64,000 nucleotides of DNA from Candidatus Marinacidobacterium sp. (GTDB lineage Bacteria > Acidobacteriota > Vicinamibacteria > Marinacidobacterales > Marinacidobacteraceae), in assembly GCA_965220965.1 (NCBI GenBank), contig OZ244852.1, positions 2,016,001-2,080,000 of the forward strand. The letters run 5' to 3'. This document shows, piece after piece, positions 1 to 64,000 of this stretch. Positions within the stretch are counted from its first letter, which is position 1; each line of letters starts with the position of its first letter. Under the pieces are notes generated by a model. It ran no database searches. It saw nothing but the letters and a program-made list of their open reading frames with translations, and was not told where the DNA came from. Position numbers and translations under genes: made by a program.

Positions 1-1
1 G

Positions 2-634
2 GAGGCCGGAATCAGCGTCTTCAAGGAGGCCTTCCGAATGGAGGAGGTGAGCGGCTTCTGCCTCTACCACGAGCAGTTCCCGGTCATCTACGTGAACAAC
101 TCCAAGCCCCCGACCCGCCAGATCTTCACCCTGTTCCACGAGTTGGGGCATGTGCTGTTCCAGACGAGCGGCGTGGACCCGGATCGTCGTCGCTTCGCCG
201 ATAGCTATCTGGAAAAGGAGGCGGAGACCGAACGGTCCCGCAACCGGTTCGCCGCGGACTGCCTGCTCCCGCCGAGGGTTCTGACGGCGGAGCTGCGTGG
301 AGCGTCGGCGACGAAGGAACTGGCCCTCGACCTGGCGCACCGCTTCCACGTGAGCCGGGAGCTCATGTTCCGGCGCTTCCTCGACCGGGGCCTCATCTCA
401 TCGCGCGAGTACGAGGCCGCCGTGGACGAATGGACCCCGAAGGCGAAGCGGCGCGGCTCCGGAGGGAACTGGTACGGGACGCGTCTCGCCTACCTCGGAG
501 TCCCGTACGTGCGGCTCGTGTTCTCCCGACTACGTCAGGGAGAAATCGATGAGTCCGCCGCCGCCGACCATCTGCTGATCGCGCCGAAGAACCTGGCCGA
601 CCTGGAACATCGGCTTCTGGCCCGGCGGCTGTGA
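2..634 (+). CDS. ImmA/IrrE-family metallo-endopeptidase (5' end outside window)
   Basis: Frame open from position 2 (EAGISVFKEAFRMEEVSGFCL...). RQIFTLFHELGH HExxH zinc motif followed by NRFAA..LLP, typical of Peptidase_M78 in XRE-ImmA fusions. Confidence 0.85.
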   Translation, partial: EAGISVFKEAFRMEEVSGFCLYHEQFPVIYVNNSKPPTRQIFTLFHELGHVLFQTSGVDPDRRRFADSYLEKEAETERSRNRFAADCLLPPRVLTAELRGASATKELALDLAHRFHVSRELMFRRFLDRGLISSREYEAAVDEWTPKAKRRGSGGNWYGTRLAYLGVPYVRLVFSRLRQGEIDESAAADHLLIAPKNLADLEHRLLARRL

Positions 635-657
635 CCTGCGGCAGATGCGCGTAATCG

Positions 658-1023
658 TCAAGCCGTGTAGAGGACGCGCGCGGATCCCAGGATCGCGCTG
701 CGGCGAATGAAGTTGCGGCTGTGTTCGATGGCGGCGCGGTGCACCAGGTCGACCCTGTGGCCGAACAGATCGGCCAGCTCGCGCTCCATATCGACGACGC
801 CGAAGAGGCCGGGAGTCCGCTTCGACCTGAACCGAACCAGGATGTCGATATCGCTGTCCGGCCCGAAGTCGTCGCGCAGCACGGATCCGAACAGCGCCAG
901 CTCCTTCACCTGCCAGCGTTCGCAGAACTCCGCGATGGCGCTCATAGGGGCGCCGATTCGGGCGAGGAGCCTCGCTCGCTCCGCAGCGTCTTGAGGCACG
1001 TTCGGAATCGGGCCCTCGGTCAC
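658..1023 (-). CDS. Minimal nucleotidyltransferase (MNT/MntA-type antitoxin)
   Basis: LALFGSVLRDDFGPDSDIDILV (GSX10DXD) and RVDLV. Start uncertain: GTG 1023 or ATG 945; the ORF track extends it to 1128. Confidence 0.85.
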   Translation of the reverse strand: MTEGPIPNVPQDAAERARLLARIGAPMSAIAEFCERWQVKELALFGSVLRDDFGPDSDIDILVRFRSKRTPGLFGVVDMERELADLFGHRVDLVHRAAIEHSRNFIRRSAILGSARVLYTA

Positions 1024-1149
1024 AACACTTCCGCGATCTCCCGAAGCCAGAGTCTCTCTGCGCCCGGGCCGGTCGATCGTCGCGCTGGCCGCCATCCGGA
1101 CTTCAGCCGCCAGCGGGCCGCCGCCCACAGTGCGACGCGTAGGGTCGCC

Positions 1150-2367
1150 TCACTCGCCCGGCGTGCGCGCGAGCAGCCGAACCGTGAACCGGTCGTCCTG
1201 CTCGATCAGGTCCGGCTCCGCGCCGTTGTGCGCCCTCATGCTCTGGATGATCTTCCGTCGGATCCCCATGCCCCTGTGGTCCACGTACCTGTAGTCGCCC
1301 ATCACGTCCTTCAGGAGCTGGTTTCGGGTGGAGCGAGCTCCGAGGCGCATGCCTTCGGGCGTTACGCGGTTGGGCGGCCGGCCCGGGGACACGACCTCCA
1401 GTCGGTCGCTGTAGACCGCCAATTCGATGTCCATGCTGGTGATCAAGTAGTCGCGGTGGATGAGAGCGTTGACGATGGCCTCGCGCAGCGCCTCCCGCGG
1501 ATAGGCCGGCCGCCTCACGCGCCTCCCACCTTGCGCCTCGACGACGACGCGGGTGTTGCGCTGCACGAAGGCCAGAGCCTGCTCGACGATCCCATTCTCC
1601 AAGAGCTCACCGGTTTCGCTCAGCAGAGGCGTCATGGGACCGCGAAGCGGCGCCCGCTCCTGCTCGTCGCAGGCCTTGTCCTTGCCGCAGTAGGCCACGG
1701 CGCTAATCCCCGCGTGCGGCAGGAACCGGTTCGGCGTGGAACCGAACAACAACATGCCGCCGACCGATACGCCCTCCTTCGTCATGAGCGCCGTGGCTGT
1801 GAGAAGTAGCCGCCAAGCCTCTTCATCGCCGTAGTCTGGCGCATCCTGCTGCCGGATGACCTCGACGTAGTTCCGGAGCCGCCTCCGGTCGAGGTCCGCG
1901 ACGGCGGCGCCCGACACCGGTCGGCGTTCGGCTCGCATGGACCCTCGCTGCTGGAAGAGAGGCGCGAGCTCCTCCGGGTCTGCCTCCCGACTCCGTGAGC
2001 CAGCGCGGATCAGATACCGATTGGCGCCGTGGCCCCGGAGCGCGTGCACGCCGTAGCCGCGGGTGACGCGGACGATGGCGATATCGCGATCGTCCTTGAC
2101 ACCGCGTACGACTTCGAAGAACGGAACAACCGGCGGCCGGATGTGGTCGCGGCAGACGTTCATCACCCAATCTCTAAGGTCATCGCCCGTCAGGCCCGAG
2201 ACCGTTCCGTCGTCCTCCACGCCGAGCAACACCATTCCGCCTTGGAGGTTCGAGAAGGCGACCAGCTCCTTCGCGAGATCTTCGGGACGCCGATGGTCTC
2301 TCTGGAATTCCACGCCGGAGTTCTCGCCATTCGCCATGCGCTCCGGCAATTCACTGCGCGTGGTCAT
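1150..2367 (-). CDS. AlbA_2 (Schlafen-like) domain protein with RecG-C-terminal-like HATPase_c_4 domain
   Basis: N-terminal GENSGVEF..D, LAKELVAFSN..GG..LLGVEDDG. C-terminal ALREAIVNALIHRDY, DRLEVVSPG, RN and GMGI motifs. Confidence 0.85.
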   Translation of the reverse strand: MTTRSELPERMANGENSGVEFQRDHRRPEDLAKELVAFSNLQGGMVLLGVEDDGTVSGLTGDDLRDWVMNVCRDHIRPPVVPFFEVVRGVKDDRDIAIVRVTRGYGVHALRGHGANRYLIRAGSRSREADPEELAPLFQQRGSMRAERRPVSGAAVADLDRRRLRNYVEVIRQQDAPDYGDEEAWRLLLTATALMTKEGVSVGGMLLFGSTPNRFLPHAGISAVAYCGKDKACDEQERAPLRGPMTPLLSETGELLENGIVEQALAFVQRNTRVVVEAQGGRRVRRPAYPREALREAIVNALIHRDYLITSMDIELAVYSDRLEVVSPGRPPNRVTPEGMRLGARSTRNQLLKDVMGDYRYVDHRGMGIRRKIIQSMRAHNGAEPDLIEQDDRFTVRLLARTPGE

Positions 2368-2515
2368 GCCTGAGAACCCCTACCTGGAACGGCGCATCGC
2401 GAGGGCCTGGCCCCCTTCGGGCATTTGCTCGACCATGGTTCGCCGCCTCCCCCTCCCTGGTCGAGACGCGTTACCGGCGTGAAGCCCGGCTCGGCGCCGG
2501 GCCGCCGCCCGAAGC

Positions 2516-3451
2516 CTATCCGGAGCGCGCCGCCGTGAAGGTGTCCACGCAGGCCCGGTAGTTGCGGGCGATCGTGGAGATCGCGGTCTTCGCGTCGAGG
2601 TCGCCTGCCAGATAGCCGGCGAGGGGCGCCTTGAAGTTGGTGCGTCCCACGGCGAACCCGATGAAGCCCTCCACCGGGGCGGCGACCCTGAGCCAGGCGT
2701 GGACCTGCTCGGCGTCGGAGCCCCGGCCGAGCACGATCGCGCCGACCCGCTGACGGTGGTCGCCCCTTCGGCAGGCCTCCACCACGCGGGCGGCGTCCCT
2801 TGGGGTGTCCACGCCCTCGATCTTCCAGATGTCGGGTTCGATGCCGAAGTCCTGGATCTGGTGGATCGCGCGGACCATGTGGCCGGGCCGGAGCTCGCGG
2901 TCGTAGGCGTCGCCCGCCTCCTTGTCCTCGTCGGTGGTCGCCGGAACCAGGAGCTCGAACATGAAGAGGCGGCGGTCGGGTCCGTGGAGGTACTCGGAGA
3001 CCAGCTTCAGCCGGGTGAGCTGCTCGGCCGTGGAGGCGACCGGGTCGTCCGGATGGAGACGCACGAGGACCTTCACGATGTCCGGGCGGTGGAAGCGGAT
3101 GTGGTTCACCCAGCCGGGCCCGTACTCGAAGTCGAACACCGGCTGCCCGCTCCGCTCGATGCAGACCGCGCGCGGGATCCCCTGGGCGGCGGCGTCGGCG
3201 AGCACCTGGCTCCCGAACTGGGCGTCCACCAGCACCCCCACCCGCTCCTTCGGCACGCCGCCCTCGATGGCCTCGAGCAGACCCTGGTAGATCAGCGTCT
3301 TCGCCCCCGACACGGCGGCGAAATCGTCCCTCCCGGGGAGGATCCGGGGCTGGCCGCTGAAGCCGAAGAACGACTTCGTGAAGCTCCCCCGGTGGTCGAA
3401 GGGCTGGATGAAGAGAGGCTGGTCGTAGCCGATTCCGGTGTCTGTTCGCAT
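2516..3451 (-). CDS. DUF2090 / IolC-associated class I aldolase-like protein (stand-alone)
   Basis: PFDHRGSF, FMFELLVP, PDIWKIEG, VLGRG and GFAVGRT motifs of the LacD-like TIM-barrel DUF2090 domain. Confidence 0.8.
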   Translation of the reverse strand: MRTDTGIGYDQPLFIQPFDHRGSFTKSFFGFSGQPRILPGRDDFAAVSGAKTLIYQGLLEAIEGGVPKERVGVLVDAQFGSQVLADAAAQGIPRAVCIERSGQPVFDFEYGPGWVNHIRFHRPDIVKVLVRLHPDDPVASTAEQLTRLKLVSEYLHGPDRRLFMFELLVPATTDEDKEAGDAYDRELRPGHMVRAIHQIQDFGIEPDIWKIEGVDTPRDAARVVEACRRGDHRQRVGAIVLGRGSDAEQVHAWLRVAAPVEGFIGFAVGRTNFKAPLAGYLAGDLDAKTAISTIARNYRACVDTFTAARSG

Positions 3452-3489
3452 GGGACGCGTGGCGGATTCTATGGGGAGCCTTGGCCGCG

Positions 3490-4107
3490 TCAGCGGATCG
3501 ATTCGCCCTGTTCGGCGAGGTAGGCGCGGGAGTCCTCGGCGCTCATCAGCGGGACCACCTTGTCGGGATCCACCCGCACCATGATGTAGTGGACCTCGTC
3601 CTCGATCTTGACGAACTGGTGGCCGGTCCCGGCGGGGATCACGAGCACGTCACCCTTCTCGACATCGTGAACCGTGCCGTTTCTGACATCGGCGGCGTTG
3701 TGTCCCGGGCCGTTCAGGAACCGCACCGCCCGGTAGTCGGGCGGCCGCGGCTGCGCGTCGATCAGGTCGGGCCCGGTGAGGATCGAGGCGGCGCCGTCCA
3801 CGACGACGTAGACCTCGGTGACGAGGCTGTGCTCGGCGACCGACTGCGGCCGGGGCTCGTCGAGCCGCCCGCGGCGCAGATAGGCCACCTGCACGTTGGA
3901 CCGGCCGATGTCGATCGAGCGGACCTGCTGGTCGGTCACCTCGATCGCCTCGGCGACGCGGCGGTAGGCGGCGATCTCCTCCTTCGAGACGAAGTCGGCC
4001 TCGCACATGTGGCAACTCGGCTCGGGGTTCAGGTCGGGGGCCTGGGCGAAGAGCATCCCGCCGCCGAACGCGGCGGCGATCAACGCAAAGAGAGCGACGA
4101 TGCGCAT
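3490..4107 (-). CDS. Exported cupin-domain protein
   Basis: AGGAGG upstream of ATG 4107. Signal peptide MRIVALFALIAAAFGGGMLFA. Cupin motifs EHSLVTEVYVVVDG and GDVLVIPAGTGHQF. Confidence 0.8.
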   Translation of the reverse strand: MRIVALFALIAAAFGGGMLFAQAPDLNPEPSCHMCEADFVSKEEIAAYRRVAEAIEVTDQQVRSIDIGRSNVQVAYLRRGRLDEPRPQSVAEHSLVTEVYVVVDGAASILTGPDLIDAQPRPPDYRAVRFLNGPGHNAADVRNGTVHDVEKGDVLVIPAGTGHQFVKIEDEVHYIMVRVDPDKVVPLMSAEDSRAYLAEQGESIR

Positions 4108-4163
4108 GGTGGGTCCTCCTCGAGGGAAGCGTCGGCGCGGAGCGGAATCAGACAAAAGGGTCG

Positions 4164-5723
4164 TCAGGCCGGCTCGTCTGCCGCGCCGGTGTCGGAAGCT
4201 GCGGATTCTGGCGGATTGGCGGGGCGGGCGGCCTCCACGAGGGCGGCGACCCGCTCGACGGTCTCCTCAAGCGTCAGCTCGCTGGTGTCGACCCGGTGGG
4301 CGTCGTCGGCCCGCCGCAGGGGAGCGACCACCCGGCCGGAGTCGTTCCGGTCGCGCATGTCGAGTTCCGACGCCACCGTCTCGACCGCCCGGCCGCCCTC
4401 GTCGGAGGAACGCCGGCGCGCGCGGACTTCGGGACGGGCGTCGAGGAACACCTTGACCGGGGCGCGGGGGAACACGACGGTGCCGATGTCCCGGCCCTCG
4501 ACGACCCCGCCGCCGGCGGCCGCCTGCCGCCAGCGCTCCGCGAGGACCTCGCGCAGCTCGGGGTGGACCGCGACTCTCGAGGCGCCCTGGGACACCTCGG
4601 GCGACCGCACCGCGGTCGAGACGTCCTCGCCGTCGAGGAACACCCGTCCCTCCGGGTCGAGGACGACCCGGAACGCGAGCGGGCGCAGCTCCTCCCCGGC
4701 GTCGAGGTCGACGCCGTGGCGCATCGCGGCGAGCGCCACCGCCCGCACCGAGGCCCCGGTGTTGAAGTAGCTCAGTCCGCAGCGGGCGGCCACCCCCCTC
4801 GCGAGCGTGGTCTTTCCGGAGCCCGCGGGGCCATCGATGGCGACGATGAACGGTTCCGGGACCGCATCGCGGTCCGGGTCCGGACGCTCCGCCGCCCCGC
4901 CGTCCGCGTCCCCACCGTCCGCATCCCGGCGGCTCGCCCGCGACGGCTTCCGGCGGGCGGCGGGCCGGTCGCCGGTCCCGTCGCCCACCAGCCGGCGGAG
5001 TTCCTCGACCTCGCCGACCTTGAGCTTCCGCCACCGGCCCGGCGTCAGCCCGGCGTCCACCAGGTTCCCGATCCGGGTCCGGTGGAGTTCCAGCACCGGG
5101 TGGCCGAGCACGCTCAGCACGCGGCGGATCTCGCGGTTCCGGCCGCCGCGGAGAACGATCCGCAGCCGCGCCCGGCGACGCCCCTCGGACTTGTGCGGGA
5201 AGCGGGCCATCACCTCGACCTGGTCGAGCCGCAGTCGCTGGCGGTCCACCCGGATCCCCCGGCGCGCCCGGTCGAGCACCGCTTCGTCGGGCAGGCCGCG
5301 GACCGTCGCGTAGTAGGTCTTGGGAAGCCGGAACTTCGGGTGCGTCACCCGGAAGGCGAGATCGCCGTCGTCGGTCAGCAGGATGAGGCCGGAACTGGCG
5401 CCGTCCAGCCGACCCACCGGCGCGAGCGAGCGGAAGGACTCCGGCAGGAGATCCATCACGGTGGGGCGCCGACCCGGATCGGAGCGGGTGGTGAGGCTGC
5501 CGGTTGGCTTGTTCAGCACCACGTAGCGGCGCGGCCGTTTGCGCGCGCGGAGGCGGGCGCCGTCCACCCGGATGTCCTGGATCGCCGGGTCGGCGATCAC
5601 TCCCGGGGTCCGGATCACCTCGCCGTCGAGCGTGACCCGGCCCTCGGCGATCAGCGCCTCGGCGCGCCGGCGGGAGGCGATGCCCGCCGCCGCGATCAGC
5701 TTCTGGAGGCGTTCGGCGGGCAT
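4164..5723 (-). CDS. rluB-cmk: Fusion of 23S rRNA pseudouridine synthase (RluB/RsuA family, with S4 domain) and cytidylate kinase (Cmk)
   Basis: ERLQKLIAAAGIASRR (S4), LNKP, PVGRLD catalytic Asp, GRNREIRR. After a linker: IAIDGPAGSGKTT, VEGRDIGTVVFP, RDRNDSGR. One uninterrupted frame. Confidence 0.9.
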   Translation of the reverse strand: MPAERLQKLIAAAGIASRRRAEALIAEGRVTLDGEVIRTPGVIADPAIQDIRVDGARLRARKRPRRYVVLNKPTGSLTTRSDPGRRPTVMDLLPESFRSLAPVGRLDGASSGLILLTDDGDLAFRVTHPKFRLPKTYYATVRGLPDEAVLDRARRGIRVDRQRLRLDQVEVMARFPHKSEGRRRARLRIVLRGGRNREIRRVLSVLGHPVLELHRTRIGNLVDAGLTPGRWRKLKVGEVEELRRLVGDGTGDRPAARRKPSRASRRDADGGDADGGAAERPDPDRDAVPEPFIVAIDGPAGSGKTTLARGVAARCGLSYFNTGASVRAVALAAMRHGVDLDAGEELRPLAFRVVLDPEGRVFLDGEDVSTAVRSPEVSQGASRVAVHPELREVLAERWRQAAAGGGVVEGRDIGTVVFPRAPVKVFLDARPEVRARRRSSDEGGRAVETVASELDMRDRNDSGRVVAPLRRADDAHRVDTSELTLEETVERVAALVEAARPANPPESAASDTGAADEPA

Positions 5724-5727
5724 GGGG

Positions 5728-6414
5728 TCACTCCGGTTCGGCGCCGGGGGCCGGACCGGGACCCTCGGGGGTCTGGGTTTCCCCGGGGTCCGTCGCGCCC
5801 GGCTCCGCCGCGCCCGGGTCTGGCGCGCCCGGGTCTTCGAGCTCCGCCAGCTTCGGCAGGTCCTCGATCCGGTCGAGGCCGAAGCGCACGAGGAAGTCGC
5901 GGGTGGTGCCGTAGAGCAGCGGGCGGCCCACCACCGGTCGGCGGCCGCGCGACTTGATGAGCCGTTGGCGCAGCAGCGTCGTGACGACGCTCTGGGAGTT
6001 GACGCCCCGCACCTCGTTCAGCTCGGGGACGGTGAGCGGCTGCCGGTAGGCGATCACCGACAGCGCCTCGACCGCCGCCTCGGAGAGAACCTCCTTGCGG
6101 CGGGGGGCGACGAGCCGCTCGATCGGGGCGCGCCACGCCTCCCGGGTGGTGAGCTGGAGCCCGCCGGCGATCCGGGCGAGCGTCAGACCGGAACCACGCT
6201 CCCCGAGCCGCGCCTCGAGGACCTCCGCCGCCTCCTGGACGGCGCCCGGCTCGACATCGAGCGCCTCCGCCAGCTTGGCCGCCGCGACCGGCGCGCCATG
6301 CGAGAAGAGAAGCGCCTCGAGACCCGCGGCCAGATCCTCGCTGGTGGTCCCGTCGGGTGAGGATCCTCCCTCCACCGGCCCGTCCGGCGGCCCGGACGGC
6401 GTCTCTTCGCTCAC
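5728..6414 (-). CDS. scpB: SMC-Scp complex subunit ScpB
   Basis: LEALLF, LSEAAVEALSVIAYRQPLT..E...RGV, GRPLLYGTTRDFL..FGL..IEDLP. GTG 6414 overlaps the scpA stop (GTGA). Confidence 0.92.
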   Translation of the reverse strand: MSEETPSGPPDGPVEGGSSPDGTTSEDLAAGLEALLFSHGAPVAAAKLAEALDVEPGAVQEAAEVLEARLGERGSGLTLARIAGGLQLTTREAWRAPIERLVAPRRKEVLSEAAVEALSVIAYRQPLTVPELNEVRGVNSQSVVTTLLRQRLIKSRGRRPVVGRPLLYGTTRDFLVRFGLDRIEDLPKLAELEDPGAPDPGAAEPGATDPGETQTPEGPGPAPGAEPE

Positions 6415-7265
6415 TCGTCCGGCGGCGGCGGAGCCAGCCCGCCGATCCGGATCGCCCCGAAATCCTGCTCCTGGGTGAGGGACACGCGGCGGCGCCGGGC
6501 CAGTTCGAGAAGCGCCAGGAACGCCGCGATCAGAACGGGGCGGTGGACGTTCCCGGCGAGGTCGGCGCCGATCAGCTCGAAGAGCAGGTCCTCGAAGTCG
6601 CGGCTGGTCCCGGGCGGCAGCGCGGTCTCGAAGCGTCGGATCAGCTCCTCGACCGAGACCTGCGGACGGGGCAGTGGCGGGGACGGCCGGGCGCGGGCGC
6701 GGGCCACGACCCGGCGGAAGGCCTCCACGACGGCGAAGAGGTCCACGTCCCCGCCAGCGAGGAACTCCTGCGCTCCGGCGACGCCAGTGAGCGAGGAGCC
6801 GTTCGCCGAGGGCGCGGACGGCGGGCGGGACCACACCGCGCGGCGCTCCTCGAGGTTCCGGCGCAGCTTCCGGGCGGCGTCGCGGTAGCGGGAATAGTCG
6901 GCGAGGCGCGCCTCGAGCTCGGCGAGCGCGTCACCCCCGGCGCCCTCGGCGGAGAGCCGCGGCCGGGGGAGCAGCCGGTGGGCCTTGATCCGCAGCAGCG
7001 CGGTGGCCAGCTTCAGGAACTCGGAGCCCACCTCGAGGTCCAGCATTTCCATGACCTCGAGCGCATCGAGGTACTGGCGCGTGAGCCGGGAGATCTCGAT
7101 CCGCAGCGGATCGGCCCGCCCATCGCGGACCATCCGCAGCAGGAGCTCGAGCGGACCGTCGAAGCCCTGATCGGTCCCGCTCCCCGGATCCAGACGGACG
7201 TGGTACGCCGCCTCCGGGACGGCGTCTCCGGCTTCGGAGTCCGCCCGGTAGAGGGTGGGGCTCAT
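6411..7265 (-). CDS. scpA: Segregation and condensation protein A (kleisin)
   Basis: FDGPLELLL, QYL, EFL..ATALLRIKA..LLP and FLALLEL...QEQDFGAI. ATG 7265 follows a GAGGAGG site. Confidence 0.9.
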   Translation of the reverse strand: MSPTLYRADSEAGDAVPEAAYHVRLDPGSGTDQGFDGPLELLLRMVRDGRADPLRIEISRLTRQYLDALEVMEMLDLEVGSEFLKLATALLRIKAHRLLPRPRLSAEGAGGDALAELEARLADYSRYRDAARKLRRNLEERRAVWSRPPSAPSANGSSLTGVAGAQEFLAGGDVDLFAVVEAFRRVVARARARPSPPLPRPQVSVEELIRRFETALPPGTSRDFEDLLFELIGADLAGNVHRPVLIAAFLALLELARRRRVSLTQEQDFGAIRIGGLAPPPPDE

Positions 7266-7282
7266 GCGCGCCGCCCTCCTCC

Positions 7283-8371
7283 TCAGTCGGCGCGCGAGGA
7301 AGCGGGACGAAGGGGCGGAGCGTCCCCGAGGTCGCCGGCGCCGGGAAGCCGCACTGCCGCGCGCACCCGCTCCATCGTGGCGCCGGCGGCCTCCGCCGCG
7401 ACCCGGCGGCCCTCGGCGAGAACGTCGCGGACATCGTCGGGATGCTTCTCGTACTCCCTTCGGCGCTCGGCGATCGGCCCGATCTCCGCCGTCAGGTGGT
7501 CGGCGAGCGCGGTCTTGCACTGGATGCAGCCGATTTCGGCGCTGCGGCAGCCGGCGGCGGCCCACTCGCGGGTCGGCTCGTCGGAGAAGATGCGGTGCAG
7601 GTCGAAGACCGGGCACTTCGCCGGATCGCCGGGGTCGCGGAGCCGCTTCCGCGCCGGATCGGTCTGCATCGTCTTGAGCTTCGACCGGATGTCCTTCTCG
7701 TCCTCGGCGATCCCGATGGTGTTCCCGAAGCTCTTGGACATCTTGCGGCCGTCGGTCCCGGGAAGCCGGGGCGAGGCGGTGAGCCGGACCGCGGGCTCGC
7801 TGAGCACCGGGCCGAAGATCCCGTTGAACCGGCGGGCGATCTCGCGGGTCAGCTCGACGTGCGGACTCTGGTCCTCGCCCACCGGCACGACGGCGGCGTC
7901 GTAGATCAGGATGTCCGCCGCCTGGAGGACCGGATACCCGAGGAAGCCGTAGGTGTGCAGGTCGCGCTCGCGCAGCTCGCGGATGAGGTCCTTGTAGGTC
8001 GGGACGCGCTCCAGCCAGCCGAGAGGGACCACCATCGAGAGCAGGAGATGGAGTTCGGCGTGCTCGCGCACCTGGGACTGGACGAAGAGGGTGCAGCGCG
8101 CCGGGTCGAGCCCCACCGCCAGCCAGTCGGTGGCGATGTCGAGGGTGTTCCGCCGCAGTTCGCTGGTGTCCCGGTAGTCGGTGGTGAGCGCGTGCCAGTC
8201 CACGACGCAGTAGAAGGCGTCGAACTCGTCCTGCATCGCCACCCAGTTGCGGTAGGCGCCGACGAGGTGCCCGAGGTGGGAGGACCCGGTGGGCCGCATC
8301 CCGGAGAGAAGCCGGTCGCGCTGCTCCCGGGGCGGGGCCTCGCCGGCGACGGTGGATTTGGGGTCGGGCAT
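7283..8371 (-). CDS. trpS: Tryptophan--tRNA ligase
   Basis: SGMRPTG..HLGH (HIGH motif), YPVLQAADIL, VPVGEDQ and KMSKS. Confidence 0.96.
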   Translation of the reverse strand: MPDPKSTVAGEAPPREQRDRLLSGMRPTGSSHLGHLVGAYRNWVAMQDEFDAFYCVVDWHALTTDYRDTSELRRNTLDIATDWLAVGLDPARCTLFVQSQVREHAELHLLLSMVVPLGWLERVPTYKDLIRELRERDLHTYGFLGYPVLQAADILIYDAAVVPVGEDQSPHVELTREIARRFNGIFGPVLSEPAVRLTASPRLPGTDGRKMSKSFGNTIGIAEDEKDIRSKLKTMQTDPARKRLRDPGDPAKCPVFDLHRIFSDEPTREWAAAGCRSAEIGCIQCKTALADHLTAEIGPIAERRREYEKHPDDVRDVLAEGRRVAAEAAGATMERVRAAVRLPGAGDLGDAPPLRPASSRAD

Positions 8372-8385
8372 GAAGCGCCGCGATT

Positions 8386-10254
8386 CTACGGGGCGGGGGC
8401 GGGAGATCCGGCTGGCCGCGCCGCGTCGCCGGAAGCGTCTCCCGGATCCGGGGCCCGCTCCGGGTGGAGCCGGGAGTGGAGCTTCGCGGCGAGCGCCGGG
8501 CCCACGGCGCGGGCGAGTTCCGCCTCGGGGGCGCGGGCCACATCGCGCAGGCTGCCGAACCGGCTCAGCAGCGCCGCCCGGCGGCGGGGGCCGATCCCGG
8601 GGACGGCGTCGAGCGCGGAGCGCAGGGTCTCCGCCTTCCGCGTCCGGCGGTGGTAGGTGATCGCGAACCGGTGCGCCTCATCGCGCGCGCGCTGGAGAAG
8701 CTGGAGCGCCGGGGAGTTGCGGGAGAGGCGGAGCGGGTCCGGCGCTCCCGGCCGGAACACCTCCTCCTCGCGCTTCGCGAGCCCGATGTGGGGGATGTGG
8801 CTCAGGCCCAGATCGTGGAGCGCCGCCGCCGCCGAACCGAGCTGGCCCGGACCCCCGTCCACCAGGATCAGGTCGGGCAGCTCCTGCCCCTCGGTGAGGA
8901 CCCGGCGGTAGCGGCGCAGGACAACCTCCTTCATCGAGCGGTAGTCGTCCGGCTTGCCGGCGACGCTGCGGATCCGGAACCGGCGGTACGCCGAGGGCAG
9001 CGGCTCCCCCCGCTCCAGGACGACCATCGACGCCACGACCTGCCGGCCCCCCAGGTTCGAGATGTCGAACGCCTCGATCCGGCGCGGGTCAGCGGCGAGG
9101 TCGAGCGCCTCGCGGAGCGCCTGGACCCGGCGAGCCGCCTTCTTCCCCGACTCGGTGAAGTCCAGATCGAAGGCGATCCGGGCGTTGCGCGCCACCAGGT
9201 CCACCATCCGGCGGCGGGTGCCGCGCACCGGGACGTGGAGATCCACCTTCCCGTCGCGCTTCTCCCCGAGCCACTCGGCGACCAGCGGGCGGTCGGGGAA
9301 GTCGAAGGGGATCTCGATGCGCGGCGGGATCTCGCGTCCGAGGTCGTAGAACCGCATGAGCGCCGCCTCGAGGAGGCCGCCGTCGTCCACCGGAGGCAGC
9401 TCGCGGAGCGCGAAGCCGTCGCGGTCGACGACCTTCCCGCCCCGGACGAGGAACACCGCGAGATGGGCGCGGTCGCCTTCGCGGTGGAGCCCGAAGACGT
9501 CGAGCGCCCGGTTGCCGGCGCCCGCCATCTTCTGGCGGTCGTTCAGTTCGGCGAGCAGCCGGAGGCTGTCCCGCAGGCGGGCGGCCTCCTCGAAGTTCTC
9601 GGCGTCCGCCTCCGCGCGCATCCGCCGGGTGAGCGACGCGGTCAGCTCGGTCGTGCGGCCCAGCAGGAACAGCCGGGCCGCCTCGGCGGCGGCGCGGTAG
9701 TCGTCCTTCGAGCACACCGAGTCCACGCACGGCGCGACGCAGCGGCGGATCTGGTACTGAAGGCAGGGACGGGGGCGGCGGCCGTTGAGCTGCTCGCGGC
9801 AGTTCCGGATGCCGAACAGCCGGTGGGTGAGGCTCATGCTCCGCCGGGCGAGGCTCGCCGGGAACCAGGGCCCGGCGTAGACCGCCCCATCGTTGCCCGC
9901 GCCGCGGACGATGTGGACCCGGGGGTACTCCTCGTTCATCGTGAGCCGCACGAGCGGCGGGTTCTTGTCGTCCCGGAGGAGGACGTTGTAACGCGGCTGG
10001 CGCGTCTTGATGAGGTTGTTCTCGAGGAGGAGCGCCTCCCGGACCGAGTCGGTGACGACGACCTCGATGTCCTCGACGCGCGAGAGCAACCCGTCCTTGC
10101 GCGCATCCTGCGGCGAACTGCGGAAGTGCGACAGGACCCGGGCGCGGATCGAGGCGGCCTTGCCCACATAGAGCGTCTCCCCTTCCCGGGACCGGAACAG
10201 GTAGACGCCCGCGCTCTCCGGGAGGCGGGCGATCCGGGCGTCGAGACCGGGCAA
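8386..10254 (-). CDS. uvrC: Excinuclease ABC subunit C
   Basis: GVYLF...LYVGKA (GIY-YIG), PRYNVLLRDDK, four-Cys cluster, UVR coil, RIEAFDISN, LILVDGG, RDEAHRFA and HhH PGIGP. Start uncertain: TTG 10254 or ATG 10350. Confidence 0.95.
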   Translation of the reverse strand: MPGLDARIARLPESAGVYLFRSREGETLYVGKAASIRARVLSHFRSSPQDARKDGLLSRVEDIEVVVTDSVREALLLENNLIKTRQPRYNVLLRDDKNPPLVRLTMNEEYPRVHIVRGAGNDGAVYAGPWFPASLARRSMSLTHRLFGIRNCREQLNGRRPRPCLQYQIRRCVAPCVDSVCSKDDYRAAAEAARLFLLGRTTELTASLTRRMRAEADAENFEEAARLRDSLRLLAELNDRQKMAGAGNRALDVFGLHREGDRAHLAVFLVRGGKVVDRDGFALRELPPVDDGGLLEAALMRFYDLGREIPPRIEIPFDFPDRPLVAEWLGEKRDGKVDLHVPVRGTRRRMVDLVARNARIAFDLDFTESGKKAARRVQALREALDLAADPRRIEAFDISNLGGRQVVASMVVLERGEPLPSAYRRFRIRSVAGKPDDYRSMKEVVLRRYRRVLTEGQELPDLILVDGGPGQLGSAAAALHDLGLSHIPHIGLAKREEEVFRPGAPDPLRLSRNSPALQLLQRARDEAHRFAITYHRRTRKAETLRSALDAVPGIGPRRRAALLSRFGSLRDVARAPEAELARAVGPALAAKLHSRLHPERAPDPGDASGDAARPAGSPAPAP

Positions 10255-10384
10255 GGAGGTCGTGGGAGCGATGGCGGAAAAGGTGGGTCGGCGGAGCGCC
10301 GGCGCGCCGCGTTCGTGAGCGTAGCGGAGGGGTGGAGCGGCGGCGGCCATCCGCGGGGAGGACGCCATGTAGGATGCGCCGCCC

Positions 10385-11356
10385 ATGTCCCAGGCCATTC
10401 GCATCGAGCAGCACGGCGGCCCCGAGGCCCTCACTCTCGGGGACGCCCCCGACCGCAGCCCGGGCCCCGGGGAAGCCGCCGTCACGGTCGCGGCCGCCGG
10501 GGTCAACTTCATCGACACCTACCACCGCAGCGGCCTCTACCCGGTCGCCACCCCGTTCACACCCGGCGTCGAGGGCGCCGGCGTGGTCGAGTCGGTGGGC
10601 GAGGGCGTCACCTCGGTCGCCCCCGGCGACCGGGTCGGCTGGGTCATGCAGCTCGGCAGCTACGCCGGGCGCGCCGTGCTCCCGGCGGACAAGCTGGTTC
10701 GCCTGCCGGAGGAGGTCTCCGAGGAGCAGGCCGCCGCCGCACTCCTCCAGGGGATGACCGCGCACTACCTGGTCCGGTCCACCTTCCGGGTGCAGTCGGG
10801 GATGCCGGTCCTGATCCACGCCGCCGCTGGCGGCATGGGGCTGCTGCTGTGCCAGATGTGCCGCAACCTCGGGGCCCGGGTGTTCGGCACCGTCTCCACC
10901 GAGGCGAAGGCCGAGGCGGCGCGGGAGGCGGGGGCCGACGTGGTGATCCGCTACACCGAGACGGACTTCGCCGAAGCGGTCTCGGCGGACCTGGGCGAGG
11001 AAGGGCTCGCCGTCGTGTATGACGGAGTGGGCGCCACCACCTGGGAGCGCAGCCTGGGGCTGCTCCGGCCCCGGGGGATGCTCGTCCTCTACGGCAACGC
11101 CTCGGGACCGGTGCCCCCGATCGACCCGCTGCGGCTGTCGCAGGCCGGATCGGTCTTCCTCACCCGCCCGACGCTCGCCGACTACGTGCGGACGACGGAC
11201 GAGCTGCGCTGGCGCTCCGGCGAGGTCCTCGAGGCGGTGGGCGCCGGGAAGCTCCGGCTGACGATCGACCGGGAACTGCCGCTCGCCGAGGCGGGGGAGG
11301 CCCACCGGCTCCTCGAGAGCCGCGCCACCTCGGGCAAGCTGCTGCTCCGGCCCTAG
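10385..11356 (+). CDS. qor: NADPH:quinone oxidoreductase (zeta-crystallin/MDR family)
   Basis: GVNFIDTYHRSGLY, PGVEGAG, LLQGMTAHYL, HAAAGGMG, YGNASG and GKLLL. Confidence 0.92.
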   Translation: MSQAIRIEQHGGPEALTLGDAPDRSPGPGEAAVTVAAAGVNFIDTYHRSGLYPVATPFTPGVEGAGVVESVGEGVTSVAPGDRVGWVMQLGSYAGRAVLPADKLVRLPEEVSEEQAAAALLQGMTAHYLVRSTFRVQSGMPVLIHAAAGGMGLLLCQMCRNLGARVFGTVSTEAKAEAAREAGADVVIRYTETDFAEAVSADLGEEGLAVVYDGVGATTWERSLGLLRPRGMLVLYGNASGPVPPIDPLRLSQAGSVFLTRPTLADYVRTTDELRWRSGEVLEAVGAGKLRLTIDRELPLAEAGEAHRLLESRATSGKLLLRP

Positions 11357-11426
11357 CCGCGGGAAAGGGGCGCCGCTCGCGGTCCGGTTGCTGCCGGTGA
11401 TCACTCGTCAGGGGGAGGTCGTAACA

Positions 11427-11493
11427 GGCCATATATGGCCGTTAGAGATCGTATGGAGCGATAAAGCGTCACATGAGGCACGCTATAGTGCCT
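11427..11493 (+). promoter_or_regulatory. Putative hipBA promoter/operator (two palindromes)
   Basis: Perfect palindrome GGCCATATATGGCC (11427-11440). Inverted repeat AGGCAC-N6-GTGCCT (11476-11493) enclosing a TATAGT -10-like hexamer (11484-11489). Locally AT-richer patch. Confidence 0.6.
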
Positions 11494-11536
11494 ACCGCCG
11501 CTTCGGTTCCATCACTCCGAAGGACGCCACCCGATC

Positions 11537-11854
11537 ATGGGCGCCATCGTCGCCACCAGCCGGACGCCGGACGTGCTGCGCGAGGTCGGGTCGCGCCTGA
11601 AGGCGCTGCGGCTCCAGCAGAACCGGCGCGTCAGCGACGTCGCCGCCGACTCCGGCGTCAGCTCGCGCACGATCCACCGGCTCGAGTCGGGGCGGCCCAT
11701 CGGGACCGAGAACCTGGTGCGCGTCCTGCGCGCGCTGGGACGGCTGCAGGCCCTCGAGACTCTCGTTCCGGTTCCGGTTGTGTCGCCCTACGACGTCGAA
11801 CGGCTGCGGGGGAAGGTGCGCCAGCGCGCCTCGCGAGGGAGTCGTGGATGGTGA
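11537..11854 (+). CDS. XRE-family HTH antitoxin (HipB-like)
   Basis: LKALRLQQN...DVAADSGVSSRTIHRLESG...NLVRVLRALG HTH; overlaps the start of hipA. Confidence 0.85.
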   Translation: MGAIVATSRTPDVLREVGSRLKALRLQQNRRVSDVAADSGVSSRTIHRLESGRPIGTENLVRVLRALGRLQALETLVPVPVVSPYDVERLRGKVRQRASRGSRGW

Positions 11855-13148
11855 GCTGAGGGTCCGCGTCCGGCTCTGGGGGCGCGAGGTCGGGATGCTC
11901 CGCGAGGAGGCGAACGGCCGCATCACCTTCGAATACGACCCCGGGTTCCGGGCTTCCGGCCTCGAGATCTCACCGGTCCATCTACCAGTGGAGCTCCCGG
12001 GCCCGGCCTCCTTCCCGGAACTGGCGCGGAAGCGGGCCTTTCTCGGCCTCCCGGGCGTCTTCGCCGACGCGCTGCCGGACGCGTTCGGCAACGCCGTCAT
12101 CCGCCGCTACTTCGAGCAGCGCGGGCGGCCGGCGGACGCCATGTCGCCGCTCCAGCGCCTGCTCTACATCGGCGACCGGGCGATGGGCGCGCTCGAGTTC
12201 GCGCCTCCGGTGGATCCGGGTCCGTCAACCGAAGAGGCGCTCGAGGTCCGGGCGCTGGTGGACCAGGCGCGCCGGGTGATCGCGGGGGATGCATCGGTCG
12301 CTGTCCCGGAGATCCTGCAGGTCGGCGGCAGCGCCGGCGGCGCGCGGCCCAAGGCGCTCGTCCTGTGGGACCGGGCGCGGAACCGCGTCCGTTCGGGGTT
12401 CGCCCGGCCCCGTCCCGGCGAGGCGCCGTGGATCATCAAGTTCGATGGCGCCACGCGGGACCCGGCGGGTCCGGGAGTGCGCGCCGGCGGAGGCCCGGGG
12501 CCCTGGGGGCGGGTCGAATACGCGTACTCGCTCATGGCGCGAAGCGCCGGGATCGAGATGCCGGAGACGCACCTGCTCCGCGACCGGGACTTCGCCCACT
12601 TCATGGTGCGGCGCTTCGACCGCGCGCCGGACCCCTCGCGCGGACCGTTCCGGCGTCTCCACTTCCACAGCCTGGGAGGGCTGCAGCACATCGACTTCAA
12701 CGACCAGTACGTCTTCAGCTACGAGGGATGGATCGACACGATCCGAGCCGTCGGGCTCGGGCAGGAGGCGGTGAACGAGGCGTTCCGCCGCATGGTCTTC
12801 GCGGTGGCCACGGTCAACTTCGACGACCACGTCAAGAACCACGGCCTGCTGATGAATCCGGAGGGCCGGTGGCGGCTCGCGCCCGCCTACGACGTGACCT
12901 TCGCGGAAAACGACGCCTGGACCCGCCAGCACCAGATGTCGGTCAACGGCAGGTTCCGGGACATCACCCGCCGCGACCTGCTGAAGGTCGGCGAGGCGTT
13001 CGATGTCCCCGGCGACGGCCGCGACGTGATCGAAGAGGTGGCGGAGGCGGCCCGCGAGTGGCCGCGCCACGCCCGGGCGGCGGATACGCCGGAGGACGTG
13101 ACCGACGAGATCGGTCGGCGGCTGCGCGAGGTCGGCCGGGACCTGTAG
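11844..13148 (+). CDS. hipA: HipA-family serine/threonine kinase toxin
   Basis: Couple_hipA N-domain (VG.L...FEYDP, DALPDAFG), GSAGGARPK P-loop, WIIKFD, RRFDR, NFDDHVKNH catalytic loop and LAPAYDV. GTG start at 11844. Confidence 0.92.
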   Translation: MDGELRVRVRLWGREVGMLREEANGRITFEYDPGFRASGLEISPVHLPVELPGPASFPELARKRAFLGLPGVFADALPDAFGNAVIRRYFEQRGRPADAMSPLQRLLYIGDRAMGALEFAPPVDPGPSTEEALEVRALVDQARRVIAGDASVAVPEILQVGGSAGGARPKALVLWDRARNRVRSGFARPRPGEAPWIIKFDGATRDPAGPGVRAGGGPGPWGRVEYAYSLMARSAGIEMPETHLLRDRDFAHFMVRRFDRAPDPSRGPFRRLHFHSLGGLQHIDFNDQYVFSYEGWIDTIRAVGLGQEAVNEAFRRMVFAVATVNFDDHVKNHGLLMNPEGRWRLAPAYDVTFAENDAWTRQHQMSVNGRFRDITRRDLLKVGEAFDVPGDGRDVIEEVAEAAREWPRHARAADTPEDVTDEIGRRLREVGRDL

Positions 13149-13166
13149 CCGCCGGAGCGGCGTCCG

Positions 13167-14207
13167 CTACCCGGGCGCTCCGCCGGCGAGGGTCCGGAAC
13201 GCGGCGGCGATCTCTTCAGCCGACCGGTTCGCGCCCAGGGCCGCCACCAGGAGCATCCGCGCCTTCAGGCCGTCGAGATCCTCGCCGGAGACCACCCCGA
13301 GCTGGAGGAGTCGCTCGGGCAGGACGACCCGGCCCCCGCCGGTCCGGGTGGTGAACACGACGAGGACTCCGGCGGCCATCGCCGCCTCGATCGCCTCCAT
13401 CGCCGGAGGCGGGACGTTCCCCCGGCCGAAGGTCTCGATGACGAGCCCGCGGACTCCCTGTTCCACCGCGGCCCGCACCGGCCCGGCGCCCCCGCCGGCG
13501 GTGAGGCGCACCAGCTCGACCCGGGGCTCCACCGCAGCGGCCGGCAGATGGACCCGGCGCCTTGGGGTGGAGAAGAGCCACAGCTCGCCGTCGTCCACCA
13601 TCCCCGCCGGCCCGGTGTCCGGGGAGGCGAACGCGTGGAGGGCGATCGAATGCGTCTTCTCCACTTCCCGGGCGGCGTGGATCTGCGAGTTCAGGACGAC
13701 GAGGACCCCGAGGTCGCGGGCGCGGGGCGACGCCGCCAACCGGATCGCATCCAGCAGGTTCCGGGGACCGTCGGTGTCCTCGAACCGGGGCGGCCGCTGG
13801 GCGGCGGCGAAGACCACCGGCCGGCCCGCCGGGAGGAGCAGGTCGAGCAGGAACGCGGTCTCCTCGAGCGAATCCGTGCCGTGGGTGATCACGATCCCGG
13901 CGAGCGCGGGCCGCTCGGCGAACACCTCGGCCACCCGGGCGGCGAGGCCGTGCTGCAGCTCGGGCGTCATCCGGGAGCTGCCGACCCGCAGGTAGTCCTC
14001 GGTCGTGACCGAGGCGACTTCGGCCAGACCCGGCAGCGCCGCCCGCAGGTCGGCGGCGTTCAGCGGCCCGGCGGCCCCGCCGGAGATTGTCCCGCCGGTT
14101 CCGATGAGGTGGACCTGCGGGAGCGGCTGCGCGGCGACGACGACGGAGGGCAGGAGCGCGGCGAGGCCGACACCGGCCATCCAGCGGGAGACACGACGAT
14201 GGAGCAT
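13167..14207 (-). CDS. L-asparaginase with signal peptide
   Basis: IGTGGTI and THGTDSLEET catalytic Thr motifs, DGPRNL, GRGNVP; hydrophobic N-terminus. Confidence 0.9.
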   Translation of the reverse strand: MLHRRVSRWMAGVGLAALLPSVVVAAQPLPQVHLIGTGGTISGGAAGPLNAADLRAALPGLAEVASVTTEDYLRVGSSRMTPELQHGLAARVAEVFAERPALAGIVITHGTDSLEETAFLLDLLLPAGRPVVFAAAQRPPRFEDTDGPRNLLDAIRLAASPRARDLGVLVVLNSQIHAAREVEKTHSIALHAFASPDTGPAGMVDDGELWLFSTPRRRVHLPAAAVEPRVELVRLTAGGGAGPVRAAVEQGVRGLVIETFGRGNVPPPAMEAIEAAMAAGVLVVFTTRTGGGRVVLPERLLQLGVVSGEDLDGLKARMLLVAALGANRSAEEIAAAFRTLAGGAPG

Positions 14208-14317
14208 GGTCGCGGGGTTATACCGGCATTGCCTGCGAACGGAACCCTCGGCTCCGTGGGCCGCATGTTTCCGCTGTCGGACGTAGGATCGGACCCGTTC
14301 AGCCCCGGACCCGAACC

Positions 14318-14560
14318 ATGGCCACCATCACGATCCGCAACGTCAACGAGGATCTGATCGCCGGGCTTCGGGTTCGCGCCGCCGCAAACGACCGCTCGGT
14401 GGAAGAGGAAGCACACGCCATCCTCCGCGACTTCGTCAAGCGCAAGGCGGGTTCCCGAAACCTGGTGAGCATCATCCGCTCGCACTTCGGGCCGGAGCGA
14501 GGCGTGCAGATGGAGTTGCCTCCACGCGGTCCGGGACGCGAGCCACCCTCGTTCGACTGA
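14318..14560 (+). CDS. FitA/Arc-like ribbon-helix-helix antitoxin (no adjacent toxin)
   Basis: MATITIRNV...LRVRAAANDRSVEEEAHAIL...ELPPR..REPPSFD is typical of FitA/StbC antitoxins. Confidence 0.85.
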   Translation: MATITIRNVNEDLIAGLRVRAAANDRSVEEEAHAILRDFVKRKAGSRNLVSIIRSHFGPERGVQMELPPRGPGREPPSFD

Positions 14561-14655
14561 CCGGGTGTCCGCGGCTCGGACGCCGGACTCCAGGACGCCC
14601 GGACCGCGAAGGGCTCGTTCCGCGCGCCCCTTACGGGCGCTCCCGGCCCCGACCG

Positions 14656-15462
14656 TCAGTTGTCGGCGGTGACGATGTGGATCGCCCCGTTCAGGGTGCG
14701 AACCCGGCACTCGCCTTCGCCGTCGCCCAGGCGCACGTGCTTCCTCCGGCGGGTCGGCGTCTCGAGATGCTGCAGCTCCTCGCTCTCGACCACCACGCGG
14801 CCATTCACCGCGCGGGCGTCGACCTGGCCGTTGGCGCCCGGCCCGAAGGCGAGCTCGACCCGGCCGTTCGTGGTCCGGAAGGAATGCTCGGTCCCGGCGT
14901 CGAACCGCTCGAGTTCGCAGTCGATGCCGCCGTTCACGGTCTGGGCGTGCACGCTGCCGTGGTGTCCGCGGAGACGGATGGGGCCGTTCACGGTCTGCGC
15001 CTGGACATCCCCCTGGATGTCCGAGACGGACACCGGCCCGTTCACGCTGTCGATCCGGAGGTCGGCGTTCCGGGGCACGCGCACCTCGTATTCCACCCGG
15101 GCGTTCCCGCCACGCCAGAGGTGGCCGCGCCGGGGGTGAACGGTGCGGACCCGCACGCCGTCGGGCGTCTGATGGATCTCCACCTCCACCTCATCAAGCG
15201 CCGACTGGCTCGACCCGACCTTCCGGGCGGTGATCTCGGCGAGATCGCGCTCCCAGCCGGCGATGACGACCCGGCCGTTCAGGTTGCGGACTTCGAGGCG
15301 GTCACCCGGAGCGAACTCCTCGGTGAACACCTCGGTGCGCTCCGCGCCGGAGCCGGGCTGGAAGGCGATCGCGCACCCGGGAAGCGCGAGAACGAGCGGC
15401 GCGAGCGAGATCGGAGCCCAGCCGCGGGCGGAAAAGGGCCTGGAGAAGTCCGCGCGAGCCAT
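14656..15462 (-). CDS. DUF4097 beta-strand-repeat protein, probable lipoprotein
   Basis: Repeated (T/S)VNG motifs (NLNG, SVNG, TVNG x2, TTNG, AVNG, TLNG) and an LPGC lipobox-like segment. ATG at 15462. Confidence 0.8.
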   Translation of the reverse strand: MARADFSRPFSARGWAPISLAPLVLALPGCAIAFQPGSGAERTEVFTEEFAPGDRLEVRNLNGRVVIAGWERDLAEITARKVGSSQSALDEVEVEIHQTPDGVRVRTVHPRRGHLWRGGNARVEYEVRVPRNADLRIDSVNGPVSVSDIQGDVQAQTVNGPIRLRGHHGSVHAQTVNGGIDCELERFDAGTEHSFRTTNGRVELAFGPGANGQVDARAVNGRVVVESEELQHLETPTRRRKHVRLGDGEGECRVRTLNGAIHIVTADN

Positions 15463-15582
15463 GACGGAAAGGGGGAAACGATGGTCCCCCGCGAAAGGTT
15501 CCGCACGACTCGCGTCAGCCCCGCCGGTATCCTCGGGCGTTCCCCGCCGCGCCCCGCCGCGGCGCCGAACCGGGAGGACCTC

Positions 15583-16779
15583 ATGCCGCATGTCAGCCGC
15601 CACGCCGGAGCCGCCGGCCTCATCCTGCTGCTCGCCGCGGCCGCCTTCGCGCAGGACGACGCCCGGCCGCGCGCCCGCGACATCGGCCTGAGCCCGGGCG
15701 TCCTGCCGACCGGCGTCCACAACGCGATCACCGATGTCCCCGGCGTGCTGGTGGGGCACACCACGCTCATCGAGGGCGACCACATCCGGACCGGCGTCAC
15801 CGCGATCCTTCCGCACGACGGGAACCTCTTCCAGGACAAGGTCCCCGGCGCGGTCCACATCGGGAACGCCTTCGGCAAGCTGGCCGGCTCGACCCAGGTC
15901 ATCGAACTGGGGACCATCGAGACCCCGATCATCCTGACGAACACGCTCTCGGTGTGGGACGCGGCCCGCGCGGTCGTGACCCACACCCTCGGCCTTCCCG
16001 GGAACGAGGGCGTGCGGTCGGTGAACCCGCTGGTCGGCGAGACGAACGACGGCTACCTGAACGACATCCGCGGGCTGCACGTCACCGAGGAGCACGTCCA
16101 CGCCGCGATCCGGAGCGCCTCCCCGGGACCGGTCGCCGAAGGCGCGGTGGGGGCCGGGACCGGCACGTCGGCGTTCGGCTGGAAGGGGGGCATCGGAACC
16201 TCCTCCCGGCGGCTCCCCGAGAGCCTCGGCGGCTACACCGTGGGAGCGCTCGTCCAGAGCAACTACGGCGGCGTGCTCACGATGGACGGGCTCCCGGTGG
16301 GCGAGGAGCTGGGCCGCTTCTACCTCCGGAACCAGCTCGAGGCCGGCGCGGGCGGCGGGGCGGCCGAGGAGAACCCCGACGGCTCGATCATGATGGTCGT
16401 GGCGACCGACGCGCCGATCCGCTCTCTCGGACTGACGCGGCTGGGGCGCCGGGTCATGCTGGGGCTGGCGCGCACCGGGGCGACGTCCTCGCACGGAAGC
16501 GGCGACTTCGTGATCGCGTTCTCGAGCGCGGCGTCGCTCCGCAGCGGGTTCGCGAGCGACTCGCCGCTCGAGGAAGGAGGCGTCCTGCGCGGCGATCGCC
16601 TCTCGCCGCTCTTCCAGGCGGCGATCGAGGCCACCGAGGAAGCGGTCTACAACTCGATGCTCCAGGCGGTCACCGTGACCGGCCGGGACGGCAACACCAG
16701 GGAAGCCCTCCCGCTCGACGACCTGCTCGAAGTGGGCCGCAAGTACAACCGGCTCCACGCGCCGGGCGAGGGCCGCTGA
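15583..16779 (+). CDS. P1/S58 family aminopeptidase (DmpA/BapA-like), exported
   Basis: GGAGG SD and signal peptide. RARDIG, NAITDVPGVLVGH, GETNDGYLND, EGAVGAGTG, KGGIGTSSR, DG|SIM autocleavage site and SHGSGDF. Confidence 0.92.
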   Translation: MPHVSRHAGAAGLILLLAAAAFAQDDARPRARDIGLSPGVLPTGVHNAITDVPGVLVGHTTLIEGDHIRTGVTAILPHDGNLFQDKVPGAVHIGNAFGKLAGSTQVIELGTIETPIILTNTLSVWDAARAVVTHTLGLPGNEGVRSVNPLVGETNDGYLNDIRGLHVTEEHVHAAIRSASPGPVAEGAVGAGTGTSAFGWKGGIGTSSRRLPESLGGYTVGALVQSNYGGVLTMDGLPVGEELGRFYLRNQLEAGAGGGAAEENPDGSIMMVVATDAPIRSLGLTRLGRRVMLGLARTGATSSHGSGDFVIAFSSAASLRSGFASDSPLEEGGVLRGDRLSPLFQAAIEATEEAVYNSMLQAVTVTGRDGNTREALPLDDLLEVGRKYNRLHAPGEGR

Positions 16780-18137
16780 TGTACCGGACGGTGAACCCGG
16801 CCACCGGGGAGACGGTTGCGTCTTTCCCGACCGCGGAGAGCGCCGACATCGAAGCGGCGCTCGACCGTTCGGCGAGTGCGTTCGGGCGCTGGAGGCGCGA
16901 GCCCTTCGCGGTCCGGCGACGCCTCAACGAGCGCCTCGCCGAGGTGCTGGCGGCGAACGCCGGGTCGCTGGCGCGCCTGATGGCGCTCGAGATGGGGAAG
17001 CCGCTCGCGCAGGGAGTCGCCGAGGTGGAGAAGTGCGCCTGGGTCGCGCGCCACTACGCCGAGACCGGGGAGGCGTCGCTCGAGCCCCGGCATCACCCCT
17101 CCGACGGAAGCGCGACCTACACCCGCTACGACCCCATCGGCCCGATCCTCGCGATCATGCCGTGGAACTTCCCGCTCTGGCAGGTGATCCGGGTGGCGGC
17201 GCCGAACGTCATGACCGGGAACCCGATGGTGCTGAAGCACGCCCCATCCGTGCCCCAGTGCGCGCTGCGGATCGTCGAGCTCTACGCCGAGGCGGGCGCG
17301 CCCGAAGGGCTCATGGAGAACCTGTTCCTGACGAACGAAGCGGCGGCCGGGTGCATCGCCGACCGCCGGGTGAAGGGGGTCACGCTGACCGGCAGCTCGC
17401 GCGCCGGGAGCGAAGTCGCCGCGCTCGCCGGGCGGGCGCTGAAGCCGATGGTGGCCGAGCTCGGGGGCAGCGACCCGTTCGTGGTCTTCGACGACGCCGA
17501 CCCCGACGAGGCGGCGGAGGCGGGCGCCGGCGCCCGGCTCATCAACTCCGGCCAGAGCTGCATCGCGGCCAAGCGGTTCGTGGTGCAGAAGAACGTCTTC
17601 GACCGGTTCGCGGCGGCGTTCGAGGCCCGGCTGCGCGCCGCCAGCGTGGGCGACCCGGTGGAACCGGGAACCTCGGTCGGGCCGCTCGCCCGCGAAGACC
17701 TGCGCGACCGCCTCGAAGACCAGGTGGAGCGCGCGGTGGCCGGCGGCTCGGACCTCGCCTTCCGCGGCGAGGCGCCCTCGAAGGGGTTCTTCTCGGCGTG
17801 CGGGATGCTCGCGGGCGCCCCGCCGGGGTCGCCGGCGGCCTCCGAGGAGCTCTTCGGGCCGGTGGCCACCCTGATCCCGTTCGGCGACGAGGCGGAGGCG
17901 GTGGCCATCGCGAATGACACCGCCTACGGGCTCGGCGCCTCGGTGTGGACCTCGGATCCGGGGCGCGCCGAGCGGATGATCGGCGGGATCGAGGCCGGCG
18001 CGGTCTTCGTGAACGGGATCACCAAGTCCGACCCCCGCGTCCCCTTCGGCGGCGCCAAGGGCAGCGGCTTCGGCCGCGAGCTGGGCCCCGACGGACTCAT
18101 CGAGTTCACGAACCGCAAGACCGTCTGGATCCGCTGA
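16779..18137 (+). CDS. NAD(P)-dependent succinate-semialdehyde dehydrogenase (Sad/GabD-like)
   Basis: EMGK, IMPWNFP, LTGS, ELGGSDP, NSGQSCIAAKRF, EELFGP and PFGG.K.SGFGRE. TGATG overlap with the upstream gene. Confidence 0.9.
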   Translation: MYRTVNPATGETVASFPTAESADIEAALDRSASAFGRWRREPFAVRRRLNERLAEVLAANAGSLARLMALEMGKPLAQGVAEVEKCAWVARHYAETGEASLEPRHHPSDGSATYTRYDPIGPILAIMPWNFPLWQVIRVAAPNVMTGNPMVLKHAPSVPQCALRIVELYAEAGAPEGLMENLFLTNEAAAGCIADRRVKGVTLTGSSRAGSEVAALAGRALKPMVAELGGSDPFVVFDDADPDEAAEAGAGARLINSGQSCIAAKRFVVQKNVFDRFAAAFEARLRAASVGDPVEPGTSVGPLAREDLRDRLEDQVERAVAGGSDLAFRGEAPSKGFFSACGMLAGAPPGSPAASEELFGPVATLIPFGDEAEAVAIANDTAYGLGASVWTSDPGRAERMIGGIEAGAVFVNGITKSDPRVPFGGAKGSGFGRELGPDGLIEFTNRKTVWIR

Positions 18138-18158
18138 CCGGCCCGGACGGGCGCCGGG

Positions 18159-19046
18159 TCAGTAGTAGGTCCGGAGGACGAGGCGGAGGGCGATCCGGCG
18201 GAGGTCGCGGATCACCTCGTTGCCGCCGGCCACCGCCGGGTGCATCTGGTAGGCGATCGCGCCGCCGGCCTCCGCGACCCGGGTGGTGACCAGCTCGAGT
18301 CCGACGCCGAAGCGGTCCGAGAGCCGGCGCTGGGCGCCGAGGATCACCCGGGTGGCGAGCGAGCCGCCGGCGAGGCTGGAGTCGCCCGCGGTCTCGTACT
18401 GGGGGTAGCCGGGATAGGACGCGGTGAAGACCGAGCGCACAGTGACCAGGCTGTACCCCACCCCGAACCCGAACGTGGGAGTCAGACCCCGGACCGGAGG
18501 CAGGTCGTAGAGGAAGTTCAGCGCGGCGGTGGTGAGCGCGAGTTGCGAGAACCCGGTGGTGAAGCTCGCCCCGGAGTAGTTCGCCGAGGGCGTCACCGCG
18601 ACGAGTTCCCCCACCAGCTCGCTCTCCGGGGTGGATCCCAGCAGACCGAGCGCCGACGCCCCCGGAAACGGCCGCCCCGCCGAGCTCAGGTAGAACACGC
18701 CGGCGAGCGCGTCGCCGAGCGCCCCGGTCGTGCTCGTGCGGTCCACCGAGACCTCGATCCGGGGCCCGCTCCCCAGGCTGCTGCCCCACGCCAGCCCGAA
18801 GCCGGGATGGCTCCCCCCCGCGGCGCGCGCGAGCCACGCGGCGCCCTGCCGCGACGAGGGGCAGTTCCCCATGTCCGGGTAGCAGGTCGCGTCGGCGTTC
18901 CAGCCCATGCGCCACGCCGGACGGCGGGACGCGCCCTCCCCGAACACGGCGATGTAGGAGTGCGCCTGGGCGGCCGCCGGCGGGGCGGCGAAGACCGTGG
19001 CGAGCATCGCCGCGGCGAAGATGGCGGCGGCCCGCCTCCCGCTCAC
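18159..19046 (-). CDS. Putative outer-membrane beta-barrel protein
   Basis: Signal peptide ending AAA-Q. Amphipathic strands (NFLYDL, PTFGFGVGY, RFGVGLEL) and aromatic C-terminus LRLVLRTYY. GTG 19046 overlaps the tenA stop. Confidence 0.6.
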   Translation of the reverse strand: MSGRRAAAIFAAAMLATVFAAPPAAAQAHSYIAVFGEGASRRPAWRMGWNADATCYPDMGNCPSSRQGAAWLARAAGGSHPGFGLAWGSSLGSGPRIEVSVDRTSTTGALGDALAGVFYLSSAGRPFPGASALGLLGSTPESELVGELVAVTPSANYSGASFTTGFSQLALTTAALNFLYDLPPVRGLTPTFGFGVGYSLVTVRSVFTASYPGYPQYETAGDSSLAGGSLATRVILGAQRRLSDRFGVGLELVTTRVAEAGGAIAYQMHPAVAGGNEVIRDLRRIALRLVLRTYY

Positions 19047-19720
19047 AGCGGCCAGGCTTCCTGCCGCCAGGCCATGTCCCAGAACATCCACTCGTAGCGC
19101 GAGCTCATCGCGAAGTGGCGCGCCATGTTGCGGCGCGCCTCCTCCCCGAGCGACGCCGCGGTCTCGTCGGTCAGGTCCACGACCCGCCGCACGACCGCGT
19201 CGTACTCCTCGCTGCCGTAGCTCTCGATCCAGCGCCGGTAGGGCGGGTCGGGAGACGGCGGACGTTTCAGCAGTTCCTTGCCCACCTCGGCGTAGATCCA
19301 GTAGCAGGGCAGGACCGCCGCCAGCCCCTCGTGGAACGGCCGGGCGTACGTCTGCGCGAGGAAGTAGCTGGTGTAGGCGACGTTCGTGGGCGCGGGCCGG
19401 CGCTGGAAGAGCTCGTCGCGCGAGCCGCCCAGCTCCTCGAGGAAGCGGCCGAGCTGTTCCCGCTCGGCGCGGATCGTCTCCACCGCGTCGCCGCAGAGCG
19501 CCTCGGTGATGTCCGGGTGGGGCGCCCGCGCCCCGAGGAGCGCCACCGCGCGGGCGAACTCGTGGAGGTAGAGCGCGTCCTCGATGACGTAGAACCGGAA
19601 CGCCTGCCGATCGAGGCTTCCGTCGGCGAGCCCGTCGAGGAAGGGGTGGCGGAGGATCTCGCGCCAGGTCGGTTCGATCCCGGCCCACAGCCGGGAGGTG
19701 AAGCGTTCAGCCTGGGCCAT
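19043..19720 (-). CDS. tenA: Thiaminase II / aminopyrimidine aminohydrolase
   Basis: HPFL..LADGSL...FRFYVIEDALYL, AYTSY, VLPCYWIY catalytic Cys, WIESY and EWMFWDMA. Confidence 0.93.
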   Translation of the reverse strand: MAQAERFTSRLWAGIEPTWREILRHPFLDGLADGSLDRQAFRFYVIEDALYLHEFARAVALLGARAPHPDITEALCGDAVETIRAEREQLGRFLEELGGSRDELFQRRPAPTNVAYTSYFLAQTYARPFHEGLAAVLPCYWIYAEVGKELLKRPPSPDPPYRRWIESYGSEEYDAVVRRVVDLTDETAASLGEEARRNMARHFAMSSRYEWMFWDMAWRQEAWPL

Positions 19721-19765
19721 CGGAGCCGATTCTAGGGCAGCGATCGCCCGTCCCGGGGGGCGTCC

Positions 19766-21211
19766 TCAGCCGAAGACCACCGGCACCCAGAACACGGCGA
19801 AGAGGCTGGCCAGCACCGCCCCGATCAGGTTCGCGCCGATCCCGGCGCGCACCATCTGCGGGATGGTGAACAGCCCGGTTCCGAACACGATGGCGTTCGG
19901 CGGGGTCGCGGCGGGGAGCATGAAGGCGCACGACGCCGCGACCGTCGCCGGCACGAGCAGGACGAGCGGCGGGATCCCGGCCCCCGCCGCGACCGTCGCG
20001 AGGATCGGCACGATCATCGCCGTGGACGCCAGGTTCGAGGCGAACTCGGTCAGCAGGATGACCATGAGCGTGACGAGCACCACGAAGACCGGGGTGGGGA
20101 GCGCCGACGCGGCGCCCACCTGATCGCCGACGACCTGCGCGAGCCCGCTGACCTCGAGCCCGTTCGCCAGCGAAAACCCGCCGCCGAAGAGGATGAGCAC
20201 GTCCCAGGGGATCTTCGAGCCGGACGCCCAGTCGAGGATCCGCTCGCCGTCCTTCCCGGCGGGGATCAGGAAGCAGGCGACGGTGGACGCCATCGCGATC
20301 GTGGAATCGCTGATCAGCGACCCGGTCGGCAGGAACGCGGTCCACACCGGCCGGAGCATCCAGGCGAGCGCGGTGAGGCCGAACAGCGCCGCGAGACGCT
20401 TCTCGGGCCGCGTGATCGGCCCGAGCGCCTCGTAGGCCGCCCGGATGGGAGCGTCCCCGCCGGGGATCGCGCGGATCCGCACCGGGAAGGCGACCCGGGT
20501 CAGCCAGAGCCAGACCGCCGGCACGAAAACCAGAGCGAGCGGAAGCGCGAAGAGCAGCCAGCGGAGGAAGGAGATCCGGATGTCGAGCGAGCTCTCGAGG
20601 AAGCCGGCGAGGAAGACGTTCGGGGGCGTTCCGATCAGCGTCGCGAACCCGCCGATCGAGGCGGCGTAGGCGCAGCCGATCATCAGGCAGACCGCGAACG
20701 GGAACTCCCCGGCCCGCGGCTCATGCCGGGGCCCGAAGACCGCCTCGGCGATGGTGGCGGCGACCGCGACCCCGATCGGCATCATCATCGCGGTAGTCGC
20801 GGTGTTCGAGACCCACATCGACAGGAACGCCGACGCCGCCATGAACCCGAGCACGATGCGGCGCGGGGACCCGCCGATCGCGAGCACGATCCGCAGCGCG
20901 ATCCGGCGGTGGAGACCCCACCGCTGCATCGCCGCAGCGAGCATGAACCCGCCGAGGAACAGGTAGACGAGGTGGTTCGCGTAGGGGGCGGCGGCTCCCG
21001 CCGCGTTCGTGATCCCGAGCACCGGGAGCAGGACGAGCGGCAGCAGCGAGGTCACCGCCAGCGGCGCCGCCTCGGTGACCCACCAGGTCGCCATGATCGC
21101 GGCGACCGCCAGCATGCGGCGCGCCTCGCCCGGCATCCCCGGGATCTCGATGAGCGAGATCCCGAAGAGCAGCGCGAGCCCGAGAACGAGCCCGATCTTC
21201 TGGCGGGTCAC
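19766..21211 (-). CDS. DASS/SLC13 sodium-coupled anion (di/tricarboxylate or sulfate) symporter
   Basis: WWVTEAAP, SMWVSNTAT, IGTPPN, TEFASN and FMLPAATPPNAI. Confidence 0.93.
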   Translation of the reverse strand: MTRQKIGLVLGLALLFGISLIEIPGMPGEARRMLAVAAIMATWWVTEAAPLAVTSLLPLVLLPVLGITNAAGAAAPYANHLVYLFLGGFMLAAAMQRWGLHRRIALRIVLAIGGSPRRIVLGFMAASAFLSMWVSNTATTAMMMPIGVAVAATIAEAVFGPRHEPRAGEFPFAVCLMIGCAYAASIGGFATLIGTPPNVFLAGFLESSLDIRISFLRWLLFALPLALVFVPAVWLWLTRVAFPVRIRAIPGGDAPIRAAYEALGPITRPEKRLAALFGLTALAWMLRPVWTAFLPTGSLISDSTIAMASTVACFLIPAGKDGERILDWASGSKIPWDVLILFGGGFSLANGLEVSGLAQVVGDQVGAASALPTPVFVVLVTLMVILLTEFASNLASTAMIVPILATVAAGAGIPPLVLLVPATVAASCAFMLPAATPPNAIVFGTGLFTIPQMVRAGIGANLIGAVLASLFAVFWVPVVFG

Positions 21212-21238
21212 GCGCGGGGCGTCCGGCGCCTCACGCTC

Positions 21239-24025
21239 CTACTCAGGAGCGGTCGTCGGTTCGGGCTCGTAGCCGAGGCTCAGCAGGTTCGCCAGCATCC
21301 GGTAGGCCCCCGGCGTCCCCGCCGGAAGCTGCCGCCACAGGCCCAGGCCCAGATAGAGCCAGCGACCTTCGCCGTGGCGCGCCTCCACCAGGATGCCGCG
21401 CTTTTCGCCGGCGTTGTATTCGACGGGGTCTTCCGAGGCCAGCAGGTCCCGGTAGCGGGGATCGCCGCCGGGCGCGAGGAAGTAGAGCCCCCGCTCCTGG
21501 ACCCATCCGTCCCAGTCGGCATCGCCGATCCGGTTCGGTCCCAGGAAGACCGGGTGATCGGGCTCCAGCACGGTGATCGGGGCGTCTTCGACGGTGACCC
21601 GCCCCCGGCCCACTGCGACCGGCCACGGCCCCCACGAACCGGCGTTGAACTCGAATTTGTTGTACTGGACGAGGAGGGTTCCGCCGGCCTCGACGAAGTC
21701 GAGGAGGCGCTGGTTGTGGGTCCTCACATCGGGTCGCGCCAGGTAGGCGCGGACGCCGAGCACGATCGTGTCGAACCGCGACAGGTCGCCCTCGGCGAGG
21801 TCCGACTCGTCGAGGAAGGTCAGCGGCAGGCCGAGCTGCTCGATGGCCTCGGCGACCTCGTCCCCGACGCCCTCGACGTAGCCGACGCGCACCGGCGCCA
21901 CGACCGCGTCGAGCACCCGCGCCTGGGCGGCGGCGTCCCGGAACAGGTAGCGGGTCTCGATGTGGTGGTAGGCGATCTCCTGGACGGTCTCGGCGTACGC
22001 GGCGCCCCCGTCATCGGGACGGGCCTCCGCCTCGAGGCTGAAACGCCCTTCGGCGCCGCCTGCCGGAGCGCTGACCTCGAACTCGACCCGGAGCTCACCC
22101 GGCCCCTCGAACGCGACCGGGATGCTCTCCGGCGCCACCGTCCAGCCCTCGGGGGCCCGGAGCGTAGTTTCGTAGGTTCGCGGCCCGGCCCCCCGGTGGA
22201 CCACCGAGACGGTGAGCTCGCGGGTCTCGCGCCCCCGGGGGAACACGACGATCTCCGGGTAGACGGCCACCGAGGCGGTGGGCAGCACCGAGACGGTCTT
22301 CTGCTTCTCGGATCCCACCCAGGGCCCCTCGTAGCGGTACTCCACCGGTCGCCGGACCGACGCCTCCACCGCCTCGGCGCCCTCCCCCGACCGGAACCCG
22401 ACCCGCGCGTGGAGCGGGGCGGGCCGCGCCGGCAGGCCGAAGAGCTCCGGCGCGTCCGGAACGAACCGGTCCGCCCCGGGGATGGCGCGCCACGGCTGCC
22501 GCGATAGCTCCGCGTCCTCCGAGGCGCGCACGCCGAAGACCGCGCGGAGCGCCGTCCCCGGCCCGGCCTCGAGCGGCAGGTCGCCGAGGTCGAGCGGGGG
22601 CGCCATCGCCCGCCGCCGCGGCCCCGGGGGCCCCGAAGCCGGCGCGGCCGTCTCGCCGGAAGCGACGGCCCAGCGCTCGGGAGCTTCCACCTCGATACCG
22701 GTCACGACGACCGGGACTTCCGGGCCGCCCAGAACCGACACCGTCGTGGAGAGCTCCCCGCCGGGGGTGACGAACCCGGCGTCGGACACCGCCTCCACGA
22801 CCAGGCCGTGGGCGAGCGCGAGCGCCTCCTCGATGTCCGCCTCCCGGCCCGCCATCCGGTGCTCGACCTCGTAGCGGCTCCGATCGGTCAGCCCTTCGGG
22901 GAGGGTCTCCTCGCGCAGCGAACGCACCGCGGTGAGCGCCCGGCGCAGGCCGGGCAGCGCCCGCCACGGCGCCAGCGCGGCGAACCCGTCCTGGGCGTCC
23001 GCAAGCGCCGCCTCCAGCGCCTCGAGCCGGGAGGTCGCCTCCGCGACCGCCGCCTCGCTCCCGTCGAGGAACGCGGCGATCCGCGAGAGGCCGGTCGGCA
23101 ACGCGCCGAACATGCCGCCGGCGGCGGCGGAAGCCGCCTCACTGATGGGCGCCCCCCGGGTCTGGATCAGCGTGGTCGACCCGGCGAGCGCGCCGGGCGC
23201 GCGCACCTGCCCCATCCCCTGGCAGCGGTGCGCCGAACGCGCCTCCTGCCCCAGGTCGGCGTAGGTCCTCCCGAGAAGGGGATCCCAGACCGCGGTGGGG
23301 ATCTGGACGACATCCGCCCCGCCCCGCGCCGCGCCCCCGCCGACCCCGCCGACGAAGAGGCGCTCCGGGCGCCACGGATGGAGCCCGAGAGCTTCGTGCT
23401 GGGGGAACCTCGCCGGGTCCCCGGCCGCATCGAAGGCCAGGTGGGCGATCCGCCCGGTGGCCTGGTGGTGCTGGCCGCCGCCGGTTCCCTCGGGCGGCAG
23501 CGTCAGGATGACATCGGGGCGGAGGGTCCGGATCATCCGGACGAGCTCTTCGAGCGTCTGCTCCTCGCCCCACTTCTCGAGCGTCTCCTCGACGCTGAAC
23601 GAGTAGCCGAAGTCGGAGACCATCCCGAAGTACTGCTCCACCGCATCGAGTCGATGCGACGCGGCCAGTTCCTCGGTCCGGAGGATGCGCAGCCCGTCGA
23701 ACAGCTCCGGGCCGATCTCGTTCTGGCCCCCGCCGCCGCGGGTGAGCGACAGAAGCGAGACCCGCGCCCCGAGGCCCCGGCTGAGGAGCGCGTGGAGAGC
23801 GTTGTTCTCGTCGTCGGGGTGCGCGACGATCGTCAGCACCGACACTCCGGAAGCCGCCTTGCGGAGCTTCAGCCCCAGTCCCGACGCGCCCCGGTCCTCG
23901 GCGGCGGGACGCAACTGGGCGATCGCCGGCGCCGCGAGCGAAAGCGCAACGACGGCGGCCGTCATAAGGCGCGCCAGGGCGACGCCCGGAGCGCGACGGC
24001 TCGCTCGTGTGGCTGGTCTCGTCAT
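21239..24025 (-). CDS. Exported PIG-L/LmbE-family deacetylase with NEW3-like and glutamine-amidotransferase-like C-terminal domains
   Basis: Signal peptide; AHPDDE, LTRG.GGQNEIG, RTEEL, DFGYS, GQHHQ and SAHRCQGMG. C-terminal VGYVEGVGD...LLVQYN...WVQERGLYF. Confidence 0.9.
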   Translation of the reverse strand: MTRPATRASRRAPGVALARLMTAAVVALSLAAPAIAQLRPAAEDRGASGLGLKLRKAASGVSVLTIVAHPDDENNALHALLSRGLGARVSLLSLTRGGGGQNEIGPELFDGLRILRTEELAASHRLDAVEQYFGMVSDFGYSFSVEETLEKWGEEQTLEELVRMIRTLRPDVILTLPPEGTGGGQHHQATGRIAHLAFDAAGDPARFPQHEALGLHPWRPERLFVGGVGGGAARGGADVVQIPTAVWDPLLGRTYADLGQEARSAHRCQGMGQVRAPGALAGSTTLIQTRGAPISEAASAAAGGMFGALPTGLSRIAAFLDGSEAAVAEATSRLEALEAALADAQDGFAALAPWRALPGLRRALTAVRSLREETLPEGLTDRSRYEVEHRMAGREADIEEALALAHGLVVEAVSDAGFVTPGGELSTTVSVLGGPEVPVVVTGIEVEAPERWAVASGETAAPASGPPGPRRRAMAPPLDLGDLPLEAGPGTALRAVFGVRASEDAELSRQPWRAIPGADRFVPDAPELFGLPARPAPLHARVGFRSGEGAEAVEASVRRPVEYRYEGPWVGSEKQKTVSVLPTASVAVYPEIVVFPRGRETRELTVSVVHRGAGPRTYETTLRAPEGWTVAPESIPVAFEGPGELRVEFEVSAPAGGAEGRFSLEAEARPDDGGAAYAETVQEIAYHHIETRYLFRDAAAQARVLDAVVAPVRVGYVEGVGDEVAEAIEQLGLPLTFLDESDLAEGDLSRFDTIVLGVRAYLARPDVRTHNQRLLDFVEAGGTLLVQYNKFEFNAGSWGPWPVAVGRGRVTVEDAPITVLEPDHPVFLGPNRIGDADWDGWVQERGLYFLAPGGDPRYRDLLASEDPVEYNAGEKRGILVEARHGEGRWLYLGLGLWRQLPAGTPGAYRMLANLLSLGYEPEPTTAPE

Positions 24026-24216
24026 TGGAGGCTCCTTCCCGCATCCGCGGGCGCCCGCCTCGGCGATACTTCCCGCGCTGACCGGCGTCCCGGGCCCCGC
24101 TGCGCTTCACTCCACTCCGCGGAGGGCTGCGCCGCGGGGTCTCTGCGGCCTTCCAGTCTAGCGAAGCGGCGGCGCGAACCGCCGGTGACGACGTGACCCG
24201 AACCGCCGCGTCCCCC

Positions 24217-24354
24217 ATGCCGATCCCCGACGACCAGCCCCCTTCCCCGACCGGCCTCTTCCGGACCTGGCCGCGCCTCTACGCGGCGGTGATCGCGGTG
24301 GCGGTCGTGGTCTACCTGTTCCTGTTCTTCTTCTCCCGGGCCTTCGCCCCCTGA
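24217..24354 (+). CDS. 45-aa single-TM membrane protein upstream of the SSS symporter (not in ORF track)
   Basis: ATG 24217 to TGA 24354 gives MPIPDDQPPSPTGLFRTWPRLYAAVIAVAVVVYLFLFFFSRAFAP. Third codon positions are mostly G/C; lies 34 nt before the symporter. Confidence 0.75.
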   Translation: MPIPDDQPPSPTGLFRTWPRLYAAVIAVAVVVYLFLFFFSRAFAP

Positions 24355-24388
24355 CGGAGACGGAACCCGCCAGCCGAGCCCGACCGCC

Positions 24389-26110
24389 TTGCAGCTCCTC
24401 GACTGGATCGTCGTCGCCGCCTACTTCGGGCTGATCGCCGCGGTCGGCTACTTCACCGGCCGGGGCAACCGGGGGATCGAGGACTACTTCCTCGCCCGCC
24501 GGTCGATGCCCTGGTACGCGATGGGCCTCTCGGTCATGGCGACCCAGGCGAGCGCGATCACCCTCGTCGGCACGACCGGGCAGGGCTACGTCGACGGGAT
24601 GCGGTTCATCCAGATCTACTTCGGTCTGCCGCTCGCCATGGTGATCCTCTGCTTCACCCTGGTGCCGCTGTTCTACCGGGCGCGGGTGTTCACCGCCTAC
24701 GAGTACCTCGAGCAGAAGTGCGGCCCCCGGACCCGCTCGCTGACCGCGCTGCTCTTCCTGTTCGGGAGGGCGCTCTCGGGCGCGGTGGTGATCTACGCGC
24801 CGTCGGTCGTGGTCTCGGTGGTGTTCTCGCTGGACGCCACGCTGACGATCCTGCTGATCGGCGGGTTCGCCACCGTCTACACCGCGCTCGGGGGCATGCG
24901 CGCGGTCATGTGGGTGGAGACCTGGCAGATGCTCATCATCCTGCTGGGCATCCTGTTCTGCCTCGGGTCGGTGATCTGGGGGCTGCCGGACCAGGTGAGC
25001 CTCGGCGAGGCGCTCCAGCTCGCGGGGAGCACCGGACGGCTGGAGACGCTCTCGTTCGACGCCGATCCGCGGCTGACCTACACCGTCTGGACCGGCGTGC
25101 TGGGCGGGCTGTTCCTGATGCTGTCGTATTTCGGGTGCGACCAGAGCCAGGTCCAGCGCTACCTGACCGGACGCTCGCTGCGGGAGAGCCGGCTGTCGCT
25201 GATCTTCAACGCCTTCGCCAAGATCCCGATCCAGTTCGTGATCCTCCTCACCGGGGCGCTGCTGTTCGTCTTCTACCAGTTCGAGAAGCCGCCGGTCCTG
25301 TTCGACCCGGTGACGCTCGAGGAGACCCGGAGCGCGCGCCCGGAGGCGTTCGGGGACGCCGAGGCGCGGCACGACCTCGCCTTCGCCGAACGGCGGGCGG
25401 CGGCGCTCGGCTTCGCCGAAGCGGGGAGCGAGGCCGAGGCGGAAGCGGCCCGCGAGCGCTTCCTCGCCGCCGAAACCGCCTTCCAGGCGGCGCGTGACGA
25501 CGCGATCCGGACGGCGTCCGAGGCGAAGGGAGAACCGTGGACGGACACGAACCACGTGTTCCCGACCTTCGTCTTCACCCAGCTTCCGGCCGGGATCGTG
25601 GGGCTCATCCTGGTCGCGGTGCTCGCCGCCGCGATGTCCACGGTGGAGTCCGAGCTCTCGGCGCTCTCGACCGCCAGCATCGTGGACTTCTACCGGCGGT
25701 TCCGCGAGAAAGCCGGGCGCTCCGCGAGCGAGCGCCACTACCTGCGCGCCGGAAGGGTCGGCATCCTGTTCTGGGGGACGGTGGCGACCGGGGCCGCGCT
25801 CTACATGGGCCGGCTGGGCTCGGCGGTGGAGGCGGTCAACCGGGTGGGCTCCTTCTTCTACGGCCCGATCCTCGGGGCCTTCGTCCTCGCGGCGGCGTTC
25901 CCCGGGCGCGGCGCGCGCCGGGCGTTCCCGGCGGTCGTGCTCGGGGTCGCCTCGGTGTGGGTCGCCGATCTGCTGCCCCGCGTCCTCGGGGTCGAGGGGA
26001 TCTCCTACCTCTACTACAACCTGATCGGAGCGGGAGTCACCGTCCTCACCGGGATCGCGCTGGCCTCGACGTCTTCCGGAACCGGCGCCCGGGTGGACAG
26101 CGCGTCGTGA
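24389..26110 (+). CDS. Sodium:solute symporter (SSS family)
   Basis: DYFLA.R.MPW, SVMATQASAIT, TAYEYLE, YT.LGGMRAVMW, DQSQVQRYL and AAAMST. TTG start. Confidence 0.92.
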   Translation: MQLLDWIVVAAYFGLIAAVGYFTGRGNRGIEDYFLARRSMPWYAMGLSVMATQASAITLVGTTGQGYVDGMRFIQIYFGLPLAMVILCFTLVPLFYRARVFTAYEYLEQKCGPRTRSLTALLFLFGRALSGAVVIYAPSVVVSVVFSLDATLTILLIGGFATVYTALGGMRAVMWVETWQMLIILLGILFCLGSVIWGLPDQVSLGEALQLAGSTGRLETLSFDADPRLTYTVWTGVLGGLFLMLSYFGCDQSQVQRYLTGRSLRESRLSLIFNAFAKIPIQFVILLTGALLFVFYQFEKPPVLFDPVTLEETRSARPEAFGDAEARHDLAFAERRAAALGFAEAGSEAEAEAARERFLAAETAFQAARDDAIRTASEAKGEPWTDTNHVFPTFVFTQLPAGIVGLILVAVLAAAMSTVESELSALSTASIVDFYRRFREKAGRSASERHYLRAGRVGILFWGTVATGAALYMGRLGSAVEAVNRVGSFFYGPILGAFVLAAAFPGRGARRAFPAVVLGVASVWVADLLPRVLGVEGISYLYYNLIGAGVTVLTGIALASTSSGTGARVDSAS

Positions 26111-27888
26111 CCGCGTTCTTCCGCAGGCCGCGGAGCGTGGCGCGCCGCCTCCGGGACCGGCTCGCCGGATGGGGGAACGCCTTCCTCCAGGCGCGCTGGA
26201 CCGAGACCCCCGGGTTCTTCACCGGGCTCACCATCGGCATCGGCGCGCTGGTGGGCGGCGCGATCGTCCTCTTCATCATCGTCACCGAGCGGCTCTCGGA
26301 GGCCGTCGTCCACGGCGACCTGCTGGGCAACGCGCGGTTCGCCGCCCCCATCGTGGGGACGCTGATCGCCGGGATCCTGCTCTACCGGTGGTTCGGCGAG
26401 GCCCGCGGCAGCGGCGTCCCCCAGACCCGGATGGCGCTCGTGGCGCGCGACGGGCGAATCCCCTTTTCGGTGGCGATCGGGAAGTTCCTGTGCGGGGCGC
26501 TGACGATCGGCAGTGGTGTCCCGCTGGGACGCGAGGGGCCCTCGGTGCAGATCGGCGCCGGGCTCGCCTCGTCGGTGGGAGAGCGTTTCCAGCTCGACTC
26601 GGCGCGGCGGCGCGAGCTGATCCCGGTGGGGACGGCGGCCGCGATCGCGGCGGCGTTCAACACCCCGATCGCCGCGATCCTCTTCTCGCTCGAGGAGATC
26701 GTGGGGAACCTGCATGCGCGGGTGCTGGGATCCGTCGTGCTGAGCGCGGTGGCGAGCTGGCTGGTGCTGCGGCTCTCGCTGGGCGACGAGCCGCTGTTCT
26801 CGGTGCCCGCCTACGAGCTGAACCACCCGGCGGAGCTGCTCATCTACGCGGTCCTCGGGGTGCTCGGGGGGCTGCTTTCGGTGGGGTTCGTCCAGCTCCT
26901 GCTCCGGCTGCGCGCCCGCTTCCGGTCGCTGCCGAAACGGGGCCGCTGGTGGTACCCGGTCTGCGGCGGTCTGGCGGTCACGACCGCGTGGCTCCTCCTC
27001 CCCGGGCTCTTCGAGGTGGGCTACGGCCCGGTGAACGACGCGCTCCACGGCGACATCCCGGCGGCGGCGATGGCGGGGATGCTGGCGATCCATCTGGTGC
27101 TCGCGGTGATCACCTACGCCTCGGGCAACGCCGGCGGCATCTTCGGGCCGAGCATCTTCATGGGCGCCATGTTCGGGGGCGTGGTGGGGAGCCTCGCGAA
27201 CCAGTGGTTCGACTTCGCCGCCGGCCCGGGGGCCTACTCGCTGGTGGGCATGGGGGCGGTCTTCGCCGGCGTGCTCAGGGTGCCAATGGCCTCGGTGTTC
27301 ATGGTCTTCGAGATCACCCAGAGCTACGCGGTCATCGTGCCGCTGATGATCGCGAACATGACCTCGTTCCTGATCTCGCGGCGCCTCCAGCCGGTCTCGG
27401 TCTACGAAGCGCTCGCGCTCCAGGACGGGATGCGGCTGCCGCACTCGGAGGGCGAGGTCCGGCACCCGGTGGTGCGCGAGGCGATGCGCCCGCCCCGCGA
27501 GCTGCTGTCGCCCGACCTCACGGTGGAGGACGCGCTCGAGCTCGTGGCGCTCAGCGGCAGGCGCTCCTGGCCGGTGGCGCGGGAGAACCGGATCTCCGGA
27601 GTGATCACGCTCGCCGAGCTGGAGCGCTGCCACGCGTTCCGCCAGGACCGGGCGCGGCTCGGGGACCTGGTGGAGGGACGCCCCTACCCGCACGCCTACG
27701 CCGACGAATCCATCGACCAGGTCCTCGCGCTCATGGGCCGGATCCGCCTCGACTCGCTGCCGGTCGTCAGCCGGGTGGACGTCCATCAACTGGAGGCGGT
27801 CATCACCGTCTCCGACCTGCTCGGCGCCTACGGCATCCCGCCCGCGGCCCGGGGCGCGCACGGTCCGCCCCGGGGCGTCCCCGGGTAG
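26107..27888 (+). CDS. CLC-family Cl-/H+ antiporter with CBS pair
   Basis: GSGVP, GREGP (gating Glu), AAFNTP, LEEI, GGIFGP, SVY and C-terminal CBS domains. GTG 26107 overlaps the SSS stop. Confidence 0.92.
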   Translation: MTAFFRRPRSVARRLRDRLAGWGNAFLQARWTETPGFFTGLTIGIGALVGGAIVLFIIVTERLSEAVVHGDLLGNARFAAPIVGTLIAGILLYRWFGEARGSGVPQTRMALVARDGRIPFSVAIGKFLCGALTIGSGVPLGREGPSVQIGAGLASSVGERFQLDSARRRELIPVGTAAAIAAAFNTPIAAILFSLEEIVGNLHARVLGSVVLSAVASWLVLRLSLGDEPLFSVPAYELNHPAELLIYAVLGVLGGLLSVGFVQLLLRLRARFRSLPKRGRWWYPVCGGLAVTTAWLLLPGLFEVGYGPVNDALHGDIPAAAMAGMLAIHLVLAVITYASGNAGGIFGPSIFMGAMFGGVVGSLANQWFDFAAGPGAYSLVGMGAVFAGVLRVPMASVFMVFEITQSYAVIVPLMIANMTSFLISRRLQPVSVYEALALQDGMRLPHSEGEVRHPVVREAMRPPRELLSPDLTVEDALELVALSGRRSWPVARENRISGVITLAELERCHAFRQDRARLGDLVEGRPYPHAYADESIDQVLALMGRIRLDSLPVVSRVDVHQLEAVITVSDLLGAYGIPPAARGAHGPPRGVPG

Positions 27889-27897
27889 GAGCCCGCG

Positions 27898-28368
27898 ATG
27901 GTCGCGGTCGTCCAGCGGGTGTCCTCGGCGTCGGTCTCGGTGGAGGGAGAGGTCGTCGGCCGGATCGGGCCCGGGCTCCTCGTCCTGCTCGGGGTGGCGA
28001 CCGGCGACGGGGAGGCCGACGCCGCCTGGCTGGCGCGCAAGATCGCCGGGCTCCGGGTGTTCCAGGACCCGTCGGGCGGGCCCGAGCGGAGCGTGCTCGA
28101 GACCCGCGGCGCGTGCCTCGCGGTCTCGCAGTTCACCCTGCTGGGGAACTGCCGCAAGGGCCGGAGGCCCTCCTTCACCCGCGCCGCGCGGGGAGCGGAG
28201 GCGGAAGCGCTCTACAACCGGTTCTGCGAGCGGCTTCGCGGGGAGGGGGTTCCGGTGGCGACCGGGCGGTTCGGGGCGATGATGGAGGTCTCGCTGGTGA
28301 ACGACGGGCCCTACACGCTCCTGCTCGAGAGCCCGGGAACGCCGTCGGGCGCCGCGGTTCCAGGGTGA
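27898..28368 (+). CDS. dtd: D-aminoacyl-tRNA deacylase
   Basis: VVQRV, SQFTL, GRRPSF, G.FGAMM and NDGP.T. Confidence 0.95.
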
Positions 28369-28498
28369 GTTCGCTCCCCTCCGGGGGCGGACGCCAAAGT
28401 ATCCTTTCGGGTTCGAACGCGCCGCGGCGCGGCGGCCGGCCCAGTGGGCGGCTCCGACACGCGCCGGAGACCGGACAGGCGTTCCTGGAGGTTCCCCC

Positions 28499-29575
28499 AT
28501 GCGCTCCCCCCTCCCTGTTTCCCTCGCCGCTCTGCTGCTGGCCACTATGGTGGCGTCCGGCTGCGGCGGCGTGACCGCCGACGCCGGCGGCCAGGCCGGC
28601 GGGTCCGACCCGCTGCTGCCCCCCACGATGGATTCCCCGGTGCTCGGGGTCCTGAACGGCGAGGAAATCAGCATCGCCGACCTGTCGGACAACGACCGGT
28701 TCCAGATCGCCCGCCTGCGCTCCGAGTACATGACCGGGGTCCACGACCTGCTGCAGGAGAGCGCCGTCCGGACCGCCCGCGAGCGCCTGCTGCTCGGCGC
28801 GGCGGAAGAAGCCGGGATGACGCTGAACCAGTACTACGCCGAGGAGGTCGGGCTCCCCGAGGTGACGGACGAGGAGCTCCAGACGATCTACGAGGCGAAC
28901 CGCGACCAGTTCGGCGGCCGGACGCTCGACCAGATCGGCGCCCAGCTTCGCCGCCAGATCGCGAACCAGAAGTTCGCGCGCATGATCGAAGCGGCCGGCG
29001 ACGCGATGCTGGCCGAATCGGATTGGGAGTCCCTTGTCCCGCACTACCGGGTGGACCTCGACAGCGAAGGACACGCGTCACTCGGCCCGGAGGACGCCCC
29101 CGTCGAGCTCGTCGTCTTCTCCGACTTCGAGTGCCCCTACTGCCGGCAGTTCAACACCAGCCTGGATCTCCTGCGGGAGAACGAGGCGTATCACGACAAG
29201 GTGCGGGTCGTATTCCGCCACTACCCGCTCCGCAACATCCACCCGCAGGCGCAGAAGGCCGCCGAGGCCTCGATCTGCGCCGGCGACCAGGGCCAGTTCT
29301 GGGAGTACCACGACGCGCTGTGGACCGACGAGAACCTCGGCCCGGAGACGCTGGAGCAGCACGCCCGGCTCCTCGGACTCGACGGCGAGGCGTTCGCCGA
29401 GTGCCTGAACTCGGGCCGCCACTACGAGCAGGTCCAGGCGGACTTCGAGGCGGCGCGCGATCTGGGACTCGACGGCACGCCGGCGGTCTTCGCCAACGGC
29501 CGCTATCTGGGCGGAGCGATCCCGCTCGGTTACCTCGTGGAGCAGCTCGACCGCGAGCTCGCGGCGTCGAACTGA
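28499..29575 (+). CDS. DsbA/thioredoxin-family lipoprotein with SurA-like N-terminal region
   Basis: Lipobox-like ASGC; FSDFECPYC, HYPL..IHP.A and GTP cis-Pro loop. Confidence 0.88.
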   Translation: MRSPLPVSLAALLLATMVASGCGGVTADAGGQAGGSDPLLPPTMDSPVLGVLNGEEISIADLSDNDRFQIARLRSEYMTGVHDLLQESAVRTARERLLLGAAEEAGMTLNQYYAEEVGLPEVTDEELQTIYEANRDQFGGRTLDQIGAQLRRQIANQKFARMIEAAGDAMLAESDWESLVPHYRVDLDSEGHASLGPEDAPVELVVFSDFECPYCRQFNTSLDLLRENEAYHDKVRVVFRHYPLRNIHPQAQKAAEASICAGDQGQFWEYHDALWTDENLGPETLEQHARLLGLDGEAFAECLNSGRHYEQVQADFEAARDLGLDGTPAVFANGRYLGGAIPLGYLVEQLDRELAASN

Positions 29576-29594
29576 TCAGGACGGAGGCCGCGCC

Positions 29595-29999
29595 ATGCCC
29601 CGAACCGACATCCTCGCCCCCGAGATCCGCAAGTTCCTCGCCGCGAAGACCTTCGCCCACCTGGCGACCCGGATGGAGGACGGCAGCCCGCAGGTCTCGC
29701 CCGTCTGGATCGAGACCGACGGTGATCTGATCGTCGTGAACTCGGCCACCGGACGGGTCAAGGACAAGAACATCCGGCGCGACCCCCGGGTGGCGCTCTC
29801 CGCGGTCCACCCCGACGACCCTTACCGCTGCCTGATGATCCGGGGAGAGGTGGAGCGGATCACCGAGGACGGCGCCGAGGAGGGCATCGACCGCCTCGCC
29901 CGCAAGTACACCGGCGACGACCGCTACCAGTGGCGGCGCCCCGGCGAGGTGCGCGTCCTCTACTACATCCGCCCCCGGACAGTCGCCACGATCCCGTAA
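29595..29999 (+). CDS. PPOX-class (putative F420-dependent) oxidoreductase
   Basis: AHLAT...DGSPQVSPVW, R.K.KNIRRDPRVALS and IDRLARKY. Confidence 0.88.
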   Translation: MPRTDILAPEIRKFLAAKTFAHLATRMEDGSPQVSPVWIETDGDLIVVNSATGRVKDKNIRRDPRVALSAVHPDDPYRCLMIRGEVERITEDGAEEGIDRLARKYTGDDRYQWRRPGEVRVLYYIRPRTVATIP

Positions 30000-30031
30000 C
30001 CGGCGCCGGGCTGGCGGAGAGCCAGAGCCAT

Positions 30032-30883
30032 ATGACGACCCGAACGAGCCGACTCTGGCAGTGGGGTCTGGCGGCCCTCCTTCTCGCGCTTGCGGCCTTC
30101 GTCGTCTCCACGCTCCTTCCGCCGGCGGAAGGGCCCACGGAGGCGCCGAGCGCCGGCGGCCCGCCGACGGAGGAGCAGGTCCTTGGCGGCGAACGCGTCG
30201 GTGACGGAGGCCGGATCGTTCGGAGGGGCCCCGAACCAGTGGAGGACACAGGCCCCCAGGGCCTGCTCGTCCAGGCGGCGGCTGGCGGCGACACGTCCGG
30301 CGTGCTCCAGCTCCTCGAGGAGGGCGCTTCGACGGACGTCGCGGATGCGAACGGCTGGTTCGCGCTGCACAAGGCCGCCGAGAACGGGCATGGGGACACC
30401 GTCGAGGCGCTCCTCGAGCTCGGCGCCAGCATCGGGCTCGGCGACAACGTCGGCTACACCCCGCTGATCTGGGCGGCGAGCAGCGGCCACCTCGAGATCG
30501 TCGAGCGCCTGCTCGAGGCGGGGGCCGACCCGAACGCCCAGCATCCCCCGAACGAAAGCACGGCGCTCGCGGTGTGTCTGCTGGCGTGGCTCCTCGCAGC
30601 GGACATCTTCCCCCGCCCCCCGGACGTCACGCTCGAACTGAATCGGGACGCGCGGGTGGAGATCGCGCGAACCCTCCTGGCCGCCGGGGCGGACCCCAAC
30701 CCCGGATCGCCGATCATGTCAGCCGCGATGACGGGTGACGCGGAAGTGCTCCGGCTGCTGATCGATCACGGCGCAGCCCTTCCGGATGCCGGCGAGATGA
30801 TGATGTTGCCCCTGCCGGACGACATCATGGCGATCCTTCAGGAGGCTCGCGAAGCCCAGCAGGCTTCGCCGGAGGCGCGGTAG
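30032..30883 (+). CDS. Ankyrin-repeat protein with N-terminal TM/signal segment
   Basis: GWFALHKAAENGH..VEALLELGA, GYTPLIWAASSGHLEIVERLLEAGADPN and LLAAGADPN. Hydrophobic N-terminus; ATG at 30032. Confidence 0.85.
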   Translation: MTTRTSRLWQWGLAALLLALAAFVVSTLLPPAEGPTEAPSAGGPPTEEQVLGGERVGDGGRIVRRGPEPVEDTGPQGLLVQAAAGGDTSGVLQLLEEGASTDVADANGWFALHKAAENGHGDTVEALLELGASIGLGDNVGYTPLIWAASSGHLEIVERLLEAGADPNAQHPPNESTALAVCLLAWLLAADIFPRPPDVTLELNRDARVEIARTLLAAGADPNPGSPIMSAAMTGDAEVLRLLIDHGAALPDAGEMMMLPLPDDIMAILQEAREAQQASPEAR

Positions 30884-30990
30884 GGGGCTCGGCCCGGGGT
30901 TCGCCGGCATTCGGTCGAGCCCGGTGAAGGCGCGGGGCTTAGCCTTTCGAGGGGCCTCCCTCCGGGCGCGGCGCCCGGAAACCCGCTGAA

Positions 30991-33393
30991 ATGAGAACCC
31001 GAGCCGCGCTCCTCGCCGCCTGGCGGTCGCTCGCCTGGGCGCCGGCCAGTTCCGCCGCCGTCGTCCTCGCGCTGGTGTTCGCCGTCGGCGCCTGGCACGC
31101 CGTCGGCGCGGTCTGGGACTCGGTTGTGGAACGGGAGCTCCCGTGGCGGGACGCGTCGGCGCTGGTCTCCCTGCGGATGAACTCCTCCGATGAGGTGTTG
31201 GGCAATCACATTCGCACCGAGGAAGTCGAAGTCCTCCGCGAACGGGCCGGGTCGTTCGTCTGGCTCGGGCAATCCCCCGCCGGTACTTCTCGAAGCCTGG
31301 GCGACGAGGCCTCCCGCGCCATCATCGTCGGCGCGGTGGAGCCCGGCTTCTTCGAGGGCCTGGGCGCCACCCCGCACCTCGGCCGCCTCTTCCGACCGGA
31401 GGATCACGAAGGAGAAGGACGGCGCCCGCCGTCTTCGGGCGGCGTAGCCGAAGGTCAGGCCGTCGCGCTCCTCGGCCACGACCTCTGGCGCAGCGCGTTC
31501 GGGAGCTCGCCGGAGGTCGTTGGAACGGCTGTCCCGATCGACGGGACGCCGATGACGATCATCGGGGTCCTGCCCCCCGGCTTCCACACGCCGCGCCTGA
31601 TCAGCGAGGCCTGGGTCCCGGCGCGGGCGCGCGGGTCTTCGCGGGCGGCACTGGTCTACGGGCGGCTCGCCCCCGGCGCCTCGCCGGCCGCCGCGGCCGA
31701 GGAGGCCGCCGCGCTGCTGGAGTCCTCGGGCTACCGGGATCCCGAGGACCGGATCCTGCTGACTCCCCTGGCCCGGGAGCTGACCGCCTCGGTGCGTCCG
31801 ACGCTCGAACTCCTGCGCGCCGGCGCGCTCCTGCTGGTCCTCGCCGCGGGCGTCAGCGTGGCCGGCCTTCGTCTGGCCCGCACCGCCGCCACCCGCCGGA
31901 TGGCGGGGATCCGCCGGGCGCTCGGCGCTTCGCTCGCGGACGATGTGCTGACCACCGTGGCCCGGATCGGTCTGCTGGCGGGGGCGTCCACGGCGGGCGG
32001 CGCTCTGCTGGCCGTTGGGGCGCTGCCGCTGCTTCGCCGGTTCGGGGGCGACCTCCCCTTCGCCGAGGTCTGGACGACGAGCTGGGCGAGCGCCGGAGAG
32101 GCGTTCCTGGTGGCCGTCCTCGCGGCCTCGCTGGCCGAGGCCGCTCCGTTGGTGGACACGCTGCGGACCCGGCGGCGCCTGATCGGATCGAGCCGTTTCG
32201 GACGCGCGGGCGGAACGTGGGCGCTGCCGCCGTCGCTCCTGCTCGGGGTGGCGGCCTCCACGGTCATCGTCCTCCTGACGGCCGTCATCGGGGGCAGCGC
32301 CCGGGACCTGCTGGCCGGCCGCGGCGGGTACGCCGATCGGGGGCTCGCTCAGGTCACGGTGGACTTCCAGGGGGACGCGCGCGGCGCCTCGCTCCCGCAC
32401 GGCGAACGCGTCAGGCTGCTGGATGAGCTCGTCGAGCGAATCGAGGAGGTCCCCGAGGTCGAGTCCGCCGCTTACGCGAACTTCTTACCGGACGAGTACG
32501 GGGGGACGCTGGTGTACCGGGCGAGCCGGAGCGGAGGGATCCCCGACCCGGAATCGGGTCGCTCCACCCGCGCCGTCAGCCCGGGACTCTTTCGCACGCT
32601 CGGCATCCCGCTGCTGGCGGGACGGGACATCGACGCCTCGGACCAGGCCTCGACGGAGCGGGTCGCCGTTCTCGACGAGTCCTACGCGGCGGCGCTCGGG
32701 CTTTCCGAGCCGGTCGGACAGCTCGCCAATCTGATCACCTCCGAGGCCCGGGTGGTCGGACTGGTCGCGAACACCCGGACCTTCCCGGATCGGTCGACCT
32801 ACGCGGCGGCGTACGTACCCTTCGCGGTCCCGCCCCAACGCGCCCGCTACTTCAAGGCGGAGGTCGTAGCCCGCTTCCGGGAGACCCCGACGGCGGAGCA
32901 GCTCGCCCTGCTCGGTCGGCTGCCCGGACAAATCGACCCGACGCTGCGGGCGACGCGGGTGGCGTCCGTCCGGGACCGCCGCATCCAGCAACTCGGCGCC
33001 CCGCTCCTCGCCGCCGCCGCGCTCGCGATCTTCGCGCTGGCGGGCGGGCTGCTGGCGGTCGTCGGCGGCGTCGGCCACATCGCCGACCTCCAGGCGCGGG
33101 AGGCGGGGCCCACTGCCCTGCGGATCGCCCTCGGCGCGGCCCCCACGCGGCTGGTGCGGGACGCGTCCGCCGCCGCGATCCTGGCGACGGCGATGGGCGT
33201 CGCGACCGGGAGCCTGCTGGGCTGGATCCTGGCCCGCGCCGTCGCGGCGCAGGTGGCCTGGGTGGCGGCCGACGACCTCCGCTTCTATCTGGTCCCGGCG
33301 GTCGGGCTGCTGTTGCTCATGGTGGGCGTGGCGCTCGTCGCCGGGCGGCGGACCCTTCCGAAGGAGCCCTGGGCGGCGCTGAAGACGCTGTAG
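30991..33393 (+). CDS. ADOP-like duplicated MacB/FtsX permease (no ATPase gene adjacent)
   Basis: Two MacB_PCD+FtsX halves: FF..LG..P.LGR.F...D, IIGVLP, IRRALGA, PG.F.TLGIPLLAGR, LRIALGA and EP..ALK. Confidence 0.8.
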   Translation: MRTRAALLAAWRSLAWAPASSAAVVLALVFAVGAWHAVGAVWDSVVERELPWRDASALVSLRMNSSDEVLGNHIRTEEVEVLRERAGSFVWLGQSPAGTSRSLGDEASRAIIVGAVEPGFFEGLGATPHLGRLFRPEDHEGEGRRPPSSGGVAEGQAVALLGHDLWRSAFGSSPEVVGTAVPIDGTPMTIIGVLPPGFHTPRLISEAWVPARARGSSRAALVYGRLAPGASPAAAAEEAAALLESSGYRDPEDRILLTPLARELTASVRPTLELLRAGALLLVLAAGVSVAGLRLARTAATRRMAGIRRALGASLADDVLTTVARIGLLAGASTAGGALLAVGALPLLRRFGGDLPFAEVWTTSWASAGEAFLVAVLAASLAEAAPLVDTLRTRRRLIGSSRFGRAGGTWALPPSLLLGVAASTVIVLLTAVIGGSARDLLAGRGGYADRGLAQVTVDFQGDARGASLPHGERVRLLDELVERIEEVPEVESAAYANFLPDEYGGTLVYRASRSGGIPDPESGRSTRAVSPGLFRTLGIPLLAGRDIDASDQASTERVAVLDESYAAALGLSEPVGQLANLITSEARVVGLVANTRTFPDRSTYAAAYVPFAVPPQRARYFKAEVVARFRETPTAEQLALLGRLPGQIDPTLRATRVASVRDRRIQQLGAPLLAAAALAIFALAGGLLAVVGGVGHIADLQAREAGPTALRIALGAAPTRLVRDASAAAILATAMGVATGSLLGWILARAVAAQVAWVAADDLRFYLVPAVGLLLLMVGVALVAGRRTLPKEPWAALKTL

Positions 33394-33396
33394 GCC

Positions 33397-35130
33397 CTAC
33401 CTCGGGATCTCGCGGCCGCCGATGAAGGTGCGCTCGACGCGGAGGTCGCGCAGGTCGTCGGGCGGCGTCGTCAGCGGGTTATCGCTGACGATGATGAAGT
33501 CGGCGAGCATTCCCTCGGCGATCGCGCCCTTGTCGGCTTCTTCGAACGTGAACCAGGCGGGCTCCCGGGTGTGCAGGCGGAGCGCCTCCTCGATGGAGAT
33601 CGCTTCTTCCGGGCCCTTGACCTCGTTGTCGTAGCCCCGGCGGGTCACGGCGGTCCAGACCGTGATCCAGGGGCCGTAGGGGGCGGAGTCGGATCCGTGC
33701 GAGACGCGGACGCCGGCGTCGAGGAGCGATTTCGTGGGGTTCTGGGTGGCTTCCCGGTCGGCGGTGAGCGCCTCCTCGGCGTAGGCGCCGAGCCCCACGG
33801 TGAACGAGGGCTGGCTCGCCACCCCGATCCCGTTCTCCGCCATCAGGCGGATCGTCTCGTCGGGCGGCCTGACGGCGACGTGGTGGATGTAGTGGCGGTG
33901 GTCGTCGCGGGGGAGCTCCCCGAGGATGCGGGCGATCTCCTCGGCGACCATCTTCGTCCCGCCGTCCCCCATGGCGTGGATGCCGAGCTGCCACCCGAGT
34001 TCGTGCGCCCGCCGCGCCACCGGATGGAACACATCGGCGGGGATCCGGATCGCCCCGAAGAAACCGGGACGGCCCTCGTAGGGCTCGAGCGACCAGAAGA
34101 CCGGCGCGCTGAGGCCGCCGTCCACGCTCATCTTGATCGCCCCGATCCGGAACCGGTCGTCGCCGTCGCCGGTGACCATGCCGAGCGCTTCGAGCGCCTC
34201 GATCTCGGTCTCGACGCCGATCTCGGGATCGTCGTAGGTGTCGTGGCCGGGGCTCAGCCGGACCTGCATCGTGGCCCTCGGCAGTTCGTCCCGGTAGCGC
34301 TCGTAGAGCTCCTGGACGGCGGCGATCCCGTTCGGGCGCACCCCGGCGATGTTCACGCTGGTGATCCCGACCGCGGCGAGCGTCTGGAGCGAGGCGCGCA
34401 TGTCCTGGATCCCGGCTTCGGGGTCCCGCGGCGGGCTGGGCGGCATGACCGCGTCCACGATCCGGCGGGCGGCCTCGAGGACGTGGCCGTTCGGCTCGCC
34501 GCTCTCGTCGCGGAAGATCCAGCCGCCTTCGGGATCCGGGGTGTCGCGAGTGATCCCGGCCAGTTCGAGCGCCTGCGAGTTCAGCAGGTAGGTGTGCGGG
34601 CCCCGGGTGAGCACAACCGGGTTGGCGGGCGCCGCCTCGTCGAGGAGCCAGCGATCGGGGACCTTGTGGTTCGGCCAGTCCATCCGGGTGAGCCCGCCGC
34701 GGATCCACTCGCCGGCGTCGCTGCGCTCGGCCTCGGCCGAGAGGGCGGCGAAGAGCTCCTCCGGCTCGGTCGCGGAAGCCGACCACTCCGGAAGCCCGGG
34801 CACGAGCCCGTCCCGCCACGGCTGGAGGGTGCGCCCGGGACCGAGGTGGATGTGGTTGTCGTTGAACCCGGGGAGCACCACGCCGCCCTCGAGGTCCACC
34901 TCCAGCTCGGCGCCGCCCGGGAAGGCGTCGCGGACCTCCGCCTCCGACCCGACCGCCGCGAATCGGCCTCCCACCACCGCGAACGACTCGACGACGCGGA
35001 AGTCGTCGTCCACGGTGACGACGACCGCGTTCCTGTAGATCGCGTCGGCGGCCGGTCCGGCGGGACCGCACCCGGCGGCGAGAGCGATCCCGAGGATCGC
35101 GGCGGCGAATCGGAGAGCTGGTTGGCGCAT
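33397..35130 (-). CDS. Amidohydrolase_3 (YtcJ-like) lipoprotein
   Basis: Lipobox LAAGC; PGFNDNHIH, NSQALELAGI, K..VDG, HAMGD, GSD and G.I..G.LADF. ATG at 35130. Confidence 0.9.
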   Translation of the reverse strand: MRQPALRFAAAILGIALAAGCGPAGPAADAIYRNAVVVTVDDDFRVVESFAVVGGRFAAVGSEAEVRDAFPGGAELEVDLEGGVVLPGFNDNHIHLGPGRTLQPWRDGLVPGLPEWSASATEPEELFAALSAEAERSDAGEWIRGGLTRMDWPNHKVPDRWLLDEAAPANPVVLTRGPHTYLLNSQALELAGITRDTPDPEGGWIFRDESGEPNGHVLEAARRIVDAVMPPSPPRDPEAGIQDMRASLQTLAAVGITSVNIAGVRPNGIAAVQELYERYRDELPRATMQVRLSPGHDTYDDPEIGVETEIEALEALGMVTGDGDDRFRIGAIKMSVDGGLSAPVFWSLEPYEGRPGFFGAIRIPADVFHPVARRAHELGWQLGIHAMGDGGTKMVAEEIARILGELPRDDHRHYIHHVAVRPPDETIRLMAENGIGVASQPSFTVGLGAYAEEALTADREATQNPTKSLLDAGVRVSHGSDSAPYGPWITVWTAVTRRGYDNEVKGPEEAISIEEALRLHTREPAWFTFEEADKGAIAEGMLADFIIVSDNPLTTPPDDLRDLRVERTFIGGREIPR

Positions 35131-35198
35131 GACGGGGTGACCACGGAGCCTACGCGAAGCGGTTTCCGGCGTCGGCGTCAGACCAGCCGGTTCGGCGA

Positions 35199-35930
35199 TC
35201 AGCCCGGAAGATCCACGATCGCGCCGGTCATGGCCGGGGGCGCCTCGGCGGCGAGCCAGGCGATGACGCGGGCGGCCTCGTCGGGGGTCGAGCGGGGCTT
35301 CGCGGTGGGCATGAGCGTCAGGTAGGACTCGGTGTCCACCGAGCCGGGGCAGGCGGCGAAGACCGAGACCCCCGCCGGCCGCAGCTCCTCGGCCGTCGCC
35401 CGCGTGAACCCGAGGACGCCCCACTTCGCCGCGCAGTAGGCGGCGAGCCGGGGGATCCCGATGCGGCCGCCCACCGCCGAGAGGTTCACGATCCGTCCGG
35501 CGCGGCGCGGAACCATGGTCCGAAGCGCCGCCTTCGAGCACTGGAAGACGCCCTTCAGGTTGACCGCCACGACCCGGTCGAACTCCGCTTCCGAGGTCTG
35601 GACCACCGGAGACCGGGACGCCGTCCCGGCGGCGTTCACCAGCGCGGCGACCGGGCCGAGGCGGCGCTCGGTCTCCTGGAAGAGCTCGCTGACCTGCGCC
35701 GGCTCGGTCACGTCGGTCGGGACGATGAACGCGGATCCCCCCAGCTCGCGGATCCGGTTCTCCACGGCGACGAGGCCCATGGGCCGGCGGGCGGCGAGCG
35801 CCACCGCGAAGCCGCGCTTCGCCAGCTCGACCGCGGTCGCGGCCCCGATGCCCTGGCTCGCTCCGGTGACGACCGCGACCCGCGGTTCTTCGCTGGCCGC
35901 GGCGGGCGGGCCGTCCGGGAGGTCGCTCAG
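35199..35930 (-). CDS. SDR-family oxidoreductase
   Basis: VTGASQGIG, DVT, VNAAG, YCAAK and PG.VDT. Start uncertain: CTG 35930 (CTGA overlap with the upstream stop) or GTG 36002. Confidence 0.88.
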   Translation of the reverse strand: MSDLPDGPPAAASEEPRVAVVTGASQGIGAATAVELAKRGFAVALAARRPMGLVAVENRIRELGGSAFIVPTDVTEPAQVSELFQETERRLGPVAALVNAAGTASRSPVVQTSEAEFDRVVAVNLKGVFQCSKAALRTMVPRRAGRIVNLSAVGGRIGIPRLAAYCAAKWGVLGFTRATAEELRPAGVSVFAACPGSVDTESYLTLMPTAKPRSTPDEAARVIAWLAAEAPPAMTGAIVDLPG

Positions 35931-36460
35931 ACGCCGATCAGATGGGCCTTGACGGTCCGCTTCCGGGGGCCGTCCAGCTCGGCGAACAGGATGCTCTGCC
36001 ACTGGCCCATGTTCACTTCGCCGTCGGTGATCGGAACGGTCACGTTCTGGCCGAGCAGGGTCGCCCGGAGGTGGGCGGCGGCGTTCTTCCGCTCGCAGTC
36101 CGACGTGTCCTCGCAGTTGTGGAGGTAGCCCCCGTCCGGGTCCACCAGCCGGTCCAGGAACTCGGTCAGATCCGCCATCAGCGCGGCCTGGAACTCGTTC
36201 ATGAACAGCGCGGTCGTGGTGTGCACGGTGGACACCACCAGGAACCCGGCGCGGATGCCCGAACTCCGGACCTCTTCACGGATCCGGTCGCTCAGGTTGT
36301 GGAGCTCGACGCGGGAGCGCGTGACCAGCTTCAGGGTGCGGGACAGCACCTTCATCTGGCCGAACGCCGCCTCGGGAGCGGCTTCTTCCCGCTCTCCGGG
36401 TTCCGGCGCGGGGAGCGCCTCCGCGGCGGAGGCGGCCTTCACTGTGTTCTCGTTCTTCAC
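35927..36460 (-). CDS. YjbQ/UPF0047 family protein
   Basis: HTTTAL..NE, Y.H, NAAAHLRA.LLG, G.WQSI..AELDGPR.R. Confidence 0.9.
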   Translation of the reverse strand: MKNENTVKAASAAEALPAPEPGEREEAAPEAAFGQMKVLSRTLKLVTRSRVELHNLSDRIREEVRSSGIRAGFLVVSTVHTTTALFMNEFQAALMADLTEFLDRLVDPDGGYLHNCEDTSDCERKNAAAHLRATLLGQNVTVPITDGEVNMGQWQSILFAELDGPRKRTVKAHLIGV

Positions 36461-36598
36461 CGGTTCAACCTGGATCTCGCTGGTGAGCGCGGAAGCCGGA
36501 GCGCCCGTGGGCGCCGGCCTGCGAGACCCGATGGGCTACATTCCAAGCGGGTCGCAGTATATCGACCCGACCCCGGCTCCCGGGTCCGCGAGCGCCGC

Positions 36599-38089
36599 AT
36601 GCACGCACAATCATTCGCAGAAAACGACGGCTTCGTCCGTCGGGTTCGCTCCGCGCTCGGCGTGAATGATTTTCTGCTGCGGCCGGAGCACGTCCTCCCC
36701 TACGAGTGCGACGGGAGCACCGCCTATCGGAGCCCCCCGGAGGCGGTGGCGCTGCCCCGCACGACCGCGCAGGTGGCCGCCGTCGTGCGCGCCTGCCGCG
36801 AAGCGGAGGTCCCGTTCACCGCCCGGGGCGCGGGGACCGGTCTCTCGGGCGGCGCCACCGCTATCGAGGGCGGCGTCGTCATCTCGCTCGCCGCGATGAA
36901 CCGGGTTCTCGAGGTGGACCCCCTGGAGCGGACCGCGCGCTGCCAGACCGGCGTGGTGAACCTCGAGATCTCCCGCGCCGCCGCGCCCCACGGGCTCTTC
37001 TTCGCGCCGGACCCGTCGAGCCAGTCCGCCTGCACGCTGGGGGGCAACATCGCCGAGAACTCGGGCGGTCCCCACTGCTTCAAGCTGGGCGCCACCACCT
37101 CGCACATCGTGGCGGCGACCGTCGTCCTCGAGGACGGGAGCGTTGTCGAGCTCCGCGAGGACGATGTCGGCTCGGGGTACGACCTGCTCGGCCTGTTCAC
37201 GGGCTCCGAGGGAACCCTCGGGATCGCCACCGAAGCGGTCGTCCGGCTGCTGCCGCTCCCGGAGAAGGTGGAGACGCTGCTCGCGCCCTTTGCCGGCCTC
37301 GTGCCGGCGTGCGAGGCGGTTTCGGCGATCGTGGCGGCGGGGGTCGTGCCGGTCGCGATGGAGGCGCTCGACGCCGCGACGATCAAGGTCGTGGAGGAGG
37401 GCGTCGGGGCGGGCTACCCGGAGGACGCCGGAGCCGTGCTGCTGCTCGAGCTCGACGGCGCCGCCCCGGCGGTGGCCCGCCAGCGGGAGGAGGTCGAGCG
37501 GATCCTGCGGGCGGCGGGAGCGCTCGAGATCCGGAGCGCGAAGGACGACGCCGAGCGGGAGCTGCTCTGGCTGGGCCGGAAGCGGGCGTTCGGCGCCATG
37601 GGCCGCATCTCCACCGATCTCTACGTGCAGGACGGGGTGGTGCCCCGGTCGGCGCTCCCCGAAGCGATCGCCGAAGTGGAGCGCATCGGAAGGAAACACC
37701 GCATCCGGGTGGCCAACGTGTTCCACGCCGGAGACGGGAACCTCCATCCCTGCGTCGCCTACGACGGACGCGACCCCGACGAGCGGGACCGGGTCATGGC
37801 GGCGAGCCACGAGATGCTCGAGATGTGCGTCCGGCTGGGCGGGACGCTCTCCGGCGAGCACGGGGTGGGCATCGAGAAGCGGGACGCGCTGGGACTCCTG
37901 TTCACCGATGACGAACTCGAGGCGATGCGCCGGGTGCGCGAGGCCTGGAGCCGAAGCGGCCTGCTGAACCCCGGCAAGATCCTGCCGCTGCGGGGCGGCT
38001 GCTCGGAAGCCGCCGGCCCCGCCTCCGCCGCGCCGGGTCTGGCCCCCGCGCCGGGGCGAACCCCGGCCATTCCCGGCGCGTGGATCTAG
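36599..38089 (+). CDS. glcD: Glycolate oxidase FAD subunit GlcD-like
   Basis: YECDG, RGAGTGLSGGA, APDPSSQ, AENSGGPHC.K.G, GSEGTLG, DGVVPR, HAGDGNLHP, GEHGVG.EK and LNPGK. ATG at 36599. Confidence 0.92.
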   Translation: MHAQSFAENDGFVRRVRSALGVNDFLLRPEHVLPYECDGSTAYRSPPEAVALPRTTAQVAAVVRACREAEVPFTARGAGTGLSGGATAIEGGVVISLAAMNRVLEVDPLERTARCQTGVVNLEISRAAAPHGLFFAPDPSSQSACTLGGNIAENSGGPHCFKLGATTSHIVAATVVLEDGSVVELREDDVGSGYDLLGLFTGSEGTLGIATEAVVRLLPLPEKVETLLAPFAGLVPACEAVSAIVAAGVVPVAMEALDAATIKVVEEGVGAGYPEDAGAVLLLELDGAAPAVARQREEVERILRAAGALEIRSAKDDAERELLWLGRKRAFGAMGRISTDLYVQDGVVPRSALPEAIAEVERIGRKHRIRVANVFHAGDGNLHPCVAYDGRDPDERDRVMAASHEMLEMCVRLGGTLSGEHGVGIEKRDALGLLFTDDELEAMRRVREAWSRSGLLNPGKILPLRGGCSEAAGPASAAPGLAPAPGRTPAIPGAWI

Positions 38090-39342
38090 CGGCCCCGTTG
38101 ATGGCGGTGGGCGACGACCTCCTCCGGGACGGGTTCGACGGCGTCCCGGTCGAGCGGCCGGGCGACGAAGACGAGGTCGCGGCGGCGCTCCGGACCGCTT
38201 CGGAGGCCGGCGAGGCCGTCGTCCTCCGCGGCGGGGGGACCCGGATGGATCTGGGCCGGCCGCCCTCGCGGGTCGACCGGGTGGTGGATCTCGGCCGCCT
38301 CGAAGGGATCATCGAGCACCACGTCGGCGACCTCACCGTGGAAGCGTGGGCCGGGACCACGGTCGCGGCGCTGAACGCCGCGCTCGCTCCCAGCGGGCAG
38401 TTCGCGGCGCTCGACCCGCCGCTCCCGGAGCGGGCCACACTGGGAGGGGTCATCGCCGCCGGCGAGCCGGGGATCCGCACGGTTCCCGGGGCCCGGCCCC
38501 GGGACGTCGTGCTGGGGCTGACCGCAGTTCTCTCCGACGGGACGCGGATCCGGTCCGGGGGGCGGGTCGTCAAGAACGTGACCGGCTACGAACTGAACAA
38601 GCTGTTCACCGGCTCGCTCGGGACGCTGGGCGCGATCACTCGGGTCACGCTGCGCTTGCGGGCGATCCCCGAGGCCTCGCGCACCGAGGTGTTCCGGCTT
38701 CAGGTCGAGGACTCCGCGGATGCGTTCGCCGACCGGGTGCTGGCCGCGGTCGGCGCGGCGCCCGGTCCCGCCGCGGCGGCGGTCGTCCCTCCGGGGACGG
38801 GGTCTCCCGGGCTGCCGGAAGACGGCGGATTCCGGCTCGCGGTGCGGTTCGAGGGGCTGCGGGAAGAGGCCGAGGTCCCCTCCGACGGAGTGGCCGACGC
38901 CGTGGGCGCCGCGGGAGAGGTCCTGGAGGACGGCTCGGCGCGCGAGTTCTGGGACGGGGTGCGCGACGGCGTCCTCTCGGTTCCGCGATCCACCGCCGCC
39001 CTCGGGGTGTCGGTCCGCGGACCGGCGGCCGCCGTGCTGCGTACCGCGTGGCGGCTGGCGGCGACCGGGCCGGCGTTCGCCTTCCCGGACCAGCGGCGCG
39101 CGGTGGCGAGCGTTCCTCCCGACGCGTTCGAAGCGGCGCGCGACCGGATCGAACCCGGCGTCGCGCTCGCGGTGGAATCCGCCCCTGCCGGGTGGAAGTC
39201 CGGCGGCGAGGTGTTCTGGCCTCCACCCCCCGCCGCGCTGGAAGCCCTGAACGCCCGGCTCAAGCGCGCCCTCGACCCGCGGGGCGTCCTCGCCCCCGGC
39301 CGCCTCGCCGGCGCCGGGGCAACGATGGAGGCGGCCTCGTGA
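38080..39342 (+). CDS. glcE: Glycolate oxidase FAD-binding subunit GlcE-like
   Basis: DLTV..AG, ATLGG, GGRVVKNVTGYEL.KL..GS.GTLG and LK.ALDP.G.L.PGR; lies between glcD and glcF. Confidence 0.85.
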   Translation: MDLAAPLMAVGDDLLRDGFDGVPVERPGDEDEVAAALRTASEAGEAVVLRGGGTRMDLGRPPSRVDRVVDLGRLEGIIEHHVGDLTVEAWAGTTVAALNAALAPSGQFAALDPPLPERATLGGVIAAGEPGIRTVPGARPRDVVLGLTAVLSDGTRIRSGGRVVKNVTGYELNKLFTGSLGTLGAITRVTLRLRAIPEASRTEVFRLQVEDSADAFADRVLAAVGAAPGPAAAAVVPPGTGSPGLPEDGGFRLAVRFEGLREEAEVPSDGVADAVGAAGEVLEDGSAREFWDGVRDGVLSVPRSTAALGVSVRGPAAAVLRTAWRLAATGPAFAFPDQRRAVASVPPDAFEAARDRIEPGVALAVESAPAGWKSGGEVFWPPPPAALEALNARLKRALDPRGVLAPGRLAGAGATMEAAS

Positions 39343-40694
39343 AGGACAACCACCCGGGCGCGCCGCCGTCCGCCGGAAACGGGCCCGCTTCGGCCCCCGC
39401 CGCCGGGCCGGAGCTTCCGCTCCACGGCGAGCTGGGACGCCTCTACGAGAAGACGCTCGCCTGTGTCCACTGCGGGCTGTGCCTGCCCGCCTGCCCCGCC
39501 TACGGCGAAGCGCCCCGCGAGTCGCTCGCGCCCCGGGGACAGGTCTACATCGCCCGCGCCGTCCTCGAAGGGCGGCTGGAGGCGGCCCCCGGGATCGCCG
39601 ACGACCTCTACGAGTGCCTGGCGTGCCGGGGGTGCGAGACGGTCTGCCCGGCGGGCGTCGAGGTCGGGACGATCGTCGAAGGGGTGCGCGGTCTGCTCGA
39701 CGAGAAGCGGGTCGAGCCCCGGTGGACGCGCTTCGCGCGCCGGCTGGCGCTCGGGGGCGTGGTGGCGCGGCCTCGAATGCTCCGGGTTGCGATGGCGGCG
39801 ATGCGCCTCGGGACGCGGCCCGGCGTGCGCCGCCTGGTGCGCCCCCTCCTTCGCCGTCTCGCCCCGGGGCTGGCTTCCCGCGAGAAGCTGCTTCCGGAGG
39901 TCCCTCCGGCGGAGCGCCTCCCGCGCCGGTTCCCGGCCCGCGGCGCTGCGCGGCGCGGCAAGGCGTTCCTGTTCCTCGGGTGCGTGGCGCCGCACCTGCG
40001 GCCCGAGACGACCCGGGCGGCCGGTGAAGCGCTGGCGCGCAACGGCTGGGAGGTGGAAGTCCCTCCGGCGCAGCGCTGCTGCGGGGCGCTCCACCTCCAC
40101 GCCGGGCTCCGCGATCAGGCTCAGCGGCTGGCCCGGCGCAACCTGGAGGCCTTCCCCGAGGGCGGCCCGGTGGTGACCACCGCCGCCGGTTGCGGCGCCG
40201 CGCTCTCCGAGTACGGGGAGCTCCTGACCGGAGACGACGCCGCCCGGACCTTCGGCGCCCGGATCACCGATGTCTCGGCGCTCCTCGCCCGGGAGGGGTT
40301 CGAGCCGCCGACCGCCGCGCCCGCCGACCGGCCGCTGCGGGCGGTCTACGACGCGCCCTGCCATCTGTTCCACGCGCAGAAGGTGCGCGACGAGCCGCTC
40401 GAAGTGCTGCGGAGCCTGCCCGGCGTCGAGCTCGCGCCGTTCCGCGACCCCGAGCGTTGCTGCGGCTCGGCCGGGATCTACAGCGTGACCCGGCACGAGA
40501 CCTCGATGGCGGTGCTCGACCGGAAGATGGAGGCGATCAGCCCGGCGAAGCCCGACCTGATCGCCACCGGCAACATCGGCTGCCACCTGCAATTGCGCGC
40601 CGGCGCGGAGCGCGCCGGGCTGGCCGCGGAGGTCGCCCATCCGGTCGAATTGCTGGCGCGGGCCTATCGAAGATCGGACGCGAAATCCGGTTGA
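39339..40694 (+). CDS. glcF: Glycolate oxidase iron-sulfur subunit GlcF-like
   Basis: CVHCGLCLPACP, CLACRGCETVCP and two CCG domains (CCGAL, CCGSAG). GTG 39339 overlaps the glcE stop. Confidence 0.9.
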   Translation: MKDNHPGAPPSAGNGPASAPAAGPELPLHGELGRLYEKTLACVHCGLCLPACPAYGEAPRESLAPRGQVYIARAVLEGRLEAAPGIADDLYECLACRGCETVCPAGVEVGTIVEGVRGLLDEKRVEPRWTRFARRLALGGVVARPRMLRVAMAAMRLGTRPGVRRLVRPLLRRLAPGLASREKLLPEVPPAERLPRRFPARGAARRGKAFLFLGCVAPHLRPETTRAAGEALARNGWEVEVPPAQRCCGALHLHAGLRDQAQRLARRNLEAFPEGGPVVTTAAGCGAALSEYGELLTGDDAARTFGARITDVSALLAREGFEPPTAAPADRPLRAVYDAPCHLFHAQKVRDEPLEVLRSLPGVELAPFRDPERCCGSAGIYSVTRHETSMAVLDRKMEAISPAKPDLIATGNIGCHLQLRAGAERAGLAAEVAHPVELLARAYRRSDAKSG

Positions 40695-40742
40695 ACAAAC
40701 CGGACCCGCCGCGCATATGCTCGCGGGTCGCGCCCCCGACCG

Positions 40743-41972
40743 ATGTCCGATCCGGTACTGCCTCGCCTCGCGCTCCAGCGGGTCCAGCGAGCGCTCCGCA
40801 AAGCCCCGGTGGTTCTCCTCAGCGGGGCCCGCGCCACCGGCAAGACGACGCTCTGCCAGGAGCTGATCCGCGAGGCGCCGCGGCGCTACCTGACGCTCTC
40901 CGACGACCGCTTTCGGGACATCGCGCGGCGCGAGGAGCGGTCGCTGGCGAACGGGGACCCGCTGGTGCTCGAGGACCTCGAACGGGAGCCGCGTCTCCTG
41001 CGCGCGATCGCGCAGGGCGTGGGCCGGCGAGCCGCCCCGGGGCGCGTCCTGCTGACCTCCTCGGCGCATCTCGAGATGCTGCCGCGCATCCGCGAGCGGT
41101 TGCCGGGACGCGCGCAGTCGGTGCGGGTCTGGCCGCTCACCCGGCGGGAAGCGCGGGGAGGCGGGACCTGCGGCCGCTGGGGCCGGCTCGCGGAGGCGCC
41201 GGAACGCGAATGGATGGACGCGTTGACGGTCACGAACGGGAACGCGCAGAAGGCCGAGGACTGGAGGGCGCTCGCCCGCCTCGGCGGCTTCCCGGCCGCG
41301 CAGCGGCTCCGGCGCCCGCGCGACCGGAAACGCTGGTTCCAGGGCTACGTGAACGAGTTCCTCAGCGAGGACCTGCGCCGCCTGTCGGCGGCGAGTTCCA
41401 CCCCCAGCTTCCGGCGGCTGATGCGCGCGGCGGCGCTCCGGCTGGGCCGGGTGGTCAACCAGACCTCGCTGGGCCGCGCCGTCAAGACACCGCAGCCGAC
41501 GGTGCGGCGGCGGCTCGGCCTGCTGGAGGCGGCCGGCCTGCTGGTGAAGGTCCCGGCGTGGACCCGGCGCGGCGCGAAGCGCCTCACCAAGTCGCCGCGC
41601 CTCTACTGGTCGGACACCGGGCTGGCGATCCACCTCGCCGACGAAGCCCGGCTCGGTGAGCCGCACCTGCGCAACCTCCTGCTGATGGACCTGATGGCGT
41701 GGCGCGACGGGGCGGACGACGCCATCGAGGTGTTCCACTGGCGCACGACGACCGACGCCGAGGTCGACTTCGTCATCGAGACATCCAAGGGACTGATCCC
41801 GGTCGAGGTCACGACCGCGTCCTCTCCGACCCCGGAGAACATCACCCAGTTGCGCACGTTCCGGGGCGAGTGTCCCGACCAGGCGCGCGCCGGCCTCGCG
41901 CTGCACACCGGCGCCGAGACCGGGTGGGTCGCCGACGGCGTCCTCGGACTCCCCTGGTGGAGGATCCTCTGA
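40743..41972 (+). CDS. AAA_14 ATPase + DUF4143 protein (degenerate motifs)
   Basis: GARATGKTT, LPGR, PLT..E, GGFP, K.P.LY..DTGL and WRT....EVDFV. Confidence 0.85.
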   Translation: MSDPVLPRLALQRVQRALRKAPVVLLSGARATGKTTLCQELIREAPRRYLTLSDDRFRDIARREERSLANGDPLVLEDLEREPRLLRAIAQGVGRRAAPGRVLLTSSAHLEMLPRIRERLPGRAQSVRVWPLTRREARGGGTCGRWGRLAEAPEREWMDALTVTNGNAQKAEDWRALARLGGFPAAQRLRRPRDRKRWFQGYVNEFLSEDLRRLSAASSTPSFRRLMRAAALRLGRVVNQTSLGRAVKTPQPTVRRRLGLLEAAGLLVKVPAWTRRGAKRLTKSPRLYWSDTGLAIHLADEARLGEPHLRNLLLMDLMAWRDGADDAIEVFHWRTTTDAEVDFVIETSKGLIPVEVTTASSPTPENITQLRTFRGECPDQARAGLALHTGAETGWVADGVLGLPWWRIL

Positions 41973-42010
41973 GGACGGCGACGGATCCCCGATGACCGCC
42001 TGACGGACTG

Positions 42011-43909
42011 CTAGTTCCCGACCGTCAGCAGGACCTGTCCTTCGACCACCGCGTCGCCCACCGCGGCGGCCGGCGGACCGAGCCGTCCCGCGGCCGGCGC
42101 GCGCACCTCCCAGTGCATCTTCATCGACTCGATCACGGCCACCGCCTCCCCCTGCTCGACCGCGGCGCCCGGCTCGTCACGGATGCGCAGCAGCCTGCCG
42201 GCGAGCGGGGCGCGCACTTCGGCCCCGCCTGAGGCGCTCTCCTCCTTCCGCCGCGCCCCCTCGAGCGTCAGCCGCAGGGTCCCGCCCTTCGCCGAGAACC
42301 AGGCCACGCCGTCCGCGCCCGGCCCGGTGGCCACGACCCGGAGCGCCTCGTCGCCTCCCGGAGCGTGGAGCAGCGCCTCGCCGGGCCGGCCGCTCGGCCC
42401 GATCCGGGGGAAGACCCCTTCCGCCTCCCCGACCCGGCGAAACAGCCCGGCGCCCGGACCCGGCGACCTCCCGGAGGACGCCGCGACGACCGCCTCCCCC
42501 ACCCGGGGTCGCTCCAGGAGCTCCTTCGCCCAGGCGGGGAACGTCTCCTGCGCGAGCTCGCCCACCTTCTCCTCGACCCAGCCGGTGTGCGCGCGGCCAT
42601 CCCGGAAGTCCCCGTGGCGCAGGATCGCGGCGAGGAGCGGCAGGTTCGTCTCGACCCCGTGGACCACGGCTTCGTCGAGCGCCGCCGCCAGCGCGTCCGC
42701 CGCCTCATCGAGCGACACCGCGCGCCGGATCGCCTTGAACAGGAGCGAGTCGAACCCCGGAGGCGCCGCGCTCCCCGCCTCGACCCCCGAGTCCACCCGG
42801 ACGCCTGGCGGCGGGCGGTAACGGCGGATCCGCCCGGGGCTCGGCGCGAACCCCTCGCGGGGCGACTCGGCGAGCACCCGCGCCTCGATCACCGCCCCCG
42901 AGGGAACGAGCGGCTCGAACTCCTCCGGCGCCGCCGGGGCGGGGAGCGACGCCGGCCACTCCCCGAGCGCCAGCGCGAACTGGGCGTCCACCAGGTCCAC
43001 GCCGTAGGCCTCCTCGGTGACCGGGTGCTCGACCTGGAGCCGGGTGTTCACCTCGAGGAAGTGGAAGGCGCCATCGGGCTCGAGCAGGAACTCGACGGTC
43101 CCCGCGCCCCGGTAGCGGCTGGCCGCGACCAGCCGGAGCGCGGCTTCCCCCAGTCTTCGCCGCAGGCCGGGCGTCACGCCGAACCCGGGCGTCCACTCGA
43201 GGAGCTTCTGCCGGCGGCGCTGGACGGAACACTCGCGCTCGCCGAGGTGGATCCCGCCTCCCTCGCCGTCGCCGAAGACCTGGACCTCGACGTGCCTCGG
43301 GGCGTCCACCCAGCGCTCCACGTAGACGGTCCCGTCGCCGAACGCCGCGCTCGCCTGCGCCGCCGCCGCCTCGAGCGCCCGGGGGAGCTCCGCGGGATCG
43401 CGCACAACCCGGATCCCGATCCCCCCGCCGCCGGCGGCCGCCTTCACCGCCCAGGGCGAAGCGAGGCCGGCCCGCTTCAGCGCTCCGAGCGGGTCCCCGT
43501 CCCCGAGGGCGGCGGCCTCGACCCCGGGGAGCACCGGGACGTCCGTCGCGACCGCGAGCCGCCGCGCCTCCTGCTTGTCGCCGAGAAGCCGCATCGCGTC
43601 GGCGGTGGGCCCGCAGAACGCGATCCCGGCCGCTTCGGTGGCGGCGGCGAAGTCGGGGCTCTCGGAGAGGAACCCGTAGCCCGGGTGGAGGAGGTCGGCG
43701 CCCCAGTCGGCCGCCGCCGCGACGACAGCCTCCCGGTCGAGGAAGCTCTCGACCTGGAGCACCCGGTCCACTTCGGCGCGGATCGGGGCGCCGCGGTCCG
43801 CGGGCGTCGAGATCGCCGCCGCCTCGAAGCCCCGCGCGCGGGCGGCGCGAAGGATCCGCCGGGCGATCTCGCCGCGGTTCGCGATCACGAGCCGCGGCGG
43901 GGAAGCCAC
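42011..43909 (-). CDS. Acyl-CoA carboxylase biotin carboxylase / biotin-carrier subunit (LiuD/AtuF-like)
   Basis: IANRGEIA, HPGYGFLSE, RHVEVQ, ERECSVQRR, EVNTRLQVEHPVTE and C-terminal ESMKM biotinylation site. Confidence 0.9.
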   Translation of the reverse strand: MASPPRLVIANRGEIARRILRAARARGFEAAAISTPADRGAPIRAEVDRVLQVESFLDREAVVAAAADWGADLLHPGYGFLSESPDFAAATEAAGIAFCGPTADAMRLLGDKQEARRLAVATDVPVLPGVEAAALGDGDPLGALKRAGLASPWAVKAAAGGGGIGIRVVRDPAELPRALEAAAAQASAAFGDGTVYVERWVDAPRHVEVQVFGDGEGGGIHLGERECSVQRRRQKLLEWTPGFGVTPGLRRRLGEAALRLVAASRYRGAGTVEFLLEPDGAFHFLEVNTRLQVEHPVTEEAYGVDLVDAQFALALGEWPASLPAPAAPEEFEPLVPSGAVIEARVLAESPREGFAPSPGRIRRYRPPPGVRVDSGVEAGSAAPPGFDSLLFKAIRRAVSLDEAADALAAALDEAVVHGVETNLPLLAAILRHGDFRDGRAHTGWVEEKVGELAQETFPAWAKELLERPRVGEAVVAASSGRSPGPGAGLFRRVGEAEGVFPRIGPSGRPGEALLHAPGGDEALRVVATGPGADGVAWFSAKGGTLRLTLEGARRKEESASGGAEVRAPLAGRLLRIRDEPGAAVEQGEAVAVIESMKMHWEVRAPAAGRLGPPAAAVGDAVVEGQVLLTVGN

Positions 43910-43915
43910 CGGCCG

Positions 43916-44731
43916 CTACTCCCGCGCTCCCTCGTCCCGACGGGGAGACCAGGGCGGCGGCGTCCGGGTGAAGAACGCGGAAGTCCCGGCCTGGCCCTCG
44001 TCCCCCGCCCGGGCGGCGGCGATCGTCCGGACCGTGAGGTCCTCGATCTCGGCGGAGGGGAGCGGCGCCTCCCGGAGCATGAGCGCCTTGGCGCGGCGGA
44101 CGGCGCGGGGGGCGCTCTCGAGGTGCTCGCGCACGATCTCGTCGAGCGCCTCGTCCAGCGCGTCCGCGGGGACGGCCCGGTGGGCGATGCCCCGGGTTAC
44201 GGCCTCCGCGCCACGGAAGACGGCGCCGCCGAGCAGCAGCGGCCCGGCGAACCCCGGGCCCAGCCGCCGCACGACGTACGGCGAAATCACCGCCGGGACC
44301 AGCCCGAGCCGGGCTTCCGGCGTCCCGAACCGGGCGTCCTCGGCGGCGAGCACGAAGTCGGACGCCACCGCGAGCCCGAACCCGCCGCCGATGGCCGCGC
44401 CCTGGACCCGCGCGATGACCGGCGCCGGGAACGCCGCGACCGAGCGGAAGAGGCGGGCGAAGCGCCGCGCGTCCTCCCGGTTCGCTTCTTCGTCCGCCCT
44501 CCCGGCGTCGCGCATCGCGCCCAGATCGGCCCCGGCGCAGAAGATCTTGCCCTCCCCGGCAAGCACGACCGCGCGGCACGCCTCGGGCGCAAGGGCCGCC
44601 GCCTCGTCGAGGAGGTCCGCGATCCCGGTCACCATCTCCGGGCTCAGGGCGTTGCGCGCCTCCGGGCGGCGGAGGGTCAGGCGGACGACGCCGTCGGTCC
44701 CGGCCGCCAGTTCGAGGTGCGTTCGGGTCAT
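43916..44731 (-). CDS. Enoyl-CoA hydratase (methylglutaconyl/isohexenylglutaconyl-CoA hydratase-like, LiuC/AtuE)
   Basis: RNAL, FCAGADL, AIGGGFGL and PEARLGL.PAVISPYV. ATG 44731 overlaps the atuA-like stop. Confidence 0.88.
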   Translation of the reverse strand: MTRTHLELAAGTDGVVRLTLRRPEARNALSPEMVTGIADLLDEAAALAPEACRAVVLAGEGKIFCAGADLGAMRDAGRADEEANREDARRFARLFRSVAAFPAPVIARVQGAAIGGGFGLAVASDFVLAAEDARFGTPEARLGLVPAVISPYVVRRLGPGFAGPLLLGGAVFRGAEAVTRGIAHRAVPADALDEALDEIVREHLESAPRAVRRAKALMLREAPLPSAEIEDLTVRTIAAARAGDEGQAGTSAFFTRTPPPWSPRRDEGARE

Positions 44732-46641
44732 GGGACCTCCGGGGCGTAGGACGGCGAGAGCGCGCGGTCTTCGGGGGCGATCGTCCCGAGCAGATCGGCG
44801 GGAACGGCCACCGGGCGGCGCAGCAGGTCCTGCGCCAGCGTCTTTCCTTGCGGATCGAGCAGCAGGCTGCGGGTCCCTCCGCCGCCGAGCGCTCGTTCGA
44901 GGATGAAATTGAGCGCCCACAGCCCCGGAAGGTCGAAACGGGTGACCGGCCCCCCGGCGATCCCCCGGGTCCACTCCGCCATCCGCTCGGCGGTCAGGTT
45001 GCGGGCGAGCCATGCGTGGCACGCGGCGCTCCGGCCGATGACCCCGAGGTTCGCGGCGTCGCCCTTGTCGCCGCCGCGGGCGTGGGCCACCGCGCCCAGC
45101 GGAACCGTGCGGAGCGGACCTTCCGGCGGGGGCGCTGCCGGCGCGCGACCCGGCGCGGGCGACCGGCCCGCCCCTGGAGTCTGCGTGACGCCCCCGGGCC
45201 GGAACTCCTCCTCGGCGATGGTCTCGACGCCTCCCCCGGCCGACTGGCGGAAGACGCGCACCCGCGCCGGGACGCGCTCCCTGGGAACGAGCGCCGGCCA
45301 GTAGCCGACGACGTCGGAAACGGCGGGCGCCCCGCCGGTCACCGCGAGCCCGGCGGGACCGCTCAGTATGAGGCTCGAGAGCAGCTTGCGGAAGACGAGC
45401 AGCGGCGCCCGTTCGGTCGCGAACGCGGCGAAGCGCGCGAGGCCTTCTCCCGGTTCGGGAACCTCGCCGCCGAAGCCCCGCTGCGCCGCTCCGTCCCCGG
45501 CGAGATCCACCCGGAGTTCGTCGGGCGGCGCGCACCCGGCGGCGGCGCAGTCGGCTTCCAGGCGCTCCCGGAAGGCCGCTTCGAGCGCACGGACCTTGGC
45601 CCGGACATCGGGGCCTCCGACGACCAGCGCGCCGCGGGCCGCGTAACCGGAAGCCAGCGAGGCGCTCACCTTCAGATCCGGGGGCGGCGGCCCGCCCCGC
45701 GCGCCCTCGACGGCGACCCGGTCGGGGCCCTCCGCCTCGACCCGAAGCCCGGAGAAGTCCACCGTGGCGTCCGGGCAGAGATAGCCGGACGGATCCCCCA
45801 GTTCGTAGAGGAGCTGCTCCCTCGCCACCGCCGGCGTCACGAGGCCGCCGGTTCCCGGCTGCTTCGTGAGGGTGAACCGGCCGGAGGCCTCCACCTCGAC
45901 CACCGGGAACCCCTGGCGGGCGAGCCCGGGGACCCGCCCCCAGTCGGTGAAGTTGCCGCCGGTGGCCTGGACGCCGCACTCGATGAGGTGCCCGGCCACG
46001 ATCCCGCCGGCGAGCCGGTCCCAGTCGTCGGGCGCCCAGCCGAGCGCGTGGCGGATGGCGGCGAGCGTGATGCCGGTGTCGGTGACCCTTCCGGTGATGA
46101 CCACGTCGGGCCGGTGCGCCAGCGCCCGGACGACCGGTTCGGCCCCGAGGTAGGCGTTCGCCGAGAGGACCGCCGCCCGCCGGGGACCGAAGGACTGCCC
46201 GGTCTCCATGTTGTCGAAGGAGACGCCATCGGCGAGGAGCGCATCGAGGCGGTCCATCAGGTCGTCGCCGTCGACCACACCGACGACCAGCGGCTCGCCG
46301 GCGGCGCGCGCCGCCTCGAGCACCGCGCGGGCGCAGGCGGCCGGGTTCACCCCGCCGGCGTTCGCGATCACCGTGATCCCGCGCTCCCGGATCGCGCCGA
46401 GGAGGGGGGCGAGCTGGGTCACGAAGTCGCGGGCGTAGCCCCGTTCCGGATCGCGGGCGCGCTGCTTCTGAAGGATGCTCATCGTGATCTCGGCGAGGTA
46501 GTCCGCCGTCACGAACCGCGGCGGGTCCGCGCCGAGAACCTGCTGGCGCAGCGCCCCCGGGTCGTCGCCCCAGTAGCCCCCGGCGTTGCCGACGCGCACG
46601 CTCCCCCCGGAAGCGGAAGGTGGTGGCGCGGCCGTGGACAA
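44728..46641 (-). CDS. Acyclic terpene utilization AtuA-family protein (DUF1446 plus C-terminal domain)
   Basis: GNAGGYWGD, DYLAEITMSI, NAGG.NP, SANAYLGA, TGRVTD, GHLIECG.Q.TGGNF, EQLLYE, RGGDKG and DPQGK. Confidence 0.9.
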   Translation of the reverse strand: MSTAAPPPSASGGSVRVGNAGGYWGDDPGALRQQVLGADPPRFVTADYLAEITMSILQKQRARDPERGYARDFVTQLAPLLGAIRERGITVIANAGGVNPAACARAVLEAARAAGEPLVVGVVDGDDLMDRLDALLADGVSFDNMETGQSFGPRRAAVLSANAYLGAEPVVRALAHRPDVVITGRVTDTGITLAAIRHALGWAPDDWDRLAGGIVAGHLIECGVQATGGNFTDWGRVPGLARQGFPVVEVEASGRFTLTKQPGTGGLVTPAVAREQLLYELGDPSGYLCPDATVDFSGLRVEAEGPDRVAVEGARGGPPPPDLKVSASLASGYAARGALVVGGPDVRAKVRALEAAFRERLEADCAAAGCAPPDELRVDLAGDGAAQRGFGGEVPEPGEGLARFAAFATERAPLLVFRKLLSSLILSGPAGLAVTGGAPAVSDVVGYWPALVPRERVPARVRVFRQSAGGGVETIAEEEFRPGGVTQTPGAGRSPAPGRAPAAPPPEGPLRTVPLGAVAHARGGDKGDAANLGVIGRSAACHAWLARNLTAERMAEWTRGIAGGPVTRFDLPGLWALNFILERALGGGGTRSLLLDPQGKTLAQDLLRRPVAVPADLLGTIAPEDRALSPSYAPEVP

Positions 46642-46648
46642 GGCCGGG

Positions 46649-48256
46649 CTACATGCGGAAGATCCCGTGGCGGGATCCGGCCGGCTCGCTGTTCATGGCG
46701 GCGGCGAGACTCAGCGCGAGCGTCCGCCGGGTGCGCCGCATGTCGATCACCCCGTCGTCCCAGAGGCGGGCGCTGGCGTGGTGGGGGTGGCCCTCGCGCT
46801 CGTAGCGGGCGCGGACCGGACCGGCGATGGCCTCCGCCTCCTCGTTCGAAAGGCTCTCCCCGGCGCGCTCGCGCTGGTCGCGCTTCACCTGGACCAGCAC
46901 CGACGCCGCCTGTTCGCCGCCCATGACCGAGATCCGGGCCGACGGCCACGACCAGACGAACGCCGGGTCGAAGGCGCGGCCGCACATCGCGTAGTTCCCG
47001 GCGCCGAAGCTGCCCCCCGCGATCAGGGTGATCCGGGGGACTCCGGCGGTCGCCACCGCGTTGACCAGCTTGGCGCCGTCCTTCGCGATCCCGCCCCGTT
47101 CGTAGCGGGCGCCCACCATGAAGCCGGTGATGTCCTGGAGGAAGAGCAGCGGCAGTCCTTCGCGCGAACAGATCTGGATGAAGTGCGCCCCCTTGAGCGC
47201 GCTCTCGCTGAACAGGACGCCGTTGCTCGCCACCACCCCGACCGCGATGCCCTCGATGTGGGCGAAGCCGGTCACCAGGGTAGTTCCGTAGCGCTCCTTG
47301 AACTCGTCGAGGCGGCTGCCGTCGAGCAGGCGGGCGAGCGTCTCGCGGATGTCCACCCGCACCCTCGGATCGCGGGGCCAGACCCCGGGAAGCTCTTCCT
47401 CGGGGTAGTCGGGGGGCTCCGGATCACGCGCCTTGAGCCGCCCGGTCCGACCCGCCGGGAGGCGGGAGACGGCGCGGCGCAGCGTCTCGAGCGCCTCCTC
47501 GTCGTTCGCCGCGACGTGGTCGGCCACGCCCGATTGCTCGGTGTGGACCCGCGCCCCGCCGAGTTCCTCGGGGGTCACTTCCTCGCCGGTGGCGGCCTTC
47601 ACCAGCGGCGGGCCGCCGAGGTAGATCGTCCCGGCGCCGGAGACGATGACCGTCTCGTCGCTCATCGCCGGGACGTAGGCGCCGCCGGCGGTGCACATGC
47701 CGAGGACGGCGGAGAGTTGCGGGATCCCGCGCGCGCTCATCACCGCCTGGTTGCGGAAGATGCGGCCGAAGTGGTCCCGGTCGGGAAACACCTCGGCCTG
47801 AAGCGGGAGGTAGGCGCCGCCACTGTCCACCAGGTAGACGCAGGGGAGCTCGCAGGCCTCGGCGATTTCCTGGGCCCGCAGGTGCTTCCTGACCGTCAGC
47901 GGAAAGTAGGCCCCGCCCTTCACGGTGGCGTCGTTCGCCACGACCATGACGAGACGGCCGGCGACCGACGCGACGCCGGTCACCAGCCCGGCCGAGGGGG
48001 TCGGAACGTCGTAGCAGTCGAGCCCGGCGAGCGGCGCCACTTCGAGGAACGGCGTCCCGGGGTCGGCGAGCCGCGCGATCCGCTCGCGGGCGAACAGCTT
48101 CCCCTGGTCCCGGTGGCGCTTGCGAGCGCGTTCGCCGCCGCCGGAGCGCGCCTCGCCGAGACGCGCTTCGAGATCCTCGCAGGCCGCCCGCCAGTGGGCC
48201 TCGTTCTCCCGGAACTCCTTGGAATCGGTGGAGATATGGGATCGGATCCGGGCCAA
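46649..48256 (-). CDS. Acyl-CoA carboxylase carboxyltransferase subunit (MCC beta / LiuB / AtuC-like)
   Basis: ANDATVKGG, KHLRAQ, DSGGAYLP.Q.EVFPDRDHFGRIF, CTAGGAY, QDITGFMVG, GAGNY.MCGR and WDDG. TTG 48256 gives 535 aa. Confidence 0.92.
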   Translation of the reverse strand: MARIRSHISTDSKEFRENEAHWRAACEDLEARLGEARSGGGERARKRHRDQGKLFARERIARLADPGTPFLEVAPLAGLDCYDVPTPSAGLVTGVASVAGRLVMVVANDATVKGGAYFPLTVRKHLRAQEIAEACELPCVYLVDSGGAYLPLQAEVFPDRDHFGRIFRNQAVMSARGIPQLSAVLGMCTAGGAYVPAMSDETVIVSGAGTIYLGGPPLVKAATGEEVTPEELGGARVHTEQSGVADHVAANDEEALETLRRAVSRLPAGRTGRLKARDPEPPDYPEEELPGVWPRDPRVRVDIRETLARLLDGSRLDEFKERYGTTLVTGFAHIEGIAVGVVASNGVLFSESALKGAHFIQICSREGLPLLFLQDITGFMVGARYERGGIAKDGAKLVNAVATAGVPRITLIAGGSFGAGNYAMCGRAFDPAFVWSWPSARISVMGGEQAASVLVQVKRDQRERAGESLSNEEAEAIAGPVRARYEREGHPHHASARLWDDGVIDMRRTRRTLALSLAAAMNSEPAGSRHGIFRM

Positions 48257-48327
48257 GCGCGTTCCTGTCGGCTGCCCGGATTCTAGTGGGCGGTGGCGCG
48301 CCATCGGGGCCCGTACACTGGGGTTCC

Positions 48328-49416
48328 ATGGCCTCGTCGCCACCCGCCCGCCGCGCCTCTCCCGCCGACCCGAACGGGTTCGAGCGGGCGCTTGCGCGGT
48401 TCCCCCGAGCCGGGCTGACGCACCTGCCGACCCCGCTCGAGGAGATGCCGAACCTGACCGCAGAGCTCCAGGGTCCGCGCCTGCTCGTGAAGCGGGACGA
48501 TCAGACCGGGCTGGCGCTCGGCGGGAACAAGGCGCGCAAGCTGGACTTCATCCTCGCCGACGCGAAAGCCCGCGGCTGCGACAGCGTCGTCACCTGGGCG
48601 GGCCTCCAGTCGAACTGGGCGCGCATGACCGCGGCGGGCTGCCGCCGCCTGGGGATGCGGGCGGTCCTCGCGCTGAAGCGGCGGGAGGACCAGCCGGTCG
48701 CGCCCGCCGACGGCAACCTGCTGCTGGACCGGCTCCTCGGGGCCGAGATCCACGTCGTGGAACCGGACGGCGATCGCGAGGCCGAAGCGGCGCGCCTCGC
48801 CGAAGCCGAGCGCGCCGCCGGCCGCCGTCCCTACCTCATCCCGGTGGGCGGCTCGGTCGTGGGAGGGTCCATGACGGAGCCCCTCGGCGCCATCGCCTAC
48901 GCCGACGGCTTCCGCGAACTCCTGATCCAGGCCCGGGACCAGGGCGTCCAGCCGACCCACGTGGTCCACGGCTCCGGCTCGCTCGGGACCCAGGCCGGCC
49001 TGTTGGCCGGCGCGCTGGCGCTCGCCCCCGAAGTCGACATCCTCGGGATCGCCACTGGCGGCCACGAGGAGGAGGGCGCGACGGAGCTCGCCGCCATCAC
49101 CCGCCGCACGCTCGCGGCGCTCGGCCTCCCGGAAGAGATCCCGCCCGGGAGTGTCCACTACGACGAGAACTACATCGGCGGGGGTTACGGGGTGCTGAAC
49201 CCGGAAACGGCGCGCGCCGTGCTCCGTGTCGCCCGCTCCGAGGGCCTCCTGCTCGACCCGGTCTACTCGGGAAAGGCGATGGCCGGCCTGCTCGACCTCA
49301 TCCGGCGGGGCCGTTTCGCTTCCTCCGATACGGTCGTCTTCCTCCACACCGGCGGCGCCCCGGGACTGTTCCCCTACCGCGAGACGCTCGAAGCGGCGCT
49401 GTCCGCCGCCGGCTGA
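48328..49416 (+). CDS. D-cysteine desulfhydrase / L-cysteate sulfo-lyase family PLP enzyme (no signal peptide)
   Basis: HLPTPL, KRDD.TG...GGNKARKL (PLP Lys), QSNW, GS.GTQAGL, LDPVYSGKA and HTGG. ATG at 48328. Confidence 0.88.
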   Translation: MASSPPARRASPADPNGFERALARFPRAGLTHLPTPLEEMPNLTAELQGPRLLVKRDDQTGLALGGNKARKLDFILADAKARGCDSVVTWAGLQSNWARMTAAGCRRLGMRAVLALKRREDQPVAPADGNLLLDRLLGAEIHVVEPDGDREAEAARLAEAERAAGRRPYLIPVGGSVVGGSMTEPLGAIAYADGFRELLIQARDQGVQPTHVVHGSGSLGTQAGLLAGALALAPEVDILGIATGGHEEEGATELAAITRRTLAALGLPEEIPPGSVHYDENYIGGGYGVLNPETARAVLRVARSEGLLLDPVYSGKAMAGLLDLIRRGRFASSDTVVFLHTGGAPGLFPYRETLEAALSAAG

Positions 49417-49506
49417 GCCGAGGGCCGCGCCCTCCCCGGGAGGACTGGCGCCGCCCGCGAGGCCGCGGGGCCCTTACACTGGCCGATCAAGAAGGAGGCC
49501 GCCAAC

Positions 49507-50652
49507 ATGAACACCCGTCTTCCCCTGGGGGCCATAGCGGCCCTCGCGCTTCTGACCGCAGTGTCCTGCGGCGGCGCTGGCGCTGGCGCCGGCGACCTGG
49601 AGACGAGGGACCCGTCGGCGGTCTTCGGCGAGGCGCTCGGCCAGTTCGAGCGCGAGCCGCTGGCGCACCTCCCGACGCCGTTCGAGGAGCTTCCCCGGCT
49701 CGCCTCCGAGCTCGGGGGACCGCGCATCTTCGTCAAGCGGGACGACCAGACCGGGCTCGCCTTCGGGGGGAACAAGGCGCGCAAGCTGGACTTCATCCTC
49801 GCCGACGCCGTGCGGCAGGGGAGCGACACCGTGATCACCTGGGCGGGCGTGCAGTCGAACTGGGCCCGGATGACGGCCGCCGGTTCGCGGCGGCTGGGCA
49901 TGCAGCCCATCCTCGTGCTCCAGCGGGGTGAGGACCAGTCCGTTTCTCCGGCGGACGGCAACCTCCTGCTCGACCGCATCCTGGGCGCCGACGTGCGGAT
50001 CCTCGAGCCCGGCGAAGACCGGGAGGCGAGAGTCGAAGAGATCGCCGCCGCCGAGCGCGAGGCGGGGCGGAACCCGTACGTGGTCGCCGTCGGCGGCTCG
50101 CACACCGGGGGCTCGATGGACGAGCCGCTCGGCGCGGTGGCCTACGCGAACGCCTTCCGCGAACTCCACGAACAGGCGCGGCGACAGGGCGTGACGATCA
50201 CCCACGTGGTCCACGCCTCGGGTTCGGGGAGCACGCAGGCCGGCCTCGTCGTGGGGGCGAAGGCGATCGCGCCCGAGGTGCGGATCCTCGGGATCAGCAG
50301 CGGCGGGACCAAGGCACGGGGCGAGGCGAACGTGCTCGCCATCGCCCGGGAGACCGCGGGGGTGATGGGTCTGGAAGTCGGGATCGAACCGGAGGACGTG
50401 GTCGTCTTCGACGACTACGTGGGCGAGGGCTACGGCGTGCTGAACGAGGCGGTTGTCGAGGCGATCGCCCTGACGGCGCGCACCGAGGGGCTGCTGCTGG
50501 ACCCGGTCTACACCGGCAAGGCGATGGCCGGCCTGTTCGACCTCGCCCGTTCAGGGCACTTCACCGAAGGCGACGCCGTGGTCTTCCTGCACACCGGCGG
50601 AACGCCGGCGCTCTTCCCCTACCGCGAGGGAGTCCTGGAGGAGCTGCCCTAA
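49507..50652 (+). CDS. D-cysteine desulfhydrase / cysteate sulfo-lyase family PLP enzyme with lipoprotein-like signal peptide
   Basis: AAGGAGG SD; N-terminus MNTRLPLGAIAALALLTAVSC. Same catalytic motifs as the upstream copy (GGNKARKL, QSNW, DPVYTGK, HTGG). Confidence 0.88.
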   Translation: MNTRLPLGAIAALALLTAVSCGGAGAGAGDLETRDPSAVFGEALGQFEREPLAHLPTPFEELPRLASELGGPRIFVKRDDQTGLAFGGNKARKLDFILADAVRQGSDTVITWAGVQSNWARMTAAGSRRLGMQPILVLQRGEDQSVSPADGNLLLDRILGADVRILEPGEDREARVEEIAAAEREAGRNPYVVAVGGSHTGGSMDEPLGAVAYANAFRELHEQARRQGVTITHVVHASGSGSTQAGLVVGAKAIAPEVRILGISSGGTKARGEANVLAIARETAGVMGLEVGIEPEDVVVFDDYVGEGYGVLNEAVVEAIALTARTEGLLLDPVYTGKAMAGLFDLARSGHFTEGDAVVFLHTGGTPALFPYREGVLEELP

Positions 50653-50673
50653 CCTGGATTCCGGTGTCGCGGA

Positions 50674-53600
50674 TCAGGGATCCGCGGCCGGGACGACGAC
50701 CCCCCGGACTCCGGCCTCGGCGAGCGCCTGGTTGAGCGCCCCGAGGTCGGGGCCGAGGAGGTCGGCGAGGCGGGTCAGAACCGGGGCCGCCTCGGCCTCG
50801 AGGTCGGCGAGCCGCTGGAAGGAGCCGCCGGTCGGGGGGCCGTAGTTCCGCGCCACGATGCTGTAGAGGTAGGCGACCTGGTTGTCGAGCCGGGGCGGGA
50901 AGTTCACGGTGTCCTGACCGGCCTCGGTCTCGGTCTGGATCAGGGTCTCCTCGATTTCGGTGAGCCCGGCGCCCAGCGCTTCGGCCTGCGCCTCGAGGTC
51001 ATCGCTCCAGCGCTCCGCCGCGCGGGCCCGCGCCTCGACCGCCGCGATCTGGCGGCGGGCCTCGCGGAGCGCGCCGATGCGGTCGTGGATCCGCTCGAGG
51101 AGCGCCTGGACGCGCTGGCCGAGCTCGTGCTGCTGGAGGAGCTCCGCCTCGGTGACGGAAACCCGGGGGTCCGCGGTCACCGCGAACGAGGCGGTTCCGG
51201 CGGATGACGCGGGGCCATCACCCTCGCTCCAGGTGAGTTCGGCGGTCCACCGCCCGGGAGGGACGAACGCGCCTCCGGTGTAGGAAATCGACATGAACGT
51301 GTCGTCCTGGAGCTTCGGCGGCCGGAACTTCAGATCCCAGGCGAGGCGATGGAGCCCGGCCTCGGTCTCGAGGACCGCCTCCCGCACATCGTCGTCGTCC
51401 TCGTCGGGCTCGGCGCCCGGGGCGGGCTTCCTGACGTATTCCCGCACGGTGGCGCCGGCCGCGTCCCGCACCACCAGCGAGGGCGACGCGTCGTCCGCCA
51501 GGTCCTCGGGGAGGTAGTAGTGGAGCAGCGCGCCGGAGGGGCGGTTCTCGGGCGCTCCCGGCCCCCGAAATCCCCGCCCGCCGCCGGTGGCCAGCCGCAC
51601 GGCGTCCCCCGCCGGGAACAGCGCCGGAGCGTCCCACGACCGGCCGGCGAATTCCGCGGCGAGCGCGCGCACCGGGGTCAGGTCGTCGAGCACCTGGAAG
51701 GAGCGTCCCTGCGTCGCCACCAGCAACTCGTCGCCGGCGACCTGCAGGTCGGTGATGGGCGTCGCCGGGATGTCCCCGAACGGGACGAAGACGCGGCCGC
51801 CGTCGAGGCTCAGGAACAGGCCGAACTCGGTCCCCAGGTAGAAGACGCCCCCGTTCTCCGGGTCTTCGCGGATCACCCGGGTCGGATGGCCCGCCGGGAT
51901 GCCTCCGTCCGCCCCGAGCCGGACCCACCGGGCGCCGAAGTCCTCGGTCCGGAAGACGTGGGGCTCGAAGTCGTTCTCGCGGTAGCGGTGGACCGCGATC
52001 GTCGCGCCGCCTTCGACATGCGGCGAGGACTCGATCATGTTGACCGTGCCGCCGGCGGGCATCTCCGGCGGGGTCACATCGACCCAGGCCGCACCCCGGT
52101 CGCGGGAGAGATGGACGCGGCCGTCGTCGGTTCCCGCCCAGAGAACCTCGGGCAGCAGCGGCGACTCGGCCAGCGCGAAGACCGTTCCGTAGACCTCGAC
52201 CCCGGTGTGGTCGTGCTGGACCGGCCCGCCGGGCAGCGGCATCTTCTCCTCGTCCCCCACCGTCAGGTCCGGCGACACGGTCTCCCACGAGAGGCCGCCG
52301 TCCCGCGTGCGGTGGACCTGGTGGGAGGCGTGGTAGACGAGCTCGTGGTCCCACCGGGACACCAGGATGGGGGCATTCCACTGGAACCGGTAGTTCAGGT
52401 CGCGCGGCGCCACCCCGTCGGCGAGCTCGGGATAGAGGATGACGTCGCGGGCGCCGGCCTCGTCGCGGTCCTGGCGCTCGATCTGACCGATGTAGTTCCC
52501 GGCGTAGGTCAGTTCCGGCCGGCCGGGGGTGACCCCGATGTGGCCGCTCTCGCCGCCGGCCACGTCGAGCCAGTGGGCTTCTGGGGAGAGGCCGCTGTCC
52601 GTCCACGACGGAACCGAGATCGTGGAGTTGTCCTGCTGCGCGCCGTAGAGCCGCCGGGGGAAGTCGTCGTCGATGGTCAGCCGGTAGAACTCGGCGGTGG
52701 GCTGGTTGTGGATCGAGGACCAGGTCGCGCCGCCGTCGAGGGTGACGACGGCGCCGCCATCGTTGGCCTCGACCATGATCCGGGAGTCGTCGGGGTTGAT
52801 CCAGAGGTCGTGGTGGTCCCCGTGGGGCGCGCTGACGGTCTGGAACGAGAGCCCGCCGTCCACCGACTTCAGGAAGGGAGCGTTCAGGACGTAGACGGTG
52901 TCCGGGTCAGTCGGATCGGCGACGACGTGCGCGTAGTACCAGCCGCGTCCCCGAAGGCGGCGGTCGCCGTTGATCCGGGTCCAGGCGTCCCCGCCGTCGT
53001 CGCTTCGGTAGAGCCCGCCGCGGTCGCCCGCGGCGGTCACCAGCGCGTAGACGCGGGCCGGATCGGAAGCGGCGATCGAGACCCCGATGCGGCCCACCGG
53101 CGCCTCTTCGGAGGCCGCCGGAAGCCCGCCGCCGACGCGCTCCCAGGTGTCGCCTCCATCCTCGCTGCGGAACAGTCCGCTCTCCGCTCCGCCGTCGATC
53201 AGCGTCCAGGGCTTCCGCTCCGCCTCCCAGATCGCGGCGAAGAGCCGGCGGGGGTTCGACGGATCCATGGCGAGCTCCACCGCCCCGGCGAGGTCGGACA
53301 CCTGGAGGACGGCCCGCCAGGTTCGTCCGCCGTCCTCGGTCCGGTAGACCCCGCGCTCTTCCGAGCGCCCGAAGATCTGGCCAAGCACCGCGACGAAGGC
53401 GCGGTCCGGATCGTCGGAGTCCACCACGATCCGGCCGATGAGCCCGGCGCGGGGGAGGCCCGCATGCGTCCAGGACCGACCGCCGTCGGTCGATCGGTAA
53501 ACCCCGTTCCCGATGGAGATATTCCCGCGCGGACAGGCGGATCCGGTTCCGACCCAGATGACCTCGGGATCCGAGGGCGCGACCGCGACCGCCCCGATGG

Positions 53601-53952
53601 AGCCCACCGCGAAGGCGTCATCCGAGACGTTCGTCCAGGACACGCCGGCGTTCTCGGTCTTCCACACGCCGCCGCCGGTGGAGCCCATCCAGAACTCGAA
53701 GGGGCGGCTCCGCACTCCGGTGACGGTCGTCACCCGGCCGCCGCGGGCCGGGCCGACGGCCCGGAAGTCGAAGCCGGAGAGCACGGCGGCGGGAACCGGG
53801 TAGTCCTCCGGAACCTGCGCGCGCTCCACCGGCCCCTGGGCGGACGCCGACGCCGCCGACAGGATGAGCACGGCAACGGCCAACCGGCCCAGCGGGCGGC
53901 GCGGCGACCTCGCCGCGCCAGGAGAACACTCGATCATCGGGGGTCGCGCCAT
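50674..53952 (-). CDS. VPS10/BNR (Asp-box) repeat glycosyl-hydrolase-like exported protein
   Basis: GPARGGR, many S/T.DGG.SW Asp-boxes, HGDHH.LWI.P, NDGG, QDNS, RFQWNAP and a C-terminal helical bundle. Confidence 0.88.
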   Translation of the reverse strand: MARPPMIECSPGAARSPRRPLGRLAVAVLILSAASASAQGPVERAQVPEDYPVPAAVLSGFDFRAVGPARGGRVTTVTGVRSRPFEFWMGSTGGGVWKTENAGVSWTNVSDDAFAVGSIGAVAVAPSDPEVIWVGTGSACPRGNISIGNGVYRSTDGGRSWTHAGLPRAGLIGRIVVDSDDPDRAFVAVLGQIFGRSEERGVYRTEDGGRTWRAVLQVSDLAGAVELAMDPSNPRRLFAAIWEAERKPWTLIDGGAESGLFRSEDGGDTWERVGGGLPAASEEAPVGRIGVSIAASDPARVYALVTAAGDRGGLYRSDDGGDAWTRINGDRRLRGRGWYYAHVVADPTDPDTVYVLNAPFLKSVDGGLSFQTVSAPHGDHHDLWINPDDSRIMVEANDGGAVVTLDGGATWSSIHNQPTAEFYRLTIDDDFPRRLYGAQQDNSTISVPSWTDSGLSPEAHWLDVAGGESGHIGVTPGRPELTYAGNYIGQIERQDRDEAGARDVILYPELADGVAPRDLNYRFQWNAPILVSRWDHELVYHASHQVHRTRDGGLSWETVSPDLTVGDEEKMPLPGGPVQHDHTGVEVYGTVFALAESPLLPEVLWAGTDDGRVHLSRDRGAAWVDVTPPEMPAGGTVNMIESSPHVEGGATIAVHRYRENDFEPHVFRTEDFGARWVRLGADGGIPAGHPTRVIREDPENGGVFYLGTEFGLFLSLDGGRVFVPFGDIPATPITDLQVAGDELLVATQGRSFQVLDDLTPVRALAAEFAGRSWDAPALFPAGDAVRLATGGGRGFRGPGAPENRPSGALLHYYLPEDLADDASPSLVVRDAAGATVREYVRKPAPGAEPDEDDDDVREAVLETEAGLHRLAWDLKFRPPKLQDDTFMSISYTGGAFVPPGRWTAELTWSEGDGPASSAGTASFAVTADPRVSVTEAELLQQHELGQRVQALLERIHDRIGALREARRQIAAVEARARAAERWSDDLEAQAEALGAGLTEIEETLIQTETEAGQDTVNFPPRLDNQVAYLYSIVARNYGPPTGGSFQRLADLEAEAAPVLTRLADLLGPDLGALNQALAEAGVRGVVVPAADP

Positions 53953-54029
53953 GGCGCGGCGATTCTAGGACCGCAGGGACGGACGCATGCTGAGCCGCCG
54001 TCGGCGCCAGGACGGCGACGTCAGCGGAT

Positions 54030-54045
54030 ATAGCGGATACGCTAT
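54030..54045 (+). promoter_or_regulatory. Putative TA operator palindrome
   Basis: ATAGCG-GATA-CGCTAT inverted repeat 29 nt upstream of the XRE antitoxin, with an AGCGGATA direct repeat (54023-54030, 54032-54039). Confidence 0.55.
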
Positions 54046-54074
54046 GTTCGAACAACGTTGGCGCAGGTCCTCCC

Positions 54075-54340
54075 ATGACCAGACTCAAACGCCTTAAGGC
54101 GCGCTTCATGGAGGATCCCGAATTCCGGGACGAATACGCGCGCGCTGACGAGGAGTACGCGCTCGTGGAGGCGCTGGTCCGCGCCCGCGGGGCGGCGAAA
54201 CTCACGCAAGCGGAGCTCGCCCGGCGTATGGGCACGACCCGGTCGGCGAACGCCGGTCGCCGTCGTTCGCGACGCTCCGGCGCTACGCCGAGGCGACCGG
54301 CGCGCGGCTCTCCGTGAGCCTGGCGCCGGCCGACGGCTGA
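54075..54340 (+). pseudogene. Frameshifted HigA-like XRE antitoxin
   Basis: First frame gives ...LVRARGAAKLTQAELARRMGTT. The expected tail SPSFATLRRYAEATGARLSV is in another frame ending at TGA 54340. The usual ARLE.G segment is missing near 54250-54260. Confidence 0.75.
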
Positions 54341-54355
54341 CCCGCCCGACCGCGC

Positions 54356-55438
54356 TCAGGCCGGGGCCTCGTCCATCCGCTCCACCAGCATGGCATCGCC
54401 GTAGGAGTGGAACCGGTATCCGGCGCGGACGGCCTCGCGGTAGGCGGCGAGCACCGGCTCGCGTCCGGCGAGGGCGGCGACCAGCATGAGGAGCGAGCTG
54501 CGCGGGAGATGGAAGTTCGTGACGAGCGCCGAGATGACCCCGAACCGGTGGCCGGGCAGGATCCGGAGCGAGGTGGCGCGGGAGGCGGGTCCCGGTTCGA
54601 GCACGCCCGGGGTCTCGAGCGCGCGCACCGTGGTCGTTCCCACCGCGACGACCCGCCGACCCGCCTCGAGGGCGTCCCGGATGGCGCGCCGGCTGGCGTC
54701 CGACAGGTGGAACCGTTCGCTTCCGAGTTCGTGCTCGCGCGGGTCCTCGGCGCGCACCGGGGCGAACGTGCCGTAGCCGATGTGAAGCGTCAGGTCCGCC
54801 ACCTCCACCCCGCGCCGCCGCAGCGCTTCGAACACCCCGTCGTCGAAGTGGAGGCCGGCGGTGGGCGCGGCGGCGGACCCTGAAGCCGCCGCGTAGACGG
54901 TCTGGTAGCGCTCCCGGTCCGCGGCCTCGAACCGCGCGGCGTCCGGGCCCTGGCGGCGGATGTAGGGAGGCAGCGGCGTGCTTCCCGCCCGTTCGGCGAG
55001 TTCGATGGGGGTCACGGTCCGGTCGAGGATCCGGATGCGGCGCCGACCTCCGCCGAGGGGTTCCCCGGCCTCGAGCCCGATTCCGCCCGCTTCGAGCCGC
55101 GTCCCGGGGCGCAGCGCGGGCCGGGTGAGCGCTTCGAAGGACGACGGGGCTTCGGGGGCCGGAGCGTCGCCCACCAAAGGACCACCGGGAAGCACCAGGA
55201 TCTCGACCCGCCCTCCGCTGGGGACCCGCTTCGCCTCCACCCGCGCCGGGACGACCCGCGTGGTGTTCCGGACGAGCAGGTCGCCGGCGGCAAGAAGCGA
55301 CGGGAGATCGGAGAAACGGTGGTGGCCGCGCGAACCGTCCGGACGCAGGTGAAGCAGCCGCGACGCGCTGCGGACCGCGGCCGGGTGCTGGGCCACCCGG
55401 TCGGGGGGCAGCTCGAAGTCGAAATCCGAGGTCCGCAT
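54356..55438 (-). CDS. queA: S-adenosylmethionine:tRNA ribosyltransferase-isomerase
   Basis: DFDFELP, PLPPYI, YQTVYA, AAPTAGLHF, VGTTTVRALE, TNFHLP.SSL and SYGDAM. Confidence 0.96.
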   Translation of the reverse strand: MRTSDFDFELPPDRVAQHPAAVRSASRLLHLRPDGSRGHHRFSDLPSLLAAGDLLVRNTTRVVPARVEAKRVPSGGRVEILVLPGGPLVGDAPAPEAPSSFEALTRPALRPGTRLEAGGIGLEAGEPLGGGRRRIRILDRTVTPIELAERAGSTPLPPYIRRQGPDAARFEAADRERYQTVYAAASGSAAAPTAGLHFDDGVFEALRRRGVEVADLTLHIGYGTFAPVRAEDPREHELGSERFHLSDASRRAIRDALEAGRRVVAVGTTTVRALETPGVLEPGPASRATSLRILPGHRFGVISALVTNFHLPRSSLLMLVAALAGREPVLAAYREAVRAGYRFHSYGDAMLVERMDEAPA

Positions 55439-55457
55439 GAACGCGGATGGGCCCGGC

Positions 55458-56498
55458 TCAGAGGTCGCCGGAGTCTCCCGGCGCCGGGAAGAGCGTCCCC
55501 GCCGGAAGCGCCGCTTCGCGGCCGAGGTGGCGGGCGCCCCGAGTCGTGATCATGCGGCCGCGCGCCGTCCGGCGCAGGAAGCCCCGGAAGATCATGAACG
55601 GCTCGTGGACTTCCTCGAGGGTGCGGTTGTCCATGCCCACGGTGGCGGCCAGGTTCGCGAGCCCCACCGGGCCGCCCGCGAAGTTGTCGAGCACGCTCTC
55701 GAGGATCTTCCGGTCGAAGCGGTCGAGCCCCTCCTCGTCCACCTGCGCCACATCGAGCAGCGCGAGCGCCGCGTTCCGGTCGACGGTTCCGGAGCCCTTC
55801 ACCTGGGCCCAGTCGCGCACCCGCCGAAGCAGGTTGTTCGCCACCCTCGGCGTGCCCCGCGAGCGGCTCGCGATCTCGACCGCCGCCTCGGAGGAGAGCG
55901 GCGCGCCGAGCACTCCCGCGGCCCGCTCGAGCACCCGCTGGATGTCGCCGGCGGCGTAGAACTCGAGCTGGTGGACCAGCGGGAAGCGGTCGCGGAGCGG
56001 TCCGGTGAGCAGGTCGGCGCGGGTCGTGGCGCCGATGAGGGTGAACGGCGGCAGGTCGATCCGGAGGGTGTGCGCCCCGAGCTTCTCCCCCACCATGATG
56101 TTCACGTAGCGGTCCTCCATCGCGGGGTAGAGGACCTCGGCCACCGCCGGTCCGAGCCGGTGGATCTCGTCCACGAAGAGCACGTCGCGCGGACCCAGCG
56201 CATTCAGCAGGGCCACCATGTCCCCGGTCCGGGGAATCAGCGGCCCGGCCGAGATGTGCATCGTGACCCCGAGCTCGTTCGCCAGCACGGCGGCGAGCGA
56301 GGTCTTGCCGAGGCCCGGCGGCCCGTGGAGGAGGACGTGGTCCATCGCATCGCCGCGGGCGGAGGCCGCGCGGACGCTGATCTCCAACTGGTCCACGACG
56401 GCGCGCTGGCCGATGTAGTCGGAGAAATCCCGGGGACGCAGCGTCCGGTGGAACTCCTCGTGGTCCCGGCCGCCGCCGTCAGCCAGTCCCGGGGGCAT
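55458..56498 (-). CDS. ruvB: Holliday junction branch migration helicase RuvB
   Basis: LRP..F.DYIGQ, GPPGLGKT, FVDEIHRL, LYPAMED, GATTR, RDRF, RGTPR and R..RGR. ATG 56498 overlaps the upstream stop (TGATG). Confidence 0.95.
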   Translation of the reverse strand: MPPGLADGGGRDHEEFHRTLRPRDFSDYIGQRAVVDQLEISVRAASARGDAMDHVLLHGPPGLGKTSLAAVLANELGVTMHISAGPLIPRTGDMVALLNALGPRDVLFVDEIHRLGPAVAEVLYPAMEDRYVNIMVGEKLGAHTLRIDLPPFTLIGATTRADLLTGPLRDRFPLVHQLEFYAAGDIQRVLERAAGVLGAPLSSEAAVEIASRSRGTPRVANNLLRRVRDWAQVKGSGTVDRNAALALLDVAQVDEEGLDRFDRKILESVLDNFAGGPVGLANLAATVGMDNRTLEEVHEPFMIFRGFLRRTARGRMITTRGARHLGREAALPAGTLFPAPGDSGDL

Positions 56499-58504
56499 CA
56501 GTGCTCCCGCTGGCGGCGATCGTCCGGGAGCGAGGTGAACTCGCCCGACTCGGCTTCCGGCGCCGGCAGCCGCAGGATGCGCATCAGGTCGAGCGCGTTC
56601 CCGTGGGGGAGCACCCCGTCCCGGAGCTGGTAGTCGAACTCCATCCGGCCGCCCGCGATCCGCTCGCGGAAGTGCATGTTCCTGACGCGCCCCGGAAGCT
56701 CGTGCTCGAGCTCGACGAGCGCCAGGTCGTGGGTCGTGAGGACCCCCACCGCGCCGCGCTGGGCCAGCTCGCGCACCAGGGCCTGCGCCGCCAGCCGCCG
56801 GTCGTTGGAGTTCGTGCCCTGGAGGACTTCGTCGAGAAGGAACAGAAGCGGCTCTTCCGCGGAGCCGGTGTCCAGAACGGCGCGGAGGGCGAGCAGTTCG
56901 GCGAGGAAGCGGGAGACGCCGTCCTGGAGCGAGTCGTGGACGGCGATCGAGGCGCCGAGAGCGAGGGGGCCGATCAGGAACCGGCTGGCCGCCACCGGGG
57001 CGCCCATCCGGGCGAGAACGAAGTTCGCGCCGATGGCCCGCAGGAGCGTGCTCTTGCCCGCCATGTTGGACCCGGTGACGACGAGCATTTCCGCCTCGCC
57101 GCGGCCGAGCTTCACCGAGTTGCGCTGCAGGCGCCCCTCCGGAATCAGCGGGTGCCCGAGGTGGAGGGCCTCGAGGCCGGGGACGTCGTCGAAATCGGCG
57201 AACACGTGGCCGGGGCGCTCCGCCGCGTACTGGGCCATGGCGAGGATCGCGTCGAACTCTCCCGCCGCCCGCCGCCAGTCCACCAGCGCGGCGCCGTGCC
57301 GCTCCCTCCAGCGGTCGAGCGCCCGCTCGTGATGGCTGCCCCAGAAACCGAACGCCGCAAAGGGGGCGAACATCGGGTTGCGTCGCCACTGCATCATCGT
57401 CTGCAGCCGCTGGAGCTTCCGGAGCGGAGCGGGCGCCTCGCTCAGGCGCTCGCCCAGCCGGCGGAGCAGAGGGGCCTCGAACTCCCCGGCGAGAAGGATC
57501 CGGGCGATCTCGAGCGTCGGCGCGGTTTCCCGGGCCACGTGCCGGACCGTCTGTTCGTGACGCCTCACCCGCGTCCGGTTCCACAGGCCGACGCCGACGG
57601 AGACCCACACCGGGACGACGAAGAACAGCGGCCCCGCAGCGCCGGTGAGCCAGGCCGCGAGCCCGCCCCCCATCGCGGCGGTCAGCAGCGTGAAGGCGGG
57701 GGTGAGCCAGCGCCTGATCTTCGGCGGAAGGGGCTGCGGAAAGGGGAACTGCGGCGCGTCGTCCCCCGCCCCGGGCGCGGTGGCCGGCGACCCGTCGGGA
57801 GGCGGCCCAAGCCAGGTCATGACCATGGCGAAGTCGGCGAGCGGCCAGGGGGTCAGCGCCCCGGTCTCCGCAACGGCGTCCCGGAGATCGCCGCGGGGGG
57901 TCAACTCGCGGATGGCGGCCTGTCGGGCGCGGGCCGCTTCGACCGGGGCGGGGTGGAGCATCCAGTCCGCCAGAACCTCGCCCCCGGCGTCGGTGCGCCA
58001 GTCGGCCAGCCGGTCGAAGAGCTGTCCGATGCCGAACAGGTCGAGATGCCGGTCGAGCCCCGGCTTGCCGAGCTGGCGGATCCGGCGGTTCCGCTCCGCG
58101 AGCCGCTCCTCGTCGCGCCGGTCGAGCTGCCGGACCGGCGCCTCCCCGGTCCGGAGGACATCCTCCGGCTTCGCCTCGTCGACTTCCTCTTCGTCGTCCC
58201 GGTCGACCCGCTTCGCCGCCCGGTGGTAGAGCTCGGCGACGTGCTGACGGCGAATGGCCTGCCGAAGCACCCGGTCGTGCTGAACCGCAATCGCCACAAA
58301 CGAGGCGAGCGGCAGGAGCAGGACCCACCACAGGGTCCAGTCGGTCCGCAGCCCGAGCGCCATGCCGACACCCAGGGCCACGACCAGAACCCGCCCCCGG
58401 GAGAGCCACCGCCCGTGGCGGAAGAGCTTCTCGGCGCGACCCACTTCCTCGCGGGTGCGATCCCACCAGGAGTGGACCGGGTCCACGAACAGCGGCCGGC
58501 TCAT
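56498..58504 (-). CDS. Membrane-anchored MutS-related ATPase (domain V, no mismatch-binding or Smr domain)
   Basis: Two hydrophobic hairpins; LDLFG, HPLI, VTGSNMAGKSTLLR (Walker A), DSLQDGVSRFLAEL, LLDEVLQGTNS (Walker B), TTHD and FDYQLR.G. Confidence 0.88.
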   Translation of the reverse strand: MSRPLFVDPVHSWWDRTREEVGRAEKLFRHGRWLSRGRVLVVALGVGMALGLRTDWTLWWVLLLPLASFVAIAVQHDRVLRQAIRRQHVAELYHRAAKRVDRDDEEEVDEAKPEDVLRTGEAPVRQLDRRDEERLAERNRRIRQLGKPGLDRHLDLFGIGQLFDRLADWRTDAGGEVLADWMLHPAPVEAARARQAAIRELTPRGDLRDAVAETGALTPWPLADFAMVMTWLGPPPDGSPATAPGAGDDAPQFPFPQPLPPKIRRWLTPAFTLLTAAMGGGLAAWLTGAAGPLFFVVPVWVSVGVGLWNRTRVRRHEQTVRHVARETAPTLEIARILLAGEFEAPLLRRLGERLSEAPAPLRKLQRLQTMMQWRRNPMFAPFAAFGFWGSHHERALDRWRERHGAALVDWRRAAGEFDAILAMAQYAAERPGHVFADFDDVPGLEALHLGHPLIPEGRLQRNSVKLGRGEAEMLVVTGSNMAGKSTLLRAIGANFVLARMGAPVAASRFLIGPLALGASIAVHDSLQDGVSRFLAELLALRAVLDTGSAEEPLLFLLDEVLQGTNSNDRRLAAQALVRELAQRGAVGVLTTHDLALVELEHELPGRVRNMHFRERIAGGRMEFDYQLRDGVLPHGNALDLMRILRLPAPEAESGEFTSLPDDRRQREH

Positions 58505-59121
58505 TGGCTTCTCCGCGCCGCCACCCGGCCGATGGCCTGGCGGAACTGGGCTTCGAGGGTTTCGTCCGGGCTCTCGGAGAGGACCGAAGCGACGACCTCC
58601 TCGATCCGGCGGCGATCGGCGAACTGGAGGTTCATCAGCGCGCTCACCAGGTCCTGGCGCCGCAGATCGGCCGCCGAAGCCTCGGGTTCCGGGCCGCCGG
58701 GGGCGTCCGTGGCCAGATCGTCAGGCAGAGACTCCGCCAGCTCGGTGATCACCCGGCGGGCGATCCGCAGCCCGACGCCGGGCGCGCCCTGGAGGCGCTT
58801 CACGTCCTTCGCCCGGATCGCCTCGCGGAGGCGTCCCGGAGTCAGCGCGAGCAGATTCAGGGCGACCGCCGGTCCGACGCCGCTGATGCTCCGGAGCCGG
58901 TCGAACAGGTCCGCCTCCTCGGAACTCCCGAACCCGTAGAGCACGAACCCGTCGTCGCGATGGACCAGGGTCCGCGCCACCAGCGTGGCTTCCGCTCCCG
59001 GGCCGGGGAGGCGGGCTTCCGCCCCGGCGGATGTCTGGAGCCGGAACCCGACACCGCCGACCTCGAGGAGCACCGAGCCCTCGGAGGTCTCGACGACCGC
59101 GCCCCGGAGCCGCTCGATCAC
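58501..59121 (-). CDS. ruvA: Holliday junction branch migration protein RuvA
   Basis: MI..LRG, VGGVGF, LYGF...E..LF..L..ISGVGP..AL, PGVG...A.R...EL and SAL.NL.F. Confidence 0.93.
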   Translation of the reverse strand: MIERLRGAVVETSEGSVLLEVGGVGFRLQTSAGAEARLPGPGAEATLVARTLVHRDDGFVLYGFGSSEEADLFDRLRSISGVGPAVALNLLALTPGRLREAIRAKDVKRLQGAPGVGLRIARRVITELAESLPDDLATDAPGGPEPEASAADLRRQDLVSALMNLQFADRRRIEEVVASVLSESPDETLEAQFRQAIGRVAARRSQ

Positions 59122-59684
59122 CCTCTGCTCCCCGGCGCGACCGGCCGGGCCCGGGCGAGGCGCATCGCGGCCCGCCGGGCGTCGAGGTGGGTGACCGCCA
59201 CCGCGAGCGCGTCCGCCGCATCCTCCTGCGCGGGCGCCTCGGCGAGCCCGAGGCGCCGCGCCACCATGCGCGCCACCGCGGGTTTTTCCGCCGCGCCGTA
59301 GCCGGTGAGGGCCTGCTTCACCGCGCGCGGCGCGTACTCGGCGAGCCGCAGTCCCGAGAGCGCCACCAGCACCGCCCCCCGAGCGTGGCCCAGGGTCAGC
59401 GCCGAGCCCGCGCTCCGGGCGGAGAAGACCGACTCGACCGCCGCCTCCTCGGGGGTGAACCGCCCCACGACGTCCCGGACGCCGTCGTGGAGACGGCGGA
59501 GCCGATCCACCAGCGCCTCGCCCCGGGGACAGCGGACCACCCCGAAATCCACCGCCGTCAGACGGCCGTCAGTCTCCGAGACCACGCCCCAGCCGGTGAT
59601 CCGGGAGCCGGGATCCACGCCGAGCACGCGGAGGGTTTCGCCCGCCGCGCTCCCGTCGCCGTGGGGACCGTCCGCTGACTTCAG
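59118..59684 (-). CDS. ruvC: Crossover junction endodeoxyribonuclease RuvC
   Basis: LGVDPGS..TGWG, AVE..F, LGHARG, EYAP..VK..LTGYG.A.K and DAADALAVA..H. Start is either GTG 59627 or CTG 59684 (CTGA overlap with the yebC stop). Confidence 0.93.
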   Translation of the reverse strand: MKSADGPHGDGSAAGETLRVLGVDPGSRITGWGVVSETDGRLTAVDFGVVRCPRGEALVDRLRRLHDGVRDVVGRFTPEEAAVESVFSARSAGSALTLGHARGAVLVALSGLRLAEYAPRAVKQALTGYGAAEKPAVARMVARRLGLAEAPAQEDAADALAVAVTHLDARRAAMRLARARPVAPGSRG

Positions 59685-60427
59685 GAGGCGGCCTCGAGAT
59701 CGTCCTCGTCGAGGTCGCAGTTGGCCCAGACATGGGTCACGTCCTCGTGGTCCTCGAGCGCCTCGAGCAGCCGCAGGACGCGCGAAACATCGCCCCCCCG
59801 GACCTGAACGTGCTGGGTCGGGAGCATCGCGATCTCTTCGCTCTCGCGGGCGATCCCGTCGGCCTCGAGCGCGTCGCGCACCGCCCCGAAGGCCTCCGGC
59901 GGGGTGCGCACATCCCAGTGCTCTCCCTCGTCCAGCACGTCGTCGGCGCCGTGCGCCAGCACGAGCTCGATCAGGTCGTCCTCGGTGGCCTGGTCCTTGG
60001 GGATGAGGAACTGCCCCGCCTTCTCGAACATCCAGTTCACCGAACCGCTCTCGCCGAGGTTGCCGCCGTGCTTGGAGAACAGGTGGCGGACATCGCTCAC
60101 GGTGCGGTTTCGGTTGTCGGTGGCGGCCTGCACGAAGACCGCCACCCCTCCAGCGGCGTATCCCTCGTAGCTGGCGTCCTCCAGCCGGAACCCTTCGAGT
60201 TCGCCCGTCCCCTTCTTGACCGCCCGATCGATGCTGTCACGCGGCACGTTGCCGGCCTTGGCCTTCTCGACGGCGAGGCGCAGGCGGGGGTTGAACTGGA
60301 GGTCGCCGCCTCCGAGGCGGGCGGCCATCGTGACCTCCTTCAGGAGGCGGGTGAACGCCTTGCCCCGCTTCGCGTCGACGATCGCCTTCTTGTGGCGGAT
60401 CGAATGCCACTTGCTGTGTCCCGACAC
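59681..60427 (-). CDS. yebC: YebC/PmpR family protein
   Basis: SGHSKW.SIRHKK...DAKRGK, NPRLR, YEGY..GG, TDNRNRT, GSV.WMF and LEDHEDV..V..N. Confidence 0.95.
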   Translation of the reverse strand: MSGHSKWHSIRHKKAIVDAKRGKAFTRLLKEVTMAARLGGGDLQFNPRLRLAVEKAKAGNVPRDSIDRAVKKGTGELEGFRLEDASYEGYAAGGVAVFVQAATDNRNRTVSDVRHLFSKHGGNLGESGSVNWMFEKAGQFLIPKDQATEDDLIELVLAHGADDVLDEGEHWDVRTPPEAFGAVRDALEADGIARESEEIAMLPTQHVQVRGGDVSRVLRLLEALEDHEDVTHVWANCDLDEDDLEAAS

Positions 60428-60518
60428 GAAACGACGACGACTCCCTCACTCCGGCCCCGGGACGCGGCGGCGACACCGGACGGCCGGGCAGCATCCTACC
60501 CCACGTCGGAGCGCCCGA

Positions 60519-61346
60519 TCAGTCGTCGAAGACGAAGACCGGTTCGGCGTAGTACCGGACCCGGCCGGACCCGAAGCGGTCCGCCACCAGCGCCTCGAGG
60601 CGGCGGCGCTTCTCGGGCAACGGGATCGACATCTCGAGGAACGAGAGCGGAAGGTCGAGGCCGAGAACCCGGCGGGGCACGAGGAACCGGGTGATCCCCG
60701 AGGGCAGCAGCTCCCCGGCGGCGGCGGCCTCGCGAACCTCCTCGCGGGAGACCGGCTCGTATTCCAGCACGCCGCCGAACTCCGGATGGGCGCGCCGCAC
60801 CTCGTCGAGGTTCGCGTGGGAGATCCGCCCCACGCGGGCCCGGGGATGCGCGGCGAGGGCGCCGATCCGGCGGAGGGCGGCGGCCCGTTCCGGCGGCGCG
60901 TGCGGCCCGACGAACCCGAGGGCGCTTCCGTCCGGGCGGTGCAGACGGCAGAGCGCCGTCTCCCCCGGACGCGGTTCGTCCGACTTCCGGACGCCGGCGG
61001 GCGGCGCGGCCTCGAGAGCCTCGGCCTCGCGGCGACGGATGACGTGGTTCCACTGCTTCAGGTCCAGGCCCGGATCATCGAGGCGCTCGGTCTGCACCAG
61101 CGCGTGCGGGACCCCCATGCGCGCGAGCGCCGCCACCCGGTTCGCCCCGTCGAGCAGCAGGCGAGCGCTCCCCCGGTCGCGCGCCACGATCGGCGGGTTG
61201 CGCAGCACCCGGTCGGCGCCCAGCCGTTCGATGAGGGCCGCGACCCGGGCGAGATCCACTTCCTCGTGGAACCGGATGGCCCGGACCGGCAGAACCTCGA
61301 GAGTCGGAATGGCCTCCCCGCCGGGGAGGCCGGACGGTCCCGCCAC
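60519..61346 (-). CDS. ParB/Srx-fold protein resembling full-length SbnI (free L-serine kinase)
   Basis: FHEE, NPPIV, LLDGANR, VQ, WNH, YEPVS.EEV.....GELLPSGITRF....R.L.L..PL..L and C-terminal RYYAEPVFV. Collinear with S. aureus SbnI motifs as I recall them. Confidence 0.7.
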   Translation of the reverse strand: MAGPSGLPGGEAIPTLEVLPVRAIRFHEEVDLARVAALIERLGADRVLRNPPIVARDRGSARLLLDGANRVAALARMGVPHALVQTERLDDPGLDLKQWNHVIRRREAEALEAAPPAGVRKSDEPRPGETALCRLHRPDGSALGFVGPHAPPERAAALRRIGALAAHPRARVGRISHANLDEVRRAHPEFGGVLEYEPVSREEVREAAAAGELLPSGITRFLVPRRVLGLDLPLSFLEMSIPLPEKRRRLEALVADRFGSGRVRYYAEPVFVFDD

Positions 61347-61438
61347 GGCGGCGCGATTCTAGAGCGGCGCCCGGAAATCTCCGCAGGACCGGCTGGTAGC
61401 ATTCAGCGCCGGTCCGGCGCGCGCGCACATCACCGGAA

Positions 61439-62674
61439 ATGGTCTCCAGACTCCTCTCGTTGCGACTCGCCTGCGGGTTGCTTCTGTTCGCCGGGGCCTT
61501 GGGCCTCGCCGGCTGTTCGGGCGGCGGGGACGGAGTCCGGATCGGGGCGGCGCTCCCGCTCAGCGGAAAGCACGCGAACGTGGGCGGATTCCTCCGCAAC
61601 GGCTACGAACTGGCGGTCGCCGAGGTGAACGCCGCCGGAGGAATCGAGGTCGACGGCGCGAGACGGCCGGTGGAGCTGGTGGTCTACGACGACAAGAGCG
61701 ACGCGTCGATCTCACCCAGCCTCCTCGAGCGGCTCATCGCGGTGGACGGCGTCGCCGCCCTCCTCTCCGGCTACTCGACGCCCCTCGTCCAGGCGCAGGT
61801 CATCGTGCCGATGCGGCGCGGGGTCCCGTTCGTGAACGCCGGCGGCGCCTCACAGGCGATCTTCCGCGAGGGCAACGAGTGGGTCTTCGGGGCGCTGAGC
61901 CCGGTGGAGTCGCTGGCGCGGACCACGCTCGAGTGGCTCGTCTGGGAGCAGGACAACGACCGGCTTCCGGCGCCGCTGCGCATCGCGCTGGTCTGGCAGA
62001 ACACCGACCACGGACGGGAGTACCGCATCGGGGTCCAGTCGATCCTGGCGGACTACCCGGACCGGTTCACCGTGGTGCTCGACGAATCGTTCGAACACCT
62101 CTCCTCGGACCACACCTCGCTCATCGTGAAGGTCCGCTCGGTCGAGGCCGACGTGTTCCTCTCCGACGCGCACGAGCCCGACTTTCTGCTGCAGCACCGG
62201 GCCTACGTGGAGCAGGGGCTGAACCACATCGCGGTGAGCTACGGCGCCCGGGGGCCGGAGCGCTCGGTTCGCGAGGGCCTCGGCGACGCGGTCGCGCACC
62301 TGGTCTCGGCGCAGTGGTGGACCCGGGGCCTCCCCTACGAACGATCGCAGCGGTTCGTGGAGATGTACGAGCGGGAGTACGGCGGTCCGGTGGCCGAGTA
62401 CTACCCGGCGGTGGCCTACGAGGCCGCCCGCGGGCTCCTCGCCGCCATCGAGAGCGCCGGCTCGACGGAGCCGGCGGCGATCCGCGACGCGCTCATGGAG
62501 CTCGATCTGAGGGACTCGCTGCTGCCCGGCGAGCGACTTCACTTCCCGGCGGACACGCGCTACCAGATCCGCAACCGGTGCGTGATCGTCCAGAACCTGC
62601 CGGAAGGGGGCACCCGCATCGTCTTTCCGCCGGAAGCGGCGGACGGACCCGCCTACCTCGGCCCCGGGCCCTGA
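61439..62674 (+). CDS. Branched-chain amino acid-type ABC transporter substrate-binding lipoprotein
   Basis: Lipobox LAGC; IGAALPLSG, ELAV.EVNAAGG, YDDKSD and AIESAGSTEP.AIRDAL. Confidence 0.9.
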   Translation: MVSRLLSLRLACGLLLFAGALGLAGCSGGGDGVRIGAALPLSGKHANVGGFLRNGYELAVAEVNAAGGIEVDGARRPVELVVYDDKSDASISPSLLERLIAVDGVAALLSGYSTPLVQAQVIVPMRRGVPFVNAGGASQAIFREGNEWVFGALSPVESLARTTLEWLVWEQDNDRLPAPLRIALVWQNTDHGREYRIGVQSILADYPDRFTVVLDESFEHLSSDHTSLIVKVRSVEADVFLSDAHEPDFLLQHRAYVEQGLNHIAVSYGARGPERSVREGLGDAVAHLVSAQWWTRGLPYERSQRFVEMYEREYGGPVAEYYPAVAYEAARGLLAAIESAGSTEPAAIRDALMELDLRDSLLPGERLHFPADTRYQIRNRCVIVQNLPEGGTRIVFPPEAADGPAYLGPGP

Positions 62675-62797
62675 CTCCGCAGCGGCCGGGCGGACGCGGC
62701 CCCGGACTCCGGCGCCCGCATTCCCGGAGACGGGGGGCAGCCGCCCGGCTGACGGCCCCGCCGGGACAGTGCGCGGTCCCATCGGGGGGCGGACGCC

Positions 62798-63655
62798 GTG
62801 GTTGACCTCGTCTCGGTCCTGGCTTCCGGGATCCTGGTCGGGACCGTCTACGCCTACATGGCGTACGGGCTGGGGCTGATCTACGGAGTCCTGCGGGTCG
62901 TCAACCTCGCTCACGGCGCGTTCCTGACGCTCGGGGTCTATGTCACCTGGTGGCTCCACGCGACCTTCGGGCTGGACCCGCTGGTGTCGCTGCTGGTCAC
63001 CGTCCCGCTGGGGTTCCTGCTCGGCGCCGGCGTGGAGCGGACGCTGGTGTTCCGCCTCCGCGACAGCCCTCCGGTCACGACGCTGCTGCTGCTCTTCGGC
63101 GTCTGGCTCATCGTGCGCAACGTGCTTTACCTGGTGTTCGGAGGGGCGGACCGCTCGCTGCTGACGAGCTATTCGCTGGAGTCGATCGCGCTCGGGCCGG
63201 TCACCCTGAGCATCCCGCGGCTTGTCGTCTCGGCCTTCTCGCTTCTGGGGTTCGTGGCGCTCGCCTTCCTTCTGAAGCGCACCTGGGCGGGGCTCGCGCT
63301 CCGCGCGGTGGCGCAGGACCGGGAGTCGGCGGCGCTCTCCGGAGTCCCGGTGGACCGGGTGTGGGCCACCGCCTTCGGGATCGGCTCGGCGCTCGCGATG
63401 TCCGCCGGGAGCCTGATGTCGCTCTTCTATTCGGTCACGCCCGAGTTCGGCGCGCGGTTCCTGCTGAAGAGCTTCTGCGTCGTCGTGCTCGGCGGGCTCA
63501 CGAACATCGGCGGCATCCTGATCGCGGGCATCGGCCTTGGCGTCGCGGAGGACCTGACCGCCTTCTACATCCACACCGGCTACCGGGACGTCGTGAGCTT
63601 CCTCGTGCTGGTCGCCGCGCTCGTCATGCGACGCGTCGACGCCGAAGGCGGGTAA
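62798..63655 (+). CDS. Branched-chain amino acid ABC permease (LivH-like)
   Basis: G.VYA.MA.GL.LIYGV..VVNLAHG, G.ALRAVAQDRE.A.L.G and VVLGGL. Confidence 0.92.
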   Translation: MVDLVSVLASGILVGTVYAYMAYGLGLIYGVLRVVNLAHGAFLTLGVYVTWWLHATFGLDPLVSLLVTVPLGFLLGAGVERTLVFRLRDSPPVTTLLLLFGVWLIVRNVLYLVFGGADRSLLTSYSLESIALGPVTLSIPRLVVSAFSLLGFVALAFLLKRTWAGLALRAVAQDRESAALSGVPVDRVWATAFGIGSALAMSAGSLMSLFYSVTPEFGARFLLKSFCVVVLGGLTNIGGILIAGIGLGVAEDLTAFYIHTGYRDVVSFLVLVAALVMRRVDAEGG

Positions 63656-63658
63656 CGC

Positions 63659-64000
63659 GTGGAGCTCCCCGTGTCCCGCCGGGTCACCCGGACCGCCGTC
63701 GCGCTGCTCGCGCTCGCCCTGGCGGCGCCGCTGCTGACCGCGAATCCCTACGCCGCTCGACTGGCGCAGCTCCTGTTCCTGAACGTGCTCCTCGCGAGCG
63801 CCTGGAACCTCGTCGGGGGGTTCGCCGGGCAGATCTCCTTCGGCAACGCCTCGCTCTTCGGCGTCGGGGCCTACGCCACCTCGCTTCTGTGGCTCTCCGG
63901 GATGCATCCGTTCCTGACGCTGCCGGTCGCGGCCGTCGCGGCGGCGCTCTTCGGCGTCCTCTGGGGGTGGCCCTGCCTTCGCCTGCGCGGGCCCTATTTC
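63659..64000 (+). CDS. Branched-chain amino acid ABC permease (LivM-like), runs off window
   Basis: GTG 63659; translates to ...LASAWNLVGGFAGQISFGNASLFGVGAY...PCLRLRGPYF. Confidence 0.85.
   Translation, partial: MELPVSRRVTRTAVALLALALAAPLLTANPYAARLAQLLFLNVLLASAWNLVGGFAGQISFGNASLFGVGAYATSLLWLSGMHPFLTLPVAAVAAALFGVLWGWPCLRLRGPYF

Follow-up and report, generated by a model that had tools for sequence, protein, structure and literature searches.

A gene encoding a predicted membrane-anchored MutS-like protein lies between ruvA and ruvB in Candidatus Marinacidobacterium sp., and the gene order yebC-ruvC-ruvA-MutS-like-ruvB-queA was recovered at all 20 loci surveyed from three families and many genera of the same order. 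Beyond that order, ruv linkage was absent for members of the gene family at all 20 loci surveyed in other orders of the class and at all 80 surveyed in other lineages and phyla, 66 of the latter having at least 1.5 kb on both flanks. The survey of ruv linkage was thus positive inside the order and negative outside it. Since relatives elsewhere are unlinked to ruv, a joint function of the protein with RuvAB is possible rather than demonstrated.

Results

The MutS-like gene is an old and intact part of the ruv cluster

The window, the whole stretch of 64,000 nucleotides that was analysed, corresponds to positions 2,016,001-2,080,000 of contig OZ244852.1 (assembly GCA_965220965.1), and the positions below follow its numbering. 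The cluster comprises the following genes. RuvA, RuvB, RuvC, YebC and QueA all scored above curated NCBIfam equivalog cut-offs.

59681..60427, minus strand: yebC (YebC/PmpR family), first gene of the cluster; NF001030, 312 bits against a cut-off of 243; Pfam TACO1/YebC
59118..59627, minus strand: ruvC, Holliday junction resolvase; TIGR00228, 133.8 bits against 100.65; Pfam RuvC, E 3.4e-43
58501..59121, minus strand: ruvA; TIGR00084, 136 bits against 85
56498..58504, minus strand: MutS-like gene (P0001), 668 aa, predicted membrane-anchored MutS core plus ATPase
55458..56498, minus strand: ruvB; NF000868, 440 bits against 282
54356..55438, minus strand: queA, last gene of the cluster; NF001140, 354 bits against 324

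The ruvA stop and the MutS-like start overlap as ATGA at 58504-58501, and the MutS-like stop meets the ruvB start in TGATG at 56500-56496, where the ruvB ATG has one base in common with the stop. The overlap between ruvC and ruvA is 4 nt, and intergenic gaps of 53 nt and 19 nt separate yebC from ruvC and ruvB from queA. Coordinates, reading of the junctions and the NCBIfam cut-offs together confirmed the gene order and the ATGA and TGATG overlaps described in the first-pass annotation. The GC content of the MutS-like gene (0.72-0.76) and its GC by codon position (0.78/0.49/0.92) agree with those of the neighbouring genes, and so the gene was not recently inserted. This, too, had been proposed, and it is upheld by the conserved position at 20/20 loci of the order. 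Recent horizontal insertion was accordingly ruled out by composition together with order-wide conservation. A scan of 54000-61200 returned no promoter-like element and one terminator-like element, inside a coding sequence and fewer than in shuffles; at such GC the scan is uninformative.

Across the order, the gap between ruvA and the MutS-like gene was at most 26 nt at 19 of the 20 loci, and that between the MutS-like gene and ruvB was at most 32 nt at 14, the start codon being taken as the one nearest the upstream stop, a choice that favours small gaps. In the window's family, both MutS-like junctions overlap or span a few nucleotides. An insertion was present between the MutS-like gene and ruvB at three loci (feoB at two, an IS transposase at one). 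In sister orders, ruvA and ruvB adjoin without a MutS-like gene in five of five genomes, within a yebC-ruvC-ruvA-ruvB-queA cluster of identical genes and order (queA falling within the stretch in three of them). By contrast, a gene for a membrane protein of 600-725 aa parts ruvA from ruvB throughout the window's order. With yebC and queA, the cluster keeps unrelated genes in fixed order.

One family copy per genome was found in the window's order. All 20 copies are intact ORFs of 596-725 aa, and the MutS-like protein evolves at approximately the rate of RuvA. Among 50 other genomes from the order, 49 retained the gene (E<=1e-30), the sole miss being a genome that is 66% complete; retention in other orders of the class, at 60 of 100 genomes by the same threshold, is lower than where the gene is ruv-embedded. 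Its standing as an old, intact part of the ruv cluster, as first suggested, is therefore borne out by presence at 20/20 loci, mostly with tight junctions, in three families. Grouping the 21 ruv-linked rows as one clade was not rejected (AU p 0.203). In the free tree the linked rows fall into two clades, and a single origin of the linkage is consequently unproven. No alignment column qualified when a residue was required to occur in 85% or more of the 21 linked rows and in 15% or fewer of the 92 unlinked ones.

Outside the order, the family gene was accompanied by genes for an ECF sigma factor, QueG, a histidine kinase, a JAB protein and MacB/FtsX, among others, the commonest neighbour occurring at just seven of 100 loci. 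No repair genes were found among these neighbours. The family as a whole is independent of Ruv, and its neighbours elsewhere share no repair theme. At six loci of Bryobacterales type, queG comes after the family gene.

The protein combines a MutS core and ATPase with two predicted membrane hairpins

The features of the MutS-like protein were placed as follows.

58280..58393, minus strand: hydrophobic hairpin 1, residues ~38-75 (predicted TM1 and TM2); hydropathy and Arg/Lys flanks; tip of model helices H9-54/H56-104
57185..58069, minus strand: MutS core (domain III-like), residues ~146-440, split by hairpin 2; VIA and profile match
57581..57709, minus strand: hydrophobic hairpin 2, residues ~266-308 (predicted TM3 and TM4), within the MutS core; hydropathy; tip of model helices H261-287/H293-339
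56561..57082, minus strand: MutS domain V ATPase, residues 475-648; Pfam MutS_V (PF00488), E 1.8e-23, 84 bits against a cut-off of 30.2
57047-57073, minus strand: Walker A (G478-T486)
56501..56566, minus strand: C-terminal tail, residues 647-668, carrying [ED][FY]T[SA]LP, a motif restricted to the window's taxonomic family

Pfam matched the protein with MutS_V alone, PF01624 (MutS_I), PF05188 (II), PF05190 (IV) and Smr being absent. The core model PF05192 is precomputed on many homologues and falls below threshold in the window's protein; a PDB profile search returned MutS matches down to 2e-37, and the beginning of MutS domain III was also matched by profile. Walker A (G478-T486), Walker B (L556-E559, including D558-E559) and H592-D593 were invariant among 16 diverse family members. 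Thus the intact domain V ATPase of the first-pass annotation is supported by both the Pfam match and the invariant motifs, and the lack of a mismatch-binding or Smr domain holds in Pfam, where the connector and clamp were likewise undetected. Models for MutS1 (NF003810, 98.8 bits against 480; TIGR01070, 84.9 against 641.7) and for KamC, the lysine 5,6-aminomutase reactivase ATPase (NF052383, 77 bits against 300, over the ATPase region only), scored below their cut-offs. A defence-system reading was dropped, PADLOC giving weak P-loop matches only. The search found no longer proteins carrying the N-terminal 440 aa as fused forms, which is weak evidence.

The hydrophobic segments (residues ~38-54, 57-75, 266-286 and 291-308) are joined by turns of 2-6 residues, bear Arg/Lys-rich flanks and form the tips of two long helical hairpins in the predicted model. 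Both hairpin regions were found in 107 of 111 family rows. Given these flanks and such short turns, the soluble parts are placed inside the cell: hydropathy, flanking charge and the helical hairpin model together predict four TM helices, with all soluble parts including the ATPase on the cytoplasmic side. The two TM hairpins claimed at the outset therefore stand as a prediction. A periplasmic ATPase, named beforehand as evidence against a ruv-linked function, was not predicted; from hydropathy and flanking charges this domain would lie in the cytoplasm.

The predicted monomer model (pLDDT 80.6, pTM 0.82) gave MutS as its top Foldseek matches (E 5e-18). Using VIA, model residues 146-660 aligned with MutS (1w7a_B) at Z 26.1 with an rmsd of 3.4 over 407 aligned residues, and residues 147-654 with the MutS2 core (7vuk_A, chain 1-488) at Z 24; a chain of the MutS2-collided-disome entry (7qv3_w) scored Z 23.9. 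Profile-profile alignment to the genome's own MutS1 was limited to the ATPase and the last part of the core, and so it is chain order and the model's helices that suggest a correspondence between hairpin 2 and the MutS levers.

In the window's family, the protein has gained inserts and a conserved C-terminal tail, whose motif occurs in 11/11 rows of that family (f1) and in 0/10 f2 and f3 rows (alignment A2). MutS2 was found in none of 25 genomes of this family, as against 16 of 16 in two sister families.

A large family of MutS paralogues

The family that includes the MutS-like protein is large and uncharacterised, and consists of MutS paralogues of ~600 aa. In each member, a helical hairpin at the N-terminal end, hydrophobic at its tip, is followed by a MutS core bearing the second hairpin and by an intact MutS-type ATPase. 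The family search yielded 692 matches among the candidates scored, and the N-terminal 440 aa alone matched 1670 representative clusters at E<=1e-3 and 468 at E<=1e-10.

Endonuclease MutS2 (RqcU) likewise begins directly with the core, lacks domains I and II and has the common core and ATPase fold. Unlike MutS2, the MutS-like protein has no detected Smr or clamp domain and bears hydrophobic hairpins. MutS2 also has a KOW domain; neither Smr nor KOW appeared in the Pfam or NCBIfam results for the MutS-like protein. With MutS1 it has in common the ATPase motifs and the core fold (1w7a_B, Z 26.1), but it is without MutS_I, II and IV, whereas the genome's own MutS1 (P0127), at another locus, has all five domains complete.

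A closer resemblance in domain content is to the MutS3 subfamily of Lin, Nei and Ma (2007), which, in the sections of that paper available to us (PMC2190696), has the ATPase near the C-terminus, the core in some members and no domain I, II or Smr, is scattered across distant bacterial groups including Myxococcus and is of unstudied function. The MutS-like protein has this content: an ATPase near the C-terminus, a core that MutS3 members may or may not carry, and no other MutS domains. We infer that the family is MutS3, the two being equated by description and not through a MutS3 reference sequence. The words 'membrane' and 'transmembrane' are absent from the available text on MutS3 in PMC2190696, and no report of ruv linkage was found for MutS3. 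Our literature search found nothing on membrane anchoring or ruv linkage of the family; Ogata et al. 2011 or Sachadyn 2010 may describe its architecture. One source names a family member from Sandaracinus 'MutS-related protein, family 1'.

Discussion

The explanation that we favour, and to which as a whole we give about an even chance, is that the gene was relocated into the ruv cluster and kept there since, its product having an activity independent of RuvAB and working as a membrane arch. In the ancestor of the order, a single family copy would have come between ruvA and ruvB of an existing yebC-ruvC-ruvA-ruvB-queA cluster and been inherited intact, so that the linkage would represent a relocation that became fixed. 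The MutS-like gene is probably co-transcribed with the ruv genes. There is a parallel in yebC and queA, neighbours of ruv without Ruv's function, and the activity of the MutS-like protein would likewise not need RuvAB. Judging from anatomy only, two subunits would dimerise via their ATPase heads, like all MutS proteins. The inner membrane would anchor the long hairpins, whose position in the chain would make them counterparts of the MutS levers lacking the clamp domain, and heads and membrane would be bridged by an ATP-gated arch formed by the dimer. This arch, drawn from the predicted monomer, might enclose a bulky substrate in the cytoplasm, much as branched DNA or ribosomes are held in the wide channel of MutS2.

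A passenger gene is supported because neighbours elsewhere are unconserved, the linked rows have no derived residue in common, and feoB or an IS element stands at some ruvB junctions. Against relocation alone, the insertion lies exactly between the genes for two subunits of one machine, and the overlapping or few-nucleotide junctions in the window's family would be expected if coordinated synthesis matters. The same holds for retention (49/50 genomes in the order against 60/100 in other orders of the class), for the intactness of 20/20 copies evolving at about RuvA's rate, and for the binding of Holliday junctions by MutS paralogues lacking domains I and II (from the portion of PMC11275761 available). 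The free tree, with its two linked clades, likewise does not demonstrate a single relocation.

It is possible, though doubtful, that the protein is instead a functional partner of RuvAB: a membrane-pinned MutS dimer, made with RuvA and RuvB and acting on the same substrates, would hold four-way junctions or reversed forks at the membrane or restrain branch migration (anti-recombination, like MutS2). The constant position at 20/20 loci in three families, the short gaps to ruvA (19/20) and ruvB (14/20) and the higher retention within the order all favour such a partnership. So does the equivalence of the fold to the MutS2 core (Z 24), whose wide channel accommodates Holliday junctions and D-loops according to the available part of PMC11275761, as does the gain of inserts and a tail in the very family where MutS2 was not found (0/25 against 16/16). 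However, none of 100 loci outside the order is ruv-linked or neighboured by repair genes, the DNA-contacting MutS domains I and IV were undetected, the linked proteins have no derived residue in common, and unrelated genes occupy the ruvB junction at 3/20 loci. RuvB, moreover, has no order-specific terminal feature in the alignment ends inspected, and MutS2 loss and tail gain each amount to one event, in one family. Complex prediction for the MutS-like protein (A2) with RuvA (A3) scored 0.00 against a mark of 0.32 and, being run without controls, is evidence neither way. We think it rather unlikely that the protein is a true third component of the RuvAB machine in this order, its arch holding Holliday junctions or reversed forks at the inner membrane or restraining RuvAB (anti-recombination), and with the role of MutS2 taken over in the window's family, where the tail was gained and MutS2 is lacking. 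The interpretation first proposed, in which the protein may tether or clamp recombination intermediates at the membrane, thus stands in its genomic and structural parts: the gene is an old and intact member of the cluster, and its product has a MutS core and ATPase with no mismatch-binding, clamp or Smr domain detected, the ATPase being predicted to be cytoplasmic. It is weakened by linkage confined to the order, the lack of repair neighbours and of derived residues common to the linked proteins, and feoB or IS insertions at 3/20 loci.

Two further explanations leave RuvAB aside. A transport or mechanotransmission device, in which an ATPase of the ABC superfamily would power the eight TM helices of a dimer (as a half-transporter or MacB/FtsX-type system) with no role in nucleic acid metabolism, would accommodate the four predicted TM helices N-terminal to such an ATPase in each subunit. 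In one source, a few homologues carry the label 'ABC-type multidrug transport system fused ATPase/permease subunit', and NCBIfam ABC ATPase models gave weak matches over the P-loop and Walker B (E 1e-5 or worse, far under their cut-offs). Yet the external turns are of just 2-6 residues with no periplasmic domain, a complete MutS core with levers makes up the cytoplasmic part, in place of an ABC coupling helix arrangement, and Pfam matched neither ABC_tran nor an ABC membrane domain; we consider such a device very improbable. Scarcely any weight is given to a translation-linked role, in which the anchored paralogue would act on ribosomes stalled at the membrane, as MutS2 senses collided ribosomes, and the placement of yebC and queA would be meaningful. 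yebC encodes a factor relieving ribosome stalling, and queA serves tRNA modification. In the parts of the sources available, MutS2 rescues collided ribosomes (PMC11275761) and YebC2 resolves ribosome stalling (PMC11990639); the likeness to the MutS2 core, including the collided-disome chain (7qv3_w, Z 23.9), the finding of MutS2 in 0/25 genomes of the window's family and queG after the family gene at the six Bryobacterales-type loci are consistent with this role. Conversely, MutS2's Smr domain is missing, the MutS2 model TIGR01069 scored 71.5 bits against a cut-off of 400, and no ribosomal or quality-control neighbours were found elsewhere. Sister orders without the insertion also have yebC and queA beside ruv, so the presence of these two genes is uninformative on the MutS-like gene.

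The family is large, with 1670 representative clusters matching its non-ATPase part, and earlier classifications treat it as a MutS subfamily without an assigned role. Tight, order-wide placement between ruvA and ruvB is the sole consistent genomic association found for it, and therefore provides a concrete hypothesis, namely action on branched DNA at the membrane, for which ruv-linked and unlinked orthologues form a natural comparison set. Were the protein a component of the RuvAB machine, a very large MutS subfamily, so far uncharacterised, would receive its first function; were the link merely positional, the cluster would be a clear case of a gene captured in the operon of a two-subunit machine and kept there across an entire order.

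A MutS-like gene lies between ruvA and ruvB

Six close-packed genes were found on the reverse strand at 54356-60427.

59681-60427, reverse strand: yebC, above the NCBIfam equivalog cut-off
59118-59627, reverse strand: ruvC, above the NCBIfam equivalog cut-off
58501-59121, reverse strand: ruvA, above the NCBIfam equivalog cut-off
56498-58504, reverse strand: MutS-like gene (668 aa), Pfam MutS_V
55458-56498, reverse strand: ruvB, above the NCBIfam equivalog cut-off
54356-55438, reverse strand: queA, above the NCBIfam equivalog cut-off

The stop codon of ruvA overlaps the start codon of the MutS-like gene in ATGA, and the stop of the latter overlaps the ruvB start in TGATG; gene order and overlaps are exactly as the first-pass annotation had described them. 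The MutS-like gene and its neighbours are alike in GC content and codon-position GC. On the same strand, 91 nt upstream of yebC, lies a 275-aa ORF (60519-61346, reverse strand) with coding-type GC3 (0.91) and no Pfam match at E<=0.001. The protein encoded downstream of queA, at 50674-53952 (reverse strand), is 1092 aa long and has Sortilin/Vps10 and BNR/Asp-box repeats.

The protein combines a MutS core with two predicted membrane hairpins

MutS_V was the sole Pfam domain of the protein (residues 475-648, E 1.8e-23). Pfam revealed no MutS_I, II, IV or Smr domain, in keeping with the earlier claim that mismatch-binding and Smr domains are absent, and scores against the MutS1, MutS2 and KamC models fell far under their cut-offs. 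The Walker A (GSNMxGKST) and Walker B (LLDE) motifs and His-Asp 592-593 were invariant when 16 diverse relatives were aligned. Four hydrophobic segments (residues ~38-54, 57-75, 266-286 and 291-308) form two pairs, with turns of 2-6 residues within each pair and Arg/Lys-rich flanks. The positive-inside rule predicts a cytoplasmic location for the N-terminus, for the 190 residues between the hairpins and for the ATPase; a periplasmic ATPase, which would have spoken against the proposed role with RuvABC, is thus not predicted.

In an AlphaFold2 model of the protein (pLDDT 80.6, pTM 0.82), the hydrophobic segments form the tips of two long helical hairpins, H9-54/H56-104 and H261-287/H293-339. 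Hydropathy and model are consistent with the two transmembrane hairpins originally proposed, and the invariant motifs with an intact domain-V ATPase. The top Foldseek matches of the model were MutS structures (E 5e-18). By VIA, residues ~146-660 aligned with MutS 1w7a_B (Z 26.1, 407 residues, rmsd 3.4) and residues 147-654 with the entire Thermus MutS2 core 7vuk_A (Z 24). At the point where hairpin 2 leaves the core, MutS proteins bear lever helices and a clamp; a clamp domain was not detected in this protein. We infer from this that the lever tips may sit in the membrane instead of bearing a DNA clamp. A complete five-domain MutS1 is coded elsewhere in the same genome, and profile alignment of the MutS-like protein to it was limited to the ATPase plus the last part of the core.

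The protein belongs to a large, catalogued family of MutS paralogues

The MutS-like protein is a member of a large family of ~600-aa proteins. Among the candidates scored, 692 matched the family, many with MutS_III and MutS_V; a query of the N-terminal 440 residues, excluding the ATPase, retrieved 1670 representative clusters (E<=1e-3), of which 468 reached E<=1e-10. Homologues carry source names such as 'MutS-related protein, family 1', with similar Atlas cluster names, and the nearest named ones bear the label Acidobacteria. Both hydrophobic hairpin regions were present in 107 of 111 family sequences, which makes the predicted membrane anchoring a trait of the family.

Existing classifications already include the family, as a MutS subfamily to which no function has been assigned. 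Compared by description only, it agrees in architecture and distribution with the MutS3 subfamily of Lin, Nei and Ma 2007 (PMC2190696), whose function is unstudied in the excerpted text of that paper; the words 'membrane' and 'transmembrane' do not occur in its text. Neither the membrane anchoring of the family nor the order-wide ruvA-ruvB insertion was described in the literature searched, which did not extend to Ogata et al. 2011 and Sachadyn 2010.

Two loci carried labels at odds with their trees. The family gene on a Bifidobacteriaceae-labelled contig is nearly identical to that of a Vicinamibacterales MAG (branch lengths 0.059 and 0.062), and a Heliomicrobium-labelled gene groups with Blastocatellia; these loci (L046 and L059) are probably MAG contigs that were mis-binned or mislabelled, and gene transfer is the less likely explanation.

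The ruv linkage is order-wide but order-limited

A homologue was present in all 41 sampled genomes of the order Marinacidobacterales, which span 16 genera and three families (f1, the window's own, f2 and f3). Each genome of the order holds a single family copy, the remaining matches being at MutS1 or MutS2 strength. The arrangement yebC-ruvC-ruvA-MutS-like-ruvB-queA was recovered in 20/20 fetched loci of the order (at least 10 genera, all three families), every copy being an intact ORF of 596-725 aa. The linkage expected of homologues was thus seen at every locus fetched within the order, and at none of those fetched outside it. In other orders of the same class, none of 20 loci had any of the five cluster genes within ~5 kb. 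The same was true of 80 loci from elsewhere (the best 80 of 596 confirmed species-genome matches, from other Acidobacteriota, Planctomycetota, Myxococcota, Binatia, Gemmatimonadota and others), with flanks of at least 1.5 kb on both sides in 66, one side in 11 and neither in 3; one contained a 27%-identical AAA+ match, below RuvB-like strength. Five complete or near-complete sister-order genomes all keep yebC-ruvC-ruvA-ruvB together with ruvA and ruvB adjacent and the MutS-like gene elsewhere; queA fell inside the fetched stretch in three.

A single move of the gene into the space between ruvA and ruvB, made in the order's ancestor, would explain this pattern most simply. In family trees the 21 linked sequences split into two clades, f1 and f2+f3, with f1 joining three long-branched sequences of the same class, and an AU test did not reject a single linked clade (p 0.203); a single origin is thus compatible with the data, and no more than that. 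The window's class-mates group with MAGs labelled Vicinamibacteria or Vicinamibacterales.

Possible co-expression or partnership with RuvAB

We regard the chances as about even that the gene's place among the ruv genes reflects a relocation that became fixed and brought co-expression only. That the protein truly works with RuvAB is possible but rather unlikely. In favour of such a partnership, the gene sits exactly between the genes for two subunits of one machine. The gap from ruvA is at most 26 nt in 19/20 loci of the order and that to ruvB at most 32 nt in 14/20, counted from the start codon nearest the upstream stop, a choice that favours small gaps; nearly all f1 loci have overlaps or a few nt at both junctions. 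With a cut-off of E<=1e-30, the gene was found in 49 of the order's 50 other genomes (the sole miss is 66% complete) and in 60/100 genomes from other orders of the class. Its divergence resembles that of RuvA, with median identities to the window of 48.7% within f1 and 37.1% to f2/f3, against 55.1% and 36.4% for RuvA. Additionally, MutS paralogues without domains I and II reportedly accommodate Holliday junctions and D-loops, according to the excerpted text of PMC11275761.

Against this, the family as a whole has neither a ruv association nor a conserved neighbour: the largest neighbour cluster accounts for 7/100 loci, and the recurrent neighbours (ECF sigma factor, QueG, histidine kinase, JAB protein, MacB/FtsX permease, ThiF, M16 peptidase and others) include no repair genes. 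No alignment column carries a linked-specific residue (>=85% of 21 linked, <=15% of 92 unlinked sequences), and both DNA-contacting MutS domains are missing by Pfam. In 3/20 loci, unrelated DNA of 2.3-2.9 kb now separates the gene from ruvB. Furthermore, yebC and queA are fixed cluster members yet not Holliday-junction proteins; since their order is conserved in sister orders, genes can be linked here without sharing a function.

The three interrupted junctions with ruvB belong to f3 genomes (L026:2780-4684, the same place in L029, and L027:2229-4902); two contain a 634-aa FeoB gene and one the genes for a DDE transposase and a 23S-rRNA-intervening-sequence (IVP) protein. At six loci (L044, L072, L076, L088, L101 and L128, mostly Bryobacterales/Solibacteraceae), a same-strand queG (epoxyqueuosine reductase) follows the family gene, overlapping it by a few nt in L044. 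This is a second queuosine-gene neighbour beside the window's queA, which may be chance.

MutS2 (TIGR01069 above cut-off) was found in 16/16 f2 and f3 genomes of the sample (G000-G040) and in 0/25 of f1, the window's included, where only a MutS1 cross-match appeared. The 41-genome, retention and MutS2 tallies include one genome flagged as unpublished (G033), of which the conclusions are independent. The f1 proteins have gained a charged insert behind hairpin 1 and, ahead of hairpin 2, a variable Pro-rich and acidic insert (very long in genomes G005 and G010, whose proteins reach 725 and 714 aa). Also gained in f1 is a C-terminal tail, [ED][FY]T[SA]LP, which is conserved in 11/11 f1 rows and seen in 0/10 f2/f3 rows of A2, the alignment of linked proteins.

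56501-56566, reverse strand: C-terminal tail, [ED][FY]T[SA]LP with basic/acidic end (alignment A2)

As a sequence, the tail looks like a short linear binding motif. The absence of MutS2 and the f1 gains keep the bolder, RuvAB-linked reading alive; the correlation is weak, because MutS2 loss and f1 gains are each one evolutionary event.

A possible mode of action

The MutS-like protein would act as a dimer gated by ATP, with its lever-like hairpins anchored in the inner membrane; the arch left between the ATPase heads and the membrane might accommodate a bulky substrate in the cytoplasm. We consider it very improbable that the protein acts like MutS2 on membrane-bound ribosomes, and we would give a transporter-like role similarly little credence. 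The operon architecture is real and unusual. For a large orphan family it provides a lead that can be tested, rather than direct evidence of a new system.
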